Below, one piece after another: positions 1-64,000 of a stretch of 64,000 bases of DNA. A program made the position numbers and the translations under genes. The stretch is from positions 10,691 to 74,690 of the forward strand of contig JBHLNT010000008.1 in the NCBI GenBank assembly GCA_048941265.1. Direction: 5' to 3'. The notes beneath the pieces are model-generated. The model ran no database searches, was not told the DNA's origin, and saw only the letters and a list, made by a program, of their open reading frames with translations. How positions within the stretch are numbered: position 1 is the first letter of the stretch; every line of letters starts with the position of its first letter. Origin of the DNA: Promethearchaeota archaeon (GTDB lineage Archaea; Asgardarchaeota; Lokiarchaeia; Sigyniarchaeales; SOKP01).

Positions 1-1795
1 TGCCCAGTTCATTCATCAGGAGCTAATTTTAAATGGAGTGTGCTTAGTTCTAGAGGATCCTGTAGAATCTTTTGGAAGAACTAATGAAGATAGGCCTTAT
101 GTGAAAACCAAAAGTGGTCGTACAATTGAAACAGATTTAGTAATATTAGCAATAGGAATTAGACCACAAAGTCAGCTAGCAAAAGGAGCTGGATTAGATT
201 TAGGACAAAAAGGCCATATAATCGTTAATGATTATATGCAAAGTTCAGATACTAATATATATGCTGTAGGAGATGCCGTTCAAGTGCTGCATTATCAAAC
301 CAAAGATCCAATAGCAATCGCATTGGCAGGTCCTGCTAATAAGCAAGGCAGAATCGCAGCAGATAATATAGCAGGAAGAGAATCTAAATATAAAGGTATT
401 TTAGGAGCTTCAGTTGCAAAAGTATTTGATGTGAGTGTGGCAAATGTAGGTTTAACAGAAAAACAGCTCAAAAATATTGAAATTAATTATGAGAAAGTAT
501 ATGTCCATCCTAATAATCACGCCGGATATTATCCTGGGGCTGTTCCCATGGCATTTAAACTTCTTTTTGAAGTCCCTACCGGTAAAGTTTTAGGAGCTCA
601 AATTGTGGGAGGTCAGGGTACGGAAAAGAGAATAGATGTGATATCTACAATAATAAAAATGGGAGGGACAGTGTTTGATTTAGAAGAATTGGAATTAACT
701 TATGCTCCCCCTTACAGCTCAGCAAAAGATCCCGTGAATATGGCTGGTTTTGTGGCAGCAAACTTCCTCAAAGGAGATATGCCTATTTGGCATTGGCATG
801 ATGTTGATAAACTTAAAAATAATGGCGTAGTATTATTGGATGTGAGAACAATAGAAGAACATGAAGCTAGAGCCATCGAGGGATCAATAAATATTCCTAT
901 TGAAGATTTAAGAGATAGGCTGGGGGAACTTCCAAAAAACAAACCTATCTATACTTATTGTGAGGTTGGATATAGAAGCTATTTAGCAACACGATTACTT
1001 CTGCAGCAAGGATTTAAAGAAGTATACGACCTGACTGGCGGATACAAATTATATGAAATGGCTAGTGCTACATGTGAAGAAATTGTTGCCTCCTGCGGAG
1101 GATTTGAGGCTCAAATGGAGACATTCGTAAAAGAAAAGGCAATGGAGGACGACGAGCTTGTTAAAGTGGATGCTTGTGGATTAAGCTGTCCGGGTCCCTT
1201 AAACGCATTAATTAAGGGACTTGAAACGCTACCAAAGGGCAAAAAATTGAAAGTATATGCTACAGATCCAGGATTTAAATCAAGCGTGGAAGCATATACT
1301 AAATTAAATAAAGCAATTGAATTACTATATTTAGGAAAAGAAGAAGGAAAGCTAGTAGCGACATTAAAGAAAGGATTAATATTACAAGAGGAAATTGCTG
1401 CACCTATAAAGGTTGAAAAGAAAACAAGGAAAGAAAGTAGAACACCAGATGCACCAGCATTATCAGTGATAAGTGCTGATGAATTATATGGAAGACTTGA
1501 ATCAGATGATGCCCCTTCTATTTTAATTGATGTACGCACTCCTCAGGAATATAATGGTATAGGAAGTCATATTACATCTGCTAAATTACTACCATTAGGG
1601 GAATTGATGAATAATATTGACGTTCTTAAAGATTATAAAGATGATGAAGTAGTTACTATTTGTCATAGTGGAGCACGATCAATGATGGCAGCTCAATTTT
1701 TAGTACAAGCTGGTTTCAAAGACGTAAGAAATTTAACGGGTGGCATGATGATGTGGCATCGTAAGGGATACCCCGTTGCGAAAGAATATGATTAA
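1..1795 (+). CDS. CoA-disulfide/persulfide reductase-like flavoprotein fused to rhodanese, TusA/SirA and a second rhodanese domain (5'-truncated by window edge)
   Basis: Frame is open from position 2. IYAVGD FAD motif, HAGYYPGA and LTYAPPYS dimerisation domain, rhodanese YCEVGYRS, TusA DACGLSCPGP, rhodanese ICHSGARS. Confidence 0.9.
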   Translation, partial: AQFIHQELILNGVCLVLEDPVESFGRTNEDRPYVKTKSGRTIETDLVILAIGIRPQSQLAKGAGLDLGQKGHIIVNDYMQSSDTNIYAVGDAVQVLHYQTKDPIAIALAGPANKQGRIAADNIAGRESKYKGILGASVAKVFDVSVANVGLTEKQLKNIEINYEKVYVHPNNHAGYYPGAVPMAFKLLFEVPTGKVLGAQIVGGQGTEKRIDVISTIIKMGGTVFDLEELELTYAPPYSSAKDPVNMAGFVAANFLKGDMPIWHWHDVDKLKNNGVVLLDVRTIEEHEARAIEGSINIPIEDLRDRLGELPKNKPIYTYCEVGYRSYLATRLLLQQGFKEVYDLTGGYKLYEMASATCEEIVASCGGFEAQMETFVKEKAMEDDELVKVDACGLSCPGPLNALIKGLETLPKGKKLKVYATDPGFKSSVEAYTKLNKAIELLYLGKEEGKLVATLKKGLILQEEIAAPIKVEKKTRKESRTPDAPALSVISADELYGRLESDDAPSILIDVRTPQEYNGIGSHITSAKLLPLGELMNNIDVLKDYKDDEVVTICHSGARSMMAAQFLVQAGFKDVRNLTGGMMMWHRKGYPVAKEYD

Positions 1796-1851
1796 CTTAC
1801 ATCAAAATCTATTTTTTTAACCTACTTATTTATTTTAAATTATTGGGCTTA

Positions 1852-1867
1852 TTCGAACATGTTCGAA
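1852..1867. promoter_or_regulatory. Perfect 16-bp palindrome TTCGAACATGTTCGAA, probable operator upstream of cooS
   Basis: Seen directly, about 100 bp upstream of the cooS start in AT-rich intergenic DNA. Confidence 0.55.
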
Positions 1868-1968
1868 AATAAGTATATTTTCCAAGGGAATATCAATAAT
1901 TTAGAGATGGAACTTTTATAAAGTAATCTGTCTTAATAATTTTTTAATAAATTAGTGAGGTGTAGAAA

Positions 1969-3873
1969 TTGGAAGGTGAAAGATTATCTTATCATGAATC
2001 AGTACGCAAGGTTTATGAAAGAATTAAAAAGGATGGCATGATTAATATTTGGGATCGTTTTGAAGCACAGGGATTTGGAGGTGTGCCCGATAAAAGATGT
2101 CCCTTTTGTTTAAAAGGTGCTCGATGTGATTTATGCTCTAATGGTCCTTGTAGGGCGGACGCTTCTATTGATAAAAGAGGAGTATGTGGAATTACCGCAG
2201 ATGGGATGGCAATGCGAATGATGTTACTTAGAAATGTATTAGGGGCATCTACTTACCATTATCATACAGAAACGACAATTAAAACGCTTAAAGCCACAGC
2301 TGAGGGTAAAACTTCTTATAAAATTAGCGAACCAGAAAAGCTAAAAAGTTTTGCTAAACGACTTGGAGTTGATATCTCTGGTTCAAATAAAGAAATTGCA
2401 TTACGTTTATGTGAATTTGTAAAAGAAGATTTTAATAGAGCTTACAATGAGCCAAGTAAAATAGTAGAAGCTTTAGCACCCCCAGAAAGGAAAGAAGTGT
2501 GGAAAAAATTAAATGTATTTCCAGGGGGGATTTATGGGGAAATGATGTTGGCTACTAGCTCATGTCTTACAAATATAGATGGATATTATGCCAGCTTGGC
2601 ACTTAAAGCCATGAGATTAGGGGTGGCTATGGCATATCAGAGTCAAATTGTCAATGAGTTTTGTCAAGATATTCTATTTAATGTCCCTAAACCCCATAAA
2701 ATGCGAGTAAACTTAGGTGTTTTAGACCCTGATTATGTGAACGTACTTCCCAATGGACATGAACCATTTTTGGGATTTGCAATGGTTCAATTGGCACGCA
2801 AACCAGAATGGCAAGAAAAGGCTAAAGCAGTAGGAGCCAAGGGATTAAGAATCATTGCAAACATAGAAACTGGGCAAGAAATGATACAGCGATGGGAAAT
2901 GGATGACGTATTTTATGGTTTTACAGGAAATTGGATTATGCAAGAAGCAATATTGGCAAGTGGTTGTATTGATGCATTCGTATGTGATATGAACTGTTCA
3001 ATGCCAATCGATCCGATTTATGCTAAAAGATATAAATTTAAACTCATTCCAGTATCAGAAGTCGTAGCTTTTGAGGGTATTAGTGAAAGATTAGATTATA
3101 TCCCTGAAAAAGCTGAAGAACAGGCGGGAAAGCTCTTACAAATGGCTATAGATAATTTCAAGGAACGAAGAGCAAATATTAAACCGGTGACGGGATTAGG
3201 GATGAATGAAGCAATAGTTGGATTTTCAACTGAAAGTATAGTGGCAGCACTTGGTGGTAGTATTGAACCATTATTAGGGGCTATAAAAGATGGGACAATA
3301 CGTGGTGTGGCTGGGCTTGTTTCTTGTACAACCCTACGAGATTATGGACAGGATGTACATACCATTAATATCACTAAAGAGTTAATCAAAAGAGATATCT
3401 TAGTATTATCAATGGGATGTGGTAATGGAGCGTTACAAGTGGCAGGTCTTTGTTCTCTTGAAGCAAAGAATTTAGCAGGAGCAGGCCTAAAATCCTTATG
3501 TGAAAAGTTAAGCATTCCACCCGTGTTGAGTTATGGTACATGCACAGATACAGGAAGGGTAGCTGATCTAATAGGAGCTATATCTAAAGCGCTTGGAGGG
3601 GTTCCTATTCCTGATCTCCCTATAGTAGCGGCAGCTCCTGAATATATGGAACAAAAGGCAACGATAGATGCGATCTTTGCATTAGCATTTGGACTTTACA
3701 CATACGTTAATCCCGTGCCTACTGTTACTGGAGGGCCTGACTTAGTTAAATTATTAACTGTTGATTGCAAGGATGTTACAGGAGGTATCTTGCATGTTGA
3801 AACAGACTCAGTTCAAGCCGTTGATGCTATGGTTGCTCATATAGAGGCCAATCGAAAAAAAATGGGTATTTAA
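1969..3873 (+). CDS. cooS: Ni-CO dehydrogenase family catalytic subunit with deviant C-cluster (CooS-V-like)
   Basis: B-cluster CDLCSNGPC...VCG, NGHE, DMNC, VSCTT, MGCG, GTCTD, EQKA. SD GAGGTG before TTG. Confidence 0.9.
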   Translation: MEGERLSYHESVRKVYERIKKDGMINIWDRFEAQGFGGVPDKRCPFCLKGARCDLCSNGPCRADASIDKRGVCGITADGMAMRMMLLRNVLGASTYHYHTETTIKTLKATAEGKTSYKISEPEKLKSFAKRLGVDISGSNKEIALRLCEFVKEDFNRAYNEPSKIVEALAPPERKEVWKKLNVFPGGIYGEMMLATSSCLTNIDGYYASLALKAMRLGVAMAYQSQIVNEFCQDILFNVPKPHKMRVNLGVLDPDYVNVLPNGHEPFLGFAMVQLARKPEWQEKAKAVGAKGLRIIANIETGQEMIQRWEMDDVFYGFTGNWIMQEAILASGCIDAFVCDMNCSMPIDPIYAKRYKFKLIPVSEVVAFEGISERLDYIPEKAEEQAGKLLQMAIDNFKERRANIKPVTGLGMNEAIVGFSTESIVAALGGSIEPLLGAIKDGTIRGVAGLVSCTTLRDYGQDVHTINITKELIKRDILVLSMGCGNGALQVAGLCSLEAKNLAGAGLKSLCEKLSIPPVLSYGTCTDTGRVADLIGAISKALGGVPIPDLPIVAAAPEYMEQKATIDAIFALAFGLYTYVNPVPTVTGGPDLVKLLTVDCKDVTGGILHVETDSVQAVDAMVAHIEANRKKMGI

Positions 3874-3977
3874 ATTCATCCAAATCTTCATAATATCTAA
3901 GATTTTTAAATTAAAAAAATTTTAAACAAAAATTATAATTCTTTTTTTTTATTATCTCTTCACTTTCTTTTCATTAT

Positions 3978-4286
3978 TCAATCGTTTATCTCTTGGGTGT
4001 ATAAAAATTCACCAATTTTTCGAACTACCGAATTTGCTTTTTTATGGGTAGCCATCACGAATAAGCCACTCCAGATGTCCCATCCTACTATAATTCTTAT
4101 ATCTTGCTTAATCATTTCTAAATATACTGAATCAAGACCAAAAATAGGAAGCTGAACTGGTTCAAAGCTAAATTCTTTTTGAATTAATGTAGCAACTGGG
4201 AAAATATGCTCTGCTTCGGCATATTCAATATCGTATGTTTCATTCCCCTCTGTAGTTTTATTAAATTTACCTTTTAATTTAGTCAT
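3978..4286 (-). CDS. Hypothetical protein
   Basis: 102-aa ATG ORF filling the gap, protein-like composition. Confidence 0.65.
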   Translation of the reverse strand: MTKLKGKFNKTTEGNETYDIEYAEAEHIFPVATLIQKEFSFEPVQLPIFGLDSVYLEMIKQDIRIIVGWDIWSGLFVMATHKKANSVVRKIGEFLYTQEIND

Positions 4287-4322
4287 ATAATTTTAATACA
4301 TCTTTAAAATTATAAGGTAATA

Positions 4323-4751
4323 TTACCTTGCCATCCCGATCCAGAATTGTCTCACAGGATCTTCTAATTTATCCTCGATTTCTTCTTCAAAATCAGAGAA
4401 TACGCTGATTTCCATATTCCAATTTTCAAAATCATCAAATATATCTGAATATTTACTGAAAAATCGTTCAGATATTATATCTAATTCATTCAGAACTTTT
4501 TTTTCTTTAAATCGTTTTGAAGAATTTGCCACAAAAAGAAGATTGTTTTTTCTAATGATTGTAAAACGTATATTCTTTATTTCAAAATTTTGTAATCCAC
4601 CATCTCCAATTCCAATTTCCCTGGAATACGAATCTAAAGCGGTCATTAACGCTCCAAAAAGCTGAGCACTAACCTTTGGATCATACACTCTATTAAATAA
4701 CACAATACCACCATTAGTTAAAATCCAAAGATCTTGTATTACTTTCGCCAT
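4323..4751 (-). CDS. Longin/roadblock-like domain protein
   Basis: IQDLWILTNGGIVLF...QLFGALMTALDSYSREI...LQNFEI...LLFVA pattern typical of Asgard longin-like proteins. Confidence 0.7.
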   Translation of the reverse strand: MAKVIQDLWILTNGGIVLFNRVYDPKVSAQLFGALMTALDSYSREIGIGDGGLQNFEIKNIRFTIIRKNNLLFVANSSKRFKEKKVLNELDIISERFFSKYSDIFDDFENWNMEISVFSDFEEEIEDKLEDPVRQFWIGMAR

Positions 4752-4899
4752 AGATTTAAAACTTTAATTTTAAATATGCTTTAATTATTTCTATTAAATT
4801 TAAATAAAAAAATTTCCGTTATTATGAAAAATTGATTATTTTGACAATAATGTTTCACAGTTGAGAATTATTTTAAAATTATCGTTCTTGTGATTTTTG

Positions 4900-5868
4900 T
4901 TATATTTGAATTAAAGTAGTAAAAATTCTCATGAGATAAATGATTACAATAAATCCTACTGCACCTATCAAAAAATAAATAGGATTTCCTTTTTCTTTTT
5001 CTGGAATAACTTCTCGCACAATTGTATAAAGAATTACTCCTGAAATAAAAGAATAGAGAATATAGATAAGCTCTAAATTAACGGGGAGAAATAACTCAAA
5101 AAATATACCAAAAGCAACCCCTAATAGAGCTGCTGATGATATAAGAAACTTAATTACTTTGGGTACCTCAAATTTAATTTCAATACCTAAGTCAGAATAG
5201 ACTTCTAAACTGGATTCCGAACTACTGGTAACAATCACTCTAAAATAAGCAAAAATGAAAAAAAGTATACCGGATAAGAATTCTATTATTAATAGAGCAA
5301 CGATTAGAAGTCCTACAATAAAGTGATAAATAAAATTTGTAAAATAGCGAATTTCATTTAAATCCTTTTGAATATGCATTTTTATCTTTAATTTTTTTTC
5401 TTCTATCTCAGAGCTAATTCCTTTACTTTGATCCTGTAATTCGGTTAAAGCTTTTCCCAACTCTCTTAACGCATATTCATCTAATTTCTCCTCTTGGGTT
5501 AATTCAAGAGTTATAATATCTTCAATATTGCGTTCCACTATCTCTAAATCTTTCTCCATTTTCATCAGTTTACGAACTCTTTTTTGGGATTTTGACTCTA
5601 CCTTTTGTAATATAAATTTTTCAGATACATGGATGATAATAAAACCTAAGAGGATGAATAAAAATTCAAAAATTTTGAGATGTAAGGGTAATTCTGGTAA
5701 TCTTTCTGATACTTCTGGTAATAAAACTATAAAAAAATAAGCTATTGAAACACCTGCTATAAATGAGATATTCAATCTAATATTTAATTTAGTAGAAAAA
5801 TCTTCGATAAAAAATAATAAACTAAAAATTATAGCAAACAAAAATAAAATTATTAGATCGAACGCCAT
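4900..5868 (-). CDS. ZIP-like membrane protein with coiled-coil insertion
   Basis: SFIAGVSIAYFFIVLLPE and SFISGVILYTIVREVIPE motifs, about 7 TM segments, long charged loop. Confidence 0.65.
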   Translation of the reverse strand: MAFDLIILFLFAIIFSLLFFIEDFSTKLNIRLNISFIAGVSIAYFFIVLLPEVSERLPELPLHLKIFEFLFILLGFIIIHVSEKFILQKVESKSQKRVRKLMKMEKDLEIVERNIEDIITLELTQEEKLDEYALRELGKALTELQDQSKGISSEIEEKKLKIKMHIQKDLNEIRYFTNFIYHFIVGLLIVALLIIEFLSGILFFIFAYFRVIVTSSSESSLEVYSDLGIEIKFEVPKVIKFLISSAALLGVAFGIFFELFLPVNLELIYILYSFISGVILYTIVREVIPEKEKGNPIYFLIGAVGFIVIIYLMRIFTTLIQI

Positions 5869-6049
5869 TGAATTAGGCTGAAAATGTGTAGTGTATAACC
5901 ATAATTTTATACGATTCCTTTTAATTTTTTATATTATTTTTGATAAAATAAACTATTCGGATAATATTCAATATAGAGTGTTATTTGCGAAATTTCTTAT
6001 AGAATGTAAAAATAAATCAAGACTTTTCACTTCGAGAGTATAAAATTAA

Positions 6050-6259
6050 TCACATCAGAATTGCCATTGGTTTTTTTTTCTTTTTTTCTTTATCTTTCTG
6101 TTTCCCTTCATAATTTTTTTTTATAAAAGAGCGTTCTTTTTCATATATTTTTGTTTGAAAAAATACGGCCTTCCAACCATGCGTGAAGGGAGCAACAAAG
6201 CTAAGAAACTTTCCACTTTTTATTCTTTTTCCCTTAATTTTAAGACACCTATACAACAA
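6050..6259 (-). CDS. Possible small basic protein (start TTG 6259 or ATT 6238)
   Basis: 69-codon ORF in an otherwise empty gap; AGGTG lies 7 nt before the in-frame ATT. Confidence 0.3.
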   Translation of the reverse strand: MLYRCLKIKGKRIKSGKFLSFVAPFTHGWKAVFFQTKIYEKERSFIKKNYEGKQKDKEKKKKKPMAILM

Positions 6260-6429
6260 AATTGAATTTCATATAGGAAGAAGATAATTAGCTATTTATT
6301 TTTTTACATCTATGTATGTTATTAAATTATCAAAATGGGAATTCATTTAGAATTTCAATTATTTAGTGACTTAAACTCAAAACTTTTTTATATTTGTTTA
6401 AAAATAAGCTAATTCTTAGGTGCTTACTG

Positions 6430-7320
6430 ATTACTCAATTTTTAATAATAACCTCTACTGAAGATAAAGCTTCCATGAATATTCGCAAAAATTTTTTAAA
6501 ACTATTTCAATTCAAAGAGATTAAATCAAAATGGCATGAACAATCTTTATTTAAATTAGCCTATAAATCTCAAAATGCTAAACAATTAGAAAATATACAG
6601 GTATATCTTGGTTTAACAAATGATCCCTTGATATTTTTAAATGATTTAAAATTAAATGAGACGGATATCAATCCGGACTTACTTATTTTTGCGAGCCGTC
6701 ATAGATCAGAAGCTGCTCGACCGGCATTTTTAATTCATACCACAGGAAATTGGACAAATAAGGCGGAGTTCGGAGGAAATCCCCGAGAGTTGTGTTTTGC
6801 AAGCGCTTTACTACTGAAGGCAGGTTTTTTATCCTTACTTGAACAGGAAAAATCTTTAAACTTATCAGAATTCTCATTAGATATTGAAGTAACTCATCAT
6901 GGTCCAACTACTTTAGAAAAACCCTTAGTTTTTATGGAGTTAGGAAGTAGTGAGGAAGAATGGAGTATCAATGAAGCAGGAGAAATGGTGGCCAAATCCA
7001 TTATTAATACTATTTTTAAATATTTACAATTTCAAACAAAAAAATCTCAGAGAGTATGTATAGGATTTGGAGGTACTCATTATGGTCCTCAATTTAAAAA
7101 ATCATTGATAAATAAAGATGTAGCTTTCTCATTCATTTGCCCCAAATATTTTATCCAAGAGTTAGATCATAAAATGATTGAGCAAATGATTGATAAGAAT
7201 TTAGAAGAAATAGATTGTTTTGTGATCGATTGGAAAGGAACTAATTCTGCAGATAAAAACCATCTTATTCCTTTGTTAGAAGATTTTGATATACCTATTA
7301 AAAAGACGAAAGACCTTTAA
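6430..7320 (+). CDS. dtdA: D-aminoacyl-tRNA deacylase (archaeal DTD2 type)
   Basis: ASMNI, FASRHRS, HTTGN, EVTHHGPT, FMELGS, GFGGTHY motifs. Start uncertain (TTG 6394, CTG 6427 or ATT 6430). Confidence 0.9.
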   Translation: MTQFLIITSTEDKASMNIRKNFLKLFQFKEIKSKWHEQSLFKLAYKSQNAKQLENIQVYLGLTNDPLIFLNDLKLNETDINPDLLIFASRHRSEAARPAFLIHTTGNWTNKAEFGGNPRELCFASALLLKAGFLSLLEQEKSLNLSEFSLDIEVTHHGPTTLEKPLVFMELGSSEEEWSINEAGEMVAKSIINTIFKYLQFQTKKSQRVCIGFGGTHYGPQFKKSLINKDVAFSFICPKYFIQELDHKMIEQMIDKNLEEIDCFVIDWKGTNSADKNHLIPLLEDFDIPIKKTKDL

Positions 7321-7322
7321 TT

Positions 7323-8186
7323 TTAATTTTTCTTAGTTTCTTCATAATATTTTATGAGGTTTTTAAATACATAATCCGCAGCGGAAAAACCTTGAGTCGC
7401 GGTTCTACTTAAGATTTTATGTAGGAAGTCACGGTTGGGAACGTTATCCTCAACTGTAACATTCAATTCTCTTATATTATAAAAACTTCTCCAAAATTGG
7501 GTTGGCCATTCGACTAATGGTCGTAGATTTTTGTTGTATTTTTCTTTTCCTATATCTGATAATTTTAATTCTTTTTTTAATTCATAAAAATAATTTTCTC
7601 CCTTTTTAGTTTTAGTTATAATCCCCTCAACTTCAATTTCTTCCATTAAATTATGTAAATCAGCAATATCGATTTCTATTTTCAATTTACTTAAATTTTC
7701 AAGAATTTCAGAATCCATTTGACCTTTAAGTTTAATTAATAAATAATTTCTGGCAATTACATTATATTTTAACGGAACAGTCTCATGATCCATTTGATTA
7801 TACTGAACTAAATTACCTAATATTTCTCTTGCGATATAATACTTTAACATGAGTTGATCTTCTTTTGAAAAATCCTTTTTGAATAAAGCGGAGTCATTAA
7901 AATATGAATTATATAAAGTGTCTAATAAGGATTTTATCGTGTAAAATCCATCTGCGAAGGCATTATCCATATCTTTTAAGATTGCTATTCGATAATTGAT
8001 GTCATCAATGAATTTTTCTTTGTCTAGCTTAATTTGACGGACTAAATGAGGTTTGTCATTGATAGGTTTTAAATATTCATTCCATTTAGTTTTAAATCTT
8101 GCTCCTTGATTATTTGCTATTGATGTGAGTTTGCGGACCACATCTAAAAGCTTGACTTCGAATTCTTTTTCAGTAACATTCGTCAT
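7323..8186 (-). CDS. Hypothetical helical protein with probable winged-helix segment
   Basis: 287-aa ORF; LHNLMEEIEVEGII...NYFYEL is wHTH-like. Confidence 0.6.
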   Translation of the reverse strand: MTNVTEKEFEVKLLDVVRKLTSIANNQGARFKTKWNEYLKPINDKPHLVRQIKLDKEKFIDDINYRIAILKDMDNAFADGFYTIKSLLDTLYNSYFNDSALFKKDFSKEDQLMLKYYIAREILGNLVQYNQMDHETVPLKYNVIARNYLLIKLKGQMDSEILENLSKLKIEIDIADLHNLMEEIEVEGIITKTKKGENYFYELKKELKLSDIGKEKYNKNLRPLVEWPTQFWRSFYNIRELNVTVEDNVPNRDFLHKILSRTATQGFSAADYVFKNLIKYYEETKKN

Positions 8187-8309
8187 TAAAAGCCACCAAG
8201 AATATTGGATTTAATTTTTGTTTTAATAATTAAATAATAGGTTAAGCTTAGTTTTAAATTTTCAATAAAAGACTTAATAATTTAAAGTTTGCGTTAGTTT
8301 AATTCAAAC

Positions 8310-9500
8310 TTATGCTGATATTTTATGCATTACATCTAAAACTTTTTCTACTTGGTTATCAGTAATTACCAGTGGAGGGACGAGTCTTATTACAGTTAAT
8401 CCAGCATTTAAAACTAAAATTTGCATTTTTTCGGCTTCTTGAATCATCTCATTCACTTTAGTTCGATATTCAACCCCAATCATTAACCCTTTTCCCCTCA
8501 CATCTCTTATGATTTGACAATCTTCTTTGAATTTAAGTAAATCTGAAATTATTTTTCTTCCTTGCTTTGCTGCATTTTCAATGAGATTTTCTTCCTGAAT
8601 TATATCGATTGTAGCATTAGCAGCAGCACAGACAAATGGATTTCCTCCAAAAGTCGTGTTGTGTTCCCCTATTTCAAATTTATTGTATAGTTCTTCAGAA
8701 GCAATTGTTGCGCCCATAGGTAAACCTCCGGCAATCGCTTTAGCCAAACATATCACATCAGGTACTATTCCATAATGTTCGAACGCAAACATTTTACCTG
8801 TTCTGCCAAATCCAGTCTGCACTTCATCATCTACTAAAATTAAATCCTTTTCATCGCATAATTCCCTGAGAGCTTTTGGGAAATCATGAGGTGCTGGATG
8901 AACCCCTCCTTCACCCTGAATTAATTCTGTGAATATAGCAATAGTATTATCATTTATTAATTCTTTTACAGATTGTATATCTCCAAAAGAAGCAAATTTA
9001 ACATTTGGAGATAACCAGGGTAAAAAGGCTTTACGATATTGTATATTATGTGTCATTGCTAACGAACCAAGGGTTCTACCATGAAAATCTCTTTTAAATG
9101 CAACAATTTCGGGGTTTTTTTTGTCTCTTCTAGCAGCTAATACTAATTTTAGAGCAGATTCTACTGATTCTGTGCCACTATTTGATAGAAAAACTTGATT
9201 TAATTGTTTAGGAGTGATATCGGCTAATTTTTTCAATAACTTTGCTCTTTCTTCCACGGGAAATCCTGGGGGCACCATTACTAACTTATTAAGCTGCTTG
9301 TTCATAGCTTCAATGTATTTGGGATGGCTATGACCTATGTTCATTACAGCATGTCCTGCGACACAATCAATATATTCCATCCCATTTTCATCATAAAGGA
9401 GAGCTCCTTCTCCCCGAGTTATAAGAAAATCCTTTTTTGGAAATAATTTTGTATGGTGCGATTTCTCTAATTCAATTAATTTGGAATAATAATCTGACAT
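8310..9500 (-). CDS. Class III aminotransferase (ArgD/LysJ-like)
   Basis: NSGTESVE, FHGRT, ELIQGEGG, DEVQTGFGRTG, AKAIAGG, TTFGGNP. Confidence 0.9.
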   Translation of the reverse strand: MSDYYSKLIELEKSHHTKLFPKKDFLITRGEGALLYDENGMEYIDCVAGHAVMNIGHSHPKYIEAMNKQLNKLVMVPPGFPVEERAKLLKKLADITPKQLNQVFLSNSGTESVESALKLVLAARRDKKNPEIVAFKRDFHGRTLGSLAMTHNIQYRKAFLPWLSPNVKFASFGDIQSVKELINDNTIAIFTELIQGEGGVHPAPHDFPKALRELCDEKDLILVDDEVQTGFGRTGKMFAFEHYGIVPDVICLAKAIAGGLPMGATIASEELYNKFEIGEHNTTFGGNPFVCAAANATIDIIQEENLIENAAKQGRKIISDLLKFKEDCQIIRDVRGKGLMIGVEYRTKVNEMIQEAEKMQILVLNAGLTVIRLVPPLVITDNQVEKVLDVMHKISA

Positions 9501-9664
9501 AAATATTCTTAAAATAGTTAATTCTTGAATGAAATTTGAAATTTTATTTGAATTATTAAAATATTTTAAAGCAAAAATATTTTTTCATAGTATCTGCAAA
9601 ATTTTAAAAAAAAAGAAAGAATGATTAAAGTTTATTTTAATCGGATTATTAAAATGGTATAAGT

Positions 9665-10024
9665 CTATTCACTTGCCCTTAGTTTTATTAGTAAATATAT
9701 ACAAATTGGAACGACAATAATATCCACTATGACGTGAAAAACAATGAAATAATTAAAAACATCTTCATGGGTGAGCATCTCTATGAATCGAAACACACCT
9801 AAAGTTCCTCCAATCGCAGGAAGAAAAATACATAATAACAGCAAAATTTGACTATTACTGAATTTCAAGAGTAAGATTCCAAGAATTATATACATTGCTC
9901 CATATCGAGCTGCTGCTATTTGTGACAACGAAAATCCAAAAACAAACAATTGAAGAGTGTGTGTAATCGCAGACGCAATCAATAAAATGGCCGCAAGATA
10001 TCTTAATTTATCTTCTTTTTCCAT
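9665..10024 (-). CDS. Small 4-TM membrane protein
   Basis: Four hydrophobic segments; SD AGGTG before ATG 10024. Confidence 0.7.
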   Translation of the reverse strand: MEKEDKLRYLAAILLIASAITHTLQLFVFGFSLSQIAAARYGAMYIILGILLLKFSNSQILLLLCIFLPAIGGTLGVFRFIEMLTHEDVFNYFIVFHVIVDIIVVPICIYLLIKLRASE

Positions 10025-10122
10025 ATTTTCACCTTCCTTTTTTATTTTCAATTTTTAAAATAAAATTTTACTATTATTTAATTAAAACATTTAATTCTGA
10101 TAGTATATAATGATTTATTTTA

Positions 10123-10512
10123 GTGATTAAAATGAAAGCTGAACATATTGCTGTAGCTTCTAATTCAGAAGCTGATAGTGACAAATTTTTCATTGATTTA
10201 TTAGGTTTAAGAAAAACTCGTTCATTTACTGTTTCTACGGACTTAATGGAACAATTCTTTGATATAAAAAAAGACCAAACCATAATTAGATATGAAAACA
10301 ATGAAATAAGTTTCGAGGTTTTTATTACTGATGATTATTCAAAAGCTAAAGACGTTTTCACTCATGTATGCTTAATAATAGAAGAACGTGATGAATTTGT
10401 AAATAAATCATTATCAATGGGATATACTACGATAAAAGTTCCTCGAAAGGATGGCGTTGGATATTATTTGTTTATTAAGGATACTTATGGAAATCTATAT
10501 GAAATCAAATAA
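10123..10512 (+). CDS. VOC/glyoxalase superfamily protein
   Basis: EHIAV...FFIDLLGL, THVCL, FIKDTYGNLYEI. Confidence 0.85.
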   Translation: MIKMKAEHIAVASNSEADSDKFFIDLLGLRKTRSFTVSTDLMEQFFDIKKDQTIIRYENNEISFEVFITDDYSKAKDVFTHVCLIIEERDEFVNKSLSMGYTTIKVPRKDGVGYYLFIKDTYGNLYEIK

Positions 10513-10673
10513 CATCCAAAACAGTTATAAATATAAATGAACAATATTTGATTAAATTTTTTAGAAAAATCATTAGTTTCTATGCATTTTGGTTACCAAA
10601 TATTTTTTAAATCAAAACTTATTAGTATGATAATCAATTTTATTTATTAGATAAGGTTAGTAGGTGCATTTAA

Positions 10674-11453
10674 ACGGCTAAGAGTTGTATTTTTAAAATA
10701 ATCATGGGTGGTGCGTCGAACTCTGGTAAAACGACTTTTATAAATGGCACATACTTTCCTTTTAATGATGAGGAATTCTTTCACATAGGTGTTTCTTTTA
10801 AATTAATAGATTGCCTCGTTAACAATGAGGATTCCTATCTTCTCCAATTATGGGACTTTAAAGTTATGGCGCAATTCAAGTGTTTATATCCAAGTTTCTG
10901 TAGGGGAGCCAAAGGAGCTCTTATTTGTTTTGATGTATCAGATAAAAAATCCTTCGAGGAACTACATTATTGGATAAAAACAATAAGACAAGTGGCTGGA
11001 AAAATCCCAATTATCTTGATTGGCACCAAGAATGATTTAAAAAGAGTAGTTACTGACCGAGAGATAAATAAAATTATTAAAATTTACCAATTAGATGGGA
11101 TTTTTTATACTTCAAAAGATAATTATAATCGCGAAACTATTTTTAAAAATTTAATAAAAAAATTGGATAAAATTTCTGTCAAGCAATTCGCTATATTCTT
11201 ACCAGAATATGATAAGAAATTCAAAAATTTTATCGATTTTTTCTCATTCTGCCCCGTGTGCAAGCGTAAATTACACTTTAATTATTTAAAAAAGTTTTTT
11301 TATAGCAGAAATGAAGAATCAATAAGATTAAAAGATTCATTATTATATTTGATTGATGAGTCAAATGATTTCGATGATATGTATCATTATAATATTGAAT
11401 TTGGAATACCATGCTGTAAATGTTATGAACAACTTTTTGGAGTAAACATTTAA
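10674..11453 (+). CDS. Degenerate Rab-like GTPase with C-terminal Zn-binding domain (paralog 1; probable ACG start)
   Basis: GASNSGKT, LQLWD, FCRGAKGALICFDVS, GTKND; tail CPVC...GIPCCKC. Confidence 0.8.
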   Translation, partial: TAKSCIFKIIMGGASNSGKTTFINGTYFPFNDEEFFHIGVSFKLIDCLVNNEDSYLLQLWDFKVMAQFKCLYPSFCRGAKGALICFDVSDKKSFEELHYWIKTIRQVAGKIPIILIGTKNDLKRVVTDREINKIIKIYQLDGIFYTSKDNYNRETIFKNLIKKLDKISVKQFAIFLPEYDKKFKNFIDFFSFCPVCKRKLHFNYLKKFFYSRNEESIRLKDSLLYLIDESNDFDDMYHYNIEFGIPCCKCYEQLFGVNI

Positions 11454-11609
11454 AAAAATTCTTTTTGCTTCATACTATAAAGAATTATCAAATGCTTTAC
11501 TCGAAAATTAATTATGATTAGATAAAACATCAAAACATTTTTTAATAAGTATTATTATGTTTAGGTTGAGGTAAATATTTTTCAGGCTCTTGAGGGTAGT
11601 TTTTATATA

Positions 11610-12410
11610 ATGACTAGAACGTATAAATTAAAAATGATAATCGGAGGGGCTGATGGCTCTGGTAAAACTTCATTTTTAGATGGAAAAGCTTCTATCAATC
11701 TAGAATTCAATAATTTAGGTGTTTCATTTAGACCAATTGAATGTATTGTAAATAACGGAGATTCATATCAATTTATTTGTTGGGATCCTAATGTAAAGGA
11801 AAGATATCGTTTTCTTTTTCCAGTATTTTGCAGAGGTGCCTCATGTGCTATTTTATGTTTTGATGTGTCAGATCATAAGACTTTTGAAGAATTAAACTTT
11901 TGGATTAAAACAGTAAGAAAGAACGGGATAATTAATACTTATAAAATACCGATTGTTTTAGTAGGAACTAAAAGCGACTTAAATATACGTGAAGTTAGTG
12001 ATGAGGAAGTTTATAGTCTAATTGACCAATTTGATTTAGATGGAATTTTTTACACATCCATTTATGATAAAGATCTCAAACAGAAAAAGGAGACGATTTT
12101 TAAGATTTTGATTGAAAAGATCGAGCCCTATTATCAAATTGAAGATTTTTCAATTTTCATTCCAAGAGAAGATGATAAATTTAAAGAATTTTTGCAGCAC
12201 TTTTCAATTTGCCCAATCTGTGGAAACCAGAACCACTACGACGCCCTCAAAAAGTTTTATTATAGTAGAGAGCCAAGTCTGATAAACTTAAAAGAAAAAT
12301 TATTAGATCTCATTGAAGAGTCAAAAGATTTTGGTGATACCTATTACAATGAGATTAATGTTGGAATTCCCTGCTGTAAATGTTTTGAAATGTATTTCGA
12401 AAATAAATAG
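11610..12410 (+). CDS. Degenerate Rab-like GTPase with C-terminal Zn-binding domain (paralog 2)
   Basis: GADGSGKT, FICWD, FCRGASCAILCFDVS, GTKSD; tail CPIC...GIPCCKC. Confidence 0.85.
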   Translation: MTRTYKLKMIIGGADGSGKTSFLDGKASINLEFNNLGVSFRPIECIVNNGDSYQFICWDPNVKERYRFLFPVFCRGASCAILCFDVSDHKTFEELNFWIKTVRKNGIINTYKIPIVLVGTKSDLNIREVSDEEVYSLIDQFDLDGIFYTSIYDKDLKQKKETIFKILIEKIEPYYQIEDFSIFIPREDDKFKEFLQHFSICPICGNQNHYDALKKFYYSREPSLINLKEKLLDLIEESKDFGDTYYNEINVGIPCCKCFEMYFENK

Positions 12411-12437
12411 AACAAATCTTTTTTTGAATAAATTAGA

Positions 12438-12863
12438 TTAATCTAGATCTTTTATTATTCCGCTTCTTCTTATAATATCTTTATGATCAAATGCAAACTC
12501 TAAAGATGGAATTTTTGAAAAAGGCATAATTTCTAAACCGGCAGCATCATCTTGAGCTTTAGGCTCACTGCTCTTTTTTAAAGGTTCACATAAAAATGCA
12601 ACTGTAACAACCAGACCTCTCGGATCGCGGTCCGGCCCTGAAAAAATACCGATTTTTTTAATAATTTTTATATCTAAGTTTGTTTCCTCTTTGGCTTCTC
12701 TAATACACGCTTGCTCTGGTAATTCTCTTTTATTAACGAAGCCTCCAGGCAAGGCCAATTTACCCTTAAATGGAGGATTTTTCCTTCTAATAAGCACTAA
12801 ATTATTTTTTTTATATCGAATTACAGCATCGGCAGTTAATGCGGGATATTTATATTCAGGCAT
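12438..12863 (-). CDS. NUDIX hydrolase (ADP-ribose pyrophosphatase-like)
   Basis: LPGGF...REAKEETNL Nudix box, RDPRG, AFDH. Confidence 0.9.
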   Translation of the reverse strand: MPEYKYPALTADAVIRYKKNNLVLIRRKNPPFKGKLALPGGFVNKRELPEQACIREAKEETNLDIKIIKKIGIFSGPDRDPRGLVVTVAFLCEPLKKSSEPKAQDDAAGLEIMPFSKIPSLEFAFDHKDIIRRSGIIKDLD

Positions 12864-12929
12864 TTTTAGATTTTACTCTTTTCATAAATTTATAATAAAA
12901 TTCTTTAATTTAAGAATTAAAAGATACAA

Positions 12930-13763
12930 TTATTCGTCCCAGACTTTAGAAGCAAGCAGATGATCTATACGAGTCTTACGAGGTCTTATGAATTTTGTAT
13001 GATGTTCTTTTCGTTCTAATAAGAGGCTTTTCTCTAAATTATTGGAATTCACAATAAAAACCTCTAAATTACCCTCATCGAGAAAAATATGATTAAAACA
13101 AGCATAATCGTCTGATCGAACCTTATTTGAAGTAGAGGTACCACAATAAAGAAATGTTGTGCTTGAATTGTCTTCCCAATCAATAATATAAGCATGAGGC
13201 ACATGACGATGTCCCATTAGAACTAAATCGACCTCAAAATACTGAGCGAATTCTAAAAGTTCACCAGCATCCCTTACAATAGTGAATTTTTGTCCCGACA
13301 TAGGAACAGGAATTAAATGATGGTGCAATGCGAGTACTTTATTTTCTAATTCTTTATATGCATTTAAATATCTTCCACAATAATCTAATTGCTCATCTCC
13401 AATAAGTCCTTCTGCCATGTCATCACTTGCACTGCAAAGTCCAACCACAATCGCATTTTTCTCTTCTAAATGCATATAAGAACGTCGTGGTCCAATTAAT
13501 TTTTCAAAAAAAATAAGACCACTGTTTTTTGCGTCATGATTTCCTGGCACAGCTAAAAATCTTGAAATTGCTTTAATTTCATCTATATAAGGAAGAATTT
13601 TTTTATATTGTACAATCCTTCCTTTATCAATGATGTCGCCTGTACAAATCACAACATCAGGATTACAGAGTTTTATATATTTAATAATATTTTTGATACA
13701 TTCTTCTTTAAAGCCTGAACCATAGTGTAAATCACTTATCTGAACAATTTCGATACCCGCCAT
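12930..13763 (-). CDS. Calcineurin-like metallophosphoesterase (CpdA/Icc-like)
   Basis: SDLH, TGD, PGNHD, LHHH, GHRH. Confidence 0.9.
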   Translation of the reverse strand: MAGIEIVQISDLHYGSGFKEECIKNIIKYIKLCNPDVVICTGDIIDKGRIVQYKKILPYIDEIKAISRFLAVPGNHDAKNSGLIFFEKLIGPRRSYMHLEEKNAIVVGLCSASDDMAEGLIGDEQLDYCGRYLNAYKELENKVLALHHHLIPVPMSGQKFTIVRDAGELLEFAQYFEVDLVLMGHRHVPHAYIIDWEDNSSTTFLYCGTSTSNKVRSDDYACFNHIFLDEGNLEVFIVNSNNLEKSLLLERKEHHTKFIRPRKTRIDHLLASKVWDE

Positions 13764-13888
13764 AATTAATTCAATGATTTAATATTATTTATTTAATAGT
13801 TAAATAATAAGATATTAATTGAGTTAAATAAAAATATCTCTTGAGATATTTAATTCTTTTTTTATTCAATGAGAAAAGAGAGTTTTTA

Positions 13889-14701
13889 CTAAAAAGTGTC
13901 TTGAAAAACTTTTGTTTGTATTAAATGATCGATTCTTGCTTTTCTCGGTCTTACATAGTCAACTACACCTCTTTTTTGTGAAATTAAGAGGTTTCTATTT
14001 AAAGTACAAGAATCTACTACAAAGACTTCTAATTCATCCTCATAAAGACAAATCTGATTAAAGCACGGAGATTCATCTGCTCTAACCTTATCGCTTGAAG
14101 TTGTTCCGCAATAAAGCAATACTGTATTTCCAAATCTCCACACATGGGGCACATGTCTATGTCCCATTAGTACTAAATCAATATTATATGCTTGAGCTAA
14201 TTCAAGCGCTTCTCCCGCATCAATAAGAGTATCTCTCTTTGTTCCGGCATAAGGCACAGCAACTAGATGGTGATGAAGCGCCAGTACTTTAAGTTTATTT
14301 TTGAAATATTTTAAAGTATTAACCATCCACTCCAGTTGTTCATCTCCAAGCTCTCCTTCAGATGTATTATCCCGAGGACTTCGGACACCCATTAACATAG
14401 TGTCTTTATCATTTAGATTTATTTTCCATCTTCTCGGTCCTATGTACCGCTCAAAGAAAACTATACCGTTGTTTTTTACATCATGATTCCCAATAACAGT
14501 AAAAATGGGAACCTTTATTTTTGTTAAATACTTCGCAATTGCTTCATATTGATATTTCTTAGCTTTATGGGTCAAATCTCCAGTGCATATGACTGCATCC
14601 GGATGAGCATCGTTAATATAGTCTATTACATTTAAAAGACAGTCTTCTCTAAACTCATTACTTCCGTAATGTAAATCAGATATTTGTATTAATTCTACCA
14701 T
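13889..14701 (-). CDS. Calcineurin-like metallophosphoesterase (CpdA/Icc-like), tandem paralog
   Basis: SDLH, TGD, GNHD, LHHH, GHRH; co-linear with the neighbouring gene. Confidence 0.9.
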   Translation of the reverse strand: MVELIQISDLHYGSNEFREDCLLNVIDYINDAHPDAVICTGDLTHKAKKYQYEAIAKYLTKIKVPIFTVIGNHDVKNNGIVFFERYIGPRRWKINLNDKDTMLMGVRSPRDNTSEGELGDEQLEWMVNTLKYFKNKLKVLALHHHLVAVPYAGTKRDTLIDAGEALELAQAYNIDLVLMGHRHVPHVWRFGNTVLLYCGTTSSDKVRADESPCFNQICLYEDELEVFVVDSCTLNRNLLISQKRGVVDYVRPRKARIDHLIQTKVFQDTF

Positions 14702-14730
14702 TTGTCATCTAACACGATTATTTCTATAAT

Positions 14731-14919
14731 TTATTTATTTCGAAAAGGTCTCATAGAAAAAAGTTCTTTAGCTATCTGATTTATTTCTTGATTGATCTGG
14801 TCTATTATAATACTTATGGATAGCTCCATTTTTGAATTTTGGAGGGTACCAATATAATAATATAAATTACTAAAATCATCTTTTTCTTTTAATAAATCAA
14901 ATAATAAATCTTCTTTCAC
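14731..14919 (-). CDS. Small hypothetical helical protein
   Basis: 62-aa GTG ORF 30 bp upstream of the phosphoesterase on the same strand. Confidence 0.45.
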   Translation of the reverse strand: MKEDLLFDLLKEKDDFSNLYYYIGTLQNSKMELSISIIIDQINQEINQIAKELFSMRPFRNK

Positions 14920-15137
14920 ATATATCCCTTTTTTCTTCCATTCTCAATAAAAAAAAGATAAGAGAGGGTTATAAGTGAATTCCTTATATTTTATAGGTTC
15001 ATATATAGTCTATATAGATCCAATAATTAGATGTTTTATATTAATTTTAAGCAAGATTCCATAGAAAAATCTACCATCAAAAATCTCCCTATATAGAAGA
15101 ATAGATTTTCATTTTACTATTAAGGATTTAAAATATC

Positions 15138-18077
15138 TTACTGGTCCTTAAATAATTTCTTATTTACATATTTTTTTATCTCATCCATAGTTACATTTGG
15201 AGCAGATCCAGAACCAAAGTCTATTTTGCCACCCCCTTTTCCTCCAAAATGATCAACTGTTTCACGAATGAATTTCCCCATATTAAAGCTTCCATCTTCT
15301 GTTGCTTTTGGTCCCAACATTCCTGTAACTGTTGTTCCTTTATTATTTTCACTAAAAAAAATCGTAATATAGTTATCATCCATTTTTATTACGTTAGAAC
15401 TAAGACTTTGAATATCCTTATTGCTTAAATTTCGAAATGATCCTAGAACAATTTTATACGATTCATAAGGTTTTGCGTTTTTAACTAATTGATTAATATA
15501 TTCTGGGCTAGTTTGTTTTAATTTGGTTTTATTATCCTCCCATTCAGTAAGTAATTTTTGGACCTTAGAGGGGATTTGGTCTTTCTTTACGTTAAGAATT
15601 TTAGAAATTTCGGATATGGGTTCTCCCTCAAATGTCTCGGTTGAAATTAATTCCAGATCTGTTTGTTTGACTTTACCACTTTTAAGGGCTTTATTAACTC
15701 TTTTCCATTTATCTAGTAATTCGCTAACCCTTCCAACAATTTTATTAGAATCAACATTCAATAGAGTTCCAAGTTCAGCAATTAACTTCTTATTTCTTTT
15801 TTTTAATTTTTCAGTCGCTTCTCCTGCTGTAAAAGTTAACCTTACGATCCCGTCCTGAATCTTTTGGGATTTTGTTATTTTTATTTCACCGGTTTCAGAT
15901 GTATTATTTAGATGAGTACCACCACAAGCCTCCACATCAACGCTTGGGACTTCAACTATCCTTACATATTTTCCTGGAACTGCTCCTCCTTGATAAATTG
16001 CCATTCCGTATTTTTTTTCAGCCTCTGAACGCGGAATAAAATCAAGATGAAGATCAATCCCCTTTTTTACGATTTCGTTAGCTTTATTCTCTATTTGAAT
16101 AAGTTTTTCATTAGAGATTTGTTCATGATGGGTAACGTCCAAGTGAGAGTTTTTTAGTGTTTTTTTTGCTCCAGCTTGATTTATATGTGACCCTAAAATC
16201 TCCCGAGCAGCTGCATTTACAATATGAGTCGCTGTATGGTGTTGTGCGAGTTGCTTTCTCCATTCGTGATCAACCTCTACTTTAACAGTATCTCCTTCTT
16301 TAAAGCTTGGTTTATCTTCTAGTACATGAATGATATGATTTCCTTGTTTGAATACATCATTAAATTTTTGGCCATTAATAGTTCCAATATCATGTAATTG
16401 CCCTCCTGATGTTGGATAGGCTACAGATTGGTCTAAAATTACCATATTATCAAGAATTTTTAAAACTTTTGCCTCATTGGAGGTTTCTGTATAATCATAG
16501 TAGTAGAGGGATTTGGTTTCAGGAATCCCCTCTAAATCTAATTCTATTGTTTTGGTAGTAGCATGAATTTGTTCAACTTTCTCATGCCTTTCTACGACTA
16601 ATGAGTAAAAGTCATCTGGGATTTTAATTTTAATGTTATAATTTTTTGCAGTTTCTTTGACCATGTCGGGGCTAATTCCATTAGAATCATATAATTCAAT
16701 CAATGTATCAGTAGAAATTTCACCTTTTTGCAGAATTTTTTCTAATATCTTTCCTGCTTTTTTCTTAGTGGCATAGAATTTTTCCTTTTCAACATTAAGA
16801 ATTTCTCTAATTTCATCTAAATGTTCAGAAACTTCTGGAAATAGTTCTTTTAATTCTTCTGCGTGCCATTCACATACATCTGCAATATCGATATTCCAAT
16901 TGAATTTATTAATAAAGCTTATAGCACGTCTAAATATTACTCTTAAATTATAGCCTCCTCCCACATTTGATGGTAATTTGCCATCATTTATGGCAAAAAG
17001 TAAACTTCGTGCATGTTCGGCAATCGAATAAAGAGCAGTCATGGGCATAATTTTTCTTTTTAATTCCTTTACATCAATTTTGATCTCTTTAGCAACGCGT
17101 TGCCAAGCTGCGTCCATATCGTCCACTTCATCTATGTTTAAATAAGCAGAATATTGAGAAAATTCATTATATAAATCTAAATCTAAATCGATTTTTGTAA
17201 TTTCTCTTAATTTTTTTAGAACATTTGGAAAAATGGCTTCATACATATTCGGTGTACCTTGCGAAAACCACGCAACACGTTCTTGTCCTAAGCCCATATC
17301 AAGTACTTTAAGTTTTAGTTCTCTGGGACCTTCTGAAGTTTGTTCAAACATGGTATATACTTGGTTAAATAATTCAACCCCTCTACTAAAAAATTCAAGG
17401 CTGCACCCAAAAGATCCTCCTCCCGCCCAAGAATCTTCATGAATCGTAATTTCTTCCTTAGCTAATCCTACGCCTTTATGGATGAAATCGTGCATATCCA
17501 TGAATAGTTGCCCTTGATTCCATTCTTCTGGTGAGACAAAAGCATGTTGTCCTATCATCACGAAGCCACAGCAATGAGAGCCAGTCAAACCTACGTTCTC
17601 AATATCATTAAATCTTAAACAAAATTGGGGTATTATTAGCTTTTTTGCTGGTGGTTCTACTTCTCCGGTAATCACATAAGGTTGAAATGCGGAAATAGAT
17701 GCAATTGTAAATTCGGTGGTTGGATTCCACCTCGCCACACATGGATATCTTTTTATAGGTTTATAACCCCTAGGTTCAAGAACTTCTACAATTTTTTTCC
17801 AAACATCGATATAAGATAATTTGATTGGAGATGGATTATCTATAACAACCTGAAAACCTCCAGAGCAAGCAGGATCCCCACAAACTTCTCTATCTTTATG
17901 AGTTGTCCAAAAATAAGTTCCACATTTACATAATTTTCGCATATAACCTAATTGTTTCAGTTCTTTAGTAGGAAAATACGAATCTGGGTCTTTAGATGCG
18001 ATTTTTTTGAATTCTTTTTTTAACTCTTTGTCTGTCTTAAATCTTTTAAGTTGTTTTTTAAGCTGATCAGATAGCAT
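15138..18077 (-). CDS. alaS: Alanine--tRNA ligase (archaeal type)
   Basis: N-terminal Zn knuckle, FTIASISAFQP, QFCLRFND, DMGLGQER, editing HHTATH and EACGGTH, C-Ala GGKGGG. Confidence 0.97.
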   Translation of the reverse strand: MLSDQLKKQLKRFKTDKELKKEFKKIASKDPDSYFPTKELKQLGYMRKLCKCGTYFWTTHKDREVCGDPACSGGFQVVIDNPSPIKLSYIDVWKKIVEVLEPRGYKPIKRYPCVARWNPTTEFTIASISAFQPYVITGEVEPPAKKLIIPQFCLRFNDIENVGLTGSHCCGFVMIGQHAFVSPEEWNQGQLFMDMHDFIHKGVGLAKEEITIHEDSWAGGGSFGCSLEFFSRGVELFNQVYTMFEQTSEGPRELKLKVLDMGLGQERVAWFSQGTPNMYEAIFPNVLKKLREITKIDLDLDLYNEFSQYSAYLNIDEVDDMDAAWQRVAKEIKIDVKELKRKIMPMTALYSIAEHARSLLFAINDGKLPSNVGGGYNLRVIFRRAISFINKFNWNIDIADVCEWHAEELKELFPEVSEHLDEIREILNVEKEKFYATKKKAGKILEKILQKGEISTDTLIELYDSNGISPDMVKETAKNYNIKIKIPDDFYSLVVERHEKVEQIHATTKTIELDLEGIPETKSLYYYDYTETSNEAKVLKILDNMVILDQSVAYPTSGGQLHDIGTINGQKFNDVFKQGNHIIHVLEDKPSFKEGDTVKVEVDHEWRKQLAQHHTATHIVNAAAREILGSHINQAGAKKTLKNSHLDVTHHEQISNEKLIQIENKANEIVKKGIDLHLDFIPRSEAEKKYGMAIYQGGAVPGKYVRIVEVPSVDVEACGGTHLNNTSETGEIKITKSQKIQDGIVRLTFTAGEATEKLKKRNKKLIAELGTLLNVDSNKIVGRVSELLDKWKRVNKALKSGKVKQTDLELISTETFEGEPISEISKILNVKKDQIPSKVQKLLTEWEDNKTKLKQTSPEYINQLVKNAKPYESYKIVLGSFRNLSNKDIQSLSSNVIKMDDNYITIFFSENNKGTTVTGMLGPKATEDGSFNMGKFIRETVDHFGGKGGGKIDFGSGSAPNVTMDEIKKYVNKKLFKDQ

Positions 18078-18349
18078 TTGTTTTCGATTTTAAATTGATA
18101 GAATTATTTAATGAATTTTCTCCTAAAACAATTTTGATTTTAGTTGATTTATTTAATAAATTAAGAAAAAGTAATCCCAAGATTAGAATTAGTTCTGATT
18201 AGATGAGAATCATATTCAAAAAATGATTTTAATTTAAAAATTAAAAAGGAATTTTACTCATGAGAACACCGATTACTTCAAAAAAAAAGTCTGAGATTCC
18301 CTAAGATTTTTATTTTATTTATTATTTATTTCTTAGCAGCGTCCTTTTT

Positions 18350-19558
18350 TCATAATTTTTTAGCATTATTCAGCTTATTCTGAGGTTTTTCTGAGATTTC
18401 AATCTCTTCCATTTCTTTTACTTTTTTAAAGAATTTCACGGGTTTTGACTCGTCAAACGGCGTGTCGCACACCCAGCACAAGTTTTCTAAATTGCTTAAT
18501 GTTCGTGCACAATTTTCGCAATATAAAGTGTCGCATTCAGGGCAAATATATATATTAAATCGAGCTACTTTATTTTTACAAACTAAGCAAATTTTCTTTT
18601 CTTTAGAAATTGAAACTTCTTCTTCAGTCATTTTTTCAGGTTTTGTGAAAACTCCCCGAATTCCAATGTTGGTTTGACTATCTTGACTTTTTTCACGTTT
18701 TATCCATCTAATTAAAAAAAAACACTCAAGAAAGTAAAAAATGAGATATATAAATGAACCTAAGACATATTCAATAGTTTTTACAACAATAACATTATAA
18801 ATAGTAGAAAACAAAACGCAAACGATTAATGTGAGAATAAATAAATACCAATACTTGATATCACGTGCAAAGAATTCGGGATTGAATACTGTTGGAGCCA
18901 TACATAAAAATATTCCAAAAATACATAAAATGGGAAAAATTAATATTGGCGTGTTTTCTAATCGCATTACTACTGGATTTATATAAATTATAAAGAATCC
19001 TATAAAAAAAGTACCTAAAATAATGAAAGATGTAGCCGCTCTCAGTTCCTTTAGAGACCTTTTCATGAGCGTAAAAAGGGTATGCAAATAATACAATCCC
19101 ATTATTGTAAATGTGTAAGCAAAAAGTTCATAGATTGCTAATTCATAGGGTAATAGAATAATCAATGAGATAATTGCTACGCATAAAATCGGTGCAAGAT
19201 GTATTTTTTTTTTAAGGATTTTCTCATAAGTATAAAAATAATAGATATATGCTGCCCAATAAGAGATATACGCACCTTTAATTAACCACATATAAAATAA
19301 TGAGGGATTCTCAAAATTTCCCCAATAAATATGTCCAATATACTTCCCTTCTAAATAAAAAAAGCTAGAATTTATTAAAATTAAGTAAATTGTGATAAAT
19401 ATAAATAAAAAAGCATACCCATTGTTAATAGACTTTTCAGCGGGATTCTCCTTTCTCTTAGCTAACGCAAAATATTGGAGAGCTGTAATGAACGAAAGAA
19501 TAGTCGCTATACCAATTAAATAAACATCAAAAACACTAAAAATGATAACATTTCCTAT
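18350..19558 (-). CDS. Multi-pass membrane protein with C-terminal 8-Cys RING-like Zn finger (probable ATA start)
   Basis: Frame open 89 codons upstream of ATG 19291 with two more TM helices; tail CLVC-x11-CPEC-x4-CENC-x10-CWVC. Confidence 0.75.
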   Translation of the reverse strand: MGNVIIFSVFDVYLIGIATILSFITALQYFALAKRKENPAEKSINNGYAFLFIFITIYLILINSSFFYLEGKYIGHIYWGNFENPSLFYMWLIKGAYISYWAAYIYYFYTYEKILKKKIHLAPILCVAIISLIILLPYELAIYELFAYTFTIMGLYYLHTLFTLMKRSLKELRAATSFIILGTFFIGFFIIYINPVVMRLENTPILIFPILCIFGIFLCMAPTVFNPEFFARDIKYWYLFILTLIVCVLFSTIYNVIVVKTIEYVLGSFIYLIFYFLECFFLIRWIKREKSQDSQTNIGIRGVFTKPEKMTEEEVSISKEKKICLVCKNKVARFNIYICPECDTLYCENCARTLSNLENLCWVCDTPFDESKPVKFFKKVKEMEEIEISEKPQNKLNNAKKL

Positions 19559-19755
19559 TTAAATTCACCTTTTCTGATCAATTAAAGCTAGTTCCAAATA
19601 ATCTCTTTTTATCAAAAAGTAATCATCCATATTCGCCTAGTTCAACTAACGTGAATCTACTACTAATACGTGCCTAATTTTACTATTTCTCCCTTACTTT
19701 ATAAATTTTTTACTTTTTTTGACTATCAATCCATCAATTTATTCATTTCTTTAAA

Positions 19756-20418
19756 CTATTTTCTTCCTTTTTTCATAATAATCTTCATAGCCTTTATATA
19801 CACAGGCGTCGGGATTATTTCTATGTTTTGAATGAAGTTAATCGAGAAAGGTCGATCACATCGAGAACAAAGTCTCGAGCTTTTTAACCAACTTCTAAAC
19901 TCATCAGCGTGTGCTGGGTGTCCACAGTGAGGACAAATAACAATTCCTCTTTTCTCATCTGCAGGAAGTTTTGGTAATTGAAAACAAAATATACATTTGA
20001 AATCTTCCTTATAAAGAATTGTACCTCTTGGTCTTAACTTATTTAGACTATATGTCTTTTTTTTAGCAGCTGAGTTTCCAGTAGCATAAGTTCTATGAAT
20101 TGACGCTGAATTCGACGTTGTTTGACTGTATGTTTTTTGAGTGCTTCTAGTCCTTGTATAGTTCATAGGATTAGTATTAGAGCGTATGGTGGTGCGTGAG
20201 ATAGTGCGGGATGTTGTATGATTTACAGTTCGTGTAGGAGTTCGTCTAATAGTATGAGATGTTGTACGATTTACAGTTCCTGTAGGAGTTCGTCTGGTAG
20301 TGTGAGATGTTGTACGATTTATTGTCCCTCTAGGAGAACGTGTATTGGTGCGATAAGTTGTAGTCTGTGGTTTTGAAAATAAATTAGCTAGCTTAGCAAA
20401 CCATCTCTTTTTAGCCAA
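19756..20418 (-). CDS. RING-like Zn-finger protein with Thr/Arg-rich repetitive N-terminus
   Basis: CIFC-x16-CPHCGHPAH-ADEFRSWL-x5-CSRC. Confidence 0.75.
   Translation of the reverse strand: MAKKRWFAKLANLFSKPQTTTYRTNTRSPRGTINRTTSHTTRRTPTGTVNRTTSHTIRRTPTRTVNHTTSRTISRTTIRSNTNPMNYTRTRSTQKTYSQTTSNSASIHRTYATGNSAAKKKTYSLNKLRPRGTILYKEDFKCIFCFQLPKLPADEKRGIVICPHCGHPAHADEFRSWLKSSRLCSRCDRPFSINFIQNIEIIPTPVYIKAMKIIMKKGRK
20201..20344. repeat. Three tandem 48-bp imperfect repeats (16-aa unit RRTPTGTVNRTTSHTI) inside the RING gene
   Basis: Copies at 20201-20248, 20249-20296 and 20297-20344. Confidence 0.9.
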
Positions 20419-20458
20419 TTTTACACACCACTATTTTTAATTATTTAAAATATAATAT

Positions 20459-20494
20459 AAAAAAAAAAAAATTAAGGGAAGGCATAAAGCCTTC
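20459..20494 (-). terminator. Hairpin plus long T tract after the Ubl gene
   Basis: Minus strand GAAGGC-TTTAT-GCCTTC followed by about 13 T. Confidence 0.65.
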
Positions 20495-20498
20495 ATTT

Positions 20499-20846
20499 TT
20501 AACCTGCGGTACTAGCAGGGATTAAGAGGACTTCGTCTCCATTAGATACACTATAATTGTTAAGGGGCATTCCATCATCCATAGTCACTCCACCCGAGGA
20601 AAGGTGAAAATCAGCTGGATTTAAACCAAAAATATTTCCAATGGTTCGCTTAATATCATTTACGGCAATGCCGTCATTAACAGTTAACTTCTGCTTTTTC
20701 TCACCAGGTCCAATCGTAGATGTGAAATAGAGTGCAATATTTCTCCCTCCTGCTGTGGGAGTCTTGCCAGCTGGAGTTTTTGATCTTGGTACTGGGACTT
20801 CAATATCCTCTGCTAAATCCTCATCAAATTCATCTTTAAAGCTCAT
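20499..20846 (-). CDS. Ubiquitin-like (beta-grasp) protein with disordered N-terminal tail and single C-terminal Gly
   Basis: KLTV...DIKRTI...F...GG..M.D...L.NY.V.NGDEVLLIPASTAG*; SD GGAGTGA before ATG 20846. Confidence 0.8.
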   Translation of the reverse strand: MSFKDEFDEDLAEDIEVPVPRSKTPAGKTPTAGGRNIALYFTSTIGPGEKKQKLTVNDGIAVNDIKRTIGNIFGLNPADFHLSSGGVTMDDGMPLNNYSVSNGDEVLLIPASTAG

Positions 20847-21109
20847 AATTATCACTCCTTTTATTTGTTTTCTTATGATTGTTTTACTTAATTAAATGAT
20901 ACTGGTGGGATTATTTGAATGAATTAGGAATAAATGTGAAGAGTTTTATTATTCAAAAAAAAGAGAAATTGAAACAATCAAAGTTTCTTAAATAACAATA
21001 CTATAAATTGAGTGAACGAATAATAAATCTTATAGGTACAATATTTTATCTTAGAAAGAAATAAGCTTGATAAAAACAGAGCTATTTAATGTGAGCAAAA
21101 AATTCCATT

Positions 21110-21781
21110 ATGAACGCTTCGGATAATGCTGAAAATGTAGTTTTAGGAATAATGAGAGAGTATTTGTCAAGGAAGCCTTTCTTTTCGATGAAAGATATAG
21201 TGGAATTTGTAAATAACCGGGTTAGAAATATCCCTGATATAAATAAGAATAGAATCGAACTCATTACTAAATCCTTTATCAAGAATAGAATAATAATTCC
21301 AGGAACTAAGTTAATGAAAAAGGATATTGTTAATAATCCAACAAGAAATGAAATTTATAAATACATAAAACAAAATCCTGCTAAAAATATCAATGAAATT
21401 ATGAAAGTGCATAATTTAGGGAGTAATTTGGCATTGTGGCATCTTTCTGCGTTGGAAAAATTTCAATTCATAAGGTCTAAAAAAATTAGGAATCAATGTG
21501 TATTTTTTAAATTTGAATCAGATCCGAAATTTGATCATTTATACTATTATATGGCAAATGATATTGTCCAGTCTATTATTAATCTCATGAAGAATGATAG
21601 GCCGCTCAAGATCACAGAAATAGCTGACGGCCTTAAAAAAAATCATAATACTATAAAGAAATACTTGGAAATTTTAACCAATCTGAAATTAGTAGAAATT
21701 GAAAAAGAAAAATCAAGAGATTTATATAAATTAAATAATGAGAGGTACTTAAAAGCAGTAAAATTAGTGCGTAGAGGTTAA
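21110..21781 (+). CDS. Multi-winged-helix transcriptional regulator
   Basis: RNEIYKYIKQNP...WHLSALEKF and ITEIADGLKKNHNTIKKYLEIL HTH motifs. Confidence 0.8.
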   Translation: MNASDNAENVVLGIMREYLSRKPFFSMKDIVEFVNNRVRNIPDINKNRIELITKSFIKNRIIIPGTKLMKKDIVNNPTRNEIYKYIKQNPAKNINEIMKVHNLGSNLALWHLSALEKFQFIRSKKIRNQCVFFKFESDPKFDHLYYYMANDIVQSIINLMKNDRPLKITEIADGLKKNHNTIKKYLEILTNLKLVEIEKEKSRDLYKLNNERYLKAVKLVRRG

Positions 21782-21865
21782 ATTTAATTTACTTCATATT
21801 TAATCCTATTGAATTTTTATTGAATAAAATGAATATAATAATCGTGAGAAAATGATGATAAAATT

Positions 21866-22693
21866 ATGACTTCAAATACATCAAAAAATAAAAAACTAAG
21901 AATTGTGGTACTATTAGCTCAATGTGCTGCTTTTATACTATTCTATCTCATTTTCTTCTTTGGAAATCCTCTTTTCTTTCTTATATTGGTTATAGGGAGT
22001 GTTGTAGTTCTATCCACCGGTACAATTTATACCGTTATACATCAAGAAAGCATGGATGATAGGATGACTGGGAAAAAACAATTCGCATCTAAAGTAAAGG
22101 CGCTTGAAAAGAGAAAAAAGCTACTAAAAGAGAAAGAAACGACTGATATTATTGAAGATTATATAGCTGAAATGCCTTTTATCCGGGAATATGTTGATTC
22201 AGATAAGTCTTATGAAGAGATGTCTTTAATTGAGAATTTTATTTTTACAGAGCTCAGTTCTAAAGAATTGGCTAAAATTAATCGTTTAGGATTAGCAGAT
22301 ATTGAGAAAAAACAGTTCATTAAAGAATTACTTTATTATACTCAGGAAGAAAGGAGTAATTTAATTGATAGCATGATTGAGAACCTTTATAGACCTGATG
22401 AAGAAGTCATATATAAGCCTCCAATGACTTATGTTGAACAGACAAAAACTATTCGTGTTTATGCAATCTCATTAATAGAAGCAGGGGAGAAAAAGAAAAC
22501 AATAAACATAGAATCTACAGAATTTGTAAATATAGTTAAGGATCAGTTGGCGCTTATCTTTGAGTACGATTTGGAAGATTTTCTATTGTCTACAGGGGGT
22601 ATAATCATGAACGAAAACGCCCTAATAAAAGATTATAATATTGAAGATAGGGATGAAATTGTTTTGATTCCTTCAAGAATATCTAAAAAATAA
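21866..22693 (+). CDS. 2-TM membrane protein with C-terminal ubiquitin-like domain lacking a terminal Gly
   Basis: Two N-terminal TM helices; last ~80 aa align without gaps to the Ubl at 20499-20846 (26/80 identities by hand). Confidence 0.8.
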   Translation: MTSNTSKNKKLRIVVLLAQCAAFILFYLIFFFGNPLFFLILVIGSVVVLSTGTIYTVIHQESMDDRMTGKKQFASKVKALEKRKKLLKEKETTDIIEDYIAEMPFIREYVDSDKSYEEMSLIENFIFTELSSKELAKINRLGLADIEKKQFIKELLYYTQEERSNLIDSMIENLYRPDEEVIYKPPMTYVEQTKTIRVYAISLIEAGEKKKTINIESTEFVNIVKDQLALIFEYDLEDFLLSTGGIIMNENALIKDYNIEDRDEIVLIPSRISKK

Positions 22694-22880
22694 AATTATG
22701 TAGAATTTACTTCAAATATATTTTTTTCTTCAAAAATCCAATTTTCCTTTTGTAAACATTTAAAATTATCTTTTTTTATTAGTAATGAAAAGTAATTATA
22801 CTAAAAATACAAGGAAGATATTATTTTAAACTTAAAAATCAAGTAAATTCATCAAGTAAAAAATCTTAAAAGGGGATATT

Positions 22881-23456
22881 ATGAGCGAGGATGAGAGAGG
22901 ATTAGTTTATAAAATAACTGTAATTGGTGATGGTGCTGTTGGTAAAACTTCCTTAATAAAAAAGTTTACTAAGGGAGAATTCAATGAACAATATATAATG
23001 ACAATGGGTGCCCAATTCACGCAATATCAAACTCAAGTCGAAGGAAACCCCCTAGAATTAGTTTTTTGGGACATTGCTGGACAGGAGTCATTTGCTCAAC
23101 TAAGACCGAATTTCTATCAAGGTAGTAGTGCTGCGATTATTGTATTTTCCCATGAGAATAACGAAAAAGGCGAAAAGAGTTTTCAAAACATCACAAAATG
23201 GCTTAATGATGTTAAAAGAAACTGCGGAAGGCTCCCGATAATGTTATTTGGAAACAAGATAGATTTAGTCACAAATATCGATACTATAGTAAAGAATAAA
23301 GAAAATCCAAAGTCAAACTATAACGTAGATATCTTAATGAAAGATTATAACTTTTTAGGGTATTATCTGACAAGCGCATTATCAGGGCAAGGTGTTAATC
23401 AGGCATTTAACATATTAGCCAATAAATTATATCAAATTTACAAAAATTTTGCTTAA
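22881..23456 (+). CDS. Rab-like small GTPase
   Basis: GDGAVGKTS, T, WDIAGQE, GNKID, TSAL: all G boxes intact. Confidence 0.95.
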   Translation: MSEDERGLVYKITVIGDGAVGKTSLIKKFTKGEFNEQYIMTMGAQFTQYQTQVEGNPLELVFWDIAGQESFAQLRPNFYQGSSAAIIVFSHENNEKGEKSFQNITKWLNDVKRNCGRLPIMLFGNKIDLVTNIDTIVKNKENPKSNYNVDILMKDYNFLGYYLTSALSGQGVNQAFNILANKLYQIYKNFA

Positions 23457-23519
23457 AATTTTTATTGTTATCTTTTTTTTATCAAGGATGTGTATCTTCT
23501 AATTCTGTGTTTTTTGCTA

Positions 23520-23972
23520 TTAAAGTTCTAAAGTCTGAAGTCTTGAATACCCTTTTTTGATAAAATCATAATCTAAAAGTTCAATTTTCTCAGGGATAAT
23601 TCTTAAAAGAAGTTTTCGGCGACCTCTAACTATTTTTTGGGCATACTCAAACCCCACATCTCCTCCTTTTAAAAAAATTAACCGATCTTTACCTGTAGCA
23701 GTAATCTGCATTCCCTGGACTTTACCAGTATCCATGGGAGTGTATATTCCGATGCTGACAACTGGATTTTCTTCGATGTTTTTAACTTTTCTTCCAGGAG
23801 CAGGTCCCACATAAATGTTAAAATCATCTGCCTTTTTGTCTATGTAAAAATCCATGGGTGTAGCTCTAGGTATATTATTGGAGCAAGTACATAAAACTAA
23901 AACCTTCCTTTTTTTTAAAAAATCACGAATTTCATTTTTCAGCTCCTCTTCGGGCATTTGCTTGTTATTCAT
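23520..23972 (-). CDS. Pyridoxamine-5'-phosphate oxidase-like split-barrel protein
   Basis: VLCTC...PRATPM...RKVKNIEENPVVSIGI. Confidence 0.85.
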   Translation of the reverse strand: MNNKQMPEEELKNEIRDFLKKRKVLVLCTCSNNIPRATPMDFYIDKKADDFNIYVGPAPGRKVKNIEENPVVSIGIYTPMDTGKVQGMQITATGKDRLIFLKGGDVGFEYAQKIVRGRRKLLLRIIPEKIELLDYDFIKKGYSRLQTLEL

Positions 23973-24085
23973 GTTAAAATCCTCAAAAAACTTGGTCTAT
24001 TTTTAATTAATTAAAGTAAGTTTTAATATACAATGATAAGATTTATTATTTTCAGAAAAATAAAGTTTTATCTGATTAAGAGAAA

Positions 24086-25225
24086 TTATTCAAAAGGAAT
24101 TGCATTCTCTGAATCAACCGCAGACCTTACGAATGGTGAAATAGGGCCTTTCCCTAAAACCATGATACGAGTTTTTGTATCCAGATTTGGGTCCATATTT
24201 GCACCAAATTTAATTTTGGCGTGTTCAGGAACCTCATGTGAGATGGTTGAGACAATTTTATCCACACTTGAGAGCGATAGTTTATGATCACTTGATACAG
24301 ATACTAAGCATCTGTCAACTTCTTTAGTATTTGGTTTCAGAAGCGGATTATGGATAGCCAATTTTGACTTTTGAATTAAATCATTTCCTAATGTTTCAGT
24401 TATGCCAATTAATCCAGAAGGATATTTACCAGATTTTTCAAAGATTTTTCTTACATCTGCAAAATCAATATTGATCAAACCACAATTATTAATAAGATTG
24501 ACCACCTCTCGGATGCTTCGAACTAACACTTCATCCATTATTTTAAAACATTTTAAGATTGGAGAATTCGGAAGGAGTTGCAAAAGATTATCATTTGGTA
24601 TAGGAATGATGGTATCAGAAAATTCTGCTAATTTTTTAAGACCAGTTTTAGCTCTTATCCTTCTTTGCTGTCCCTCAGACCTAAATGGAATAGAACAAAA
24701 CGTTACCACTAATGAATTATTCTTCTTTGCTTCTCGAGCTATAATTGGTGCTGCTCCTGTTCCAGTACCTCCGCCTAATCCACAAGTCAAAAACAAAATA
24801 TCGGCTTTTAAGATTTCACGTAGACGTTTCGAATCCTCTTCTGCCGCAGCTTGTCCAACTATAGGATCATTACCAGATCCGAGACCATTACAATTATTTT
24901 TACCAATTAATATTTTACGTTTTGCATTGCTATAAAAAAGATCATGGGCATCAGTATTGATATTTAAAGTTTCAGTGAATTGAAGACCCATTTCTTGGAG
25001 CCTTGAAATAATATTATTACCAGCACCTCCAACCCCGACCACTAATGTTCTAATCTTTAAAGCTTCCAATAATTCTGACAAATACTCATCTGAGTCGTAA
25101 TTCTGAGTTGAAGAAGCATTTTGAGAAATCTTAGAAAGAGTTTCGAATCTTGATCTAATCGAAGTATCTAATTGAGTAAAATCAGGCATTTTTAATCCTA
25201 GGGGATCCAATTCAATGTCTTTCAA
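24086..25225 (-). CDS. ftsZ: FtsZ-family cell division GTPase with N-terminal extension
   Basis: VGVGGAGNN, INTD, GLGGGTGTG, PFRSEG, T7 loop GLINIDFAD. Confidence 0.92.
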   Translation of the reverse strand: MKDIELDPLGLKMPDFTQLDTSIRSRFETLSKISQNASSTQNYDSDEYLSELLEALKIRTLVVGVGGAGNNIISRLQEMGLQFTETLNINTDAHDLFYSNAKRKILIGKNNCNGLGSGNDPIVGQAAAEEDSKRLREILKADILFLTCGLGGGTGTGAAPIIAREAKKNNSLVVTFCSIPFRSEGQQRRIRAKTGLKKLAEFSDTIIPIPNDNLLQLLPNSPILKCFKIMDEVLVRSIREVVNLINNCGLINIDFADVRKIFEKSGKYPSGLIGITETLGNDLIQKSKLAIHNPLLKPNTKEVDRCLVSVSSDHKLSLSSVDKIVSTISHEVPEHAKIKFGANMDPNLDTKTRIMVLGKGPISPFVRSAVDSENAIPFE

Positions 25226-25404
25226 AATGATTGGCTCTAATATTCTTTTTACTGTATAATATGGGAATTATATCTGAGTAATATATTAGAGTAATATACA
25301 AATAATATCTAAGAATTCCCTTCTTCATGGGGAAAAAATGAAATGAAAAAGAATATAAGTTAAAAATTGCACTATTTATAATGTAAAATAAAAGGTTACA
25401 TAAG

Positions 25405-25650
25405 TTGGAAAGCGATTACAACAAAATTAAAAATGGCGAAAAGGCCCCCGTTGCAGAGGAGCTTGATAAAGATACAGTCAGTGTTAGAGCTATAATTTCT
25501 TGTCCAACGTGTGGCACTAAAAAGTCGTTTAAAAATCATTTTTCTCTAAATTCAATAGAGCAAATGGTCGTTAGTCTTAAGATTTTTGATTGGTTGACTT
25601 GCTCTCAATGTGGAGAATTACTTAAATTGGATTTAGAATTTAAAATTTAA
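25405..25650 (+). CDS. Small Zn-ribbon protein
   Basis: CPTC...CSQC. Confidence 0.7.
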   Translation: MESDYNKIKNGEKAPVAEELDKDTVSVRAIISCPTCGTKKSFKNHFSLNSIEQMVVSLKIFDWLTCSQCGELLKLDLEFKI

Positions 25651-25732
25651 GTTCAGTTGTTTTGAGTTTATTTCTAATCTTGTTTTAACAAATAAATTGT
25701 AATTTTTAAAAAAGAATTATTTTCTCTATATA

Positions 25733-27043
25733 TTATATGTCTAATTTTATTTGACCGTATGTACCCCCTCCACCAGGCATGTAATTAATTTCATCATTTC
25801 TGAATGCTTTAATTACATTTGCCACATCTTTATCAATCTTTTCAATTGTATTAATAGGCATATCAATTAATATATCTAATTCTTTACCCAATTTAGCTAT
25901 TAGATCATCATAAGTTTTTAATACAGTTTTACTTGAAGTACTTTTAATACCCTTAACTGAACGAATTATATCTATCAAGGGAATGGCATTAATATAATTT
26001 GGTCGATGATCAGGATGTTTTGGAGCTTTATAATTTGAAATTACATCAATTCTTTCACTTACACCCAATTTTAGCTTAAAATCTTTTTTTAATTCATCTT
26101 TACAAGCTGGACATATCATTTTGTTTACTGAAACTTGCTCAATATACTGCTGTTTCATAGAAGTAGGATCATTTGAGTAAAAAATTACAAAATTCTCTGT
26201 TGACTTATATTGCGAAAATCCGAAATCAAGACCTTTCTTCGCTTTTTTAAATAAAATTCTCCTTCTACATTTGTTGCAAAACATAGTATAATATTTTCCA
26301 AGTTTCGGATGCAATCCTACATTTAACGTGATTTTTCTCCCGTTTTTTCTTGTTATTGCTAAAAAAATCTCATCAAAAGAGGGATTGTCAATGTCAAATT
26401 TATTGAATTCTCGACCTAATGAGCGAGGATCTTGAGAGTGAGCATCACTATTACTTAAAAATGAGATATCTTTTAAATCATCCATTCTATCTGCTAAATC
26501 GGTATTCGCGGAAAGTCCTAATTCGAGAAAATGAACTTTTTCAACTGCATCTTCATAACAATCTTTTAACGTTTTGAATTTATTTTGACGAAATATTGCT
26601 TTAAATGGTGTAAAAGCATGAGCAGGTCCGATTATACCACCAGAATCACTTATTTTATCAACTAATTCAGCTGGAGATAAATTAACTCTAGGACGACCGC
26701 CCCATTTATCAAGAATATTCTTCGATGAGGGATCTAATTTTTTTTGAACTTCTTTTACAGCAGCAAAATCAGGAAATAGAACCACTTGGTGGATACTTTC
26801 TTGATCCTCTATTTCAGTTTGTAAAACAAAAAAAACATCTTTATAAAAATAAGCACCATCCTTATCTTTTTTAAGGTTTGATTCCAAATATTTTAACCAA
26901 TCTGGTTGTAAAACATCTCCCGTACCTAATATATTCAAATCCTTTTTCTGGCAGGTTTCTAACATTGTATCAAGATTAAGGTTTTTCGATACTGCAATCG
27001 AATAAGGACTGTGAATGTGAAGATCCGCATTATAGATTTTCAT
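25733..27043 (-). CDS. PHP-domain endonuclease Q-like protein
   Basis: DLHIHSPYS, GTGD, PAHAFTP, ELGLSA, SNSDAHS, LGREFN, PKLGKY, GVSERI, PGGGGTYG. Confidence 0.88.
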   Translation of the reverse strand: MKIYNADLHIHSPYSIAVSKNLNLDTMLETCQKKDLNILGTGDVLQPDWLKYLESNLKKDKDGAYFYKDVFFVLQTEIEDQESIHQVVLFPDFAAVKEVQKKLDPSSKNILDKWGGRPRVNLSPAELVDKISDSGGIIGPAHAFTPFKAIFRQNKFKTLKDCYEDAVEKVHFLELGLSANTDLADRMDDLKDISFLSNSDAHSQDPRSLGREFNKFDIDNPSFDEIFLAITRKNGRKITLNVGLHPKLGKYYTMFCNKCRRRILFKKAKKGLDFGFSQYKSTENFVIFYSNDPTSMKQQYIEQVSVNKMICPACKDELKKDFKLKLGVSERIDVISNYKAPKHPDHRPNYINAIPLIDIIRSVKGIKSTSSKTVLKTYDDLIAKLGKELDILIDMPINTIEKIDKDVANVIKAFRNDEINYMPGGGGTYGQIKLDI

Positions 27044-27105
27044 AATTACTCAATAATTTAAAAAAACAATTTAATAAAAAGTTTAGACTGAAAATTATTA
27101 ATAAA

Positions 27106-28182
27106 TTAAGAAACTTTAAGCTTCCATTTGGATGCTTCTTTAAAACATTCTTCAGCTTTTTTAAAATCATTTCTAATTTTGTAGATGGTACCTAAATTTT
27201 TCCAACTTTCAAAATCATTGGGGGTTAAATCTAAGGCTTTTTCATAACACTTGATAGCATTATCATAATCTTTTTTATTTTGATACACATTTCCTAAGCT
27301 TTTCCAGACTGATGAGTAATCTGGATTTAATTCTATGGATTTTTTATAATATTTAATGGCATTATCATACATATTTAATTTACTATAGCTAAAAGCAATA
27401 TTCTCATATAGTGCATCATCATCGGGGTCAAGCCTTAGTGCTTCCTTATAATATTTAATGGATTTTTTAAATTCTTCAATAAAGGTATAGGAGAGTCCTA
27501 ACCCATTCCATGCTTCAATAATATAAAAATCAAATTCAATTGCTTTTTTGTAGCATTTAATTGACTCTTCAAAATTATTCATATCATAATATAAGTTTCC
27601 TAACTTATTCCAAATTTTTGCATCATCAGGTTTTAATTCAAGAGCAAGTCGATAATAGTGAATGATTTCTTCGTAATTTTCCATATCATAATAGAGTTGT
27701 GCGAGATTTTGTATGATGAAAATATTATCAGGGTCAATCTTAAGCGCTTTTTCAAAATTTAGTATAGCCTCGTCATACATCTCTTTTTCCTTGTAAATAA
27801 GGGCGATATTATTAAGGGCATCTATATATGTAGGATCTAATTCTAAAGCTCTTTTATAATAATTAATTGCTTCATCAAAATCTTCATCGTCTTCATATGA
27901 ATATCCAATGTTATAAAACACTATAGCATCGTCAGGAGAAAGTTTTAAGGCATTTTTATAGCACTCAATTGCTTTCTTATTATCCCCGTTATAAGAATAC
28001 ATTAACGCTATGTTGTTCCAGACTTCACTTGAATATGGGTCTAGTTCTGAAGCTTTTTTATAACAATTTAATGCATTGGAATAGTCAGATTCTTCAAAAT
28101 AAACATCTCCTAAATTTAGCCAAGCGTCAAGGTCTTCTGGATCAAGGTTTACATAATGCTTATAGCGTTCAATTTTTTTCAT
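27106..28182 (-). CDS. Tetratricopeptide repeat protein (about 10 TPRs)
   Basis: Repeated 34-aa W-x2-LG...A...Y-KA-EL-P units. Confidence 0.93.
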   Translation of the reverse strand: MKKIERYKHYVNLDPEDLDAWLNLGDVYFEESDYSNALNCYKKASELDPYSSEVWNNIALMYSYNGDNKKAIECYKNALKLSPDDAIVFYNIGYSYEDDEDFDEAINYYKRALELDPTYIDALNNIALIYKEKEMYDEAILNFEKALKIDPDNIFIIQNLAQLYYDMENYEEIIHYYRLALELKPDDAKIWNKLGNLYYDMNNFEESIKCYKKAIEFDFYIIEAWNGLGLSYTFIEEFKKSIKYYKEALRLDPDDDALYENIAFSYSKLNMYDNAIKYYKKSIELNPDYSSVWKSLGNVYQNKKDYDNAIKCYEKALDLTPNDFESWKNLGTIYKIRNDFKKAEECFKEASKWKLKVS

Positions 28183-28294
28183 TATCTCTAAATTTTGAAA
28201 TGAATTATACAAAATAAGTTTATTTCTATACTAAATTTCCATTCTTAGAGATTTTATTTAAAAATAAGAAAGGAGGTAGTTTTAAAAATTATAC

Positions 28295-28483
28295 TTAATC
28301 ATAGCCTAATAGATATATACAGTTCACTAGGTTAAATTCTTCGATCCTGAAATCCATATTTGGATGTTTATCTGAATAATTTATTCTTGGTAATGGCATT
28401 TTTATTACGAGTTTTTGCTCGTCTAGCCAAAAATTATCATAAAACATTCCATCCTTTTTGTCAAAATCTATAAATTTACCCAA
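28295..28483 (-). CDS. Small hypothetical protein (paralog A)
   Basis: SD GGAGGTG; co-linear with 28962-29147. Confidence 0.75.
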   Translation of the reverse strand: MGKFIDFDKKDGMFYDNFWLDEQKLVIKMPLPRINYSDKHPNMDFRIEEFNLVNCIYLLGYD

Positions 28484-28789
28484 TAAAACACCTCCATAAT
28501 TCTTTTTTTATATTCTTTTAATATTTTTTAATTATTTTCATTTTCATTAGTAGTACTCAAAAGCCAAGCTCATTTTTTTATTACTTCTTAATAACCATAT
28601 CTTTTTTTCTTTTTTTTTTCAACCTCCAAATTTTTAATTTTAAATTTATTTGTGATTTAAGTTTTAAATTGATTAAAAACATTCCAATCTTCTAATTTCT
28701 TTTTTTTTCCACCTCAGTTATATTTAAAGATTTTAGTTTTATTTTTTAATTTTAATTATATTAAGATCACTTAGTGCATTTTCATATTT

Positions 28790-28859
28790 AAATGTTTACT
28801 TTTTGTCTGCAAAAGTTGTGCAAATGTTTGCTTTTTATCTGCAAAAGTTGTGCAAATGT
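28790..28859. repeat. 32-bp tandem direct repeat (2 copies plus partial), each with an internal inverted repeat
   Basis: AAATGTTTACTTTTTGTCTGCAAAAGTTGTGC / AAATGTTTGCTTTTTATCTGCAAAAGTTGTGC. Confidence 0.9.
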
Positions 28860-28961
28860 CCAAATCAAAAATTAGTAAGATCAGGAATTATAATAAAAAA
28901 AATTTAGAAAAAACCTAAAAAATAAAGTATGGATTAAAATAGTGCTAATTGAGATATTTAG

Positions 28962-29147
28962 TTATTCGTAGGCTAAAAGAAATACTTTATTTGCTAAATT
29001 AAACCTCTCCACTTCAATAGTACTTTTCAAATCTTTTTTATCTTTTTTTTCTAGAAGTGGAATTTTGATTACGATTTTTTGATCATCTAGCCAAATATTA
29101 TCGTAAAAAACTTTAAGAGTTTTATCAAAATTGAGGAACTTTTTCAA
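28962..29147 (-). CDS. Small hypothetical protein (paralog B)
   Basis: SD AGGTGA; shares KF..FDK....FYDN.WLD.QK.VIK.PL and E.FNL.N...LL.Y with paralog A. Confidence 0.75.
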   Translation of the reverse strand: MKKFLNFDKTLKVFYDNIWLDDQKIVIKIPLLEKKDKKDLKSTIEVERFNLANKVFLLAYE

Positions 29148-29191
29148 TTAAATCACCTTTTATATACTTGTTATTAAATTTTAAGAATAAT

Positions 29192-29404
29192 TTATGAACG
29201 ACTATCAATTATATTAGTAAGAAAATAGAGAGTTTGTTCTTTTTCTTTTTCTGTTGCTTTTCTTATGTGGGTTGACTTACAAATTCCGCAAAATCCTTGA
29301 TCTATGTGATTATAAGCACCACATTTATCACAAATATTTTTTAAATGTTTGTAGCTTTGCTTTCTAGCTCTTTCGCATTTTTTTAAAATACTCAAATAAA
29401 TCAT
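29192..29404 (-). CDS. Small Zn-ribbon protein
   Basis: CDKC-x9-CGIC. Confidence 0.65.
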   Translation of the reverse strand: MIYLSILKKCERARKQSYKHLKNICDKCGAYNHIDQGFCGICKSTHIRKATEKEKEQTLYFLTNIIDSRS

Positions 29405-29460
29405 CTCTTTTTTTGTCTTATAATATATTATAAAATATCAGAATAAAAGCGTAATCGACA

Positions 29461-29512
29461 TAATATAGAGAGAGATATAGAGAGATTTTAGAGATATATA
29501 GAATATAGAGAT
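29461..29512. repeat. Low-complexity (AT)ATAGAGA-type iterations
   Basis: About 5 degenerate copies seen directly. Confidence 0.6.
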
Positions 29513-29569
29513 GGCATTATTTTGAATTTCTCCTTATTAGAAAATATTAGAAAATAATATAAAATAATA

Positions 29570-30613
29570 TCAACCATTAAGAACAATCATTCTATCCCGA
29601 ATTTGGTCGCCCAATAAAATACGATAATATTTCTCTTTATCTTTAAACATAACTTTTTCTAATTTTCCTTCAACTAATACTTTTTCTCCTGTTATAGCGT
29701 GCTCACAAAATCTCCCTCGAAAAGAGCTAATCTTTTCAAGAGGGAATTCATCGCTATTGTTGAAAAGCGGATTACTAGTTAAGATCTTAACTGGATTTAT
29801 TTTATATTCACATGGTGTAAAAATAGAATCCGTGGAATCAGTAATCTCAGCTGTTAATTTCAATCTTCCGCAATCAGTATATTTAAAGTCATAAAAATTT
29901 CCTTTCCAGTCTTCAGGGTTTTTTATGTATCTAATGAAAAAATCAGTGTTGAAAAATTTTCCTTGATGGAGTTTTCTTTTCTCACTTCTCATGAAATCTT
30001 TAAAAGATAAACTCGAACCACCAGCCCGCCAATTGAAATGACGTTGAAATTCTTCTATGTTATACTTTCTGCAACTATTTGATTTTTCAAGAATATTTTC
30101 TAGCTTTTCCTGAAAAGCTAAACTTGTTTTTGTTCCATATATAATTAAGTCAATATCCGAATTTTCATTAGCTAGGCTAACCATAGGCGATCCTGTGATC
30201 CCAATTGCATTCTTGGGAATATTTCCTTTATTAATAAAGACTTCGCATAATTCTTTGCAATATTCTTCTAGTCTAGTCAAATTGACTTTTCTACATATTC
30301 GTTTGAAGTAATCTTTTGGGGAATACATTTTTTTTATATCCTTAATTTCAACTCCTTGTACTTCTAAATCGAGCTCTTCGGAAAAGAAAATGTATTTTGG
30401 AAATCTTTCTTTCAAAAAGGTGTACCGCTCTTTAATATTATAAATTTTCTTATACAGTATATTTTTTCTTACGCGGTCGCCCTCCTTATCGGGATAAAAT
30501 CTAATGAAACAGATTTTACGATCATTAGGATGCAATAGCCCCTTTACATCAAATATCAGGTTATCCTTTTTAGTTTCAATGTAATCTCCTTCAATACCAT
30601 AAAATGGGTCCAT
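29570..30613 (-). CDS. Archaeal Pol-beta-fold nucleotidyltransferase family protein
   Basis: IGITGS...SDIDLIIYG; N-terminal FDVKGLLHP; C-terminal SFRGRFCEHA..GE.V.VEGKLE. Confidence 0.85.
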   Translation of the reverse strand: MDPFYGIEGDYIETKKDNLIFDVKGLLHPNDRKICFIRFYPDKEGDRVRKNILYKKIYNIKERYTFLKERFPKYIFFSEELDLEVQGVEIKDIKKMYSPKDYFKRICRKVNLTRLEEYCKELCEVFINKGNIPKNAIGITGSPMVSLANENSDIDLIIYGTKTSLAFQEKLENILEKSNSCRKYNIEEFQRHFNWRAGGSSLSFKDFMRSEKRKLHQGKFFNTDFFIRYIKNPEDWKGNFYDFKYTDCGRLKLTAEITDSTDSIFTPCEYKINPVKILTSNPLFNNSDEFPLEKISSFRGRFCEHAITGEKVLVEGKLEKVMFKDKEKYYRILLGDQIRDRMIVLNG

Positions 30614-30651
30614 AGACTTTTCACATTAATTTATGAAGTATATACAGGCTT

Positions 30652-31266
30652 TCATTTTCTTGAATTTTTCTGCATGGTTCCAAAAACTAAAAAGTTGGTG
30701 ATATTTTCTATTAATTCTTGTTCATCCAATTCAAAGTCAGTACGCGTCCACCATCGAAAAATCTCAAGCAACGAAGATGTCCAAACTCTTGCGGTAACCT
30801 GAGCGTTCTGTATCCTTGTTGCCTTTAGATCCACGAGTTTTTGGATGATTTTCTCTACCTCTTTTGCGAACTTCTCTTGGTATTCATTTTTTTTGTTTTT
30901 AAATTCCTTATTTATACCCCCCATTTGTTCAATATATATAAGTGCAATTCTCCTCTTTTTTTTAAAAATTTTGAAGTAAGTGGTAATTAAATCTTTAACG
31001 AATGATATTGGAGGTATATCTATAACTTGTAATTTTTGCAATTCTTTTACCATTAAAGTATAAAATTGATCTATGACCACTTCGAAAATTTTTTCTTTAG
31101 AATCAAAATATCGATAAAAATTTCCTACTGAAGTACCTGCTTCCTCTGTGATATCTTTTACTCGTGTATTGTGATACCCTTTTTGTTCAAAAACTTTAAT
31201 TGCGCTGTCTATATATTTATTATATCTTCGTTCTTTTTTATTTGCAATAGTTCTTGAATTTGACAT
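30652..31266 (-). CDS. TetR/AcrR family regulator
   Basis: FEQKGYHNTRVKDITEEAGTSVGNFYRYFDSKE. Confidence 0.93.
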   Translation of the reverse strand: MSNSRTIANKKERRYNKYIDSAIKVFEQKGYHNTRVKDITEEAGTSVGNFYRYFDSKEKIFEVVIDQFYTLMVKELQKLQVIDIPPISFVKDLITTYFKIFKKKRRIALIYIEQMGGINKEFKNKKNEYQEKFAKEVEKIIQKLVDLKATRIQNAQVTARVWTSSLLEIFRWWTRTDFELDEQELIENITNFLVFGTMQKNSRK

Positions 31267-31298
31267 CTTATATTCTATGTTCTTTTAATCCAAGTTAA

Positions 31299-33302
31299 CT
31301 ATCCTATGATAAGGCTCTGATCATAGAAGTCGGTTATTCTATCTTCTATTACCAACACATCTGCGGTATTTGCGTATAATTTATCTATCCAAGGTTTTAA
31401 ATCTTCATAAATTTTATTACGTTTAAATTTATAGGTAGGAGTTAGATAATCCTCGTCAGCTTGAAAATCCTTACAACTAATTAGAACTTTCTTTGGAATC
31501 ATATAATCGGATACTTCTTCTAGCATTTCATTAATTTCTTGCTTGATAATATTTTGAATGTTCTCATTTTTAACTAAGTCTCCAAAATTTGTATAATTTA
31601 TCCCATTTTCATCAGCGAATTTTCTAAGGGGTTCCCAATAAGGACAAACAATACAAGTTAAAAATTTTCTAGAATCATCTCCAATTAAGATAATCTGAGC
31701 AATCTTTCTTGAAGCAGGAACAATTAAGTTCTCTACTGCTGCCGGACTAATCATTTTCCCCGTTTGCAGCTTTACTACTACTTTAGCGCGTCCTTTAATA
31801 CGCACATAGCCATTTTCATCGATCTCAGCTAAGTCTCCTGTATGAAGCCACCCCTCTTTGTCTAAAGCGATCTCAGTTAGTTTTGGCTTCTGCCAATAAC
31901 CCTTCATAACCATTGGTCCGCGAATTAATAATTCCCCATCAGGAGTAAGTTTTTGCTCCACTGGTTCATATGGATTATCTGAAATATCTATAGTAGGGCC
32001 TATTGAGCCAAGCTGAGTATACTCATCGATTTTTTTATCAATTTTAGGATGATAATCTGAATTATATGAAGTCCTAAGTAAATGAGTTACAGGTGAAGTT
32101 TCTGTCAAACCATACCCTTCAATGAGGTTAAATTTGAACATATTAAAGAAAACCAACAATTCCGGAGAAATTGCAGCCGATCCACTTATCATTAGTTTTA
32201 ACTTTCCTCCAAAATTTTTATTAAGCACCATTCGAACGACATTTCCTAAGAGAGTGAACTTGAGTCTTAATGCTAGGGGAGGTTTTTTACCTTCCATTTT
32301 ATATTCAGAATATTCTCTTCCCATTGCTTCTGTTTTATTAAAGATATTTTGAATCTTTTCTGGTTTTGTAGCCACAGTTTCAAGAACTATATTGTAGATT
32401 TTTTGGAACAAATAGGGAATCCCAACTATCATGGTTGGTTTAAACTCTAATAATGCTTTTCGAATCATCTCTGGATCCAATTTTTCAACAATACTCATTG
32501 TTGCACCAACGTAAAGGATACAATACTCATTTACACATCGCCCAAAGGAATGAGCTAGAGGTAATAGTGATAAAAAGTCCATTTCCCAAGGTTTTTCTCC
32601 TTTTCGTAGAGTTGCCGTAGAAGATATTGCAAGATATGCATCTGATAAGAAGTTTTTATGCGTTAACATAACACCCTTAGGGATTCCTGTAGTACCTGAC
32701 GTATAAATAAGACTTGCTAGGTCCCCTTCTTCGATATTGGAAACTGTCTCTAAAAATTTCTTTGGATTATCCTGATTATACAGTTTACCCTCACTGATTA
32801 ATTTAGAAAAAGATATGATATTTTCTTTTACTAATGCATTGTCAAATTCATCAATGACAATAATATATCTTAAATCAGGTAAATTATTTTCAATTACTAA
32901 AATTTTCTCAAGATTTTCTTGTTCATCTACTATAATAGCTTTCGCTCCTGAGTCTTTTAAAATATATTCTATTTCCTTAGGTTTTAAAGTAGGATAGATT
33001 GCAACATTACAGGCACCTAAAGATTGTATTCCTAAATCACTATAAATCCATTCAATTTGGGTATGACTACATAGCGCAATCATATCTTTTTTTTTAAGTC
33101 CTAAGGAAGTTAAACCGCCAAATACAGCGCGCATCATATTTCCTAAATCTTTATAAGTTATCGATTCTACAGTTTTACCATCCTCTCTAAACCAGCGAGC
33201 TGCGGTTCTTCTTCCATATTTTTTTATTGAATATAATACCATCTGAGCCAAATTTTCAAATTTCTTAATATTTAGATATTTATTCCATTTATTTTTAGTC
33301 AT
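31299..33302 (-). CDS. Long-chain fatty acid--CoA ligase
   Basis: YTSGTTGIPKG, LPLAH, EGYGLTE, WLHTGD, LTPTYKFKR. Confidence 0.93.
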   Translation of the reverse strand: MTKNKWNKYLNIKKFENLAQMVLYSIKKYGRRTAARWFREDGKTVESITYKDLGNMMRAVFGGLTSLGLKKKDMIALCSHTQIEWIYSDLGIQSLGACNVAIYPTLKPKEIEYILKDSGAKAIIVDEQENLEKILVIENNLPDLRYIIVIDEFDNALVKENIISFSKLISEGKLYNQDNPKKFLETVSNIEEGDLASLIYTSGTTGIPKGVMLTHKNFLSDAYLAISSTATLRKGEKPWEMDFLSLLPLAHSFGRCVNEYCILYVGATMSIVEKLDPEMIRKALLEFKPTMIVGIPYLFQKIYNIVLETVATKPEKIQNIFNKTEAMGREYSEYKMEGKKPPLALRLKFTLLGNVVRMVLNKNFGGKLKLMISGSAAISPELLVFFNMFKFNLIEGYGLTETSPVTHLLRTSYNSDYHPKIDKKIDEYTQLGSIGPTIDISDNPYEPVEQKLTPDGELLIRGPMVMKGYWQKPKLTEIALDKEGWLHTGDLAEIDENGYVRIKGRAKVVVKLQTGKMISPAAVENLIVPASRKIAQIILIGDDSRKFLTCIVCPYWEPLRKFADENGINYTNFGDLVKNENIQNIIKQEINEMLEEVSDYMIPKKVLISCKDFQADEDYLTPTYKFKRNKIYEDLKPWIDKLYANTADVLVIEDRITDFYDQSLIIG

Positions 33303-33322
33303 AATTTATTCCTCCATAATAA

Positions 33323-34039
33323 TTAAGGTTTTAATGCAAGATATGTACACCAAGCACAAAATATCATGCCAAGTCTTACAATATATAATATTCCGAATAC
33401 ACTTGCATTTATAAATGCGTCAAAAACAGCAACAACTACAAATAAAAAGAAAGTAATTGTGAAATATAAAAATCTTTTACGAATTTCACCTGTAGATTTG
33501 ATTGCCATATTGAGAGCACCGAATCCGTTAAAAATTAAAATGAATGTGAGAAAAATACTAATCAAGATAAATGAAGGAGACAAATAAATGAATTGAGAAT
33601 CAATTAAATCCCCTTTATTTTCAGTGAAAGTAAAAGTATTTTCCCGATCTAAAATAAGGATAATTGTAAATATTATTGCTAAAGGGATAAATAGCGAAAA
33701 TAAGATCTTTTTCTTTTCAGGTGCTAATAATTCAGAGCCAACATAAATTCCACATAAAAAACTTGGACCAACCCAAATATAAGAAAGTACACCATACATA
33801 CTTATATCAAAATAATAAGAAATATGATGACTTGTTATCAAAACTAATAAAAAATCTGTAGTTGGGCCAAGCCATAACAGTCCTGTAAAAAAACCCATTC
33901 CAGCTCCCCATTTCAATAATTTTGAATCTAATTTTACTGCTCTTATATAAAATCCTATTGCCAAAGAAACACATAAAATTACAACTAATAACGCAGTACA
34001 ACCATCAAGATATCCATTTAATCCAAGCAAATAGATCAC
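33323..34039 (-). CDS. 7-TM membrane protein of unknown function
   Basis: Seven hydrophobic segments. Confidence 0.75.
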   Translation of the reverse strand: MIYLLGLNGYLDGCTALLVVILCVSLAIGFYIRAVKLDSKLLKWGAGMGFFTGLLWLGPTTDFLLVLITSHHISYYFDISMYGVLSYIWVGPSFLCGIYVGSELLAPEKKKILFSLFIPLAIIFTIILILDRENTFTFTENKGDLIDSQFIYLSPSFILISIFLTFILIFNGFGALNMAIKSTGEIRKRFLYFTITFFLFVVVAVFDAFINASVFGILYIVRLGMIFCAWCTYLALKP

Positions 34040-34425
34040 AGTTTTCTATACTTTTTTGTAAAGAGTGAACCGCTATTCATTTTTTAATTTAAATATTTGT
34101 CTGTAATCTATTTAAATATTCCTCTTTAAGAAAACCATTTAAAAAATGCAATTTCAATTTCATAAGTAAAATACCTATTTTTTTTTAATCTTAAGAGTGA
34201 AAGACTATTTAGGCATAAAAAAAATTAAGCCCAAACTCCTCTATAATTTGGGATTATGGAAAAACATTATTTAACGATGAAAATTTCTCTTTACATGCTC
34301 CTGATATTCCATTTAAAGAGGAAGAACTTAATTTTTTAAAGATTTTTTAATGAACCAAATTTTGAGCAATTTTAATAACCTATGAAATCTAAAGTATAAT
34401 TATTAGTTCCTTAGATTTTCTATAT

Positions 34426-35376
34426 TTATTTATGAATATTTTTTCTTAAATCTCCCAAAGTAGTAGATAATTCAGCATATACATTATGGGGGTGAATAGA
34501 TTCATAACTTTCAATTTTGAAGTTTATTTTAAAATTATCATCCAAATTCGGGAATTCTCTTGCTATAAAATTTTTTGCCATTTCACGGACGACATCTTCA
34601 GAAAATAATGGTTTTAAATGGGCACTTCTAACTAATTCAGCTTCTTCTGGTCTTTTTAAAACAGATTGGATCCGTCCACTCATAGATTCCTCAATAATAT
34701 CTATGATATCCAAAACATCAACTTTATGGCTATTTAAATCTTTAATTTGTACGACAATAGTACCTTTTGATCTCTGATTATGGGATGAGAAAGGAAGTAT
34801 ATTTATCAATTTTTTCAAGTCTTCTTCAGATATATTAATATCTTTTCTTGATTTAATAACTTCTTCGGCATATTCTTGAGACATCTCTTTAGCACATGGA
34901 CAAACTGTGAGACCAACTGCACTTGCTCCTATGAAATAGTTAAAATCAATTTTTCCGGGTTCCTTCTTTTCCGCTAATACATAAGAGCTTATATCATAAG
35001 ATTTTTGAATAGTTCTTTGTTCGCTTTCTCGAACTTGAACTACAATCCTTCCTTTCAGTTTAACTTCTGCTTTAGTAGTGTATGGATGTTTTTCTAATAA
35101 ACCTTTTACGATCCTATCAGCAACTTTCTCAATCGTAGGTGTGGGTGTGAAGATCACTTCATTTATAATCTCTTCAATTGTTTCAGAAGTTCGTGACATA
35201 TGAATACCCCGTTGCTGAGCTGGTAGATTGATTAATGCTGAAATTTTCGGATAAAAAGAATATCTTTTATTTTCCTGAACAATTTCAACTTTTTTTTCCA
35301 AATCAATAATACCAACTTTATCAAGTGCTATATCTAATGACGAGTCAGAATTTTGTAAGTCCGATTTGAATGGCAT
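34426..35376 (-). CDS. mptA: GTP cyclohydrolase MptA (FolE2 family)
   Basis: LDKVGI, RGIHMSR, TVCPCA, SHNQR, LKRPEE, FSEDVVR, ESIHPHN. Confidence 0.93.
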   Translation of the reverse strand: MPFKSDLQNSDSSLDIALDKVGIIDLEKKVEIVQENKRYSFYPKISALINLPAQQRGIHMSRTSETIEEIINEVIFTPTPTIEKVADRIVKGLLEKHPYTTKAEVKLKGRIVVQVRESEQRTIQKSYDISSYVLAEKKEPGKIDFNYFIGASAVGLTVCPCAKEMSQEYAEEVIKSRKDINISEEDLKKLINILPFSSHNQRSKGTIVVQIKDLNSHKVDVLDIIDIIEESMSGRIQSVLKRPEEAELVRSAHLKPLFSEDVVREMAKNFIAREFPNLDDNFKINFKIESYESIHPHNVYAELSTTLGDLRKNIHK

Positions 35377-35490
35377 ATTTAATTAAGAAAAATTTTTTTT
35401 GCTCTAATTTTAAAAAAGATATACCAATTTTAATAATTAATATTCAAATTTATTTTTTTTTCATGCTTATCCCCAATATTTTTATAAAAT

Positions 35491-36659
35491 ATGACGAATA
35501 AGGAGATTGAAAGTCGATATGGACTCATTGGCGATGAATTAGACCTTAAAGAAAATGTATCTTTAATTATCAATGAAGATGGAAAAATTCTAAAAGTGCG
35601 ATATGACAACCCTAAAAAGAATATTGAAATTGGAACCGATAAACATAATTTATTAATGATGCCTGGTTTCATAAACTCCCATACCCATATTGTTGATAGT
35701 TTTGCTAAAGAAATGGGATTTAATAAAGATCTAATGGAAGTTGTTGCGCCTCCGAATGGATTGAAGCATAAATTATTAAAGAACACGTCAAGAGAAATAA
35801 AGTCAATCGGTATAAAAAATGCAATTTCAGAAATGCTGACAAATGGTATAACTTTTTTTGTTGATTTTCGAGAAAGAGATATTGAGGGTATTCAATTTTT
35901 AAAAGATTCATTGAAAGGTTTACCTTTAAATTATATAATTTTAGGACGCTTTACCGACGCCAAAGAAATCGAAGAGATTTTCAAAGAGGGCGATGGAATT
36001 GGTTTATCTAGCTATAATGATTTATCTATTTATATTAAAGAGAGGCTAAAGTATTTTAAAAATATATTCAAGAAACCAATTGCTTGTCATGATGCCGAAG
36101 TCGAAAGAGATAAAGCATTATTTGAGGAGATTATAAATGATGATTTAATAGATATTATTGTCCATGGAACTCATTACACAAAAGAAGATTTAGAATTAAT
36201 AAAAAATAAAAAATATCACTAATCTTGTGTCCAAGAAGTAATGGATATTTTGGAGTTGGATTTCCTCCCATAACAGAAATTATAAGATTACAGATTCCTA
36301 TAAGTTTAGGAACAGATAATATTATGATAAATAATACCGATTTATTTGAAGAATTACGCTACACATATCGAATTTTAAGAGTTTTAGGGAGAAATGATGA
36401 AAATGTTAAATTAGATTCAAAAGAATTGTTAAAAATGATAACAATTAATGCTGCGAGAAATTTTAATTTAGAAAAAAATAGGGGATCAATTTCACAGGGA
36501 AAAGTAGCAGATTTATTATTAATAGATTTAAATGATCCAAATTTCTATTCATTTAAAGTTGATTCTAATAATATATTCCCCTTAATAGTACAAAGAGCTA
36601 AATCTGAAAATATAAAAAGAGTTTATATAAGAGGAGAGCTTGTTTTTGAAAGAAGTTAA
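35491..36659 (+). pseudogene. Amidohydrolase/deaminase split by a frameshift at the A6 run 36208-36213
   Basis: First ORF has PGFINSHTH, CHDAE, VHGT; second continues CPRSN, LGTDN, TINAA, GKVADL. One extra A restores ...KKISLILCPRSN. Confidence 0.85.
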
Positions 36660-37314
36660 AAGGCCTTACATAATAATGAGTTCTGCAATGACCATAGATG
36701 GTAAGATTGCCTCAAAAACGGGAGATCCGGAATTATCAGACGAATTCGATTGGCAAGAAGTTCATAAATTAAGAACAAAAGTAGATGCTATTATGGTGGG
36801 AAAAGGAACTATTTTAAAAGACAATCCAAAACTTCATATTAAATACTTTAAACATAAGGGATATCAAAGAATTGTAGTTGACAGTACTTTGTCAATCCCA
36901 ATAGATTCAAATGTAATTACTTTTCAGCCACAAAGATATCCAACAATAATTTGTACAACTGAAAATGTAACCATGGATAAAATTAAAGAATTTGAATCAA
37001 GGAAGGTAAAAATAATAAAATCAGGAGCGGGTAAAAGGGTAGATGTGGTAAATATGTTATTATTTTTATCAAATATGGGAATAAAGTCAATTTTATTAGA
37101 AGGTGGGGGCAATTTAAATTGGAGTTTTATAAAACATAATTTAATTGATGAGATGAGGATAACTATTGCTCCTTGGATTGTAGGTGGGAAAAACGCGACT
37201 AGTTTAGTTGAGGGAATAGGTTTTGATAAGATGGAGCAAGGTAGAAAATTCAAATTAGTTAAAGTTTATAAAAGAGATAATTATGTGCATTTAATATATA
37301 AAAGGAGAACTTAA
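36640..37314 (+). CDS. arfC: 2,5-diamino-6-ribosylamino-4(3H)-pyrimidinone 5'-phosphate reductase (RibD C-terminal type)
   Basis: AMTIDGKIA, VHKLR, DAIMVG, DNPKL, LLEGGG, APWIVGG. Confidence 0.9.
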   Translation: MFLKEVKRPYIIMSSAMTIDGKIASKTGDPELSDEFDWQEVHKLRTKVDAIMVGKGTILKDNPKLHIKYFKHKGYQRIVVDSTLSIPIDSNVITFQPQRYPTIICTTENVTMDKIKEFESRKVKIIKSGAGKRVDVVNMLLFLSNMGIKSILLEGGGNLNWSFIKHNLIDEMRITIAPWIVGGKNATSLVEGIGFDKMEQGRKFKLVKVYKRDNYVHLIYKRRT

Positions 37315-38438
37315 TGGTTAATCCTGACAAACTAGAACATTTAAAAAATTTATCAATTAACGATTTAAAAGCAAAAATAAAAGAAATAAAAGCTCAATTA
37401 CCCCAAGAAAAGCGAAATGTAATAACTTATTCTAAGAATTTTACAATTTCTATATCAAATTATTGCCAGAATCAATGTGGATATTGTTTTTACAATTATA
37501 AAATTCCTAAAATCAATGGCAATGATAATATTATATTAATTAATAATGAAGATATTGTTGATTTAGTACGAAAAGCCATTCAATATAATTGTAAAGAAGC
37601 ATTATTAATGTCAGGAGAGAATCCTGAGAGCTTTCAAGAAGTCAAAACAGAGTTAGAAAATAGAGATTGCTATGATTTTACAGGATTTATTACTGATATT
37701 TGTACTTATCTATTAGATTTGAATCTTTTACCGCACACCAATTTAGGTGTTCTAACTTATGGCCAGTTAAAGCAATTAAAAAGATATACTGCTAGTATGG
37801 GATTAATGTTAGAAAGTACGAGTATGAAATTATTTGATAAGGGAGGAGTTCATGAATATTCTCCAGGAAAACAACCCGAAAAGAGAATCAGACATATTAA
37901 AGATGCTGGAAGGTTGAAAATTCCCTTCACAACAGGATTATTATTAGGAATAGGAGAATCGTTTGAAGATAGAATTAAAGATCTCTATTTAATTAAAGAT
38001 ATACATAATCAATTTGGGCATATACAAGAAGTTATCATTCAAAATTTTGTATATAAGGAGGGAATACCGTATCATCCGAAAAAACCTATAACTATAGAAG
38101 AAATAGTTAAAATTGCAGGGATTGCTAAAATTATATTTGAAAATGAGATTCATATTCAAGTTCCGCCAAACTTAATTGCTGGTTATGAAAAAGAGTTTCT
38201 TAATATAGGAATTGATGATTTTGGAGGAGTTTCGCCCTTAACAAAAGATTATATTAATCCCAATAAACCATGGCCTCAAATAGAATATTTAAAAAAAATA
38301 TGTGAAGTAAATGGTTACAAATTAAAAGAAAGATTTCCTATTTATGATAAATTTATCAATAAAACCAAATTTATATCAAATAAAGTTAAGAAAATAATTG
38401 ATAACATAATTATAAATGATAACAGAACAGATTTTTAA
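37314..38438 (+). CDS. cofG: FO synthase subunit CofG
   Basis: ITYSKN, CQNQCGYC, LPHTNLG, SMGLMLE, IPFTTGLLLGIGE, HIQEVIIQNF, QVPPNL, DFGGVSP. Confidence 0.95.
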   Translation: MVNPDKLEHLKNLSINDLKAKIKEIKAQLPQEKRNVITYSKNFTISISNYCQNQCGYCFYNYKIPKINGNDNIILINNEDIVDLVRKAIQYNCKEALLMSGENPESFQEVKTELENRDCYDFTGFITDICTYLLDLNLLPHTNLGVLTYGQLKQLKRYTASMGLMLESTSMKLFDKGGVHEYSPGKQPEKRIRHIKDAGRLKIPFTTGLLLGIGESFEDRIKDLYLIKDIHNQFGHIQEVIIQNFVYKEGIPYHPKKPITIEEIVKIAGIAKIIFENEIHIQVPPNLIAGYEKEFLNIGIDDFGGVSPLTKDYINPNKPWPQIEYLKKICEVNGYKLKERFPIYDKFINKTKFISNKVKKIIDNIIINDNRTDF

Positions 38439-39546
38439 TGGAATAAAACTTGAAATAAAGAAGATATTAAAGAAAGCGCTAAATTCAAAAGAGATCACAG
38501 CTGAAGAGGCATTAGAATTATTAAAAGTAACCGGTAAAGAGTTCTTGGCATTACAATATGCAGCAAATCAAATCTGTTTCGATAAGAAAGAAGATATCGT
38601 TACATTTGTAATAAATAGAAATATCAATTTTACGAATATCTGTTATCAAAAATGTAAATTTTGTTCCTTTAGCTTACCCAGAGAACATGAAGATGCTTTC
38701 TTGCTAACTATCGATGAGATAAGAAGTAGAGTTATAGAAGCTAAAGATGCTGGGTGTTCTGAAATATGTATTCAAGGGGGAATTAATCCCGAATTAACTT
38801 TTGACTACTATTTAGATATTTTGAAGGCTGTTAAGAATGTTGATTCACGTATTCATACTCATGCTTTTTCTCCTCAAGAAATATATTATATGTCAAAACT
38901 CCACGATGATTCAATAGAAAATACTTTAAAAGAGCTTAAGCACGCGGGTTTAGATTCGATACCTGGTACCGCTGCAGAAATTTTAGTCGATGAGGTTAGA
39001 AAAATTGTATGTCCAAATAAGATTAAGACTGACCAATGGATCGATATTATAACACTGGCTCATAAGATTGGAATTCCAACCACTTCAACCATAATGTATG
39101 GACATATTGAAGATATAAAAGATAGAATTGCACATTTAGAAGTTTTAAGAAATATTCAAAGAAAAACACATGGTTTTACCGAATTTGTTCCTTTACCATT
39201 TATCAAAGAAAATCCAGTTTTATCAAGATTAGAGAATAATCCCTTGAAACCAAGTTATGGAATGGCTGATTTAAAACTATTTTGTGTAGCGAGAATATTT
39301 TTTAATAATTATATTGATAATGTTCAATGCTCTTGGGTAAAATTAGGGCCAAAATTTGCTCAAGTTTCTTTGAACTATGGCGTAAACGATTTTTCGGGTA
39401 CACTAATGGAAGAAAACATTTCAAGAAGTGCCGGCGCTGAATATGGTCAATATTTATCCCCAAATGAAATGATTGAGATTATTAAAGCAGCTGGAAAACG
39501 TCCTGTTCAAAGGGATACGTTATATAATATTTTGGAATATTACTAA
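38416..39546 (+). CDS. cofH: FO synthase subunit CofH
   Basis: VINRNINFTNIC..CKFC, HAFSPQE, PGTAAEIL, TSTIMYGH, EFVPLPF, QCSWVKLG, GTLMEENISRSAG. Confidence 0.95.
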   Translation: MITEQIFNGIKLEIKKILKKALNSKEITAEEALELLKVTGKEFLALQYAANQICFDKKEDIVTFVINRNINFTNICYQKCKFCSFSLPREHEDAFLLTIDEIRSRVIEAKDAGCSEICIQGGINPELTFDYYLDILKAVKNVDSRIHTHAFSPQEIYYMSKLHDDSIENTLKELKHAGLDSIPGTAAEILVDEVRKIVCPNKIKTDQWIDIITLAHKIGIPTTSTIMYGHIEDIKDRIAHLEVLRNIQRKTHGFTEFVPLPFIKENPVLSRLENNPLKPSYGMADLKLFCVARIFFNNYIDNVQCSWVKLGPKFAQVSLNYGVNDFSGTLMEENISRSAGAEYGQYLSPNEMIEIIKAAGKRPVQRDTLYNILEYY

Positions 39547-39626
39547 ATAAAATCTTCACCATATCCATAGTTTTAATTTTTATAATTCGTTAAAATTTAC
39601 ATCAACAAAAAAAAGAGTTTGATTTT

Positions 39627-39920
39627 ATGACTATCACTATAATTGCTGCAATTAAAGTAAAAGAAGGTAAAATGGAAGAAGCAATACAAGTTTTAAAAGA
39701 AGTTGTGCCAAAAATTAAAGCATCCGAGCCCGGATGTTTAGAATATATCCCTCATACTGTAAAAGGGACCAAAGAAAAGAATACTATTTTGTTTTACGAA
39801 AAATATGCAGATGATAAGGCGCTAAAAGAACATATGGCAAATTTAGGAAAAAATATGGCAAAATTAGGACCACTTTTAGAACCAGGAATGGATATGAAAA
39901 CCTGTGTTGAAATCTTATAA
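39627..39920 (+). CDS. ABM-family (quinol monooxygenase-like) protein
   Basis: EPGCLEY...FYEKYAD..ALKEH. Confidence 0.88.
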   Translation: MTITIIAAIKVKEGKMEEAIQVLKEVVPKIKASEPGCLEYIPHTVKGTKEKNTILFYEKYADDKALKEHMANLGKNMAKLGPLLEPGMDMKTCVEIL

Positions 39921-40007
39921 CATAACAATTTTTACTTCATTTTTTTTTAAATCATAATAACATTTATTAGACCTTTTATCATTATTTAATTCTAAAAGGT
40001 GACATCC

Positions 40008-40301
40008 TTGCAAGTTATTCAAATCGCTACTTTTAAAGTAAAAGAAGGAATGTTGGAAGAAGCTATTGAAGCTTTAAAGGAAATAGTTCCTAAAGTAAGA
40101 GAAACTGATCCAGGCTGTTTATATTATGCTGCTCATACAGTTAAAGGTCGAAAAAATAAAAATACAATAATATTTTTTGAAAAATATAAAGATGAAGAAG
40201 CTGTTAAAGAGCATAATAACAATGTTGGTACAACATTAGCTAAATTACTCCCTCTCTGTGAACCGGGAGTAGATCTAAAAACGTGTTTTGAAATTATTTA
40301 A
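40008..40301 (+). CDS. ABM-family protein, tandem paralog
   Basis: DPGCLYY...FFEKYKD..AVKEH; SD AGGTG before TTG 40008. Confidence 0.88.
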   Translation: MQVIQIATFKVKEGMLEEAIEALKEIVPKVRETDPGCLYYAAHTVKGRKNKNTIIFFEKYKDEEAVKEHNNNVGTTLAKLLPLCEPGVDLKTCFEII

Positions 40302-41747
40302 GATATCTCTTCTCTTTTTTTTCAATTTTAATTTTAACGATTTGTTCGCTTTCTTTTCTGGTTTCAAGATTTCAATAGAGGGAATATATTTTTTCACATA
40401 ATGAATGAATACCAAACATGGAATTACTATTGCAGCAATGATTAAAGAGAGTAACACATATAAATTAGAAAAAGATTCTGATTTTTTAGGTTTAAAATCG
40501 ACTTTTCCGTTCCGGATTTCTATAGATTCAATCTCTTCCTTACTAAATTCCCTCAATACCCGAAGTATTGCAGAGATAGCATGCTGAGTATAATCGATCC
40601 GGATTAAATAGGCATCATCCACTACAAATCCTCTATGGAATCCTCCATACCCTCTAATAGGACGCCCTAATTGTTTTTCTTTACGAAATTGAAGTGAAAG
40701 TACCCATTCTATCCCTGCTTTTAAAGCAGATTGATAATTATTAATTCTTTCAGTATCTTCTTCGGACTTTGCGATCCGTAAGGCATCTCCAATTCCTTCT
40801 AGATAAACCGCAGTATTGACTGTAGGACCGTTGATACAGCCATATATCGGATTCCCCAATTCGTCTAATTCATCGCCTAAATATTGTCTTGTTATTTGAA
40901 TATCGGTCATTTCAAAGCAAAAATCCCGGAATTCTTTATTATCAGTTAATCTATACCATTTAGCGCAACCTGAAGATGCCCAAGGTATAAAAGCCGATTC
41001 GTCGTAATCATAATCGCTTGACCAGTAAAACTCAAGCGCATCCTCAATAGTTTTAAGATATTCTTTTTTTTCCAGCATATCGTACGCCATTGCAAGTGCA
41101 AAAAATGCCTCTCCGGAATAGTACAAATTTTCCTCTTTCTTTCCATATACCCCTGCAAATGCGCCGTCATCCCGTTGTTGAGAAACTATGAAGTTGGCAA
41201 ATTTTTCAACGTATATATTATATCTTTCATTACCAGTAGCTTGCCAATACTTCACCATTCCTAAAATTGCTAGAGAGACTGTTCCAACTTTCATTTTCGT
41301 GTTGTAATTAATCGCCCACTCATTCAAATTTATCTTGTAGGTAAATTCTAATAAGTATTCTAAACCTGCTAAACCTACAGATAAGTACTTTTCTTCTCCT
41401 AATTCTTTATATAAGTCTAAGATGGCATAAGTGGTACCGGCATGTCTCACTATATTATAATCTGAATCATCATATACATCATTTTCAGCATCATAAATAT
41501 ATCGATATTTGCCATTACAACATTGTGAAAATTCAATATTATCTCCAGCATATCTTGCACATTCTTCAACTTTACTATCTGCAATTCCCTCTTTATAATA
41601 CTGAGGGGGTTCCCAGTTAGGATCTCCTTCCCAATCTTTAAAGCAATACGGTTGATAAAAGAATATCAAATATCTAAGAAGTATTGCAACATTTGTAAAT
41701 AGGATAAATATTATACAAACAAATATTATTTTCTTTTTTCTGCCCAT
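40275..41747 (-). CDS. Doubly membrane-anchored alpha/alpha-toroid protein
   Basis: N- and C-terminal TM helices; YNIVRHAGT, SQQRDDGAF, YYSGEA, GGF...RIDYTQHAISA. Confidence 0.65.
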   Translation of the reverse strand: MGRKKKIIFVCIIFILFTNVAILLRYLIFFYQPYCFKDWEGDPNWEPPQYYKEGIADSKVEECARYAGDNIEFSQCCNGKYRYIYDAENDVYDDSDYNIVRHAGTTYAILDLYKELGEEKYLSVGLAGLEYLLEFTYKINLNEWAINYNTKMKVGTVSLAILGMVKYWQATGNERYNIYVEKFANFIVSQQRDDGAFAGVYGKKEENLYYSGEAFFALAMAYDMLEKKEYLKTIEDALEFYWSSDYDYDESAFIPWASSGCAKWYRLTDNKEFRDFCFEMTDIQITRQYLGDELDELGNPIYGCINGPTVNTAVYLEGIGDALRIAKSEEDTERINNYQSALKAGIEWVLSLQFRKEKQLGRPIRGYGGFHRGFVVDDAYLIRIDYTQHAISAILRVLREFSKEEIESIEIRNGKVDFKPKKSESFSNLYVLLSLIIAAIVIPCLVFIHYVKKYIPSIEILKPEKKANKSLKLKLKKKRRDILNNFKTRF

Positions 41748-41830
41748 TTAAGTATAATTTTATTTTCAATTATAAAAATAGATTTAGTTATATAATATTA
41801 AGAAAAGGATATTTTCATATATTAAAGAAG

Positions 41831-43402
41831 TCACTCGTCTTGGATGTATGGTTTTCCGAAAAATAAACAATTCTCTGCTTTACTCAATTCCCTTCCTAAA
41901 TAATTAATATGATAATTATTATTCGATAACTTCATTTCGATAATTTTTTTACTAATAGCTTCCGCACTTCTGCCAATTATAGTATTTAGTAATTGATGGT
42001 CATTAGAAAAATGTAATACATAAATTTGTTCATCATATTGGCTTATATAAATTTTAAAATAGCCTTTCTCATCCGTTTCATAATTGGGATTTAGCTTATC
42101 AACTAATATTGCTTTTTTATCATCAATTAAGGGATTTTCTTGGCTGGTTTTGCCTTTAGCTTTAAAAATACTGGTACCCAGATTTATTGGAGGCGTCTTT
42201 CTGTTTTTTGCAATATAGTTCAATTTAACGCATTCCTTCAATTCGGCTACTCCTCTCATAAGCTTAGTACTATGCTCCACAGTAAATAAAATGCCCATAT
42301 CCAATTCAATAGCAATACTCGCTAAAAGTCCATTTATTCCAATAGAATCGATATCCATCAGTTCCACAACATTTGAAATTCCAAAAAAAAGTGGTAATTC
42401 CATATTTTGGTATTTTGATTCTTTAATTTTCTTTTCGTATAGAAAATATGCTTCCAATGAATTACAAATACCCGGCGAAATAGGTGTTTCTAAAAGAGGA
42501 TCTGCTATTAATTTTGTAAATCCTTTTTGCTGTAAATCTTTAGTCAGTTTAAACAAATTTTCAATGCGGGTATTAGGATCCTTTGGAAAATAGGTTTTTC
42601 TTATATTGGTGGGTAATATAACTATAGGTATATCTTTAGGTATGCTGAGAAACTCCATATAGTTCCCTAGATCTAAACTGAGAATCATATCAGTGCCAGC
42701 ATCAATTGCTGCTAAAATCTCGTTAGATTCCATTGTATCTATACTAATTAATATGTCAAAATTCTTTCTTATCAGATCGATTATTTCTTTTATTCTTTCA
42801 GGGGATGGTTTGTTAGTTACACAACCTATATCAATGACATCTGCCCCGGAATCAATATAATGTTTCGTTTTTTTTAATATGCTTTTATTATCTTTATCCG
42901 TACAGTTAACAACCTCGGCAATAATTGGAGGTGGTAAATTTCTTCCAATTATTACATTAGACCTATTTTCATTAATATAAAATGTATGATGCCCCAAATT
43001 AGCTTTAGCTTTTTCTAATTGCTCTTCCACTATTTCTATATAGAGATTTTCACCAGATTTTTTGAATATTCTATTAGCAGGGATTAAAGTTGATAGAGAG
43101 ATATTTTCAATATTATTCAGAATCATAGGGAGGTCCGAAGCAAATTCGGGACCTTTTTTAATTGAAATAGAGAAATTTTCTTCCAATTTTGATGTATCCC
43201 ATTGAACAAAACCTGGGAGTAATATTAAATCATAATCTGAGGGATGAATATCTTTCAAGATAGATTCAGTATTAGCCTCAGTTAAAAATGCAGAAACTGA
43301 AACAGGAGCCTTTTCAATACTAATTACATGACCTTTTATTCCACGTATTACCTTCTTAATAATTGGATAACTACTTTCCCCAGTAATTATTAAAATTTTA
43401 AT
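41831..43402 (-). CDS. Dihydropteroate synthase-like pterin-binding protein (archaeal long form; probable ATT start)
   Basis: (M)KILIITG N-terminus, IIAEVV, GADVIDIG, ISIDT, LIADPLL, PLFFGISNVVELMDIDSIGIN, C-terminal H..YLGRELSKAE...PYIQDE. Confidence 0.85.
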   Translation of the reverse strand: MKILIITGESSYPIIKKVIRGIKGHVISIEKAPVSVSAFLTEANTESILKDIHPSDYDLILLPGFVQWDTSKLEENFSISIKKGPEFASDLPMILNNIENISLSTLIPANRIFKKSGENLYIEIVEEQLEKAKANLGHHTFYINENRSNVIIGRNLPPPIIAEVVNCTDKDNKSILKKTKHYIDSGADVIDIGCVTNKPSPERIKEIIDLIRKNFDILISIDTMESNEILAAIDAGTDMILSLDLGNYMEFLSIPKDIPIVILPTNIRKTYFPKDPNTRIENLFKLTKDLQQKGFTKLIADPLLETPISPGICNSLEAYFLYEKKIKESKYQNMELPLFFGISNVVELMDIDSIGINGLLASIAIELDMGILFTVEHSTKLMRGVAELKECVKLNYIAKNRKTPPINLGTSIFKAKGKTSQENPLIDDKKAILVDKLNPNYETDEKGYFKIYISQYDEQIYVLHFSNDHQLLNTIIGRSAEAISKKIIEMKLSNNNYHINYLGRELSKAENCLFFGKPYIQDE

Positions 43403-44489
43403 CTAAATCACTTATAAGTTTATCTTTATCAAATGGAATGTAAATATCATCTAAAATAGAGCCCGAGGCTTCTTGAATCCTTAAATTATTTATGATTGGT
43501 GCATACTCTCCGCCTAATAGACCATTTGCGATCATTGCTGCTCCTTGTGCAGCATGTTTTGCAATTTGACTATATGATTTCATTAGCCTTACTGGCGCAA
43601 CGTCTTTCAGACTTTTATTAATTCTTTCTCTTAAATAGACCAAATCAGCACCCCTCCCGGCTAATAATATTTCTTTTATCTTATCTTTAGTTGAAAAAGA
43701 GGAGGAAATTCCAAAGACAGCTTTTTTAACACTTGATAAATATGCTTTTAGCGCAGTTTTAATTTGATCGTCTTTTTCTGCAAGTAATGTTATTTCTTTT
43801 AAACTTAAATCAGAATATCCGGCAATGGACGCCACTCCACCCTTATAAATATTTTTTTTTTTAATAATCTTAATTAAATAAGCCAATTCTCCATCTAGAC
43901 TTCCACATGCCCTGAATCCCATGATATTGGAACCTCCTATCCCGTCAACTATTTGTCCATTTTCAATAGCTAATACTGCGGTAAAACCATATCCGATTTC
44001 AACCATGATAAAATTAATTTTTTCAGGGGATAGTTGAAGTTTTTCCATTTGATCCCTTATACCAGTTACAGCCGTACATAATTTATCTGCCGTTCCCATA
44101 TCTATTTTATTTATTTTCCGATATCGCGGAATAGTTGGCAAATGTTTAACCCCGGGGACCATTATTGCTGGAATTTTGTCGGCTTTAATCAATCTTAAGA
44201 TTTCTCCTAATCCGATAAGTTTATCTTTTTCTTTCTGTTCGAATTTTAATAAAGTATAGAAAATATCTCGTTCATTCAAATCTTTTACATTTTTTAAAGG
44301 TAGTCCAAATCCACTAGGAGCTACTATTAAATCAATATCTTTAACCGATTTTATAATGGTTATGGCTTTTTGCGGTGCTTGAATTAATTCTTTTGTTGGT
44401 ATTGAAGTATCTAATATTATTTTATTATCATCTAAGCCAAAAAAGTCCCATGATTTGCTTCCTGGATCAATTCCGATTACTCTAACCAA
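43398..44489 (-). CDS. DUF1464-type ASKHA (butyrate-kinase-like) protein
   Basis: IGIDPGSKSWD, APSGFGLP, RKINKIDMGTADK, GQIVDGIGG, AKHAAQGAA. Confidence 0.85.
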   Translation of the reverse strand: MVRVIGIDPGSKSWDFFGLDDNKIILDTSIPTKELIQAPQKAITIIKSVKDIDLIVAPSGFGLPLKNVKDLNERDIFYTLLKFEQKEKDKLIGLGEILRLIKADKIPAIMVPGVKHLPTIPRYRKINKIDMGTADKLCTAVTGIRDQMEKLQLSPEKINFIMVEIGYGFTAVLAIENGQIVDGIGGSNIMGFRACGSLDGELAYLIKIIKKKNIYKGGVASIAGYSDLSLKEITLLAEKDDQIKTALKAYLSSVKKAVFGISSSFSTKDKIKEILLAGRGADLVYLRERINKSLKDVAPVRLMKSYSQIAKHAAQGAAMIANGLLGGEYAPIINNLRIQEASGSILDDIYIPFDKDKLISDLD

Positions 44490-44703
44490 TAGGAATCAAA
44501 AAAATTTTTAAATATTTTAAAGAGTCTATTAATTGATTTTATTATTTATTTTTTAAAACAATTGCTTTTTCAAAACTAATTAAAAAACTTTTAGAAATTA
44601 AGTCGAAGGTATAAAAAATCTTATGAATTTTCTAATCATAAGTAAAAAATATACTAATTCAATGAAGTAAAAAATAATTAAATATACATTTAAGGTGAAA
44701 AAT

Positions 44704-45234
44704 ATGGCATTAGGAGTATGGGTTTGTAAAATCTGTGGTGAAGCTTACATCGGCAATGGGAAACCAAGCAGATGTCCGTTCTGCGGGGCATATGACAAAT
44801 ATATCGTTGATTCAAAAAAATATGATGATACTGGTGCTTGGGACGTTGATTTAAATGACGTTGATAAGGCAAATGTTGAAAAAGCGTTAGGCGTTGAGAT
44901 ATCAAATAATCTCTTTTACAAGTGTGCTTCGAAAAAAGTAAAAGAACTTGATGGACAAAAACTTTTTAAGATCCTTGCAAAAGTTGAGGGGGAACACGCC
45001 TCGGTTTGGAAAAAAATCCTAAAATTAGATGAGATAAAGTGGGAACCTCCTGAATCATGCGTGGACGATTACAAAGCTGACCTAGAAGATTCACACTCAA
45101 GAGAGGAAAGAGCAATAAAATTTTACGGCGAAGCTGCCAAAGCTGCTAAAAATGATAGAGTAAAGGAAATTTTTAAAGCATTCGTAGAAGTGGAAACAGA
45201 TCACCTCAAGCTTTCAGAAGCAAGGCTTAAATAG
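44704..45234 (+). CDS. Rubrerythrin-like protein (N-terminal rubredoxin plus ferritin-like domain)
   Basis: WVCKICG...CPFCGA; E.EH and ETDH diiron motifs. Confidence 0.9.
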   Translation: MALGVWVCKICGEAYIGNGKPSRCPFCGAYDKYIVDSKKYDDTGAWDVDLNDVDKANVEKALGVEISNNLFYKCASKKVKELDGQKLFKILAKVEGEHASVWKKILKLDEIKWEPPESCVDDYKADLEDSHSREERAIKFYGEAAKAAKNDRVKEIFKAFVEVETDHLKLSEARLK

Positions 45235-45398
45235 TAATATTTGTTTCTTTACCCTATTATTAATCCACAAACCAAAAACACTTATTTTTTTTATTACGAT
45301 ATTTAAAAAGTACTTTATATTTTGAAAAACTAACTTATAAATACCAATTTTCATAGATTTTACATAGATTATTATCTAAATTATTTAAGGTAAGGAAA

Positions 45399-47876
45399 AT
45401 GAGTAAAACCGAGCCTAAATATCAAATAGCGGAACCCCATGATTTATCCCGCCGATCCAAATGGCTGAGAGATTATTATTTTAAAGGATCAGAACGAGAA
45501 TGGGCTAATGAGTTTACGCCGTTTACGACAGGTACTGACTGGGATATAATATGGTTTGAAGGAGATTACTATATCGTACCAGAAACACATTTTTATATTC
45601 AGATATTGGGAAAAAATGATAGAGGCGTTCTTGCATCATCCTTTAGATCTATGGCTATTCCTGTTAATTTGACTGAAGATTTCTGGGATTTATCTTTACC
45701 AGAACGCAGAATGACATTTTTTGAGGAAGTTATACTCAACTATATCCCACAAGAAATCATTTCTGAAAATGATTTAATTGCTGGTGGAAGATTTAATACT
45801 CAATTATCAAAATGTTTCAATGAAACAGAAGCAAAAGAATACTGGAAAAAAAACATAAGGAATAGAGAGGCAACCCTTAATTATCATAAATCCGGTTTTG
45901 GGAATCTTGGTGCCACAGCAGGCCATATTATTCCCGATTATGAGGGAGTCGTGAAAAAAGGCTTAAAATATTATCATAATAAAGCACAAGAAGTATATAC
46001 TCAATTAAGTGATCAAGAAAAAGAGGGTCCAAAGGGGCAGGAACTCAGAGCCATTATAAAAGCCTCTGAAATTCCAAGAAAATTAGCCTTAAAATACGCT
46101 GAAGAATGTAGGAGGTTAAAAGACGAAGCATCTACTCCTGATAGAGTCGAAGAACTTGAGCAAATGGCAAAAAATCTGGAACGTGTTCCTTGGGAACCTG
46201 CAGAAACTTTCTGGCAAGCGATTCAAGCAATTTGGCTTACTCATATGCTTGTAATGGCAGAAGAATCTTATCCTGGAGCAGGACTATCATTTGGCCGAAC
46301 GGATCAGCATCTCTGGGATCTTTATAGGAAAGATGTCATAGAGGAGAAAAATATCACAAAAGAATTCGCAAAAGATATTTTAGGAAGTTTTTGGTTTCAT
46401 TGTAATACGGCATATGACGCAATGATTAGACTAGGAAAACAGGGAATTACTTCTGGGTTTGGCCAATTAATGACGTTATCAGGATGTGGCCCTAATGGAG
46501 AAGATTTGACAAATGAATTAACTTATACTATTTTAGAAGTTATTGATGAGTGGCACCCTATTTTAGAACCGAAGCCAAATGTAAGATTACATAGAAATTC
46601 TCCCGAAAAATTACTTAATGTAATAGTGGAGATGATCGCAAGATCGCAAGGAGCTCCATTCTTAATTAATTTTGACGAAAGGTCAATTGCGGGGATGATT
46701 AAAGAGGGAATATCCAAAGATGATGCGTGGGATTATGCATGCGTAGGGTGTTTAGAAAATACCATGCAAGGAAATGACAGAAGTGGAACCGTGAATATCA
46801 ACGTGAATTTAACAAAATCCATTGAATTAACACTGTGGAATGGAAAGAATATGCCCGGCAATGATGTAACAACAAAACCAGGAGACCTAATTGGTCCAGA
46901 AACGGGAAATCCAGAGGAATTTGAAACATGGGAGGAATTTTGGAATGCATGGAAAAAACAAGTTCAATTCATGATAAAGCATACGGCAAATATATATAAT
47001 TTAACTGAAGAACTACGTGGATTGTATCTCCCTACACCATACTTATCAACATTTGTCCATGATTGTATTGAAAAAGGTTTAGATGTAAGAAATGGCGGTC
47101 CAGTATATCGATTTGTAACTGTCGAAGGAGTAGGTTTTGCATCAACAGTCGATTCATTATTAGCAATTAAAAAATTAGTGTATGAAGATAAAAAGCAGAC
47201 AATTGCCCAAATCAAAGAAGCATTAATGAATGATTTCGAGGGATATGAAGTTATCCAGACATACTTAAAAAATAAAGCTCCGAAATATGGAAATGACGAT
47301 GATAATGCCGATGAAATAGCGAGAGTGGTTATGGAAGTATGGTGTGATGAAACTTGGAAATACAAAACGCCAACAGACTTTCAATTTCGACCCGGTATGT
47401 TATCGTGGAATTATTGGGCTGGAGCAGATGCCGGACTTACCATTGCTACACCTGATGGCCGAAAAAAAGGGACTTTTCTTTCAAATGCAATTTGTCCTGT
47501 GGATGGAAGCGATTTAAAGGGCCCTACTGCGGTCACTAATTCAGTTGGAAGAGCATTAGGTGGTAAAACAGAAACAGGAGAATATATTAATTATTTACCA
47601 AATGGAGCAAGCCATACTATTACGTTCAATCCAAGTATATTGCGAGATCTTGAACATAAAGAAAAGTTTAAATCATACCTAAGAGGATATGTTGAGAATG
47701 GTGGAACTTGCTTGCAAATTAATATGCTAGACACTGAAATGCTAAAAGATGCTCAAAAACATCCCGAAAACTATAAGAATTTATTAGTCAGAGTTACAGG
47801 GTATAATGCATATTTTACAGCGATTGGTCGGGAATTACAAAATGAAATAATCGCAAGGGAATCCCATCGAATGTAA
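45399..47876 (+). CDS. Glycyl radical enzyme of unknown specificity
   Basis: SFGRTDQ, thiyl loop YACVGCLE, APKYGND, glycyl motif LLVRVTGYNAYF. Confidence 0.93.
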   Translation: MSKTEPKYQIAEPHDLSRRSKWLRDYYFKGSEREWANEFTPFTTGTDWDIIWFEGDYYIVPETHFYIQILGKNDRGVLASSFRSMAIPVNLTEDFWDLSLPERRMTFFEEVILNYIPQEIISENDLIAGGRFNTQLSKCFNETEAKEYWKKNIRNREATLNYHKSGFGNLGATAGHIIPDYEGVVKKGLKYYHNKAQEVYTQLSDQEKEGPKGQELRAIIKASEIPRKLALKYAEECRRLKDEASTPDRVEELEQMAKNLERVPWEPAETFWQAIQAIWLTHMLVMAEESYPGAGLSFGRTDQHLWDLYRKDVIEEKNITKEFAKDILGSFWFHCNTAYDAMIRLGKQGITSGFGQLMTLSGCGPNGEDLTNELTYTILEVIDEWHPILEPKPNVRLHRNSPEKLLNVIVEMIARSQGAPFLINFDERSIAGMIKEGISKDDAWDYACVGCLENTMQGNDRSGTVNINVNLTKSIELTLWNGKNMPGNDVTTKPGDLIGPETGNPEEFETWEEFWNAWKKQVQFMIKHTANIYNLTEELRGLYLPTPYLSTFVHDCIEKGLDVRNGGPVYRFVTVEGVGFASTVDSLLAIKKLVYEDKKQTIAQIKEALMNDFEGYEVIQTYLKNKAPKYGNDDDNADEIARVVMEVWCDETWKYKTPTDFQFRPGMLSWNYWAGADAGLTIATPDGRKKGTFLSNAICPVDGSDLKGPTAVTNSVGRALGGKTETGEYINYLPNGASHTITFNPSILRDLEHKEKFKSYLRGYVENGGTCLQINMLDTEMLKDAQKHPENYKNLLVRVTGYNAYFTAIGRELQNEIIARESHRM

Positions 47877-47921
47877 ATCTTCTTATTTTTTATTATTACT
47901 AATTTTTTTTGAGATTCAGAG

Positions 47922-48224
47922 ATGAATGATAGAACTAAATATATTGCAGGTATTCAACTAATTTTAGGAAATCAGTTAAAAAACTATAATCCAAGAGTAA
48001 TTAGCAACCTTTCAAAAGAGGTATATGAGATATATATTACAAGAAAAAATACTGTAGATAAAATAAGTAAATTATTGAATGAACCTAATTTCAATATAGA
48101 GAAATTTAAAAAAATAATCAATGAACAATTGATGAGCGCAGAAGAATCATTGAAAGCTCTAAGTTTAAATTCCAAAAAGACAGATTTAGAAATAGAGATT
48201 TATAGAAAAATATTATCTATTTGA
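47922..48224 (+). CDS. Hypothetical protein
   Basis: 100-aa ATG ORF between same-strand genes. Confidence 0.55.
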   Translation: MNDRTKYIAGIQLILGNQLKNYNPRVISNLSKEVYEIYITRKNTVDKISKLLNEPNFNIEKFKKIINEQLMSAEESLKALSLNSKKTDLEIEIYRKILSI

Positions 48225-48348
48225 AGAATATTTAATACATTTGGTTTAGTTTATTGTTAATATAGTTTGTTTTAGATTCAGATTCAATATTTATAAATGG
48301 AAAAAATAATTTTCCTAATCAAATATCAAACAGGGATATGTATTTATT

Positions 48349-49965
48349 ATGAAAACGTTTTTAGTTAAAAACGGAAAAATTATAGATGGAACAGGAAATC
48401 CGTGGTATAAATCGGATTTATTGATTGATAATGGTAAAATTAAGAAAATTGCTCCAAATATTAGGGTCGATGACGCTGAAGAAGTTATCGATGCCTTAAA
48501 TCTTATTATTTCACCAGGATTTATCGATATCCACACTCATTCAGACCTGACGGTTTTATTAAGCCGTGGTGAAAATGTATTAACTCAGGGGGTTACAACT
48601 CACGTGGTCGGAAATTGCGGATTTTCTATGGTACCCATGAATCCCGATAAAGATGATAAAAATATCGATGCTTTTAGGGCAATGCTCGGGGCAGGTAATT
48701 ATAAATTTAATTATTATAATTTAAATGATTATTTAGAAGGTTTAAAACAAATTGGAATCCCTATTAATATAGTCCCTTTTATTGGCCATTCAATGTTAAG
48801 AATTTATTTTATGGGTCTAGAGAATAGAGAACCAACATCAGAAGAATTAGAGAATATGAAGTATATCCTCGAGGAGCAAATGAAAATGGGCGCATTTGGC
48901 ATGTCAACGGGATTAGATTATCCCCCCGGATCTTTTGCCAAAACTAATGAAATTATTGAATTATGTAAAGTTGTAAATAAATATAATGGACTTTATACCA
49001 CTCATATGCGGGCTGGATTAAGAAATAATGGATTAATAAAAGGTACAAAAGAAGCGATTGCGATTGCTAAATCAGGAATTCCTGTTGAGATTAACCACTT
49101 TAAAGCATTCGGATTTTGGCCTGGAGATATAAAAAAAGCAGTTAAATTAATAGAAGAAGCCCGTGAACAAAATTTAGAGATTACATTTGATGTTTTTCCT
49201 CATGCATCTAACCACACTTTTCTTTTTGCATTAATACCACCCTGGGTTTACCTCTCACAACAAGGAATAGACAATCCTAGAGCCATCGATATACTAAAAA
49301 AATCTAAAACAGATAATGATCTAAGAAATAAAATCTATGGAGAAATTGATACAATAGTAAAGAGCTATTTAAATATCACTGAAAGGGAGGACTGGAAAAA
49401 GGTTTATATTAACGCTCCAAATAGTGAAAAATATAATGGAAGAAATGTCTATCAATGTTCTATAGAATATAATCTCGATCCAAGACAAGTACTCATCGAA
49501 GTTTTAATAGAACAAAAAGGTGCGGTAGGAGGTACTTATAAATCAATAACCGAGGAAGATAATCTAGTTACACTTATACACCCTCTTACAATGTTTGCTT
49601 CAGATGGGCAAGTAATTCCAGAAAATTCTGCGATTTTTCCTAATCCCTACGCTAACGGTACATTTACACAGGTATTGGGAAAATATGTACGAGAGGAAAA
49701 ATTATTAACACTTCACGATGCAATCAGAAGAATGACCTCATATCCGGCTCAAAAGTTGAGATTAAAAGATCGCGGAATCCTTAGGGAAGGTTACTGGGCG
49801 GATATTGCTGTTTTTGACGCTGATAGAATAATCGATAAAGCAACATACGAAAATCCCCGTCTATATTCAGAAGGAGTTGAGTTTGTTTTTGTAAATGGAG
49901 TTTTAGCATTAAAAAATGGAGAAGTTACGGGTGCCACAGCAGGAGTACCTATACGAAGACCATAA
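48349..49965 (+). CDS. N-acyl-D-amino-acid deacylase family amidohydrolase
   Basis: PGFIDIHTHSD, QGVTT.V.GNCG, STGLDYPP, THMR, ADIAVFD. Confidence 0.92.
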   Translation: MKTFLVKNGKIIDGTGNPWYKSDLLIDNGKIKKIAPNIRVDDAEEVIDALNLIISPGFIDIHTHSDLTVLLSRGENVLTQGVTTHVVGNCGFSMVPMNPDKDDKNIDAFRAMLGAGNYKFNYYNLNDYLEGLKQIGIPINIVPFIGHSMLRIYFMGLENREPTSEELENMKYILEEQMKMGAFGMSTGLDYPPGSFAKTNEIIELCKVVNKYNGLYTTHMRAGLRNNGLIKGTKEAIAIAKSGIPVEINHFKAFGFWPGDIKKAVKLIEEAREQNLEITFDVFPHASNHTFLFALIPPWVYLSQQGIDNPRAIDILKKSKTDNDLRNKIYGEIDTIVKSYLNITEREDWKKVYINAPNSEKYNGRNVYQCSIEYNLDPRQVLIEVLIEQKGAVGGTYKSITEEDNLVTLIHPLTMFASDGQVIPENSAIFPNPYANGTFTQVLGKYVREEKLLTLHDAIRRMTSYPAQKLRLKDRGILREGYWADIAVFDADRIIDKATYENPRLYSEGVEFVFVNGVLALKNGEVTGATAGVPIRRP

Positions 49966-50232
49966 ATTATTTTGTTCTATATCCTTAGTGTAGATATATG
50001 GTACCAAAAATCAAATATCAGAAATTTTTATGCTCTGATAAGATCTTTTTCTTTGAATCTGGCAAAATATTAGTTTTTTCATTCATATTTTTACTCCTAA
50101 CTCCTAATTAAATGTGTATTTAATACGAAAAATGAAATATATTTCTTAACTTGTTCTTTTTTCTTCTGAATTATAATGTAGAAAAAAAATAAATAAACAA
50201 TTTAAGATTCTAAATTTAAAGGTGAATTAATT

Positions 50233-52842
50233 ATGTACCTAAATCCTAATAATTCTAACTCTTCAATTGGAAAGAATTCTAAGGTTCTTCCATTAGAAAA
50301 AACACTTCCATCAATTATAAAAGAAGGTATCGTCATATTTTGTGGAGCGGGAATATCAATTCCTCCTCCGAGTTGCTCTCCTTCTTGGTGGACTCTCACT
50401 GAAGAGATATTAACAGCTTTTTTTGATCGGGTTCCGGATTCCTATAATCTTCCAAAGGATATGATTCTAAAAGATCCCGAGAAACAGCCTGAACAGGTCT
50501 TCGAAGCTTTTGCAAATATTTTAGATACAAAGTTTTATAAAGCATTCGAAGCATTAGATGTTGCGAAACCGAATGCTACACATATAGCTCTTGCTAGATT
50601 GGCCAAAGCAGGGATTCTAAAAGCCTGTTTTACAACTAATTTTGATATTTATTTAGAGCACGCATTAAGAGATGAAAATGTTGATTTTGTTCTCTTAGTA
50701 GATAATATTGAATATCAAAATTACTTTGAAAACAATATGAAAAATGCAATACCAGATAATAAATTTATATTATGTAAAGTGCACGGTACAATAGAGCGTC
50801 CAGATACAATAGTAAGCGTCGCTTCTGCTTATAAGAGTGCAAAAGGCTTTTCAGCTCCAAAGGCGGCAGTTTTTGAATACTTAATCTCAAAATACCCTTG
50901 CTTATTTTTAGGATATTCAGGTTGGGATTTTACTCATTTGAACTATAGAAGATTCTGGGATCGTATAGGACCAAAAGTAAAGAAAATAATATGGAATCGG
51001 CATCCTCAAGAGGAAACAGAACCAGATTTTAAAGATATCTTTGATAGTTGTTGGAATGTATTTGAATTTTCTGTAGCTGAACTTCCCGATGGTCTTATCA
51101 AAGCCATTGAGCAATTTGAGAATATTCGTATATTCTTAGCCGACTTAACTATGCAAGTTTATGAAAATGTAGCTGCTCATTTTGCTAGAGCTGAAGTTGA
51201 TAGAATAAGGTTTTTTAAAAATTGGGTAAATGGGTTTCCTAAATCTCATATGATTGGGCTTGTAATAACAGAAAGCCAAAAATTTTCATCAACCTTTAGA
51301 GAATTCATGAAAAAAACACAAGAAATCAGTCAAGACACTGAGGCTGCATCTTATAATATAGGTAAAGAAATGCAAGAACTTGGAAAAAGATATAGTACAG
51401 GAGAACTTTCTGTTGAAGAATATCAACAGAAAATATTTGACCTTTCTTTTGAAAATGCTATGAGATTAATTAGAAATGAATATAAAGCAGGAGTCAGAGA
51501 ACTTTTTAGTCAAAATAAATTCCCAGGTTTAACTGATAATTCGCAAAATAATTTAATGTTTTTAAATACATTAATTGGCACAACAAGATACTTTGAATTA
51601 CAAGAAGCAGCATCAATCGCTGCAGATTATTGTTATAAGATGTTCGAATTAATGAAAGTATATAGTGACGAATCTAGAGCAGATCAAGTAATACTAGGAT
51701 TTGAATTACAATTAAAACGTCCTAATACTGATGATTGGAAAAAGTATCTAACTCAGATGTATGAAGAAAAGAATAAATTTCTTTCAGGACAAATAGATTT
51801 TGACAAGTTTCAAGCGATTTGTATTGATATAAACCAAAAAGCTACATATGAATTAATGGGAATGACAGTAGATATGTTTGATTTATTAGACAAACAAGTA
51901 GCTGCCACTGTAAGAAGTGCAACAAACGAAGAATTTGAGGATCAAGCAGGAGCTTTATGCGTAACCACGCTGCAAATAGCACCTTACTTAAGTTCTAAGT
52001 ATAATAAAAGCCGAGTGTATTTAGATTTAATTGATGCGATATCACAACAAAATTACCCGGAGGAACATAGAGACGCCAGCAAGGTAGTTACTAAACAAAT
52101 GCTTGATGAAATAGACAATTTAATTCGAGAATCATTTATACCTGTATTACAAAAAGCCGAATCTTCAAGTAAATTAGTTAAATTATTAATGGAAATAGCA
52201 TTTATTTCAATTTGGATTCATGGAGTTCAGTATTTGGACCCAGTTGGAATGCAAAAATTTCAGGAAATATGGGAGGCCGGAGAATATCCTCGACGGTTTT
52301 CACCCAAACAGATATTCGAATATTTAAAAGTAAAAATGGCACCATGGGTTGATGATGCCCTCAAAAATCTTCCTTCCCGGTTTGCACAAAAATTATGCGG
52401 TAATCTAGCTATTATGGGGGAGATGGGAGATGATTTTGAATTATGTAAAAGGACAACCTTACGTAGTTTAGAGCTAAGTGAAGGTGTGGTAACAGAAGCA
52501 ACACCGGAAAATATTCCGGGAAATTTGGCAGCATTTTATGAAAGGAAAGGCGATAAGGAAAATGCGCTTAAATACTATCAAATATGTTTAGATGCAATAA
52601 AATTAACATATCCTCCCATTTGGGCTGATGCGATTGTGTATAGATCTGCCTTAATTTTATCGGATATGGGAAACAAGAAAGGAGCTTTGGAAATAATAGG
52701 AAAATATCATCCAAATTTTAGAGGAAACGCAAGTTCAGTCGTTTTACCTTCAAGAAAAATGTGCCTAGAGCTTGCAGAACATTTAGCTGAAGAATTAGGA
52801 TATAGTGATGCCAATACAGCAATAGAGAATATCTTAAGTTAG
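50233..52842 (+). CDS. SIR2-like (SIR2_2) domain protein with long helical/TPR-like C-terminus
   Basis: IFCGAGISIP, PNATH, FTTNFD, KVHG, LFLGYSGWD; C-terminal NLAAFYERKGDKENALKYY. Confidence 0.85.
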   Translation: MYLNPNNSNSSIGKNSKVLPLEKTLPSIIKEGIVIFCGAGISIPPPSCSPSWWTLTEEILTAFFDRVPDSYNLPKDMILKDPEKQPEQVFEAFANILDTKFYKAFEALDVAKPNATHIALARLAKAGILKACFTTNFDIYLEHALRDENVDFVLLVDNIEYQNYFENNMKNAIPDNKFILCKVHGTIERPDTIVSVASAYKSAKGFSAPKAAVFEYLISKYPCLFLGYSGWDFTHLNYRRFWDRIGPKVKKIIWNRHPQEETEPDFKDIFDSCWNVFEFSVAELPDGLIKAIEQFENIRIFLADLTMQVYENVAAHFARAEVDRIRFFKNWVNGFPKSHMIGLVITESQKFSSTFREFMKKTQEISQDTEAASYNIGKEMQELGKRYSTGELSVEEYQQKIFDLSFENAMRLIRNEYKAGVRELFSQNKFPGLTDNSQNNLMFLNTLIGTTRYFELQEAASIAADYCYKMFELMKVYSDESRADQVILGFELQLKRPNTDDWKKYLTQMYEEKNKFLSGQIDFDKFQAICIDINQKATYELMGMTVDMFDLLDKQVAATVRSATNEEFEDQAGALCVTTLQIAPYLSSKYNKSRVYLDLIDAISQQNYPEEHRDASKVVTKQMLDEIDNLIRESFIPVLQKAESSSKLVKLLMEIAFISIWIHGVQYLDPVGMQKFQEIWEAGEYPRRFSPKQIFEYLKVKMAPWVDDALKNLPSRFAQKLCGNLAIMGEMGDDFELCKRTTLRSLELSEGVVTEATPENIPGNLAAFYERKGDKENALKYYQICLDAIKLTYPPIWADAIVYRSALILSDMGNKKGALEIIGKYHPNFRGNASSVVLPSRKMCLELAEHLAEELGYSDANTAIENILS

Positions 52843-52904
52843 TAATAGTCCATTTTCTTAGATAACCTAAAAGGTGGTTAGATAAAATATGAAGTGTTTA
52901 ATCT

Positions 52905-53082
52905 ATGAAAAATCGTGACTCTAAAGCTGTTCCGATTATGTTTGATACTGACATGGACATCGACTTTGATTGAAGATCAAAGCGAGAAATCATTTCATAT
53001 ATATCTCAAACTTAAAAATTCTAAAAGATTGCTGAAAAAGCAGCTGGAATCTCTTTTAGTTAAGCCTCCGGTAAATAAATGA
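52905..53082 (+). pseudogene. Internally deleted remnant resembling a nucleoside hydrolase family gene
   Basis: MKNRDSKAVPIMFDTDMDIDFD* joined out of frame to ...HIYLKLK...QLESLLVKPPVNK*. Confidence 0.5.
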
Positions 53083-53220
53083 AAAAGGAATTTATAATAA
53101 ATCAAAATAAAGAATTCACTAAATACTTATATTTTTTTAATAAGTAAGCATTTTTAATTTAGTTAATTTAACGAATTATTTTATAGGGTTCTTTCATTAC
53201 CAATTCATAAGCGCAATAAA

Positions 53221-54249
53221 TTGTTTAAGATTAAATTGACAGACATAATAGAATCCGAAAATGCTTTAGTTTTCGAAATACAAAAAATGAGTACTGAGGA
53301 TGGTCCTGGGATTAGAACAACCGTTTTTTTTAAGCAGTGCCCTTTAAGGTGTATATGGTGTCATAATCCTGAGTCAATTTTAAAAAAACGACAATTAGAG
53401 TGGTTCCAACATAAATGTATAGGTTGTAAAACTTGTATTGAAACTTGCAAACAAACTGCTTTGTCGTTCAATGAAAATGGTCTTCGAATCGATCGAGAAA
53501 AATGTACAAGCTGCGGTGAATGTGAGGATGCTTGTCCGAGTACCGCCTTGCATATGTTAGGAAAGTGGTGGAATATAAGTGACCTATTTCATGAAGTTCA
53601 GAAAGATAAAGCATATTATTTGAAATCAAAAGGAGGAATAACAGTTTCAGGAGGTGAACCAACTACTCAAGCTAACGCTCTTTTAATTTTCCTGAGAAAA
53701 TGTAAAGAGGATGGAATTTCTACTGCATTAGACACTTGCGGTTATACCTCAAAAGAAATATATGAAAAAATTCTACCATTTATTGATTTAGTTCTATTGG
53801 ATATTAAAGAAATTGATTCCGAAAAGCATAAAGAATTTACTGGTGTTCCCAACGAGAGGATTTTAGAAAATGCTATTTGGATTATGAATTATTTAAAAAA
53901 AAATAATAAAGAATTATGGATAAGAACTCCAGTTATCCCCAGATATACTGCTACTGAAGATAATATTCGCGGTATTGGTAAGTTTATTGTTGAAAAATTG
54001 GAAAATTTTCCTAGTCGATGGGATTTACTTAGCTTTAATCGGTTATGTGTTGATAAGTATTCCAGGTTAGATCTACCATGGGTTCTGAAAGATGAACCAT
54101 TATTGAAAAAAGAGGAGATGGAGCAATTTTCTGAGATTGCCAAAAAGACAGGTGTAAAAAATGTTCGATGGTCTGGTTTGACCAAAAAAAATGAAATAAA
54201 CGATGATAAGGTACAAAATGAGAAAGAAACTAAACTCTCAACGTGTTAG
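53221..54249 (+). CDS. Glycyl radical enzyme activating protein (radical SAM with ferredoxin insert)
   Basis: EDGPGIRTTVFFK, CPLRCIWCHNPES, CIGCKTC and CTSCGEC, SGGEP, DTCG. Confidence 0.95.
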   Translation: MFKIKLTDIIESENALVFEIQKMSTEDGPGIRTTVFFKQCPLRCIWCHNPESILKKRQLEWFQHKCIGCKTCIETCKQTALSFNENGLRIDREKCTSCGECEDACPSTALHMLGKWWNISDLFHEVQKDKAYYLKSKGGITVSGGEPTTQANALLIFLRKCKEDGISTALDTCGYTSKEIYEKILPFIDLVLLDIKEIDSEKHKEFTGVPNERILENAIWIMNYLKKNNKELWIRTPVIPRYTATEDNIRGIGKFIVEKLENFPSRWDLLSFNRLCVDKYSRLDLPWVLKDEPLLKKEEMEQFSEIAKKTGVKNVRWSGLTKKNEINDDKVQNEKETKLSTC

Positions 54250-54298
54250 AAAAAAATAAATAATATAAAATTCTACAAATAATAGGGATGTAGACTAA

Positions 54299-55183
54299 AT
54301 GGAAAAGAAGGATAATTTAACTCAGTGGTCTTCCGAACTTTCGGAGGAAATAATTGAGTTTACTCAGCCAGATATTATGGTTAAATTAATTGCTACAGTT
54401 GATCCGCGTAATTGGCCCCACATTACGATGATTTCAAGCAATCGAGCTATATCTCATGATCAAATCGTATGGGGACAATTTACTATTGGCACAAGCAAGG
54501 AGTATATCCAAAAGAATCCAAAACAAGGTTTTTTTTATATGACAGCGGAAGCTCCTTTTAAATTCATTCAAGTAAAAGCAGATTTTAGCCATACAAAAAC
54601 TGAAGGCGAGGATATTGAATATTTCAATAACTCCGATTTTATGCGTTATTTTACCTATGTAAACGTTTATAAGGTATATTATAATAAAGTTAATGTAGTC
54701 ACTCCTATAAGAAATTTACCGTTTGGGGGAATTCCTAAAAAAGTTGTAAGAGAGATAAAAAAATTAACCGCAACCGGGCTTGATGAGAAAAGGTTAAATG
54801 TAATTGGATATAAATTATTCACTAATCCTATTGGGATAAGGGCCATCGCATATATCGATCCTACAGATGGTTATCCGATTATTATACCCCATCTTCAATT
54901 AGAAGCTGTTGATCATAACCGACTCTATTTCCCGCTAACAGCTTTAAAGGAGGATTTATTACAAATACCCGTTAATTCTAAAGTTGCTACTTTTGCAGCT
55001 AATTTTGATATGGCCAATCAAGTTGTAAAAGGAACTTATATAGGAGTTCAAAAAACTGGAGATACTGAATTTGGATTAATTGAGATTGAAGAGATATATA
55101 ATAGCAGTCCCCCTATTACGGGTAAAATTTATCCTGAAATTGAAATAAGGTCGAAAGTGACCCATTTCCCAAAAGAGCTCTAA
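54299..55183 (+). CDS. Tandem PNPOx-like split-barrel protein
   Basis: Two repeats: LIATVDPRNWPHIT and AIAYIDPTDGYPIII. Confidence 0.7.
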   Translation: MEKKDNLTQWSSELSEEIIEFTQPDIMVKLIATVDPRNWPHITMISSNRAISHDQIVWGQFTIGTSKEYIQKNPKQGFFYMTAEAPFKFIQVKADFSHTKTEGEDIEYFNNSDFMRYFTYVNVYKVYYNKVNVVTPIRNLPFGGIPKKVVREIKKLTATGLDEKRLNVIGYKLFTNPIGIRAIAYIDPTDGYPIIIPHLQLEAVDHNRLYFPLTALKEDLLQIPVNSKVATFAANFDMANQVVKGTYIGVQKTGDTEFGLIEIEEIYNSSPPITGKIYPEIEIRSKVTHFPKEL

Positions 55184-55184
55184 T

Positions 55185-56636
55185 TTACTTTTTTTTTATG
55201 TAATCTTCTGTCTCTTTGATTACATTTTCGATCCATTCATTAACCTTATCTAAAATTTCGGTCTTTTCTTTATGGCTTAAACCTAAATTCGGTTCCTCAA
55301 ATTTAATGTATAAATTCGCATATTTCCCCATCTCCCACATAAATTTTGATTGGAGGATAATTTTTCTGAGCCTGTCTCTTGCTATTTCAAAAGCTTTTCC
55401 TATAGACTGTATATCATAATCTTTTTCTATAATTCCTTTAAGGTATAAGAGAATAATTAATACATCGTCTTTCTCCGGTTTTGGTAATGGTTTGGATTCA
55501 ATATAAGGTCGTTTTTGAGTCCTTAATTCGAATTTTTCCTCTTTACTTATCTTATCATTTCCAAATTCGATCTTGTTAGTGAGTTCCACTTCGGAGGATT
55601 TTGAAATTCTTTCCACTGGGGGATGTTCTTTAAATTCTTTATAAACAGCTAAATTCTCTAATTGTTCTTTAGTATTCCTTTTAAATTGCTCAGGCCATTC
55701 AACGAAAGAATTTAGGCGAGTTTTAGCAGAAATAAAAACATATTCTTTCAACTTTTTACTCGCTTCCAAAGGAGGTTTATACATTGGAGAAAGTGATGGT
55801 TTAGAAATTATTACTTTTGAAGCATTATCAATAAGTGAAAATAAATACATGGGATCATAATCAAGTTTAGAATAAATATCTTTTAAATAAAGGATTTTAT
55901 CATAAATTTCTTGGCGATCAGATGCAGAGAATATTGTTTTTAAATATTTATCAGCACCTAACACTATCTCGTTTATACCTGCTGTATTTTCCATGAACTT
56001 ATTTCTTCTATCTTTCATCATTTCAGTAGAAATCAGAATCTTGTTAAAAGTATCCCAATCTGTACTCAAAAGGATATGACCTTGACCGAGTTGATGAGAA
56101 CTCGGTTTTCTGATCGTTTCTAAAAATTCTAAAAATATATCCTTATAGGGAATAAAAAAATTTCTCATTAAAGCTCCTTTGATAAAGGATCTTTGTGTAA
56201 TTGATTTATTTGATAAGTCCAAGATCGGAACTTTTATGAGTTTTTCAGCGACGATAACATCGCGATCGTTTTCAAGTGTAATATTTTTTGAAGTTGCCAT
56301 GTGATCATATACGAAATCAGATAAAATCAAACCTGTTAACTCCCTATTATCAGTAATATATCTTCCGGACTGGAGCTCGAATTTTGAATAGTAATACCCC
56401 AATCCAAATAAAAAGTGAACAGCCCTCGTTTCTTGACCTAATTCAGTAGATTTTTCTACGATAGCTGTGGATTCTAGTCCCGCAAAAAATATGACCAAAT
56501 CTGATTGAATTTTCGAGACATAATGGTTAACATATTTCCCTAAAGTAGGATACCCTAATAAATCTCCCCAGCTTGGAATAATAAAGAGCATATTATTTTC
56601 AACCAAATTTGATTGTTTTAAACCTACGCTAACCAA
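55185..56636 (-). CDS. Hypothetical protein
   Basis: 483-aa ORF with GGTGG SD; no recognised motif. Confidence 0.75.
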   Translation of the reverse strand: MVSVGLKQSNLVENNMLFIIPSWGDLLGYPTLGKYVNHYVSKIQSDLVIFFAGLESTAIVEKSTELGQETRAVHFLFGLGYYYSKFELQSGRYITDNRELTGLILSDFVYDHMATSKNITLENDRDVIVAEKLIKVPILDLSNKSITQRSFIKGALMRNFFIPYKDIFLEFLETIRKPSSHQLGQGHILLSTDWDTFNKILISTEMMKDRRNKFMENTAGINEIVLGADKYLKTIFSASDRQEIYDKILYLKDIYSKLDYDPMYLFSLIDNASKVIISKPSLSPMYKPPLEASKKLKEYVFISAKTRLNSFVEWPEQFKRNTKEQLENLAVYKEFKEHPPVERISKSSEVELTNKIEFGNDKISKEEKFELRTQKRPYIESKPLPKPEKDDVLIILLYLKGIIEKDYDIQSIGKAFEIARDRLRKIILQSKFMWEMGKYANLYIKFEEPNLGLSHKEKTEILDKVNEWIENVIKETEDYIKKK

Positions 56637-56897
56637 TAAAATACCACCATGATCAATATTAGATTTATAAGAAATGGATTCAATTACAAATTACAAAAAA
56701 TAATTCCGCATATAAAATTCTTTTGGAAAAAATAATTTAGAATTAGAAAAAATAAAATAATTAATCCATTCTTTTGGCGAATAATGCCATTTGAAATTAT
56801 AAGACCTCTAGTTTATATTTCTTGAAAATTAATTTCTAATTATAAGGTATTCTAATAATTCATGATCATACCATTATTCACAATTACTTTTCTAACT

Positions 56898-57599
56898 TTG
56901 AAGGTCAAATATCAAGATTTCGGGTTGCGTGAAGGTAATCTATACGAAATTATTGCCACAACCTATTCTATCACTGAAGATGGAAAAAAAATCAAACCTA
57001 ATGCTTCATGTATGGGAATTAGACTAATGGAAGATAATCAAATACAGATATCTCCATTTTCCAGTACAGCAACTTATAAAAATATCAAAGCAAATAGTAC
57101 AATAGCGATAAATTTCGTTGATGATGTGTATTTATATGCTCTAGCGGCCTTAAAGGAACGAGATTCAACGATAGGATTGACCGAGTTTCCCTCAGAATAT
57201 TATGAATTCAAGTATTTAGAGAGTCGTATGATGGATGTACCTTATATCAAGAAAGCATGGGGTATTTTGATATGTGAAGTCTCACAAGAATATGAAAAAA
57301 CAAAACACAATAGTTTTGGAGAAGTTGTGATTCCTGTATTCAAACTACATCCCATTTTTCATGAAAAATTTCAAGAATCGTATAAATTATTTAATAGAGC
57401 AGAAAATTTAGCTCTAGAATCTATAATATTGGCGACTAGATTAAAGATTGCCAAAAAAAAGAATGACAGAGAGTTATTTCAAAAATTTCATGAAAAAATT
57501 AGGGACCACATGAAAAATATTGAAAGATTTGGTAAAAACAAAGATGCTCTTAAGACTATTGCCCTTGTTAGCAATTATATTAGTAGCCTAAGGGATTAA
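56898..57599 (+). CDS. DUF447-family split-barrel protein
   Basis: YEIIATT...PNASCMGI...TYKNI...FNRAENLALESIILATR. Start uncertain (56862 or 56898). Confidence 0.8.
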   Translation: MKVKYQDFGLREGNLYEIIATTYSITEDGKKIKPNASCMGIRLMEDNQIQISPFSSTATYKNIKANSTIAINFVDDVYLYALAALKERDSTIGLTEFPSEYYEFKYLESRMMDVPYIKKAWGILICEVSQEYEKTKHNSFGEVVIPVFKLHPIFHEKFQESYKLFNRAENLALESIILATRLKIAKKKNDRELFQKFHEKIRDHMKNIERFGKNKDALKTIALVSNYISSLRD

Positions 57600-57847
57600 T
57601 CTTTTTCGAATATTAACATATTGTCTTTATAAGGTTTAAATTTATTTTTTAATAAATAAAAATTAAGTAAATTGATAAACCTTTTACACTCATCAAAATT
57701 TAACGTAATAGACTGATTATTAGATTCATCAACAGATTTTTGGATAATTCTGATCTTATCCTTAGATTTATAAAACACTATATAAGTTTCTTTTAATGGT
57801 ACTTTTTTCCCTTTTACAATTTCAATGCTTATATTCTTAGTAAACAT
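57596..57847 (-). CDS. Hypothetical protein
   Basis: 83-aa ATG ORF downstream of mptD. Confidence 0.5.
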   Translation of the reverse strand: MFTKNISIEIVKGKKVPLKETYIVFYKSKDKIRIIQKSVDESNNQSITLNFDECKRFINLLNFYLLKNKFKPYKDNMLIFEKD

Positions 57848-57927
57848 ATCAGATCACTTAATTTTAGAGCGTTTTGAAATACATTTAATTAACAAATTTC
57901 TTATTACAGAGTAAAATAAAAACGGAA

Positions 57928-58323
57928 TTATCCTTTTTCCTGAATTTTTTCAATATACATTAAAGGATATTGTAGATCTTCAACCCAATCTATTTTAGCT
58001 AAAATTTCAATTGATTCATATTCAAGAATGATTTCTGCCCTTATAATCTTTCCAGTAACTTCGTCATAATCAAACGGAGAAGATTTATTCCCCTCAATTT
58101 TGTCTCGATCCAAATTCAGTTTAATAGATTTTACATAAGGTTGACAAGAAATCGAAGCTTCGATTCCCTGTTCTATTAATTTAATTACATTTTCATCAGT
58201 AGAAATAGGAATGCCCATTAAAATATGATATAAGGCGCCGAGCTTAATACCCGTCTCAAAACAAGCTCTTTCTCTTTCACTTAAATCAGATGAGAAATAG
58301 ATTTTATAATTATTTTCACTCAT
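57928..58323 (-). CDS. mptD: Archaeal dihydroneopterin aldolase
   Basis: ERACFETGIKLGALYH, QPYV, YPLMYI. Confidence 0.9.
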   Translation of the reverse strand: MSENNYKIYFSSDLSERERACFETGIKLGALYHILMGIPISTDENVIKLIEQGIEASISCQPYVKSIKLNLDRDKIEGNKSSPFDYDEVTGKIIRAEIILEYESIEILAKIDWVEDLQYPLMYIEKIQEKG

Positions 58324-58329
58324 TAAAAA

Positions 58330-59334
58330 TCATTCTAGGTATTCGATTTTTGCTCCGGTATTATTAGGTTTACAAATATAGATATGACCTCCAGTTTTTC
58401 TAAGATGGCTGTGAACTGCTCCAAATAATGCTTCTGCCTCTTGATCAGATTCCGTAATACCAACGACGCTCGGTCCAAAAGAACTCATTCCGTAAGCCTT
58501 AACGCCATAATCATCAAAGAAGTTCAATAAATTTTTAACTACTACATGCTGTAAATTTATTTCAATTTTTTTAAAACCGATCCTCTGAATTCTTTTTATG
58601 CCTTCTCCGAAACAAATTAAATTTTTTTTCAATATTCCAGGTACAACTTTCATCAATATTTGATGAGAAACTTCATTTACTTCTTCTCTTGGTATAGGGG
58701 CATGCTTTTGAAAAATAGTTACTTCTTCATCTCCATAGGCTCCATTTTTGACATTCGGAATAGCAACAACAAAACGCCAATGTTCGGGAATTGTATATCT
58801 TAAAAGTGTTATAGCAGGGTCAGCAGAATTTGACGCTGATGAGGGTAAAAAGGTTTCTTTTTCTTTTCCCTTACCAAAATCATGACCTCCATCTAAGATA
58901 AAACCTCCCGATTCAAAACCTCGCCATCCTATTCCAGAGGTCCCTCCTCTCTCGACAAGTTTAGTTAAATCTTTTGTTGATATCTCCATGTCTTTTAATT
59001 TGGCAATAGCAGTAGCGATTGCGAGTGATAATTGAGTTTTTGACCCTAATCCAACATGACTTGGATAATATCTTCGAAGATGAAAATGGAAATTTTTATT
59101 GTTAATATCAAAGGCCTTGAAAATCTTTGATGCTTTCTCATTGATCACTTCTATTGATTCTCGATAATATTTAATTGCTTCAATTTTAAATTGAGTTGCT
59201 GAATTTGAGGCTTCAAACACGACATTTGGACGATCTACCATAAGACCGATACCACCATCGACTCTCCCCGTGTACCCATTCTCATCTATCAAAGAAAGAT
59301 GTATACGACAAGGTGTAGTTATTCTAACTTTCAT
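58330..59334 (-). CDS. mptG: Beta-ribofuranosylaminobenzene 5'-phosphate synthase (GHMP family)
   Basis: TPCRIHLSLID, GRVDGGIG, HVGLGSKTQ, RGGTSGIG, GGFILDGGH, GMSSFGP. Confidence 0.92.
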   Translation of the reverse strand: MKVRITTPCRIHLSLIDENGYTGRVDGGIGLMVDRPNVVFEASNSATQFKIEAIKYYRESIEVINEKASKIFKAFDINNKNFHFHLRRYYPSHVGLGSKTQLSLAIATAIAKLKDMEISTKDLTKLVERGGTSGIGWRGFESGGFILDGGHDFGKGKEKETFLPSSASNSADPAITLLRYTIPEHWRFVVAIPNVKNGAYGDEEVTIFQKHAPIPREEVNEVSHQILMKVVPGILKKNLICFGEGIKRIQRIGFKKIEINLQHVVVKNLLNFFDDYGVKAYGMSSFGPSVVGITESDQEAEALFGAVHSHLRKTGGHIYICKPNNTGAKIEYLE

Positions 59335-59456
59335 TTTATTGAGAATAAAAGGTTATTCTGGTATTCATTCAGTTTTTTTTAGCGGTCTATGCTACGAATA
59401 TGAATTCTTAAAACAATTTAAATGTAATATAAATTCATTTTTAGAATATAAAAAAA

Positions 59457-61610
59457 TTATAAAGAAGTAAAAAAAAGATAACCAAAATGGATTAATCCGC
59501 CAATTAATAATGCTATTGATATTTCCATAAAAGAAATTTGCAGGGCATATTTCCAATTGGTTTGTTTAGCAATAATAATAATTGTTGCAAAACAAGGTAT
59601 ATATAGCATGGTGACCAGACAAAATACAATCATTTGGATGGGTGTCATGAGTTCTAAAAGAGTCAGACCCATCGATGAGGCAAGGAGTGCAAGAAGCACC
59701 AATGTTAATTCCTTGCGTAATATTCCATAGAGCAAAAATACACCAGTAACTATCGGGAGACCTAACCAGAAAACTGTAATTGGTGATAATACAATATTGA
59801 TTGGATCTAATGCTCTTAACTCAAGTAAGATCTCCAGTATAATTCCGAGTACTATAATTAGAGGTAAAGCTTTATAAATAAATTCTTTTGACCTTATCCA
59901 GGTCTGTTTTGTTATTACACTATAATTTGGTACTCGATACTCATGCATTTCCATAATAAGTTCTGTACACACTCCTGGCATGGTTTTATTTAATATTCTT
60001 CCAACTAAGAGAATCACTGAAAAATTTATAGCAAACAAAAATAAAAGCCAAAACAAGCCTAAATATCGACCTACTAAACCCATTACCACCGTCATAACTG
60101 CTGCACAGGGAACAAGCGAAGATAAAACAATCGATATTCTTTTCTCTCTTTCTGTTTCCATGATTCTACATCCTGCACAGGCAGGAACATTACACCCAAA
60201 TCCCAATATCATGGGAATGATTGTTTTGCCATGAACTCCAAGAGCATGCATAACTCTATCCATAAGAAAGGCTGCCCGAGGAAGATAACCCGAATCCTGT
60301 AAAATTTCAATAATTAAAAAGAACGGTATTACGTATACTAATACACCTCCAACGGCACCAAAAAATCCCCCAACAGCTCCATTCCAAAAAATTTTTACCC
60401 AAATATTATTTTCTCCGTATGTATCATATATCGGCACACTTAAATTTCCATATAAAACCTCTAATAATCCTCCCAAAAAATCGCCAACTGTAAATGTAAA
60501 AGCATAAATACCGAAGATAACCAATACTAAAATAACATATCCCCAAAAAGAGTGGGTCGTTAGATGATCGATTTTATCAGCTAAAGAAGTTTTTTTAGCT
60601 TTTTCTTTAGATTTTCTCTGCATTACTTTTTCAATTACTTGATGGATATTGTTATAAATTTCAGATGAGATAATTGTATGGATATCTTCTCCATGATATT
60701 CTTCTAGTTCATTTCGATATTTCTTAGCAATTTCAATGCTATTTCGTAATTTGTCGTCGCTCTCAAAAATCTTTTTTATTTCTTCATCGTCTTCTAATAG
60801 TTTTATTGCTAAAAACCTTGGAGGATATTGGAAACTTGCAAAATGTTCTTGATATTTATTTATCTTTACTGTTAAATCTTTTATTTTAGATTCAACCTCT
60901 TTTCCAAACGAAAGTATAGAAGATAAGTCCGGGAATTCAAATTCTCTCTTTAAAGGAGGCCATGATTTTACTTTATCATGTACATGTTCCTCACGATAAT
61001 AATCATGCCCGTGATGATCGCATTCTTCTAATTCCGAAGCAGAAACATCAAAATGAGAATGAAAATGACGATAAACAACCATTTCTATGGCTTCCTCAAG
61101 TAGTTGATGGACTCCTGTACCATGCACAGCCACTACAGGAAGAGCAGGGAGTTTGAAAATTCTTTCTAATTCTTCAAAATCTAACTCAATTTTTCTTTTC
61201 CTCAAAATATCCATTTGATTAATTGCCAGGATCATAGGAACCCTTAATTCTAATAACTGAAATGTGAAAAAGAGATTTCTTTCGAGATTAGTTGCATCTA
61301 TTACATTTATAATCAAATCCACTTCATCAGATACGATATATTCTCTGCTTACAATTTCTTCTAATGAATAAGTTGATAAACTGTAAATACCAGGTAAATC
61401 AACGATATTGAAATGATATCCTAAAAAATCCAAATAGCCCTCCATTCTTTCTACAGTTTTTCCGGGCCAATTCCCTATTGTCTGCGAAAGTCCTGTAAGT
61501 TGATTAAAAATAACAGACTTTCCCACATTAGGATTACCCGCTAAGGCAATATTTATTGTGTCCTTATACTTTCCTTTATTTTTCGGCTTTTTAGGTAAAT
61601 GACAACTCAT
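59457..61610 (-). CDS. feoB: Ferrous iron transporter B
   Basis: GNPNVGKS, GNWPGKTV, DLPGIYSL, GFGCNVPA, LYIPC. Confidence 0.96.
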   Translation of the reverse strand: MSCHLPKKPKNKGKYKDTINIALAGNPNVGKSVIFNQLTGLSQTIGNWPGKTVERMEGYLDFLGYHFNIVDLPGIYSLSTYSLEEIVSREYIVSDEVDLIINVIDATNLERNLFFTFQLLELRVPMILAINQMDILRKRKIELDFEELERIFKLPALPVVAVHGTGVHQLLEEAIEMVVYRHFHSHFDVSASELEECDHHGHDYYREEHVHDKVKSWPPLKREFEFPDLSSILSFGKEVESKIKDLTVKINKYQEHFASFQYPPRFLAIKLLEDDEEIKKIFESDDKLRNSIEIAKKYRNELEEYHGEDIHTIISSEIYNNIHQVIEKVMQRKSKEKAKKTSLADKIDHLTTHSFWGYVILVLVIFGIYAFTFTVGDFLGGLLEVLYGNLSVPIYDTYGENNIWVKIFWNGAVGGFFGAVGGVLVYVIPFFLIIEILQDSGYLPRAAFLMDRVMHALGVHGKTIIPMILGFGCNVPACAGCRIMETEREKRISIVLSSLVPCAAVMTVVMGLVGRYLGLFWLLFLFAINFSVILLVGRILNKTMPGVCTELIMEMHEYRVPNYSVITKQTWIRSKEFIYKALPLIIVLGIILEILLELRALDPINIVLSPITVFWLGLPIVTGVFLLYGILRKELTLVLLALLASSMGLTLLELMTPIQMIVFCLVTMLYIPCFATIIIIAKQTNWKYALQISFMEISIALLIGGLIHFGYLFFTSL

Positions 61611-61687
61611 AATATTATTTTAATTAATTGTATTAATAAACAATTATCTATTATACCTTAATTTAAATCTTTTTCTTATAAAATTGA

Positions 61688-61987
61688 TTAATAAGAGCAA
61701 GCTCCATTACATTCTACAAGAATTTTAGAAGCTATGCCTCTTCCTATCACTAAGGAAGTACCTTTTACATATATTTCTAGGGGCCCGTGAAATGGGGCTT
61801 CCTTCTTTTTTTTTATGATAGTTCCAGGAACTATTCCTAAGTTTGCTAAACGCCTTTTTGCCTTGAAACCTGAATCAACACTTAGTACCTTAACTTCCTC
61901 CCCTTTATCACATTCAGTCAAACATTTTATTAAAGGGGTACCATACCCTTTATATTCATGAGATTTTTTATGCATCGATCTTATCAT
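61688..61987 (-). CDS. feoA: FeoA
   Basis: RRLANLGIVPG...APFHGPL...LVIGRGIA. Confidence 0.92.
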   Translation of the reverse strand: MIRSMHKKSHEYKGYGTPLIKCLTECDKGEEVKVLSVDSGFKAKRRLANLGIVPGTIIKKKKEAPFHGPLEIYVKGTSLVIGRGIASKILVECNGACSY

Positions 61988-62008
61988 AACTTTTTCTCTA
62001 AGTAATAA

Positions 62009-62022
62009 TTAGATATCCCTAA
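62009..62022. promoter_or_regulatory. DtxR-type box TTAGATATCCCTAA upstream of feoA-feoB
   Basis: TTAG-N6-CTAA palindrome similar to the box at 62177. Confidence 0.55.
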
Positions 62023-62176
62023 TTTTAAATTTATTTCTTTTAAAAAATAAAGTGTATTTTAAATATGAATAAGATTTCTGGATTATATTAGTGATATTTA
62101 ATATTTAATAAGAGAATTTTTATTATTAAATCAGATACTCAAGTAATGGGAAAAGAGCCTCATTGTTTTTTCAAAA

Positions 62177-62190
62177 TTAGGTTCACCTAA
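62177..62190. promoter_or_regulatory. DtxR-type box TTAGGTTCACCTAA adjoining the TATA box of the second feoA
   Basis: TTAGG-N4-CCTAA palindrome; TTTATAAG follows at about 62195. Confidence 0.7.
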
Positions 62191-62279
62191 CAACTTTATA
62201 AGTTTTAATAACCTATCATTATTAAGAAACTATTTCTATTTCAGATCTCACCGATCTAAATAATAATAATATAATTGAT

Positions 62280-62576
62280 ATGTTTGATAAAAGTCATAGA
62301 AAAAAAGGGTATATTCGGCATTCAAAACCATTGATTAAATGTCTGACCGAGTGTGAACTCGGAACAGAACTGATAGTTTTGGGAGTCAATGCAGGACACG
62401 GAGCAAAAATGCGTTTGGCACATCTTGGAATAGTCCCGGGAGTAAAAATAATTAAGAAAAAATCTGCCCCATTTCGAGGACCAATTAATATAATAGTAAA
62501 AGGAACATCTTTAGTTTTAGGTAGAGGTTTGGCCTCTAAAATTTTAGTTAATTGTAATAATTCATGTGAAGATTGA
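62280..62576 (+). CDS. feoA: FeoA, divergent paralog
   Basis: MRLAHLGIVPG...APFRGPI...LVLGRGLA. Confidence 0.92.
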   Translation: MFDKSHRKKGYIRHSKPLIKCLTECELGTELIVLGVNAGHGAKMRLAHLGIVPGVKIIKKKSAPFRGPINIIVKGTSLVLGRGLASKILVNCNNSCED

Positions 62577-62714
62577 ATTAAAATTATTTGAGATATTGTC
62601 ATCTCTAACATTTCATTTTTAGAAAAGGTTTGATCATTAGAATTTATTGTCTATCTATTAATCTTATTAACCTTGTTTTACATCGAGAGCATAATATTTG
62701 TAAATTTCCATATT

Positions 62715-63542
62715 TTATAGGATTAATAAACTCAAAGCCATGACAAACATTCCAGTGATTATGCCCAATATTGCGATATGTTCTTTACCAATTGAGTGGG
62801 ATACGGGGAGTAATTCATCCAGCGAAATATATATCATAATACCTGCTGCTACCGCTAGCATTGCTCCTAATAAAAATGTATTAATAAATGGAAAGAATAT
62901 CAAGCCAACTACCAACGCTCCTACGAATTCACTGATTCCGGATAAAAAAGACCAAAAGAATGCCTTTTTTCTGTCATTAGTATAGGCATATACAGGAACG
63001 GAAACCGCTATACCTTCCGGAATATTATGAATCGCAATAGCAATTGCTAATATGAATCCTAATTCTACATCTTCTACAGTACCTATTACTGTAACCATTC
63101 CTTCGGGGATATTATGAATAAATACGCCAAGAAACACAAACTTTGATGTTTTTTCCAGATTAATGTTATTCACTTCTTTGTCATGATGAGCACGATGACG
63201 ATAATGACGGTGATGATAAGGATCTTTTAATTTTTTATCATTTGTAAGCATCTCGATTGAATCTTCAAATTCATATTCATGAGTAACTGATACATCAATC
63301 AAAAGCAATAACAACATCCCTACAAAGAAGAAGAAAATTCCGGAATTAAATCCAATAGATTCGATACTATGTTGTAGGAGCTCGACAAAAGATACAAGAA
63401 TCATAACACCTGCTGAAAAACCCATAATTAAAGATATAAATTTTGGATTCGGTTCTTTAACGAAAAACGAAAAGATACAACCCAAAGTTGTTGCCAAGCC
63501 AGCAAATAAAGCTAACAAAAGACCAATAATTAGAACATCCAA
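62715..63542 (-). CDS. zupT: ZIP family metal transporter
   Basis: GFSAGVM, HNIPEG twice, AAGIMIYISLDELLP, His-rich loop. Confidence 0.92.
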   Translation of the reverse strand: MDVLIIGLLLALFAGLATTLGCIFSFFVKEPNPKFISLIMGFSAGVMILVSFVELLQHSIESIGFNSGIFFFFVGMLLLLLIDVSVTHEYEFEDSIEMLTNDKKLKDPYHHRHYRHRAHHDKEVNNINLEKTSKFVFLGVFIHNIPEGMVTVIGTVEDVELGFILAIAIAIHNIPEGIAVSVPVYAYTNDRKKAFFWSFLSGISEFVGALVVGLIFFPFINTFLLGAMLAVAAGIMIYISLDELLPVSHSIGKEHIAILGIITGMFVMALSLLIL

Positions 63543-63762
63543 GAAAGCTACCTTTTATCTCCAGTTTCAATAACTCAGTTGATAGTTAAAAATGAAATCG
63601 AATTAATGAAAGTTGGCAAATTATTAAATAGCAAAGTTTTTTATTATATCTATATTAAAGAATGAGTTTATCTTAGATTAATTCATTTAAGCGTGTAAAT
63701 TAACAATATAAAGCTTATTTAACTTTAAGATTATATTTGTTATTTATCATTCAGTCAAAAGG

Positions 63763-64000
63763 GTGGGTAAAATAATAAAAATTTTTATTGTTGAGGATGA
63801 CCGTTCATTGAGATCATTATACGAAAGGGCTTTAAATTTAAATGGTTATAAAGTAGTAGCATCAGCAGAAAATGGAGTTGATGCGGTAAATATTTTTAAA
63901 AACTTTTCTGAAAAGCCTGATGTTATTTTAATGGATCATCGCATGCCATTAAAAAGCGGAATTGAAGCAGCTAAGGAAATTTTAGAGCTTGATAATGAAA
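63763..64000 (+). CDS. Response regulator receiver domain (3'-truncated; absent from the ORF track)
   Basis: GTG then KIFIVEDD...AENGVDAV...PDVILMDHRMPLKSGIEAAKEI. Confidence 0.9.
   Translation, partial: MGKIIKIFIVEDDRSLRSLYERALNLNGYKVVASAENGVDAVNIFKNFSEKPDVILMDHRMPLKSGIEAAKEILELDNE

Follow-up and report, generated by a model that had tools for sequence, protein, structure and literature searches.

A Lokiarchaeal locus encoding an Ala-Gly ubiquitin-like modifier, a RING-like protein and a membrane-anchored ubiquitin-like protein as a probable detached piece of a canonical ubiquitin cluster

Archaeal ubiquitin operons and the Lokiarchaeal locus

Ubiquitin cascades of Asgard archaea are known and have already been reconstituted, to our knowledge only as soluble E1/E2/RING systems. 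As described in PMC5654768 and PMC6043591, the operon of Candidatus Caldiarchaeum subterraneum encodes ubiquitin, an E1-like and an E2-like enzyme, a small RING finger protein and Rpn11, and clusters occur in Asgard archaea too. Like the operon portrayed there, contig C327 of the Lokiarchaeal genome studied here and the genomes of sister genera hold a modifier, a ThiF-type E1, a UQ_con E2, a JAB/MPN protease and a RING-like protein, and some Lokiarchaeal modifiers carry a propeptide, as in the Caldiarchaeum system. Several features depart from those descriptions. First, the Caldiarchaeum modifier has a Gly-Gly end, whereas the Lokiarchaeal one ends in Ala-Gly and bears a 40-aa N-terminal extension. 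Second, the ligase has several TM segments, except in the window (the whole 64,000-nucleotide stretch of DNA that we analysed), where it is a soluble derivative; its finger is of the C4-H-D-C2 kind and is not detected by any RING model. Finally, the Lokiarchaeal cluster adds a winged-helix (wHTH) protein and a membrane-anchored ubiquitin-like (Ubl) protein, and the enzymes are absent from the window; the words ‘transmembrane’ and ‘winged’ have zero occurrences in the main text and two supplement files of PMC5654768.

The initial annotation had described six ORFs here, called A to F below (a multi-TM protein with eight Cys, a soluble RING-like protein, a free Ubl, a wHTH protein, a TM-Ubl and a Rab-like protein), and all six are present where it placed them. 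It had also seen no E1, E2 or JAB gene at the locus, in agreement with a profile search of the window's entire contig (C341), which gave zero ThiF (E1), UQ_con (E2) or JAB matches; an Rfam search returned no matches within the window. The core from 19756 to 22693, which comprises the genes for the RING-like protein (B), the free Ubl (C), the wHTH protein (D) and the membrane-anchored Ubl (E), is a real conserved module. In the gene-neighbourhood survey that the annotation had proposed, 12 of the 61 genomes searched held full-length E, and the Ubl | wHTH TM-Ubl core is kept in all 12, which span four genera. The 254-bp divergent intergenic region between C and D (20856–21109), presumed to contain promoters or an operator, has 34 invariant columns in an alignment of 12 genomes from 4 genera.

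The modifier, its enzymes and a RING-like partner

Gene C (20499–20855, minus strand) encodes a free Ubl of 118 aa with an acidic/SKTP-containing N-terminal extension of 40 aa. The protein ends in ...IPASTAG, giving it a free or exposable C-terminal Gly. Both LLIPAS[TIV]AG and the C-terminal AG are invariant in an alignment of 21/21 Ubl family members, seven of which carry propeptides of 2–6 aa. Scores against Pfam ubiquitin (PF00240) are 17.6 bits for C and 23.2 bits for E, both under the curated cut-off of 25.4, and a profile built from the 21 family members matches single-domain ubiquitin chains in the PDB (E-values 1.9e-5 to 1e-2). On the evidence of these profile matches, the invariant AG and the linkage of paralogs and orthologs to E1, E2 and JAB genes, C appears to be a genuine ubiquitin-family modifier, as had been proposed, with a putative beta-grasp fold.

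The enzymes lie elsewhere in the same genome. Own-genome searches and ORFs place a Ubl-E1-E2-JAB-TM-RING cluster on contig C327, with a Ubl that is 70% identical to C; the two Ubl clades of this genus (g1) are sisters in the tree (support 99/91). The cluster's E1 is a ThiF-family protein of the long 410-aa form, and its E2 clears the Pfam UQ_con cut-off of 27 with about 86 bits (85.6–86.2) and aligns with invariant H82-P83-N84 (the His-Pro-Asn motif) and Cys99. The contiguity of Ub, E1, E2, RING and JAB genes seen in archaea is missing from the window and present on C327 and in 8/8 sister-genus loci. In those sister genera (g2, g6 and g11) the order is Ubl_b | TM-Ubl, wHTH | Ubl_a-E1-E2-JAB-TM-RING, with E1-E2-JAB-TM-RING downstream of Ubl_a and wHTH plus TM-Ubl divergent from it in 8/8 genomes. 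Genus g1 has the split form in 4 genomes and the enzyme locus in 6; the window retains Ubl_a, the RING-like protein minus its membrane part, and the divergent wHTH and TM-Ubl operon. A plain alignment, as distinct from a rigorous motif search, of the regions upstream of the window and C327 Ubl genes revealed no common promoter motif. As judged from synteny and paralogy, what lies in the window is no separate system but a part of the canonical cluster that has been relocated and in part duplicated, and C probably uses the C327 E1 and E2 in trans. The initial annotation had postulated a separate, membrane-centred system with enzymes encoded elsewhere; the enzymes are on C327 and the membrane-centred character stands, given the TM-RING in the operon and the TM-anchored Ubl, but separateness does not, because the same genes form one cluster in the eight sister-genus genomes.

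Gene B (19756–20418, minus strand) encodes a soluble, RING-like candidate E3 of 220 aa, in which a basic N-terminus and a Thr/Arg/Ser-rich linker precede a C-terminal Cys/His finger; a TM scan found no hydrophobic or TM segment. The finger reads C-x2-C-x16-C-x2-C-x4-H-x-D-x4-W-x6-C-x2-C, and C142, C145, C162, C165, H170, D172, W177, C184 and C187 are invariant in the family alignment. There are thus seven invariant Cys/His residues and an invariant Asp, and an eighth ligand would have to be that Asp. B is a paralog of the C-terminal half of the TM-RING of the C327 operon, with 70% identity in the finger and a nearly identical motif. All RING-type Pfam matches of A and B fall under curated cut-offs (the best for B being zf-RING_16, with 16.3 bits against 27.4), and the finger profile matched no RING in the PDB, its best match being to IFT144/WDR19 (E-value 0.05). 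The initial annotation had suggested predicting a RING/E2 complex. Modelled together, the RING-like domain of B and the C327 E2 scored 0.65, against 0.14 for the best of 3 controls, and passed a score mark attained by 116/157 solved complexes and 2/215 mismatched pairs, a pass that may mirror likeness to solved complexes because E2-RING is a textbook pair. Contact agreement between runs was at least 96%, the partner pLDDT was 86, and the predicted interface sets E2 residues 3–10, 68–69 and 108–118 against the Ile-Phe-Cys-Phe, Trp and Leu-Cys-Ser-Arg segments of the finger. In this model B docks on the E2 in canonical E2-RING geometry through an Ile/Trp surface, and the modelled contacts (loop 4, loop 7, and the finger Ile and Trp) are the same elements whose mutation PMC5654768 describes.

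The membrane-anchored Ubl and its winged-helix partner

Gene E (21866–22693, plus strand; 275 aa) encodes a predicted membrane-anchored protein with a single 50-residue hydrophobic stretch (aa 10–59; 21893–22042), which we read as a hairpin, followed by a ‘tail domain’ (aa ~90–187; 22133–22426) and a Ubl domain (aa ~188–273). The Ubl domain is a paralog of C (31% identity by BLASTP, E-value 1e-15; 99.2% by hhalign, E-value 7e-20, 91 columns). E ends in ...LIPSRISKK, within the family pattern LIPS[RK]..., and is presumably non-conjugatable because it has no C-terminal Gly. The search with E as query found no full-length E in two near-complete genomes of the same genus, G005 (98% complete) and G006 (99% complete), and the D/E pair therefore appears dispensable.

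An ESM Atlas search with E matched only its own cluster, and a word-based search found zero longer proteins containing its residues 88–187. An exhaustive HMMER search with the tail domain, by contrast with that word-based search, found 105 representative proteins at E-values of at most 1e-3. Among these representatives the domain is mostly C-terminal and behind a single TM segment, 31 of the 105 carry a RING-like finger ~60 aa upstream of it, and extracellular-type domains occur in 24 of 30 scanned. The tail-domain profile gave nothing significant against the PDB (best E-value 0.18). By domain architecture, the middle of E is a cytoplasmic tail domain common to many Lokiarchaeal surface proteins, an assignment that is new here.

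Gene D (21110–21781, plus strand) encodes a basic tandem winged-helix protein (43 K+R versus 24 D+E) that clears the Pfam cut-offs for HTH_5 (29.8 versus 22) and HTH_24 (27.7 versus 21.9). Its best PDB relatives are the DNA-binding proteins Sso10a-2 (1.5e-3) and an Lrs14-like protein, and it belongs to a large family of Lokiarchaeal paralogs. A D paralog lies at most 2 kb from a tail-domain ORF in 24/26 assessable cases, and the tail domain is fused to a D-family module in all four long ORFs examined in genome G025. Gene order, fusions and family membership suggest that D binds the tail domain of E and, likewise, that it binds DNA. No account of the TM-Ubl, its wHTH partner or the tail-domain cassette appears in passages of PMC5654768, bioRxiv 10.1101/2023.07.25.550441, PMC11188069 and PMC13328587 or in literature searches; bioRxiv supplements and the asCOG tables that accompany other work on Asgard archaea may bear on this point.

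We think it fairly probable that 19756–22693 is the accessory half of a Lokiarchaeal ‘Ala-Gly’ Ubl cluster, parted from its enzymes in this genus and working with those of C327, with D/E as a regulator pair and A and F as chance neighbours. The JAB protease would trim C where needed, the C327 E1 would activate it at the C-terminal Gly, and C would then be handed to Cys99 of the C327 E2. Next, B or the TM-RING could deliver C to targets, docking on helix 1 and loops 4 and 7 of the E2 via the finger Ile and Trp. Meanwhile, E would tether two domains, the Ubl and the ‘receptor-tail’ domain, to the membrane on its cytoplasmic side. If the tail domain is the docking partner of a D-family winged-helix protein, D/E would therefore most likely be a membrane-tethered regulator pair, through which expression of the divergent Ubl genes could follow the state of the Ubl system.

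More broadly, two separate ubiquitin clusters of this Lokiarchaeal lineage appear to contain RING-like ligases embedded in the membrane, and the lineage also appears to have a non-conjugatable membrane-anchored Ubl. Domain sharing, gene order and gene fusion connect the TM-RING/TM-Ubl parts with a large winged-helix family and with the cytoplasmic tails that large surface proteins carry. If that link is functional, relatives of the eukaryotic ancestor would already have had ubiquitin-type tagging linked to membrane proteins and to communication between surface and cytoplasm. Because of the split, this genus offers a natural test: its modifier and its RING-like protein, which is soluble and easily expressed, have to function with enzymes from another locus.

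RsgI/SigI-type systems are anti-sigma/sigma pairs with variable extracellular sensor domains. By analogy, the Lokiarchaeal cassettes could likewise be many paralogous two-gene units, each of a membrane protein with a variable outer and a conserved inner domain and a small DNA-binding-type protein. In contrast to RsgI/SigI, the protein families are unrelated, E lacks any outer domain, and the likeness stops short of binding and release; we know of no sigma factors in archaea. Somewhat doubtfully, we suggest that D/E could be the ubiquitin-dedicated member of a set of kinase-free transmembrane signalling pairs, each made of a surface protein with a tail domain, often with a RING-like finger before it, and a cognate winged-helix factor. 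Ubl conjugation at the membrane would decide when the factor is released or destroyed, and E, as a built-in ‘tagged tail’, would report to the machinery or recruit it. Such an arrangement would be a forerunner, in archaea, both of membrane signalling that depends on ubiquitin and of ERAD RING-plus-Ubl scaffolds.

Eukaryotic ERAD employs Hrd1 with Usa1/HERP, and TMUB1. As there, a multi-TM RING-type ligase would be encoded with a membrane protein bearing a cytoplasmic, non-conjugatable Ubl domain. The middle domain of E is different, however, with no sign of retrotranslocation or Cdc48 linkage, and the resemblance, in that a TM-RING is paired with a TM protein bearing a Ubl domain, is one of architecture and an analogy only. 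MUB/UBL3 proteins are membrane-anchored ubiquitin-fold proteins with a lipid anchor at the C-terminus. E may similarly be a ubiquitin-fold domain held at the membrane with no use as a conjugated tag, although its anchor is an N-terminal hydrophobic hairpin and it has the extra tail domain.

It is unlikely, in our estimation, that D and E are structural adaptors of the membrane ligase, much as Usa1/HERP is for Hrd1, E scaffolding the TM-RING and E2 at the membrane through its Ubl and tail domains and D being a protein-binding winged helix that does not bind DNA. In sister genera D/E sit directly beside Ubl-E1-E2-JAB-TM-RING, RING-like fingers recur upstream of the tail domain, and a transcription factor that diffuses freely is hard to square with the D-family modules of G025, which are permanently fused to membrane proteins. 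Yet D is basic, clears two HTH cut-offs and has DNA-binding proteins as its best structural relatives, and D/E are kept in the window although the RING partner there has lost its membrane domain.

Flanking genes and other readings

The regulator reading of the core leaves aside A (18350–19558, minus strand), a ~7-TM protein with a C4C4 RING-like tail, and F (22881–23456, plus strand), a Ras/Rab-like small GTPase (Pfam Ras, 134.5 bits against 21.6, E-value 3e-39). That all six genes make up a single membrane-centred modifier system of their own, apart from the canonical locus, is very unlikely and largely refuted by synteny. The six genes are adjacent, and members of the A family adjoin a second Ub-GG/E2/E1/JAB cluster on contig C241, stand beside Ub-GG in 6/6 assessable genomes and, in G009 and G006, are ~4.5 kb away from the canonical operon; small GTPases flank the C241 cluster as well. 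However, A has no match in 11/11 related loci, with AlaRS directly abutting B in G001 and G003, and an F-like gene is adjacent in 1/11 (G001), with a PNPOx gene directly after E in G003 and G009. Ras-family matches number 87 in the genome and matches to A number 16, of which 15 are other than the window gene. Both C and B have paralogs in the canonical operon, and the start codon of A reads ATA. By context, the A family would be the membrane finger protein of the different, Ub-GG cluster. The initial annotation had counted A and F in the module with the caveat that flanking genes might be chance neighbours, and it is the caveat that held.

Decay of a duplication remnant, in which C and B would be redundant and drifting with no function of their own, is highly improbable. 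The locus has no E1, E2 or JAB gene, B has lost its TM region, and the search with E as query found no D/E locus in some species of the genus. Against this, four species have intact C, B, D and E, with identities of 81–92%, 57–78%, 75–86% and 61–81%, respectively, and the finger ligands and the C-terminal AG are all invariant. A sulfur carrier of the MoaD/ThiS/SAMP type, rather than a protein tag, would share the C-terminal Gly and a ThiF-family E1, but this reading is rejected as exceedingly unlikely on gene context, since a UQ_con E2, a JAB protease and a RING-like protein are constant members of the orthologous cluster, the E1 has the long form of 410 aa, and zero sulfur-transfer genes were seen in the cluster. 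A UFM1 system, of which the locus had earlier seemed reminiscent, is also rejected: there was no Ufm1 Pfam match at an E-value of 0.1 or below, and the partner E2 is of the UQ_con type with its His-Pro-Asn motif and Cys99.

Gene A was first delimited as 18350–19291; its open frame truly reaches 19558 and encodes 402 aa, and a paralog of 398 aa aligns with it from residue 4 onward. In this frame the stop is followed at once by an ATA codon, the apparent start, and the sequence around it is identical in sequencing runs of two studies.

Conserved core and flanking genes

All six open reading frames of the initial annotation are present where it placed them. Among their products, the Ras/Rab-like GTPase (22881–23456, forward strand) matches the Pfam Ras family at 3e-39 and the winged-helix (wHTH) protein (21110–21781, forward) scores above the Pfam cut-offs for two wHTH families; every ubiquitin and RING match of the other four products falls under cut-off. 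By hydropathy, the soluble RING-like protein (19756–20418, reverse) has no TM segment, the membrane-tethered ubiquitin-like protein (TM-Ubl; 21866–22693, forward) has a single 50-residue hydrophobic stretch (residues 10–59), read as a hairpin, and the TM-Cys8 protein at the left end of the gene group has about seven hydrophobic segments.

We used the TM-Ubl as query against 61 related genomes, a mutually non-independent sample that underlies the counts here and below. Full-length copies occur in 12 genomes, spanning four genera of one family, and in all 12 a free Ubl (20499–20855, reverse, in the window) lies divergently upstream with an ortholog of the wHTH gene in between. The same Ubl/wHTH junction is found on two more end-cut contigs (G004 and G018, the latter from a fifth genus). 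The two outermost genes, originally counted as parts of the module, fare differently from this core (19756–22693), and by gene order lie outside it. The TM-Cys8 gene has no match in any of 11 related loci, and an AlaRS gene abuts the RING-like gene in genomes G001 and G003; the Rab-like gene adjoins the TM-Ubl gene in G001 only, with a PNPOx gene directly after TM-Ubl in G003 and G009. Ras-family matches number 87 in this genome. Two more Ras-family matches (10695–12113; ORFs of 259 and 281 aa) sit ~7 kb left of the module.

Judged by its neighbors, the TM-Cys8 family instead provides another, separate ubiquitin cluster with its membrane finger protein. Two family members on another contig of the genome (C241) are directly upstream of, and co-directional with, the gene for an 87-aa ubiquitin ending Gly-Gly. 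Transcribed toward them are genes for a second E2, a short E1 (292 aa), a JAB (162 aa) and a 309-aa P-loop/Roc-like protein. The adjacency of finger and ubiquitin genes recurs in 6 of 6 related genomes that could be assessed, with three more cut by contig ends and three of another family having an E2 match only. The eight-Cys spacing of the family, which has 16 matches in the genome including the window's copy, is one we take to resemble that of C4C4 RINGs. The window's gene was placed at 18350–19291 (reverse), a 313-aa form that starts at the next in-frame ATG and lacks two hydrophobic segments; its open frame is 402 aa and can be aligned to a 398-aa paralog from residue 4 onward. This longer frame begins at an ATA codon (19556–19558, reverse) that comes right after a TAA, and GGTGA lies 8 nt upstream of it; Met occupies this position in the paralog, and the letters of the ATA codon are identical in contigs from two studies' runs. 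The C241 cluster (L016, 2583–8472) is flanked to the left and to the right by Ras-like genes.

The modifier and its proposed enzymes

The free Ubl ends in Gly (...IPASTAG), as had been noted, and the C-terminal LLIPAS[T/I/V]AG is invariant among 21 free Ubls. Seven of these 21 carry 2–6 residues beyond the Gly, as expected of a tag that a JAB protease trims; PMC5654768 and PMC6043591 describe such processing of Caldiarchaeum pro-ubiquitin. The proposed paralogy with the TM-Ubl also stands: the C-terminal 90 residues of the latter match the free Ubl at 31% identity (BLASTP, E 1e-15; hhalign, 99.2% over 91 columns) and end in ...LIPSRISKK, without Gly. Against the PDB, the Ubl family profile finds ubiquitin, with E values of 1.9e-5 to 1e-2 for single-domain chains and far lower ones for polyubiquitin; a Pfam search gave no match to the Ufm1 family.

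Profile searches of the window's contig for ThiF, UQ_con and JAB gave no match. The enzymes are encoded elsewhere in this genome, as anticipated, on a 5-kb contig (C327) whose genes are all co-directional and specify a 117-aa Ubl (70% identical to the window's free Ubl and likewise ending STAG), a 410-aa ThiF-type E1, a 175-aa UQ_con E2, a 275-aa JAB/MPN protein and a multi-TM RING-like protein (TM-RING). The Thr/Arg/Pro-rich linker and Cys/His finger of this last protein match the window's soluble RING-like protein, with 70% identity in the finger. We propose that the C327 enzymes activate and conjugate the window's free Ubl.

Gene order in other genera connects the two loci. In 8 of 8 genomes of three genera (g2, g6 and g11), a single cluster runs nucleotidyltransferase, coiled-coil protein, Ubl_b, TM-Ubl, wHTH, Ubl_a, E1, E2, JAB and TM-RING, with breaks after the coiled-coil gene, after Ubl_b, and between wHTH and Ubl_a. 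In the genus of the window's genome (g1), this ubiquitin cluster was split into an enzyme locus, seen in six genomes (coiled-coil, a break, Ubl-E1-E2-JAB-TM-RING and, farther on, a Zn-ribbon/coiled-coil/Ubl gene), and a window-type locus, seen in this genome, G001, G003 and G009 (soluble RING and Ubl, a break, wHTH and TM-Ubl). The two g1 Ubl groups are sisters within the Ubl_a type (support 99/91) in a tree of 36 Ubl domains, built from a short alignment of 101 columns and to be read with care. This relationship indicates a genus-specific duplication, after which E1-E2-JAB and the membrane part of the RING protein would have been lost from the window-type locus. G005 (98% complete) and G006 (99%) have the enzyme locus and, with the window's TM-Ubl as query, no full-length TM-Ubl.

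In the sister genera, a long coiled-coil protein and a nucleotidyltransferase-fold protein (L014, 3–590; L041, 7455–9532) have conserved places beside the ubiquitin cluster; in g1 the coiled-coil gene and the operon Ubl gene are arranged divergently. The operon E2 of G006 is broken into two ORFs (L051, 8740–9296), and the E2 of its Gly-Gly ubiquitin cluster is shortened and ~2.8 kb from the E1 (L080, 1223–4465), which hints at possible decay or insertion events in this species. Contig C29 of the window's genome encodes a 284-aa Zn-ribbon/coiled-coil/Ubl fusion (L015, 6602–7456, reverse), whose Ubl domain is 51% identical to the free Ubl and whose C-terminus reads ...STAG-YFF; it may represent a large precursor, or else a tag with an extended N-terminus. 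Orthologs in G001 and G003 follow the TM-RING gene at a distance of ~1.6 kb, and those in G009 and G006 are similarly placed.

The RING-like finger and its modeled E2 interface

Alignment of 16 soluble RING-like and TM-RING proteins reveals invariant finger residues C142, C145, C162, C165, H170, D172, W177, C184 and C187. Seven of these are Cys or His, and the Asp is a possible eighth ligand; position 167, a His in the window's soluble protein, is occupied by Tyr in other genera. The finger was not recognized as a RING by Pfam or by a PDB profile search. When the C327 E2 was modeled with the last 95 residues of the window's RING-like protein and two Zn, the complex scored 0.65, compared to 0.14 for the best of three controls, a mark that 116 of 157 solved complexes attained, as did 2 of 215 mismatched pairs. 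Contact agreement between runs was at least 96%, and partner pLDDT was 86. On the E2 side the contacts involve helix 1 and loops 4 and 7, and on the finger side the Ile-Phe after the first Cys, the Trp and the last Cys-x-x-Cys loop. The predicted interface has canonical E2-RING geometry; the contacting elements are those mutated in PMC5654768. Because E2-RING is a much-solved pair, passing the mark speaks for likeness to such pairs and is not proof of binding by this copy. The protein could serve as a soluble ligase for the free Ubl. Its N-terminus is basic and hydrophobic (Lys-Lys-Arg-Trp-Phe-Ala-Lys-Leu...), similarly so in two of three orthologs (G001 and G003; G009 lacks the Trp-Phe), and may form an amphipathic membrane-binding helix in place of the lost TM region.

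A tail-domain cassette shared with surface proteins

The TM-Ubl family is restricted to Loki-type MAGs (102 matches, all at E≤8e-55), where its members are annotated as 'hypothetical' and once as 'ubiquitin-like'. Its middle region (residues ~90–187) is hereafter called the tail domain. An exhaustive search with a profile of 12 TM-Ubl orthologs and one homologous segment of a G008 surface protein (L035) found the domain in 105 representative proteins at E≤1e-3, mostly at the extreme C-terminus, 100–300 residues behind a single TM segment, in proteins whose N-terminus carries a signal-like segment. Extracellular-type domains occur in 24 of 30 longer proteins scanned (NosD/beta-helix in 17, LamG in 2, FG-GAP in 2, and propeller, Ig-like and DUF6772 in 1 each); the remaining six had no domain match. 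In 31 of the 105, a CxxH...CxxC...CxxC...CWxC finger of the TM-Cys8 type precedes the tail domain by ~60 residues.

The wHTH protein is a member of an extensive family of paralogs, which was matched in 61 of 61 genomes. Among 33 ORFs other than TM-Ubl that matched the tail domain in the 61-genome search, 24 have a wHTH-family gene within 2 kb, mostly as the next gene; for one, such a gene belongs to the same cluster at a distance of 5.6 kb; for another, the stretch examined contains none; and seven, in which the contig ends inside the gene, were left out. The window's genome contains one further pair, on contig C285. Moreover, in all four long ORFs examined from G025, the tail domain is followed directly by a wHTH-family module in one polypeptide. 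This gene order and fusion argue that tail domain and wHTH-family protein work together physically. The TM-Ubl is the tail-domain family member without an outer domain and with a Ubl at its end, and the TM-Ubl/wHTH and receptor-tail/winged-helix pairs represent the same cassette.

We propose that the TM-Ubl holds the wHTH protein at the membrane via the tail domain and that its Ubl domain links the pair to the Ubl machinery, so that it could feed back on the promoter of the divergent Ubl. Across four genera, 34 columns of the 254-bp divergent spacer are invariant. The main rival is an adaptor role for the pair, without DNA binding. As a type, the ubiquitin-like cascade is already known; the membrane RING, TM-Ubl, wHTH partner and tail-domain cassette go unmentioned in the parts of the literature consulted.

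Other arrangements of the wHTH family were also observed. In G060 and G057, from other families of the class, the module is N-terminal in ~720-aa proteins (L073, 2231–4390; L074, 1396–3549) that have no tail-domain match and represent a different fusion architecture. Short family members of 141–165 aa match the N-terminal two thirds of the window's wHTH protein (L065, 3294–3791; L066, 3168–3593; L055, 754–1212), and their genes are flanked by that of a full-length wHTH paralog on one side and that of a large surface protein with the tail domain on the other, forming three-gene units.

Follow-up and report, generated by a model that had tools for sequence, protein, structure and literature searches.

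A membrane-anchored, non-conjugatable ubiquitin-like domain protein of Asgard archaea that probably links gene control to a ubiquitin-like system

What is a membrane protein that ends in a ubiquitin-like (Ubl) domain doing beside the genes of an archaeal ubiquitin-like system, if its own C-terminus does not allow conjugation? Asgard ubiquitin-like systems are viewed as forerunners of the eukaryotic one and, to our knowledge, have so far been discussed via their modifier, E1, E2, RING and JAMM parts. We analyzed a 64,000-nucleotide stretch of low-GC DNA (about 30% G+C) from a Promethearchaeota archaeon, referred to below as the window, in which one gene encodes such a protein, here called TM-Ubl. 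Its parts, in window positions, are:

21866..22693, + strand: TM-Ubl gene, whole open reading frame with stop, 275 amino acids
21899..21964, + strand: TM helix 1, residues 12–33, by hydropathy and charge counts; helix 6–33 in the AlphaFold model
21974..22039, + strand: TM helix 2, residues 37–58, rich in S, T, G and Y; the most conserved segment of TM-Ubl
22040..22138, + strand: basic juxtamembrane linker, residues 59–91, with 11 K+R against 6 D+E; modelled as disordered
22139..22399, + strand: helical tail domain, residues 92–178, without a Pfam family; proposed docking domain for a winged helix-turn-helix (wHTH) protein
22400..22444, + strand: hinge, residues 179–193, with a near-invariant Y-x-P-P
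22445..22675, + strand: Ubl beta-grasp domain, residues 194–270, by AlphaFold, Foldseek and a Pfam ubiquitin match below the cut-off
22676..22690, + strand: basic tail RISKK, without glycine

A basic N-terminus (residues 1–11) precedes TM helix 1. The protein contains a single hydrophobic stretch, at about residues 10–59, and AlphaFold, in a model built on an alignment of the 84-member family (mean pLDDT 69.6), resolves it into two helices (6–33 and 35–49), in agreement with the two TM helices noticed in an earlier, sequence-only reading of this DNA; the loop between the TM helices spans about 3 residues. Net charge is +3.4 before TM helix 1 and +6.6 over the 30 residues past TM helix 2. From these charge counts we predict an N-terminal hairpin of two helices that leaves both termini, and hence the Ubl domain, in the cytoplasm, which upholds the membrane anchoring claimed earlier. 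Across 84 sequences, the mean top-residue frequency of TM helix 2 is 0.80. Residues 47–97, which are disordered and basic, are modelled with a pLDDT below 50, residues 95–174 are helical (block pLDDT 64–82), and residues 92–178 are acidic (20 D+E, 10 K+R). The "acidic helical linker" of the sequence-only reading is therefore only partly apt: residues 92–178 are indeed acidic and helical, but they form a conserved domain, and residues 59–91 are basic. In the hinge, Y183, P185 and P186 each reach a conservation of at least 90% in both family alignments.

The C-terminal domain has a beta-grasp fold, as had been supposed, according to both AlphaFold and Foldseek. The model, with a pLDDT of about 90 (block values 89–93), has strands at residues 195–202, 210–216, 239–243 and 263–269 and helices at residues 221–232 and 254–257. 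Its best Foldseek match is Caldiarchaeum ubiquitin (6fno_D; E 3.7e-7, TM 0.80, rmsd 1.8 over 80 columns), at least 500 PDB matches have E<=0.001, and the best 50 of these are all ubiquitin, SUMO, ISG15 or UBL folds. Pfam PF00240 (ubiquitin) matches residues 208–267 with 23.2 bits (E 5.7e-5), under the gathering cut-off of 25.4 bits, and some TM-Ubl orthologues have a precomputed PF00240 match; when the whole-family profile was compared with solved structures, only weak Ubl matches were obtained (best E 0.036). The protein ends in LIPSRISKK, and translation of the reading frames confirmed that SRISKK stands where the neighbouring free Ubl has ASTAG. TM-Ubl thus lacks the C-terminal glycine of a conjugatable modifier, and 83 of the 84 family members have no glycine among their last six residues, as expected from the non-conjugatable end ascribed to it. 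With a Ubl fold set inside a larger protein that has no conjugatable end, TM-Ubl is, by fold and C-terminus, an integral UBL-domain protein and not a modifier.

The genes around TM-Ubl are:

18350..19291, − strand: multi-pass membrane protein, 313 amino acids, with a C-terminal RING/C1-like zinc finger
19756..20418, − strand: RING-H2-like protein, downstream of the free Ubl; weak Pfam RING matches only
20499..20855, − strand: free Ubl, 118 amino acids, ends in ASTAG
21110..21781, + strand: tandem winged-helix (ArsR-like) protein, 223 amino acids, 84 bases upstream of TM-Ubl

Residues 195–274 of TM-Ubl (bases 22448–22687) align without gaps to residues 39–118 of the free Ubl. We reproduced the 26 identities in 80 positions that had been reported for this alignment, which include GEKK, VN, IF, DF.LS.GG..M and DE..LIP; in 2000 shuffles, the best gapless identity had a mean of 9.8 and a maximum of 15. 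BLASTP also aligned the two proteins without gaps (27/86 identical, E 1e-15), so that the proposed paralogy stands. Not so the local duplication from which it was said to have arisen. In a maximum-likelihood tree of 71 Ubl domains, the 24 TM-Ubl domains, from 24 genomes, form one clade (24/24, support 100/100), separated from the free Ubls by a stem of about 1.9 changes per column. Because the TM-Ubl domains make up a single fully supported clade on a long stem, the duplication must be old, and the tree rules out a recent local event as the origin of TM-Ubl.

A protein collection yielded 105 TM-Ubl homologues (157–293 amino acids, 39–100% identity), and all those named are from Promethearchaeota/Lokiarchaeota. 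In the genome collection, 70 loci matched; the TM-Ubl reading frame is full-length in 67. Defining full-length TM-Ubl as a family-profile match with E <1e-60, we counted it by hand in about 92 of the 400 Asgard genomes searched, limited to four genera of one family: g1 (3 of 9 genomes, plus the window's own genome), g5 (3 of 6), g11 (50 of 54) and g12 (35 of 42). Since a profile search found Ubl-level matches in 179 of the 400 genomes, as against about 92 with TM-Ubl, the range of TM-Ubl is nested within that of the free Ubl. Some near-complete close relatives, two of them congeneric genomes with 98–99% completeness, have the free Ubl and lack TM-Ubl; the conjugation system therefore does not need TM-Ubl. 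Free Ubls end in [ST][TIV]AG, and some bear a short extra tail that looks like a pro-form. One candidate for a divergent TM-Ubl (G168:C123) proved to be a zinc-ribbon/coiled-coil/Ubl protein and was rejected.

Gene order around TM-Ubl is strongly conserved. In 66 of the 67 loci with a full reading frame, the gene immediately before TM-Ubl, on the same strand and 39–97 bases away, encodes a wHTH protein; the 67th locus is cut by a contig end. The free Ubl is divergent and within about 1.1 kb in 56 of the 67 (5 of the other 11 are contig-cut), which bears out the linkage to the free Ubl gene that the sequence-only reading implied. A second Ubl is convergent, 8–55 bases away, in 58 of the 67 loci, and locus L007 also has one. 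TM-Ubl is positioned between two free Ubl genes. In one related locus, L031, a one-strand block encodes a RING membrane protein (389 amino acids), JAMM, E2, E1 and Ubl1 (Pfam JAB 55 bits, UQ_con 88 bits and ThiF 197 bits for JAMM, E2 and E1, respectively); the wHTH and TM-Ubl genes are divergent from this Ubl1 block, and a second free Ubl follows in convergent orientation, then a coiled-coil protein. The E1-E2-JAMM genes have been relocated in the clade of the window, and in its own genome they lie behind a second Ubl (70% identical) on another contig (C327). The window cluster is therefore without E1 and E2, yet the genome has both.

The sequence-only reading pointed to a scaffold in the manner of HERP/Usa1 or TMUB1/Dsc3; as such, TM-Ubl would organize a membrane RING ligase, or recruit Cdc48 or the proteasome for the extraction and degradation of membrane proteins, with the wHTH gene as a mere neighbouring regulator. 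Relatives of the RING-H2-like protein (19756..20418) are encoded in most related loci, and the one in L031, the 389-residue protein, has a hydrophobic N-terminal half. The strong conservation of TM helix 2, with its polar and small residues, would fit an intramembrane contact, and the Ubl domain is integral and non-conjugatable, as in eukaryotic proteins of the HERP/TMUB type. Against this, Pfam detects no HERP or TMUB family in TM-Ubl, UBL_UBAC1 and ubiquitin match only below cut-off, and the domain order is the reverse of that in HERP. For these reasons, and for another given below, we consider a scaffold unlikely. The 313-residue RING membrane protein of the window has no relative at E<=1e-5 in any of the 70 related loci; its homology to the RING membrane protein of L031 was rejected, as BLASTP aligned only 33 residues of the zinc finger (E 0.011).

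A tethered Ubl might instead bind E2 or E1 non-covalently and so concentrate or sequester it at the membrane, as a recruiter or decoy of the MUB/UBL3 kind. The segments common to the TM-Ubl domain and the free Ubl are the beta1-beta2 loop, the beta3 turn and beta5, which make up the main binding face of ubiquitin, and a membrane-bound Ubl without a glycine end suits such a role. However, TM-Ubl has no CAAX-type end, there being no cysteine near its terminus (SRISKK), and its anchor is an N-terminal hairpin; moreover, the conserved tail domain and the wHTH pairing would be left unexplained, and we regard this function as very unlikely. More improbable still is that TM-Ubl is a cargo mimic, an in-line and permanently "ubiquitylated" membrane protein that recruits the Asgard ESCRT machinery to the membrane. 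A ubiquitin-ESCRT pathway is encoded in Asgard archaea, according to PMC9192718, but no ESCRT gene was seen in the TM-Ubl locus.

The tail domain has no Pfam match at E<=10 (residues 91–195 searched) and no usable match in the ESM Atlas, and as a single sequence it matched none of the longer proteins. Profile comparison related residues 92–175 to the tail of a 614-residue receptor in locus L075 (hhalign 98.5%, E 2.4e-15, 84 columns). In other genomes, the family profile also picks up frames of 500–620 amino acids, the matches being confined to TM helix 2 and the helical region; receptor paralogues are matched from about column 30 onward. Two of these frames, in L075 and L078, were examined. 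The L075 protein consists of WD40/PQQ-like repeats (a beta-propeller), a TM helix and the C-terminal tail domain, and a 226-residue wHTH paralogue is encoded directly upstream of it; L078 has the same arrangement of a receptor with tail domain and a wHTH paralogue. In the window's own genome, a 347-residue FN3-like membrane protein (contig C285) ends in the last part of the tail domain, with a weaker hhalign match (87%, E 3.7e-6), and is directly followed by a gene for a 235-residue wHTH paralogue. In L093, an 863-residue surface protein carries two copies of the tail, and a wHTH gene begins 30 bases on.

A profile of the tail domain scores the window copy at E 1.2e-34. In a search of 1.84 billion proteins it retrieved 97 cluster representatives, which are up to 2081 amino acids long; in most of them the matching segment is at the very C-terminus. 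Of the 32 representatives scanned against Pfam, 19 contain Beta_helix/NosD, WD40/PQQ propeller, FG-GAP, Laminin_G_3 or Big_7 domains and 13 have no match. We also tallied by hand, using the positions and lengths of the frames in 11 genomes, how often a tail-domain gene has a wHTH-family match within about 1 kb on the same strand. This holds for 2 of 3 genes in the window's own genome, for 9 of 11 in five genomes with TM-Ubl (one more has the match at about 5 kb, and one is contig-cut) and for 25 of 34 in five genomes without TM-Ubl, or 36 of 48 overall, although these genomes are related and the counts are not independent. The 12 tail-domain genes without a wHTH neighbour, among them a weak 79-residue copy on contig C311, are mostly stand-alone frames of 79–110 amino acids or lie near contig ends.

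Across four paralogue classes, the ranking by divergence is identical in the tail-domain and wHTH families. Some genomes have 17–20 wHTH and 10–13 tail matches. In the five genomes without TM-Ubl (four of them 98–100% complete, one 81%), the best wHTH matches have E-values of 1e-44 to 1e-63, as compared with 1e-101 to 1e-118 for wHTH genes adjoining TM-Ubl. Since only these weaker matches are present where TM-Ubl is missing, the cognate wHTH protein is absent together with it.

Modelled alone (42 sequences, pLDDT 73.5), the tail domain ends in three helices that form a confident small bundle (pLDDT 83–93), for which no specific relative was found (Foldseek against the PDB, best E 2.9; VIA-align, best Z 5.3, a generic three-helix bundle); these comparisons thus give it no tie to known domains that bind regulators. 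Three-helix bundles of this size are common docking modules, and the fold as modelled says nothing on function. The conserved unit combines a TM helix with a basic linker and the helical tail, and is accompanied by the gene of a cognate wHTH protein. TM-Ubl has the same layout, with a TM helix followed by the tail domain and an adjacent wHTH gene on the same strand, 84 bases away; it differs in having a second TM helix in place of the outer domain and an added Ubl domain behind the tail. This bears on the scaffold considered above, because the module of TM helix 2, linker and tail also occurs on many surface proteins away from Ubl genes, mostly paired with wHTH genes; its conservation is thus explained without a ligase.

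We next consider what the wHTH protein binds. The window copy exceeds the Pfam cut-offs for HTH_5 (29.8 bits) and HTH_24 (27.7 bits), and HTH_5 (ArsR) is matched in 63 of 65 family members and HrcA_DNA-bdg in 61. Its closest solved relatives, all of them weak matches, are ArsR, Lrs14 and Sso10a-type regulators. Candidate target sequences lie upstream of both flanking transcription units:

20856..21109, no strand: intergenic region between the divergent Ubl and wHTH genes; has blocks that are conserved across genera
20927..20941, − strand: related element CTTCACATTTATTCC, upstream of the free Ubl, in the same gene-relative orientation
21792..21806, + strand: conserved element CTTCATATTTAATCC, at 74 bases before the start of TM-Ubl

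The Ubl1/wHTH intergenic region, of 249–282 bases, contains blocks conserved across genera, including the element CTTCAAAATCATTCC (read toward Ubl1). Of 55 loci, 50 have this element, with no more than one mismatch, about 82–116 bases before the start of Ubl1. Before the start of TM-Ubl, 44 of 66 loci have a related element, CTTCAAAtTyATTCC, at a distance of 74–78 bases and with the same gene-relative orientation, although many of these 44 positional matches carry 3–4 mismatches. At most 2 mismatches are present in 14 of 66 loci, as against 0 in any of 200 shuffles, and at most 3 in 27 of 66, as against a shuffle mean of 0.2 and maximum of 3. A pattern covering both window elements occurs nowhere else in the 64 kb, although the pattern itself was built from this pair of sites. 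The element has two TTC cores, which form a direct repeat, ten bases apart, a spacing that would suit a protein with two tandem winged helices. The element could also be an ordinary promoter element bound by another factor.

These data also bear on a non-transcriptional explanation, namely that the wHTH proteins are one-to-one adaptors of surface-protein tails, serving anchoring, sorting or assembly, and that TM-Ubl marks or recruits this apparatus. The tail domain is carried by very large, adhesin-like surface proteins, winged-helix pairs also act as protein scaffolds in eukaryotic complexes, and similarity to solved DNA-binding regulators is weak (best E 0.0011). However, the ArsR DNA-binding HTH model is matched by nearly all members of the family, in several over the Pfam cut-off, and a conserved element precedes both flanking transcription units. 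We therefore hold adaptors of this type to be quite unlikely.

We favour a reading in which TM-Ubl is a membrane tether, or anti-regulator, of the wHTH protein, and in which its Ubl domain provides the link to the conjugation machinery; we put its probability at roughly 40%. TM-Ubl would be an ectodomain-less member of a Lokiarchaeial two-gene cassette that consists of a membrane protein and a cognate tandem wHTH protein. The 85-residue cytoplasmic tail domain would keep the wHTH protein bound to the membrane, in the way that sigma factors are held by anti-sigma factors. The sensor would be intracellular, namely the C-terminal Ubl domain, a non-conjugatable copy of the free Ubl that has retained the loop, turn and strand segments common to the two paralogues. 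Recognition or modification of this domain by the conjugation or degradation machinery (E1, E2, RING, JAMM or proteasome/Cdc48) would free or destroy the tether, and the released wHTH protein would act on the 15-base element before the Ubl-E1-E2-JAMM-RING operon and before TM-Ubl, resulting in feedback on the ubiquitin-like system. Anatomy, paralogy, gene order, the existence of the cassette family and that of the shared element are observations; all the binding steps, as well as the DNA target and the direction in which control runs, are inferred. That TM-Ubl in some way links gene control to the ubiquitin-like system is probable. We are more doubtful of a broader proposal, that some Lokiarchaeia possess a one-to-one system of transmembrane signalling, with receptor docking tails and cognate tandem-wHTH factors in 10–20 copies in some genomes, and that TM-Ubl wires this system to the Ubl machinery by releasing the factor that controls the Ubl-E1-E2-JAMM-RING operon.

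In the full-text literature searched, which includes few subscription journals, we found no prior description of an Asgard membrane-anchored Ubl protein or of a receptor-tail/wHTH cassette. A conserved membrane-anchored UBL-domain protein is a new part within the Asgard Ubl locus. Non-conjugated Ubl domains are a hallmark of eukaryotic ubiquitin biology, and the conservation of TM-Ubl in the locus implies that the archaeal system already has such domains as docking or signalling parts. The cassettes of receptor tail and wHTH protein are a newly uncovered family that may be a main route of transmembrane signalling in these archaea.

Among known systems, the best structural match of the TM-Ubl domain, the ubiquitin of Caldiarchaeum subterraneum (6fno, 6fnn, 6fj7), has 12% sequence identity to it. 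That protein is a free modifier processed by JAMM to a Gly-Gly end, which the TM-Ubl domain is not. HERP/Usa1 and TMUB1/Dsc3 are integral UBL-domain proteins of eukaryotic membranes. TM-Ubl is like them in having a ubiquitin fold without a conjugatable end and hydrophobic helices as membrane anchor, here encoded beside RING genes. There is, however, no detected sequence homology, and the order in TM-Ubl is hairpin, tail domain and C-terminal Ubl; unlike HERP and TMUB, it is an archaeal protein, confined to four genera of a single family, with a further conserved helical domain and a wHTH gene as its obligate neighbour. Like TM-Ubl, MUBs are not conjugated via a Gly-Gly end; their anchor is a prenyl group at the C-terminus, whereas TM-Ubl has an N-terminal TM hairpin and a Lys-rich C-terminal tail. 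MUB/UBL3 proteins are described in PMC6158211 as membrane-anchored ubiquitin-fold proteins. With a different type of anchor and no detectable homology, TM-Ubl resembles both the eukaryotic membrane UBL proteins and the MUBs in principle only.

Bacterial ECF sigma factors and their single-pass anti-sigma factors are encoded by paired adjacent genes, with the anti-sigma domain at the N-terminus. Similarly, the tail/wHTH cassettes are adjacent one-to-one pairs of a regulator and a membrane protein that has a small cytoplasmic helical domain next to its TM segment, with a variable outer sensor domain and many paralogues per genome. However, a tandem wHTH protein stands in place of the sigma factor; for the tail domain, neither a Pfam search (E<=10) nor fold comparison gave a match to anti-sigma domains; and this domain is C-terminal (type I topology) rather than N-terminal. 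The resemblance would be one of working principle only. The logic proposed for TM-Ubl, of a transcription factor held at the membrane and released by the ubiquitin system, also has a match in eukaryotes. Yeast Spt23/Mga2 and animal Nrf1/NFE2L1 are membrane-tethered transcription factors released through the ubiquitin system, and released Nrf1 feeds back on the degradation machinery. In these cases the factor itself is membrane-bound and ubiquitylated, whereas TM-Ubl would be a separate tether with a built-in Ubl. If this proposal is true, archaea have in TM-Ubl a counterpart to the eukaryotic mechanism by which membrane-tethered transcription factors are released in a ubiquitin-dependent manner.

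In the window, at the related locus L002 and at many other loci, the free ubiquitin-like protein (free Ubl) ends in [ST][TIV]AG, that is, in one terminal glycine that follows an alanine rather than in Gly-Gly.

Free Ubl examples
Window 20499-20855, (-) strand: free Ubl
L002, 786-1139: free Ubl

In several genomes, free Ubls carry 1-7 residues beyond the terminal glycine (e.g., AGYE, AGN, AGLN, AGRLI), as would be expected of pro-forms. At the other end of the protein, there is an acidic, disordered N-terminal extension of ~35 residues.

Ubl domains also occur at the C-termini of larger proteins. Those at L003 and L095, in which a zinc ribbon and a coiled coil precede the Ubl, represent a third Ubl architecture.

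Larger proteins with a C-terminal Ubl
L003 (G000:C29, the window's own genome), 1489-2343, (-) strand: zinc-ribbon/coiled-coil/Ubl protein, 284 aa
L095 (a relative), 2619-3401, (-) strand: zinc-ribbon/coiled-coil/Ubl protein, 260 aa
L077 (G261:C6), 1583-2506, (+) strand: 307-aa protein, unassigned N-terminal domain and C-terminal Ubl, ends SSTAG

The zinc-ribbon proteins end in SSTAGYFF in the window's genome and in IPSRVAG in the relative, so they either retain a glycine end or can yield one through processing. Pfam ubiquitin matches the L077 protein with 30.1 bits, exceeding the cut-off.

In the membrane-anchored paralogue (TM-Ubl), the hinge joining the tail domain to the Ubl domain (window 22400-22444, (+) strand) contains a nearly invariant Y-x-P-P. 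The window further encodes three Ras-family small GTPases, a longin-like protein and a multi-pass membrane protein.

Other window features
4323-4751, (-) strand: longin-like protein
10704-11453, 11610-12410 and 22881-23456, all (+) strand: Ras-family small GTPases
18350-19291, (-) strand: multi-pass membrane protein with C-terminal RING/C1-like zinc finger, 313 aa

Only L005, the closest relative, has the GTPase that adjoins TM-Ubl (22881-23456) conserved at this position. None of the 70 related loci, not even the two nearest (L005, L074), has a relative of the 313-aa RING protein at E<=1e-5; its gene, which separates alaS from the RING-H2 gene, seems to be a lineage-specific insertion.

Elsewhere in the window, an amidohydrolase is divided between two neighbouring ORFs (35491-36222 and 36225-36659, (+) strand) that cover Pfam Amidohydro_1 positions 2-87 and 220-345; the split may come from a frameshift or from faulty assembly, or the gene may be a pseudogene. 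The cassette of surface receptor and winged-helix (wHTH) gene is strongly expanded in two genomes of genus g6 (G158 and G161), with 17-20 wHTH matches, 10-13 tail matches and receptors as long as 2550 aa.
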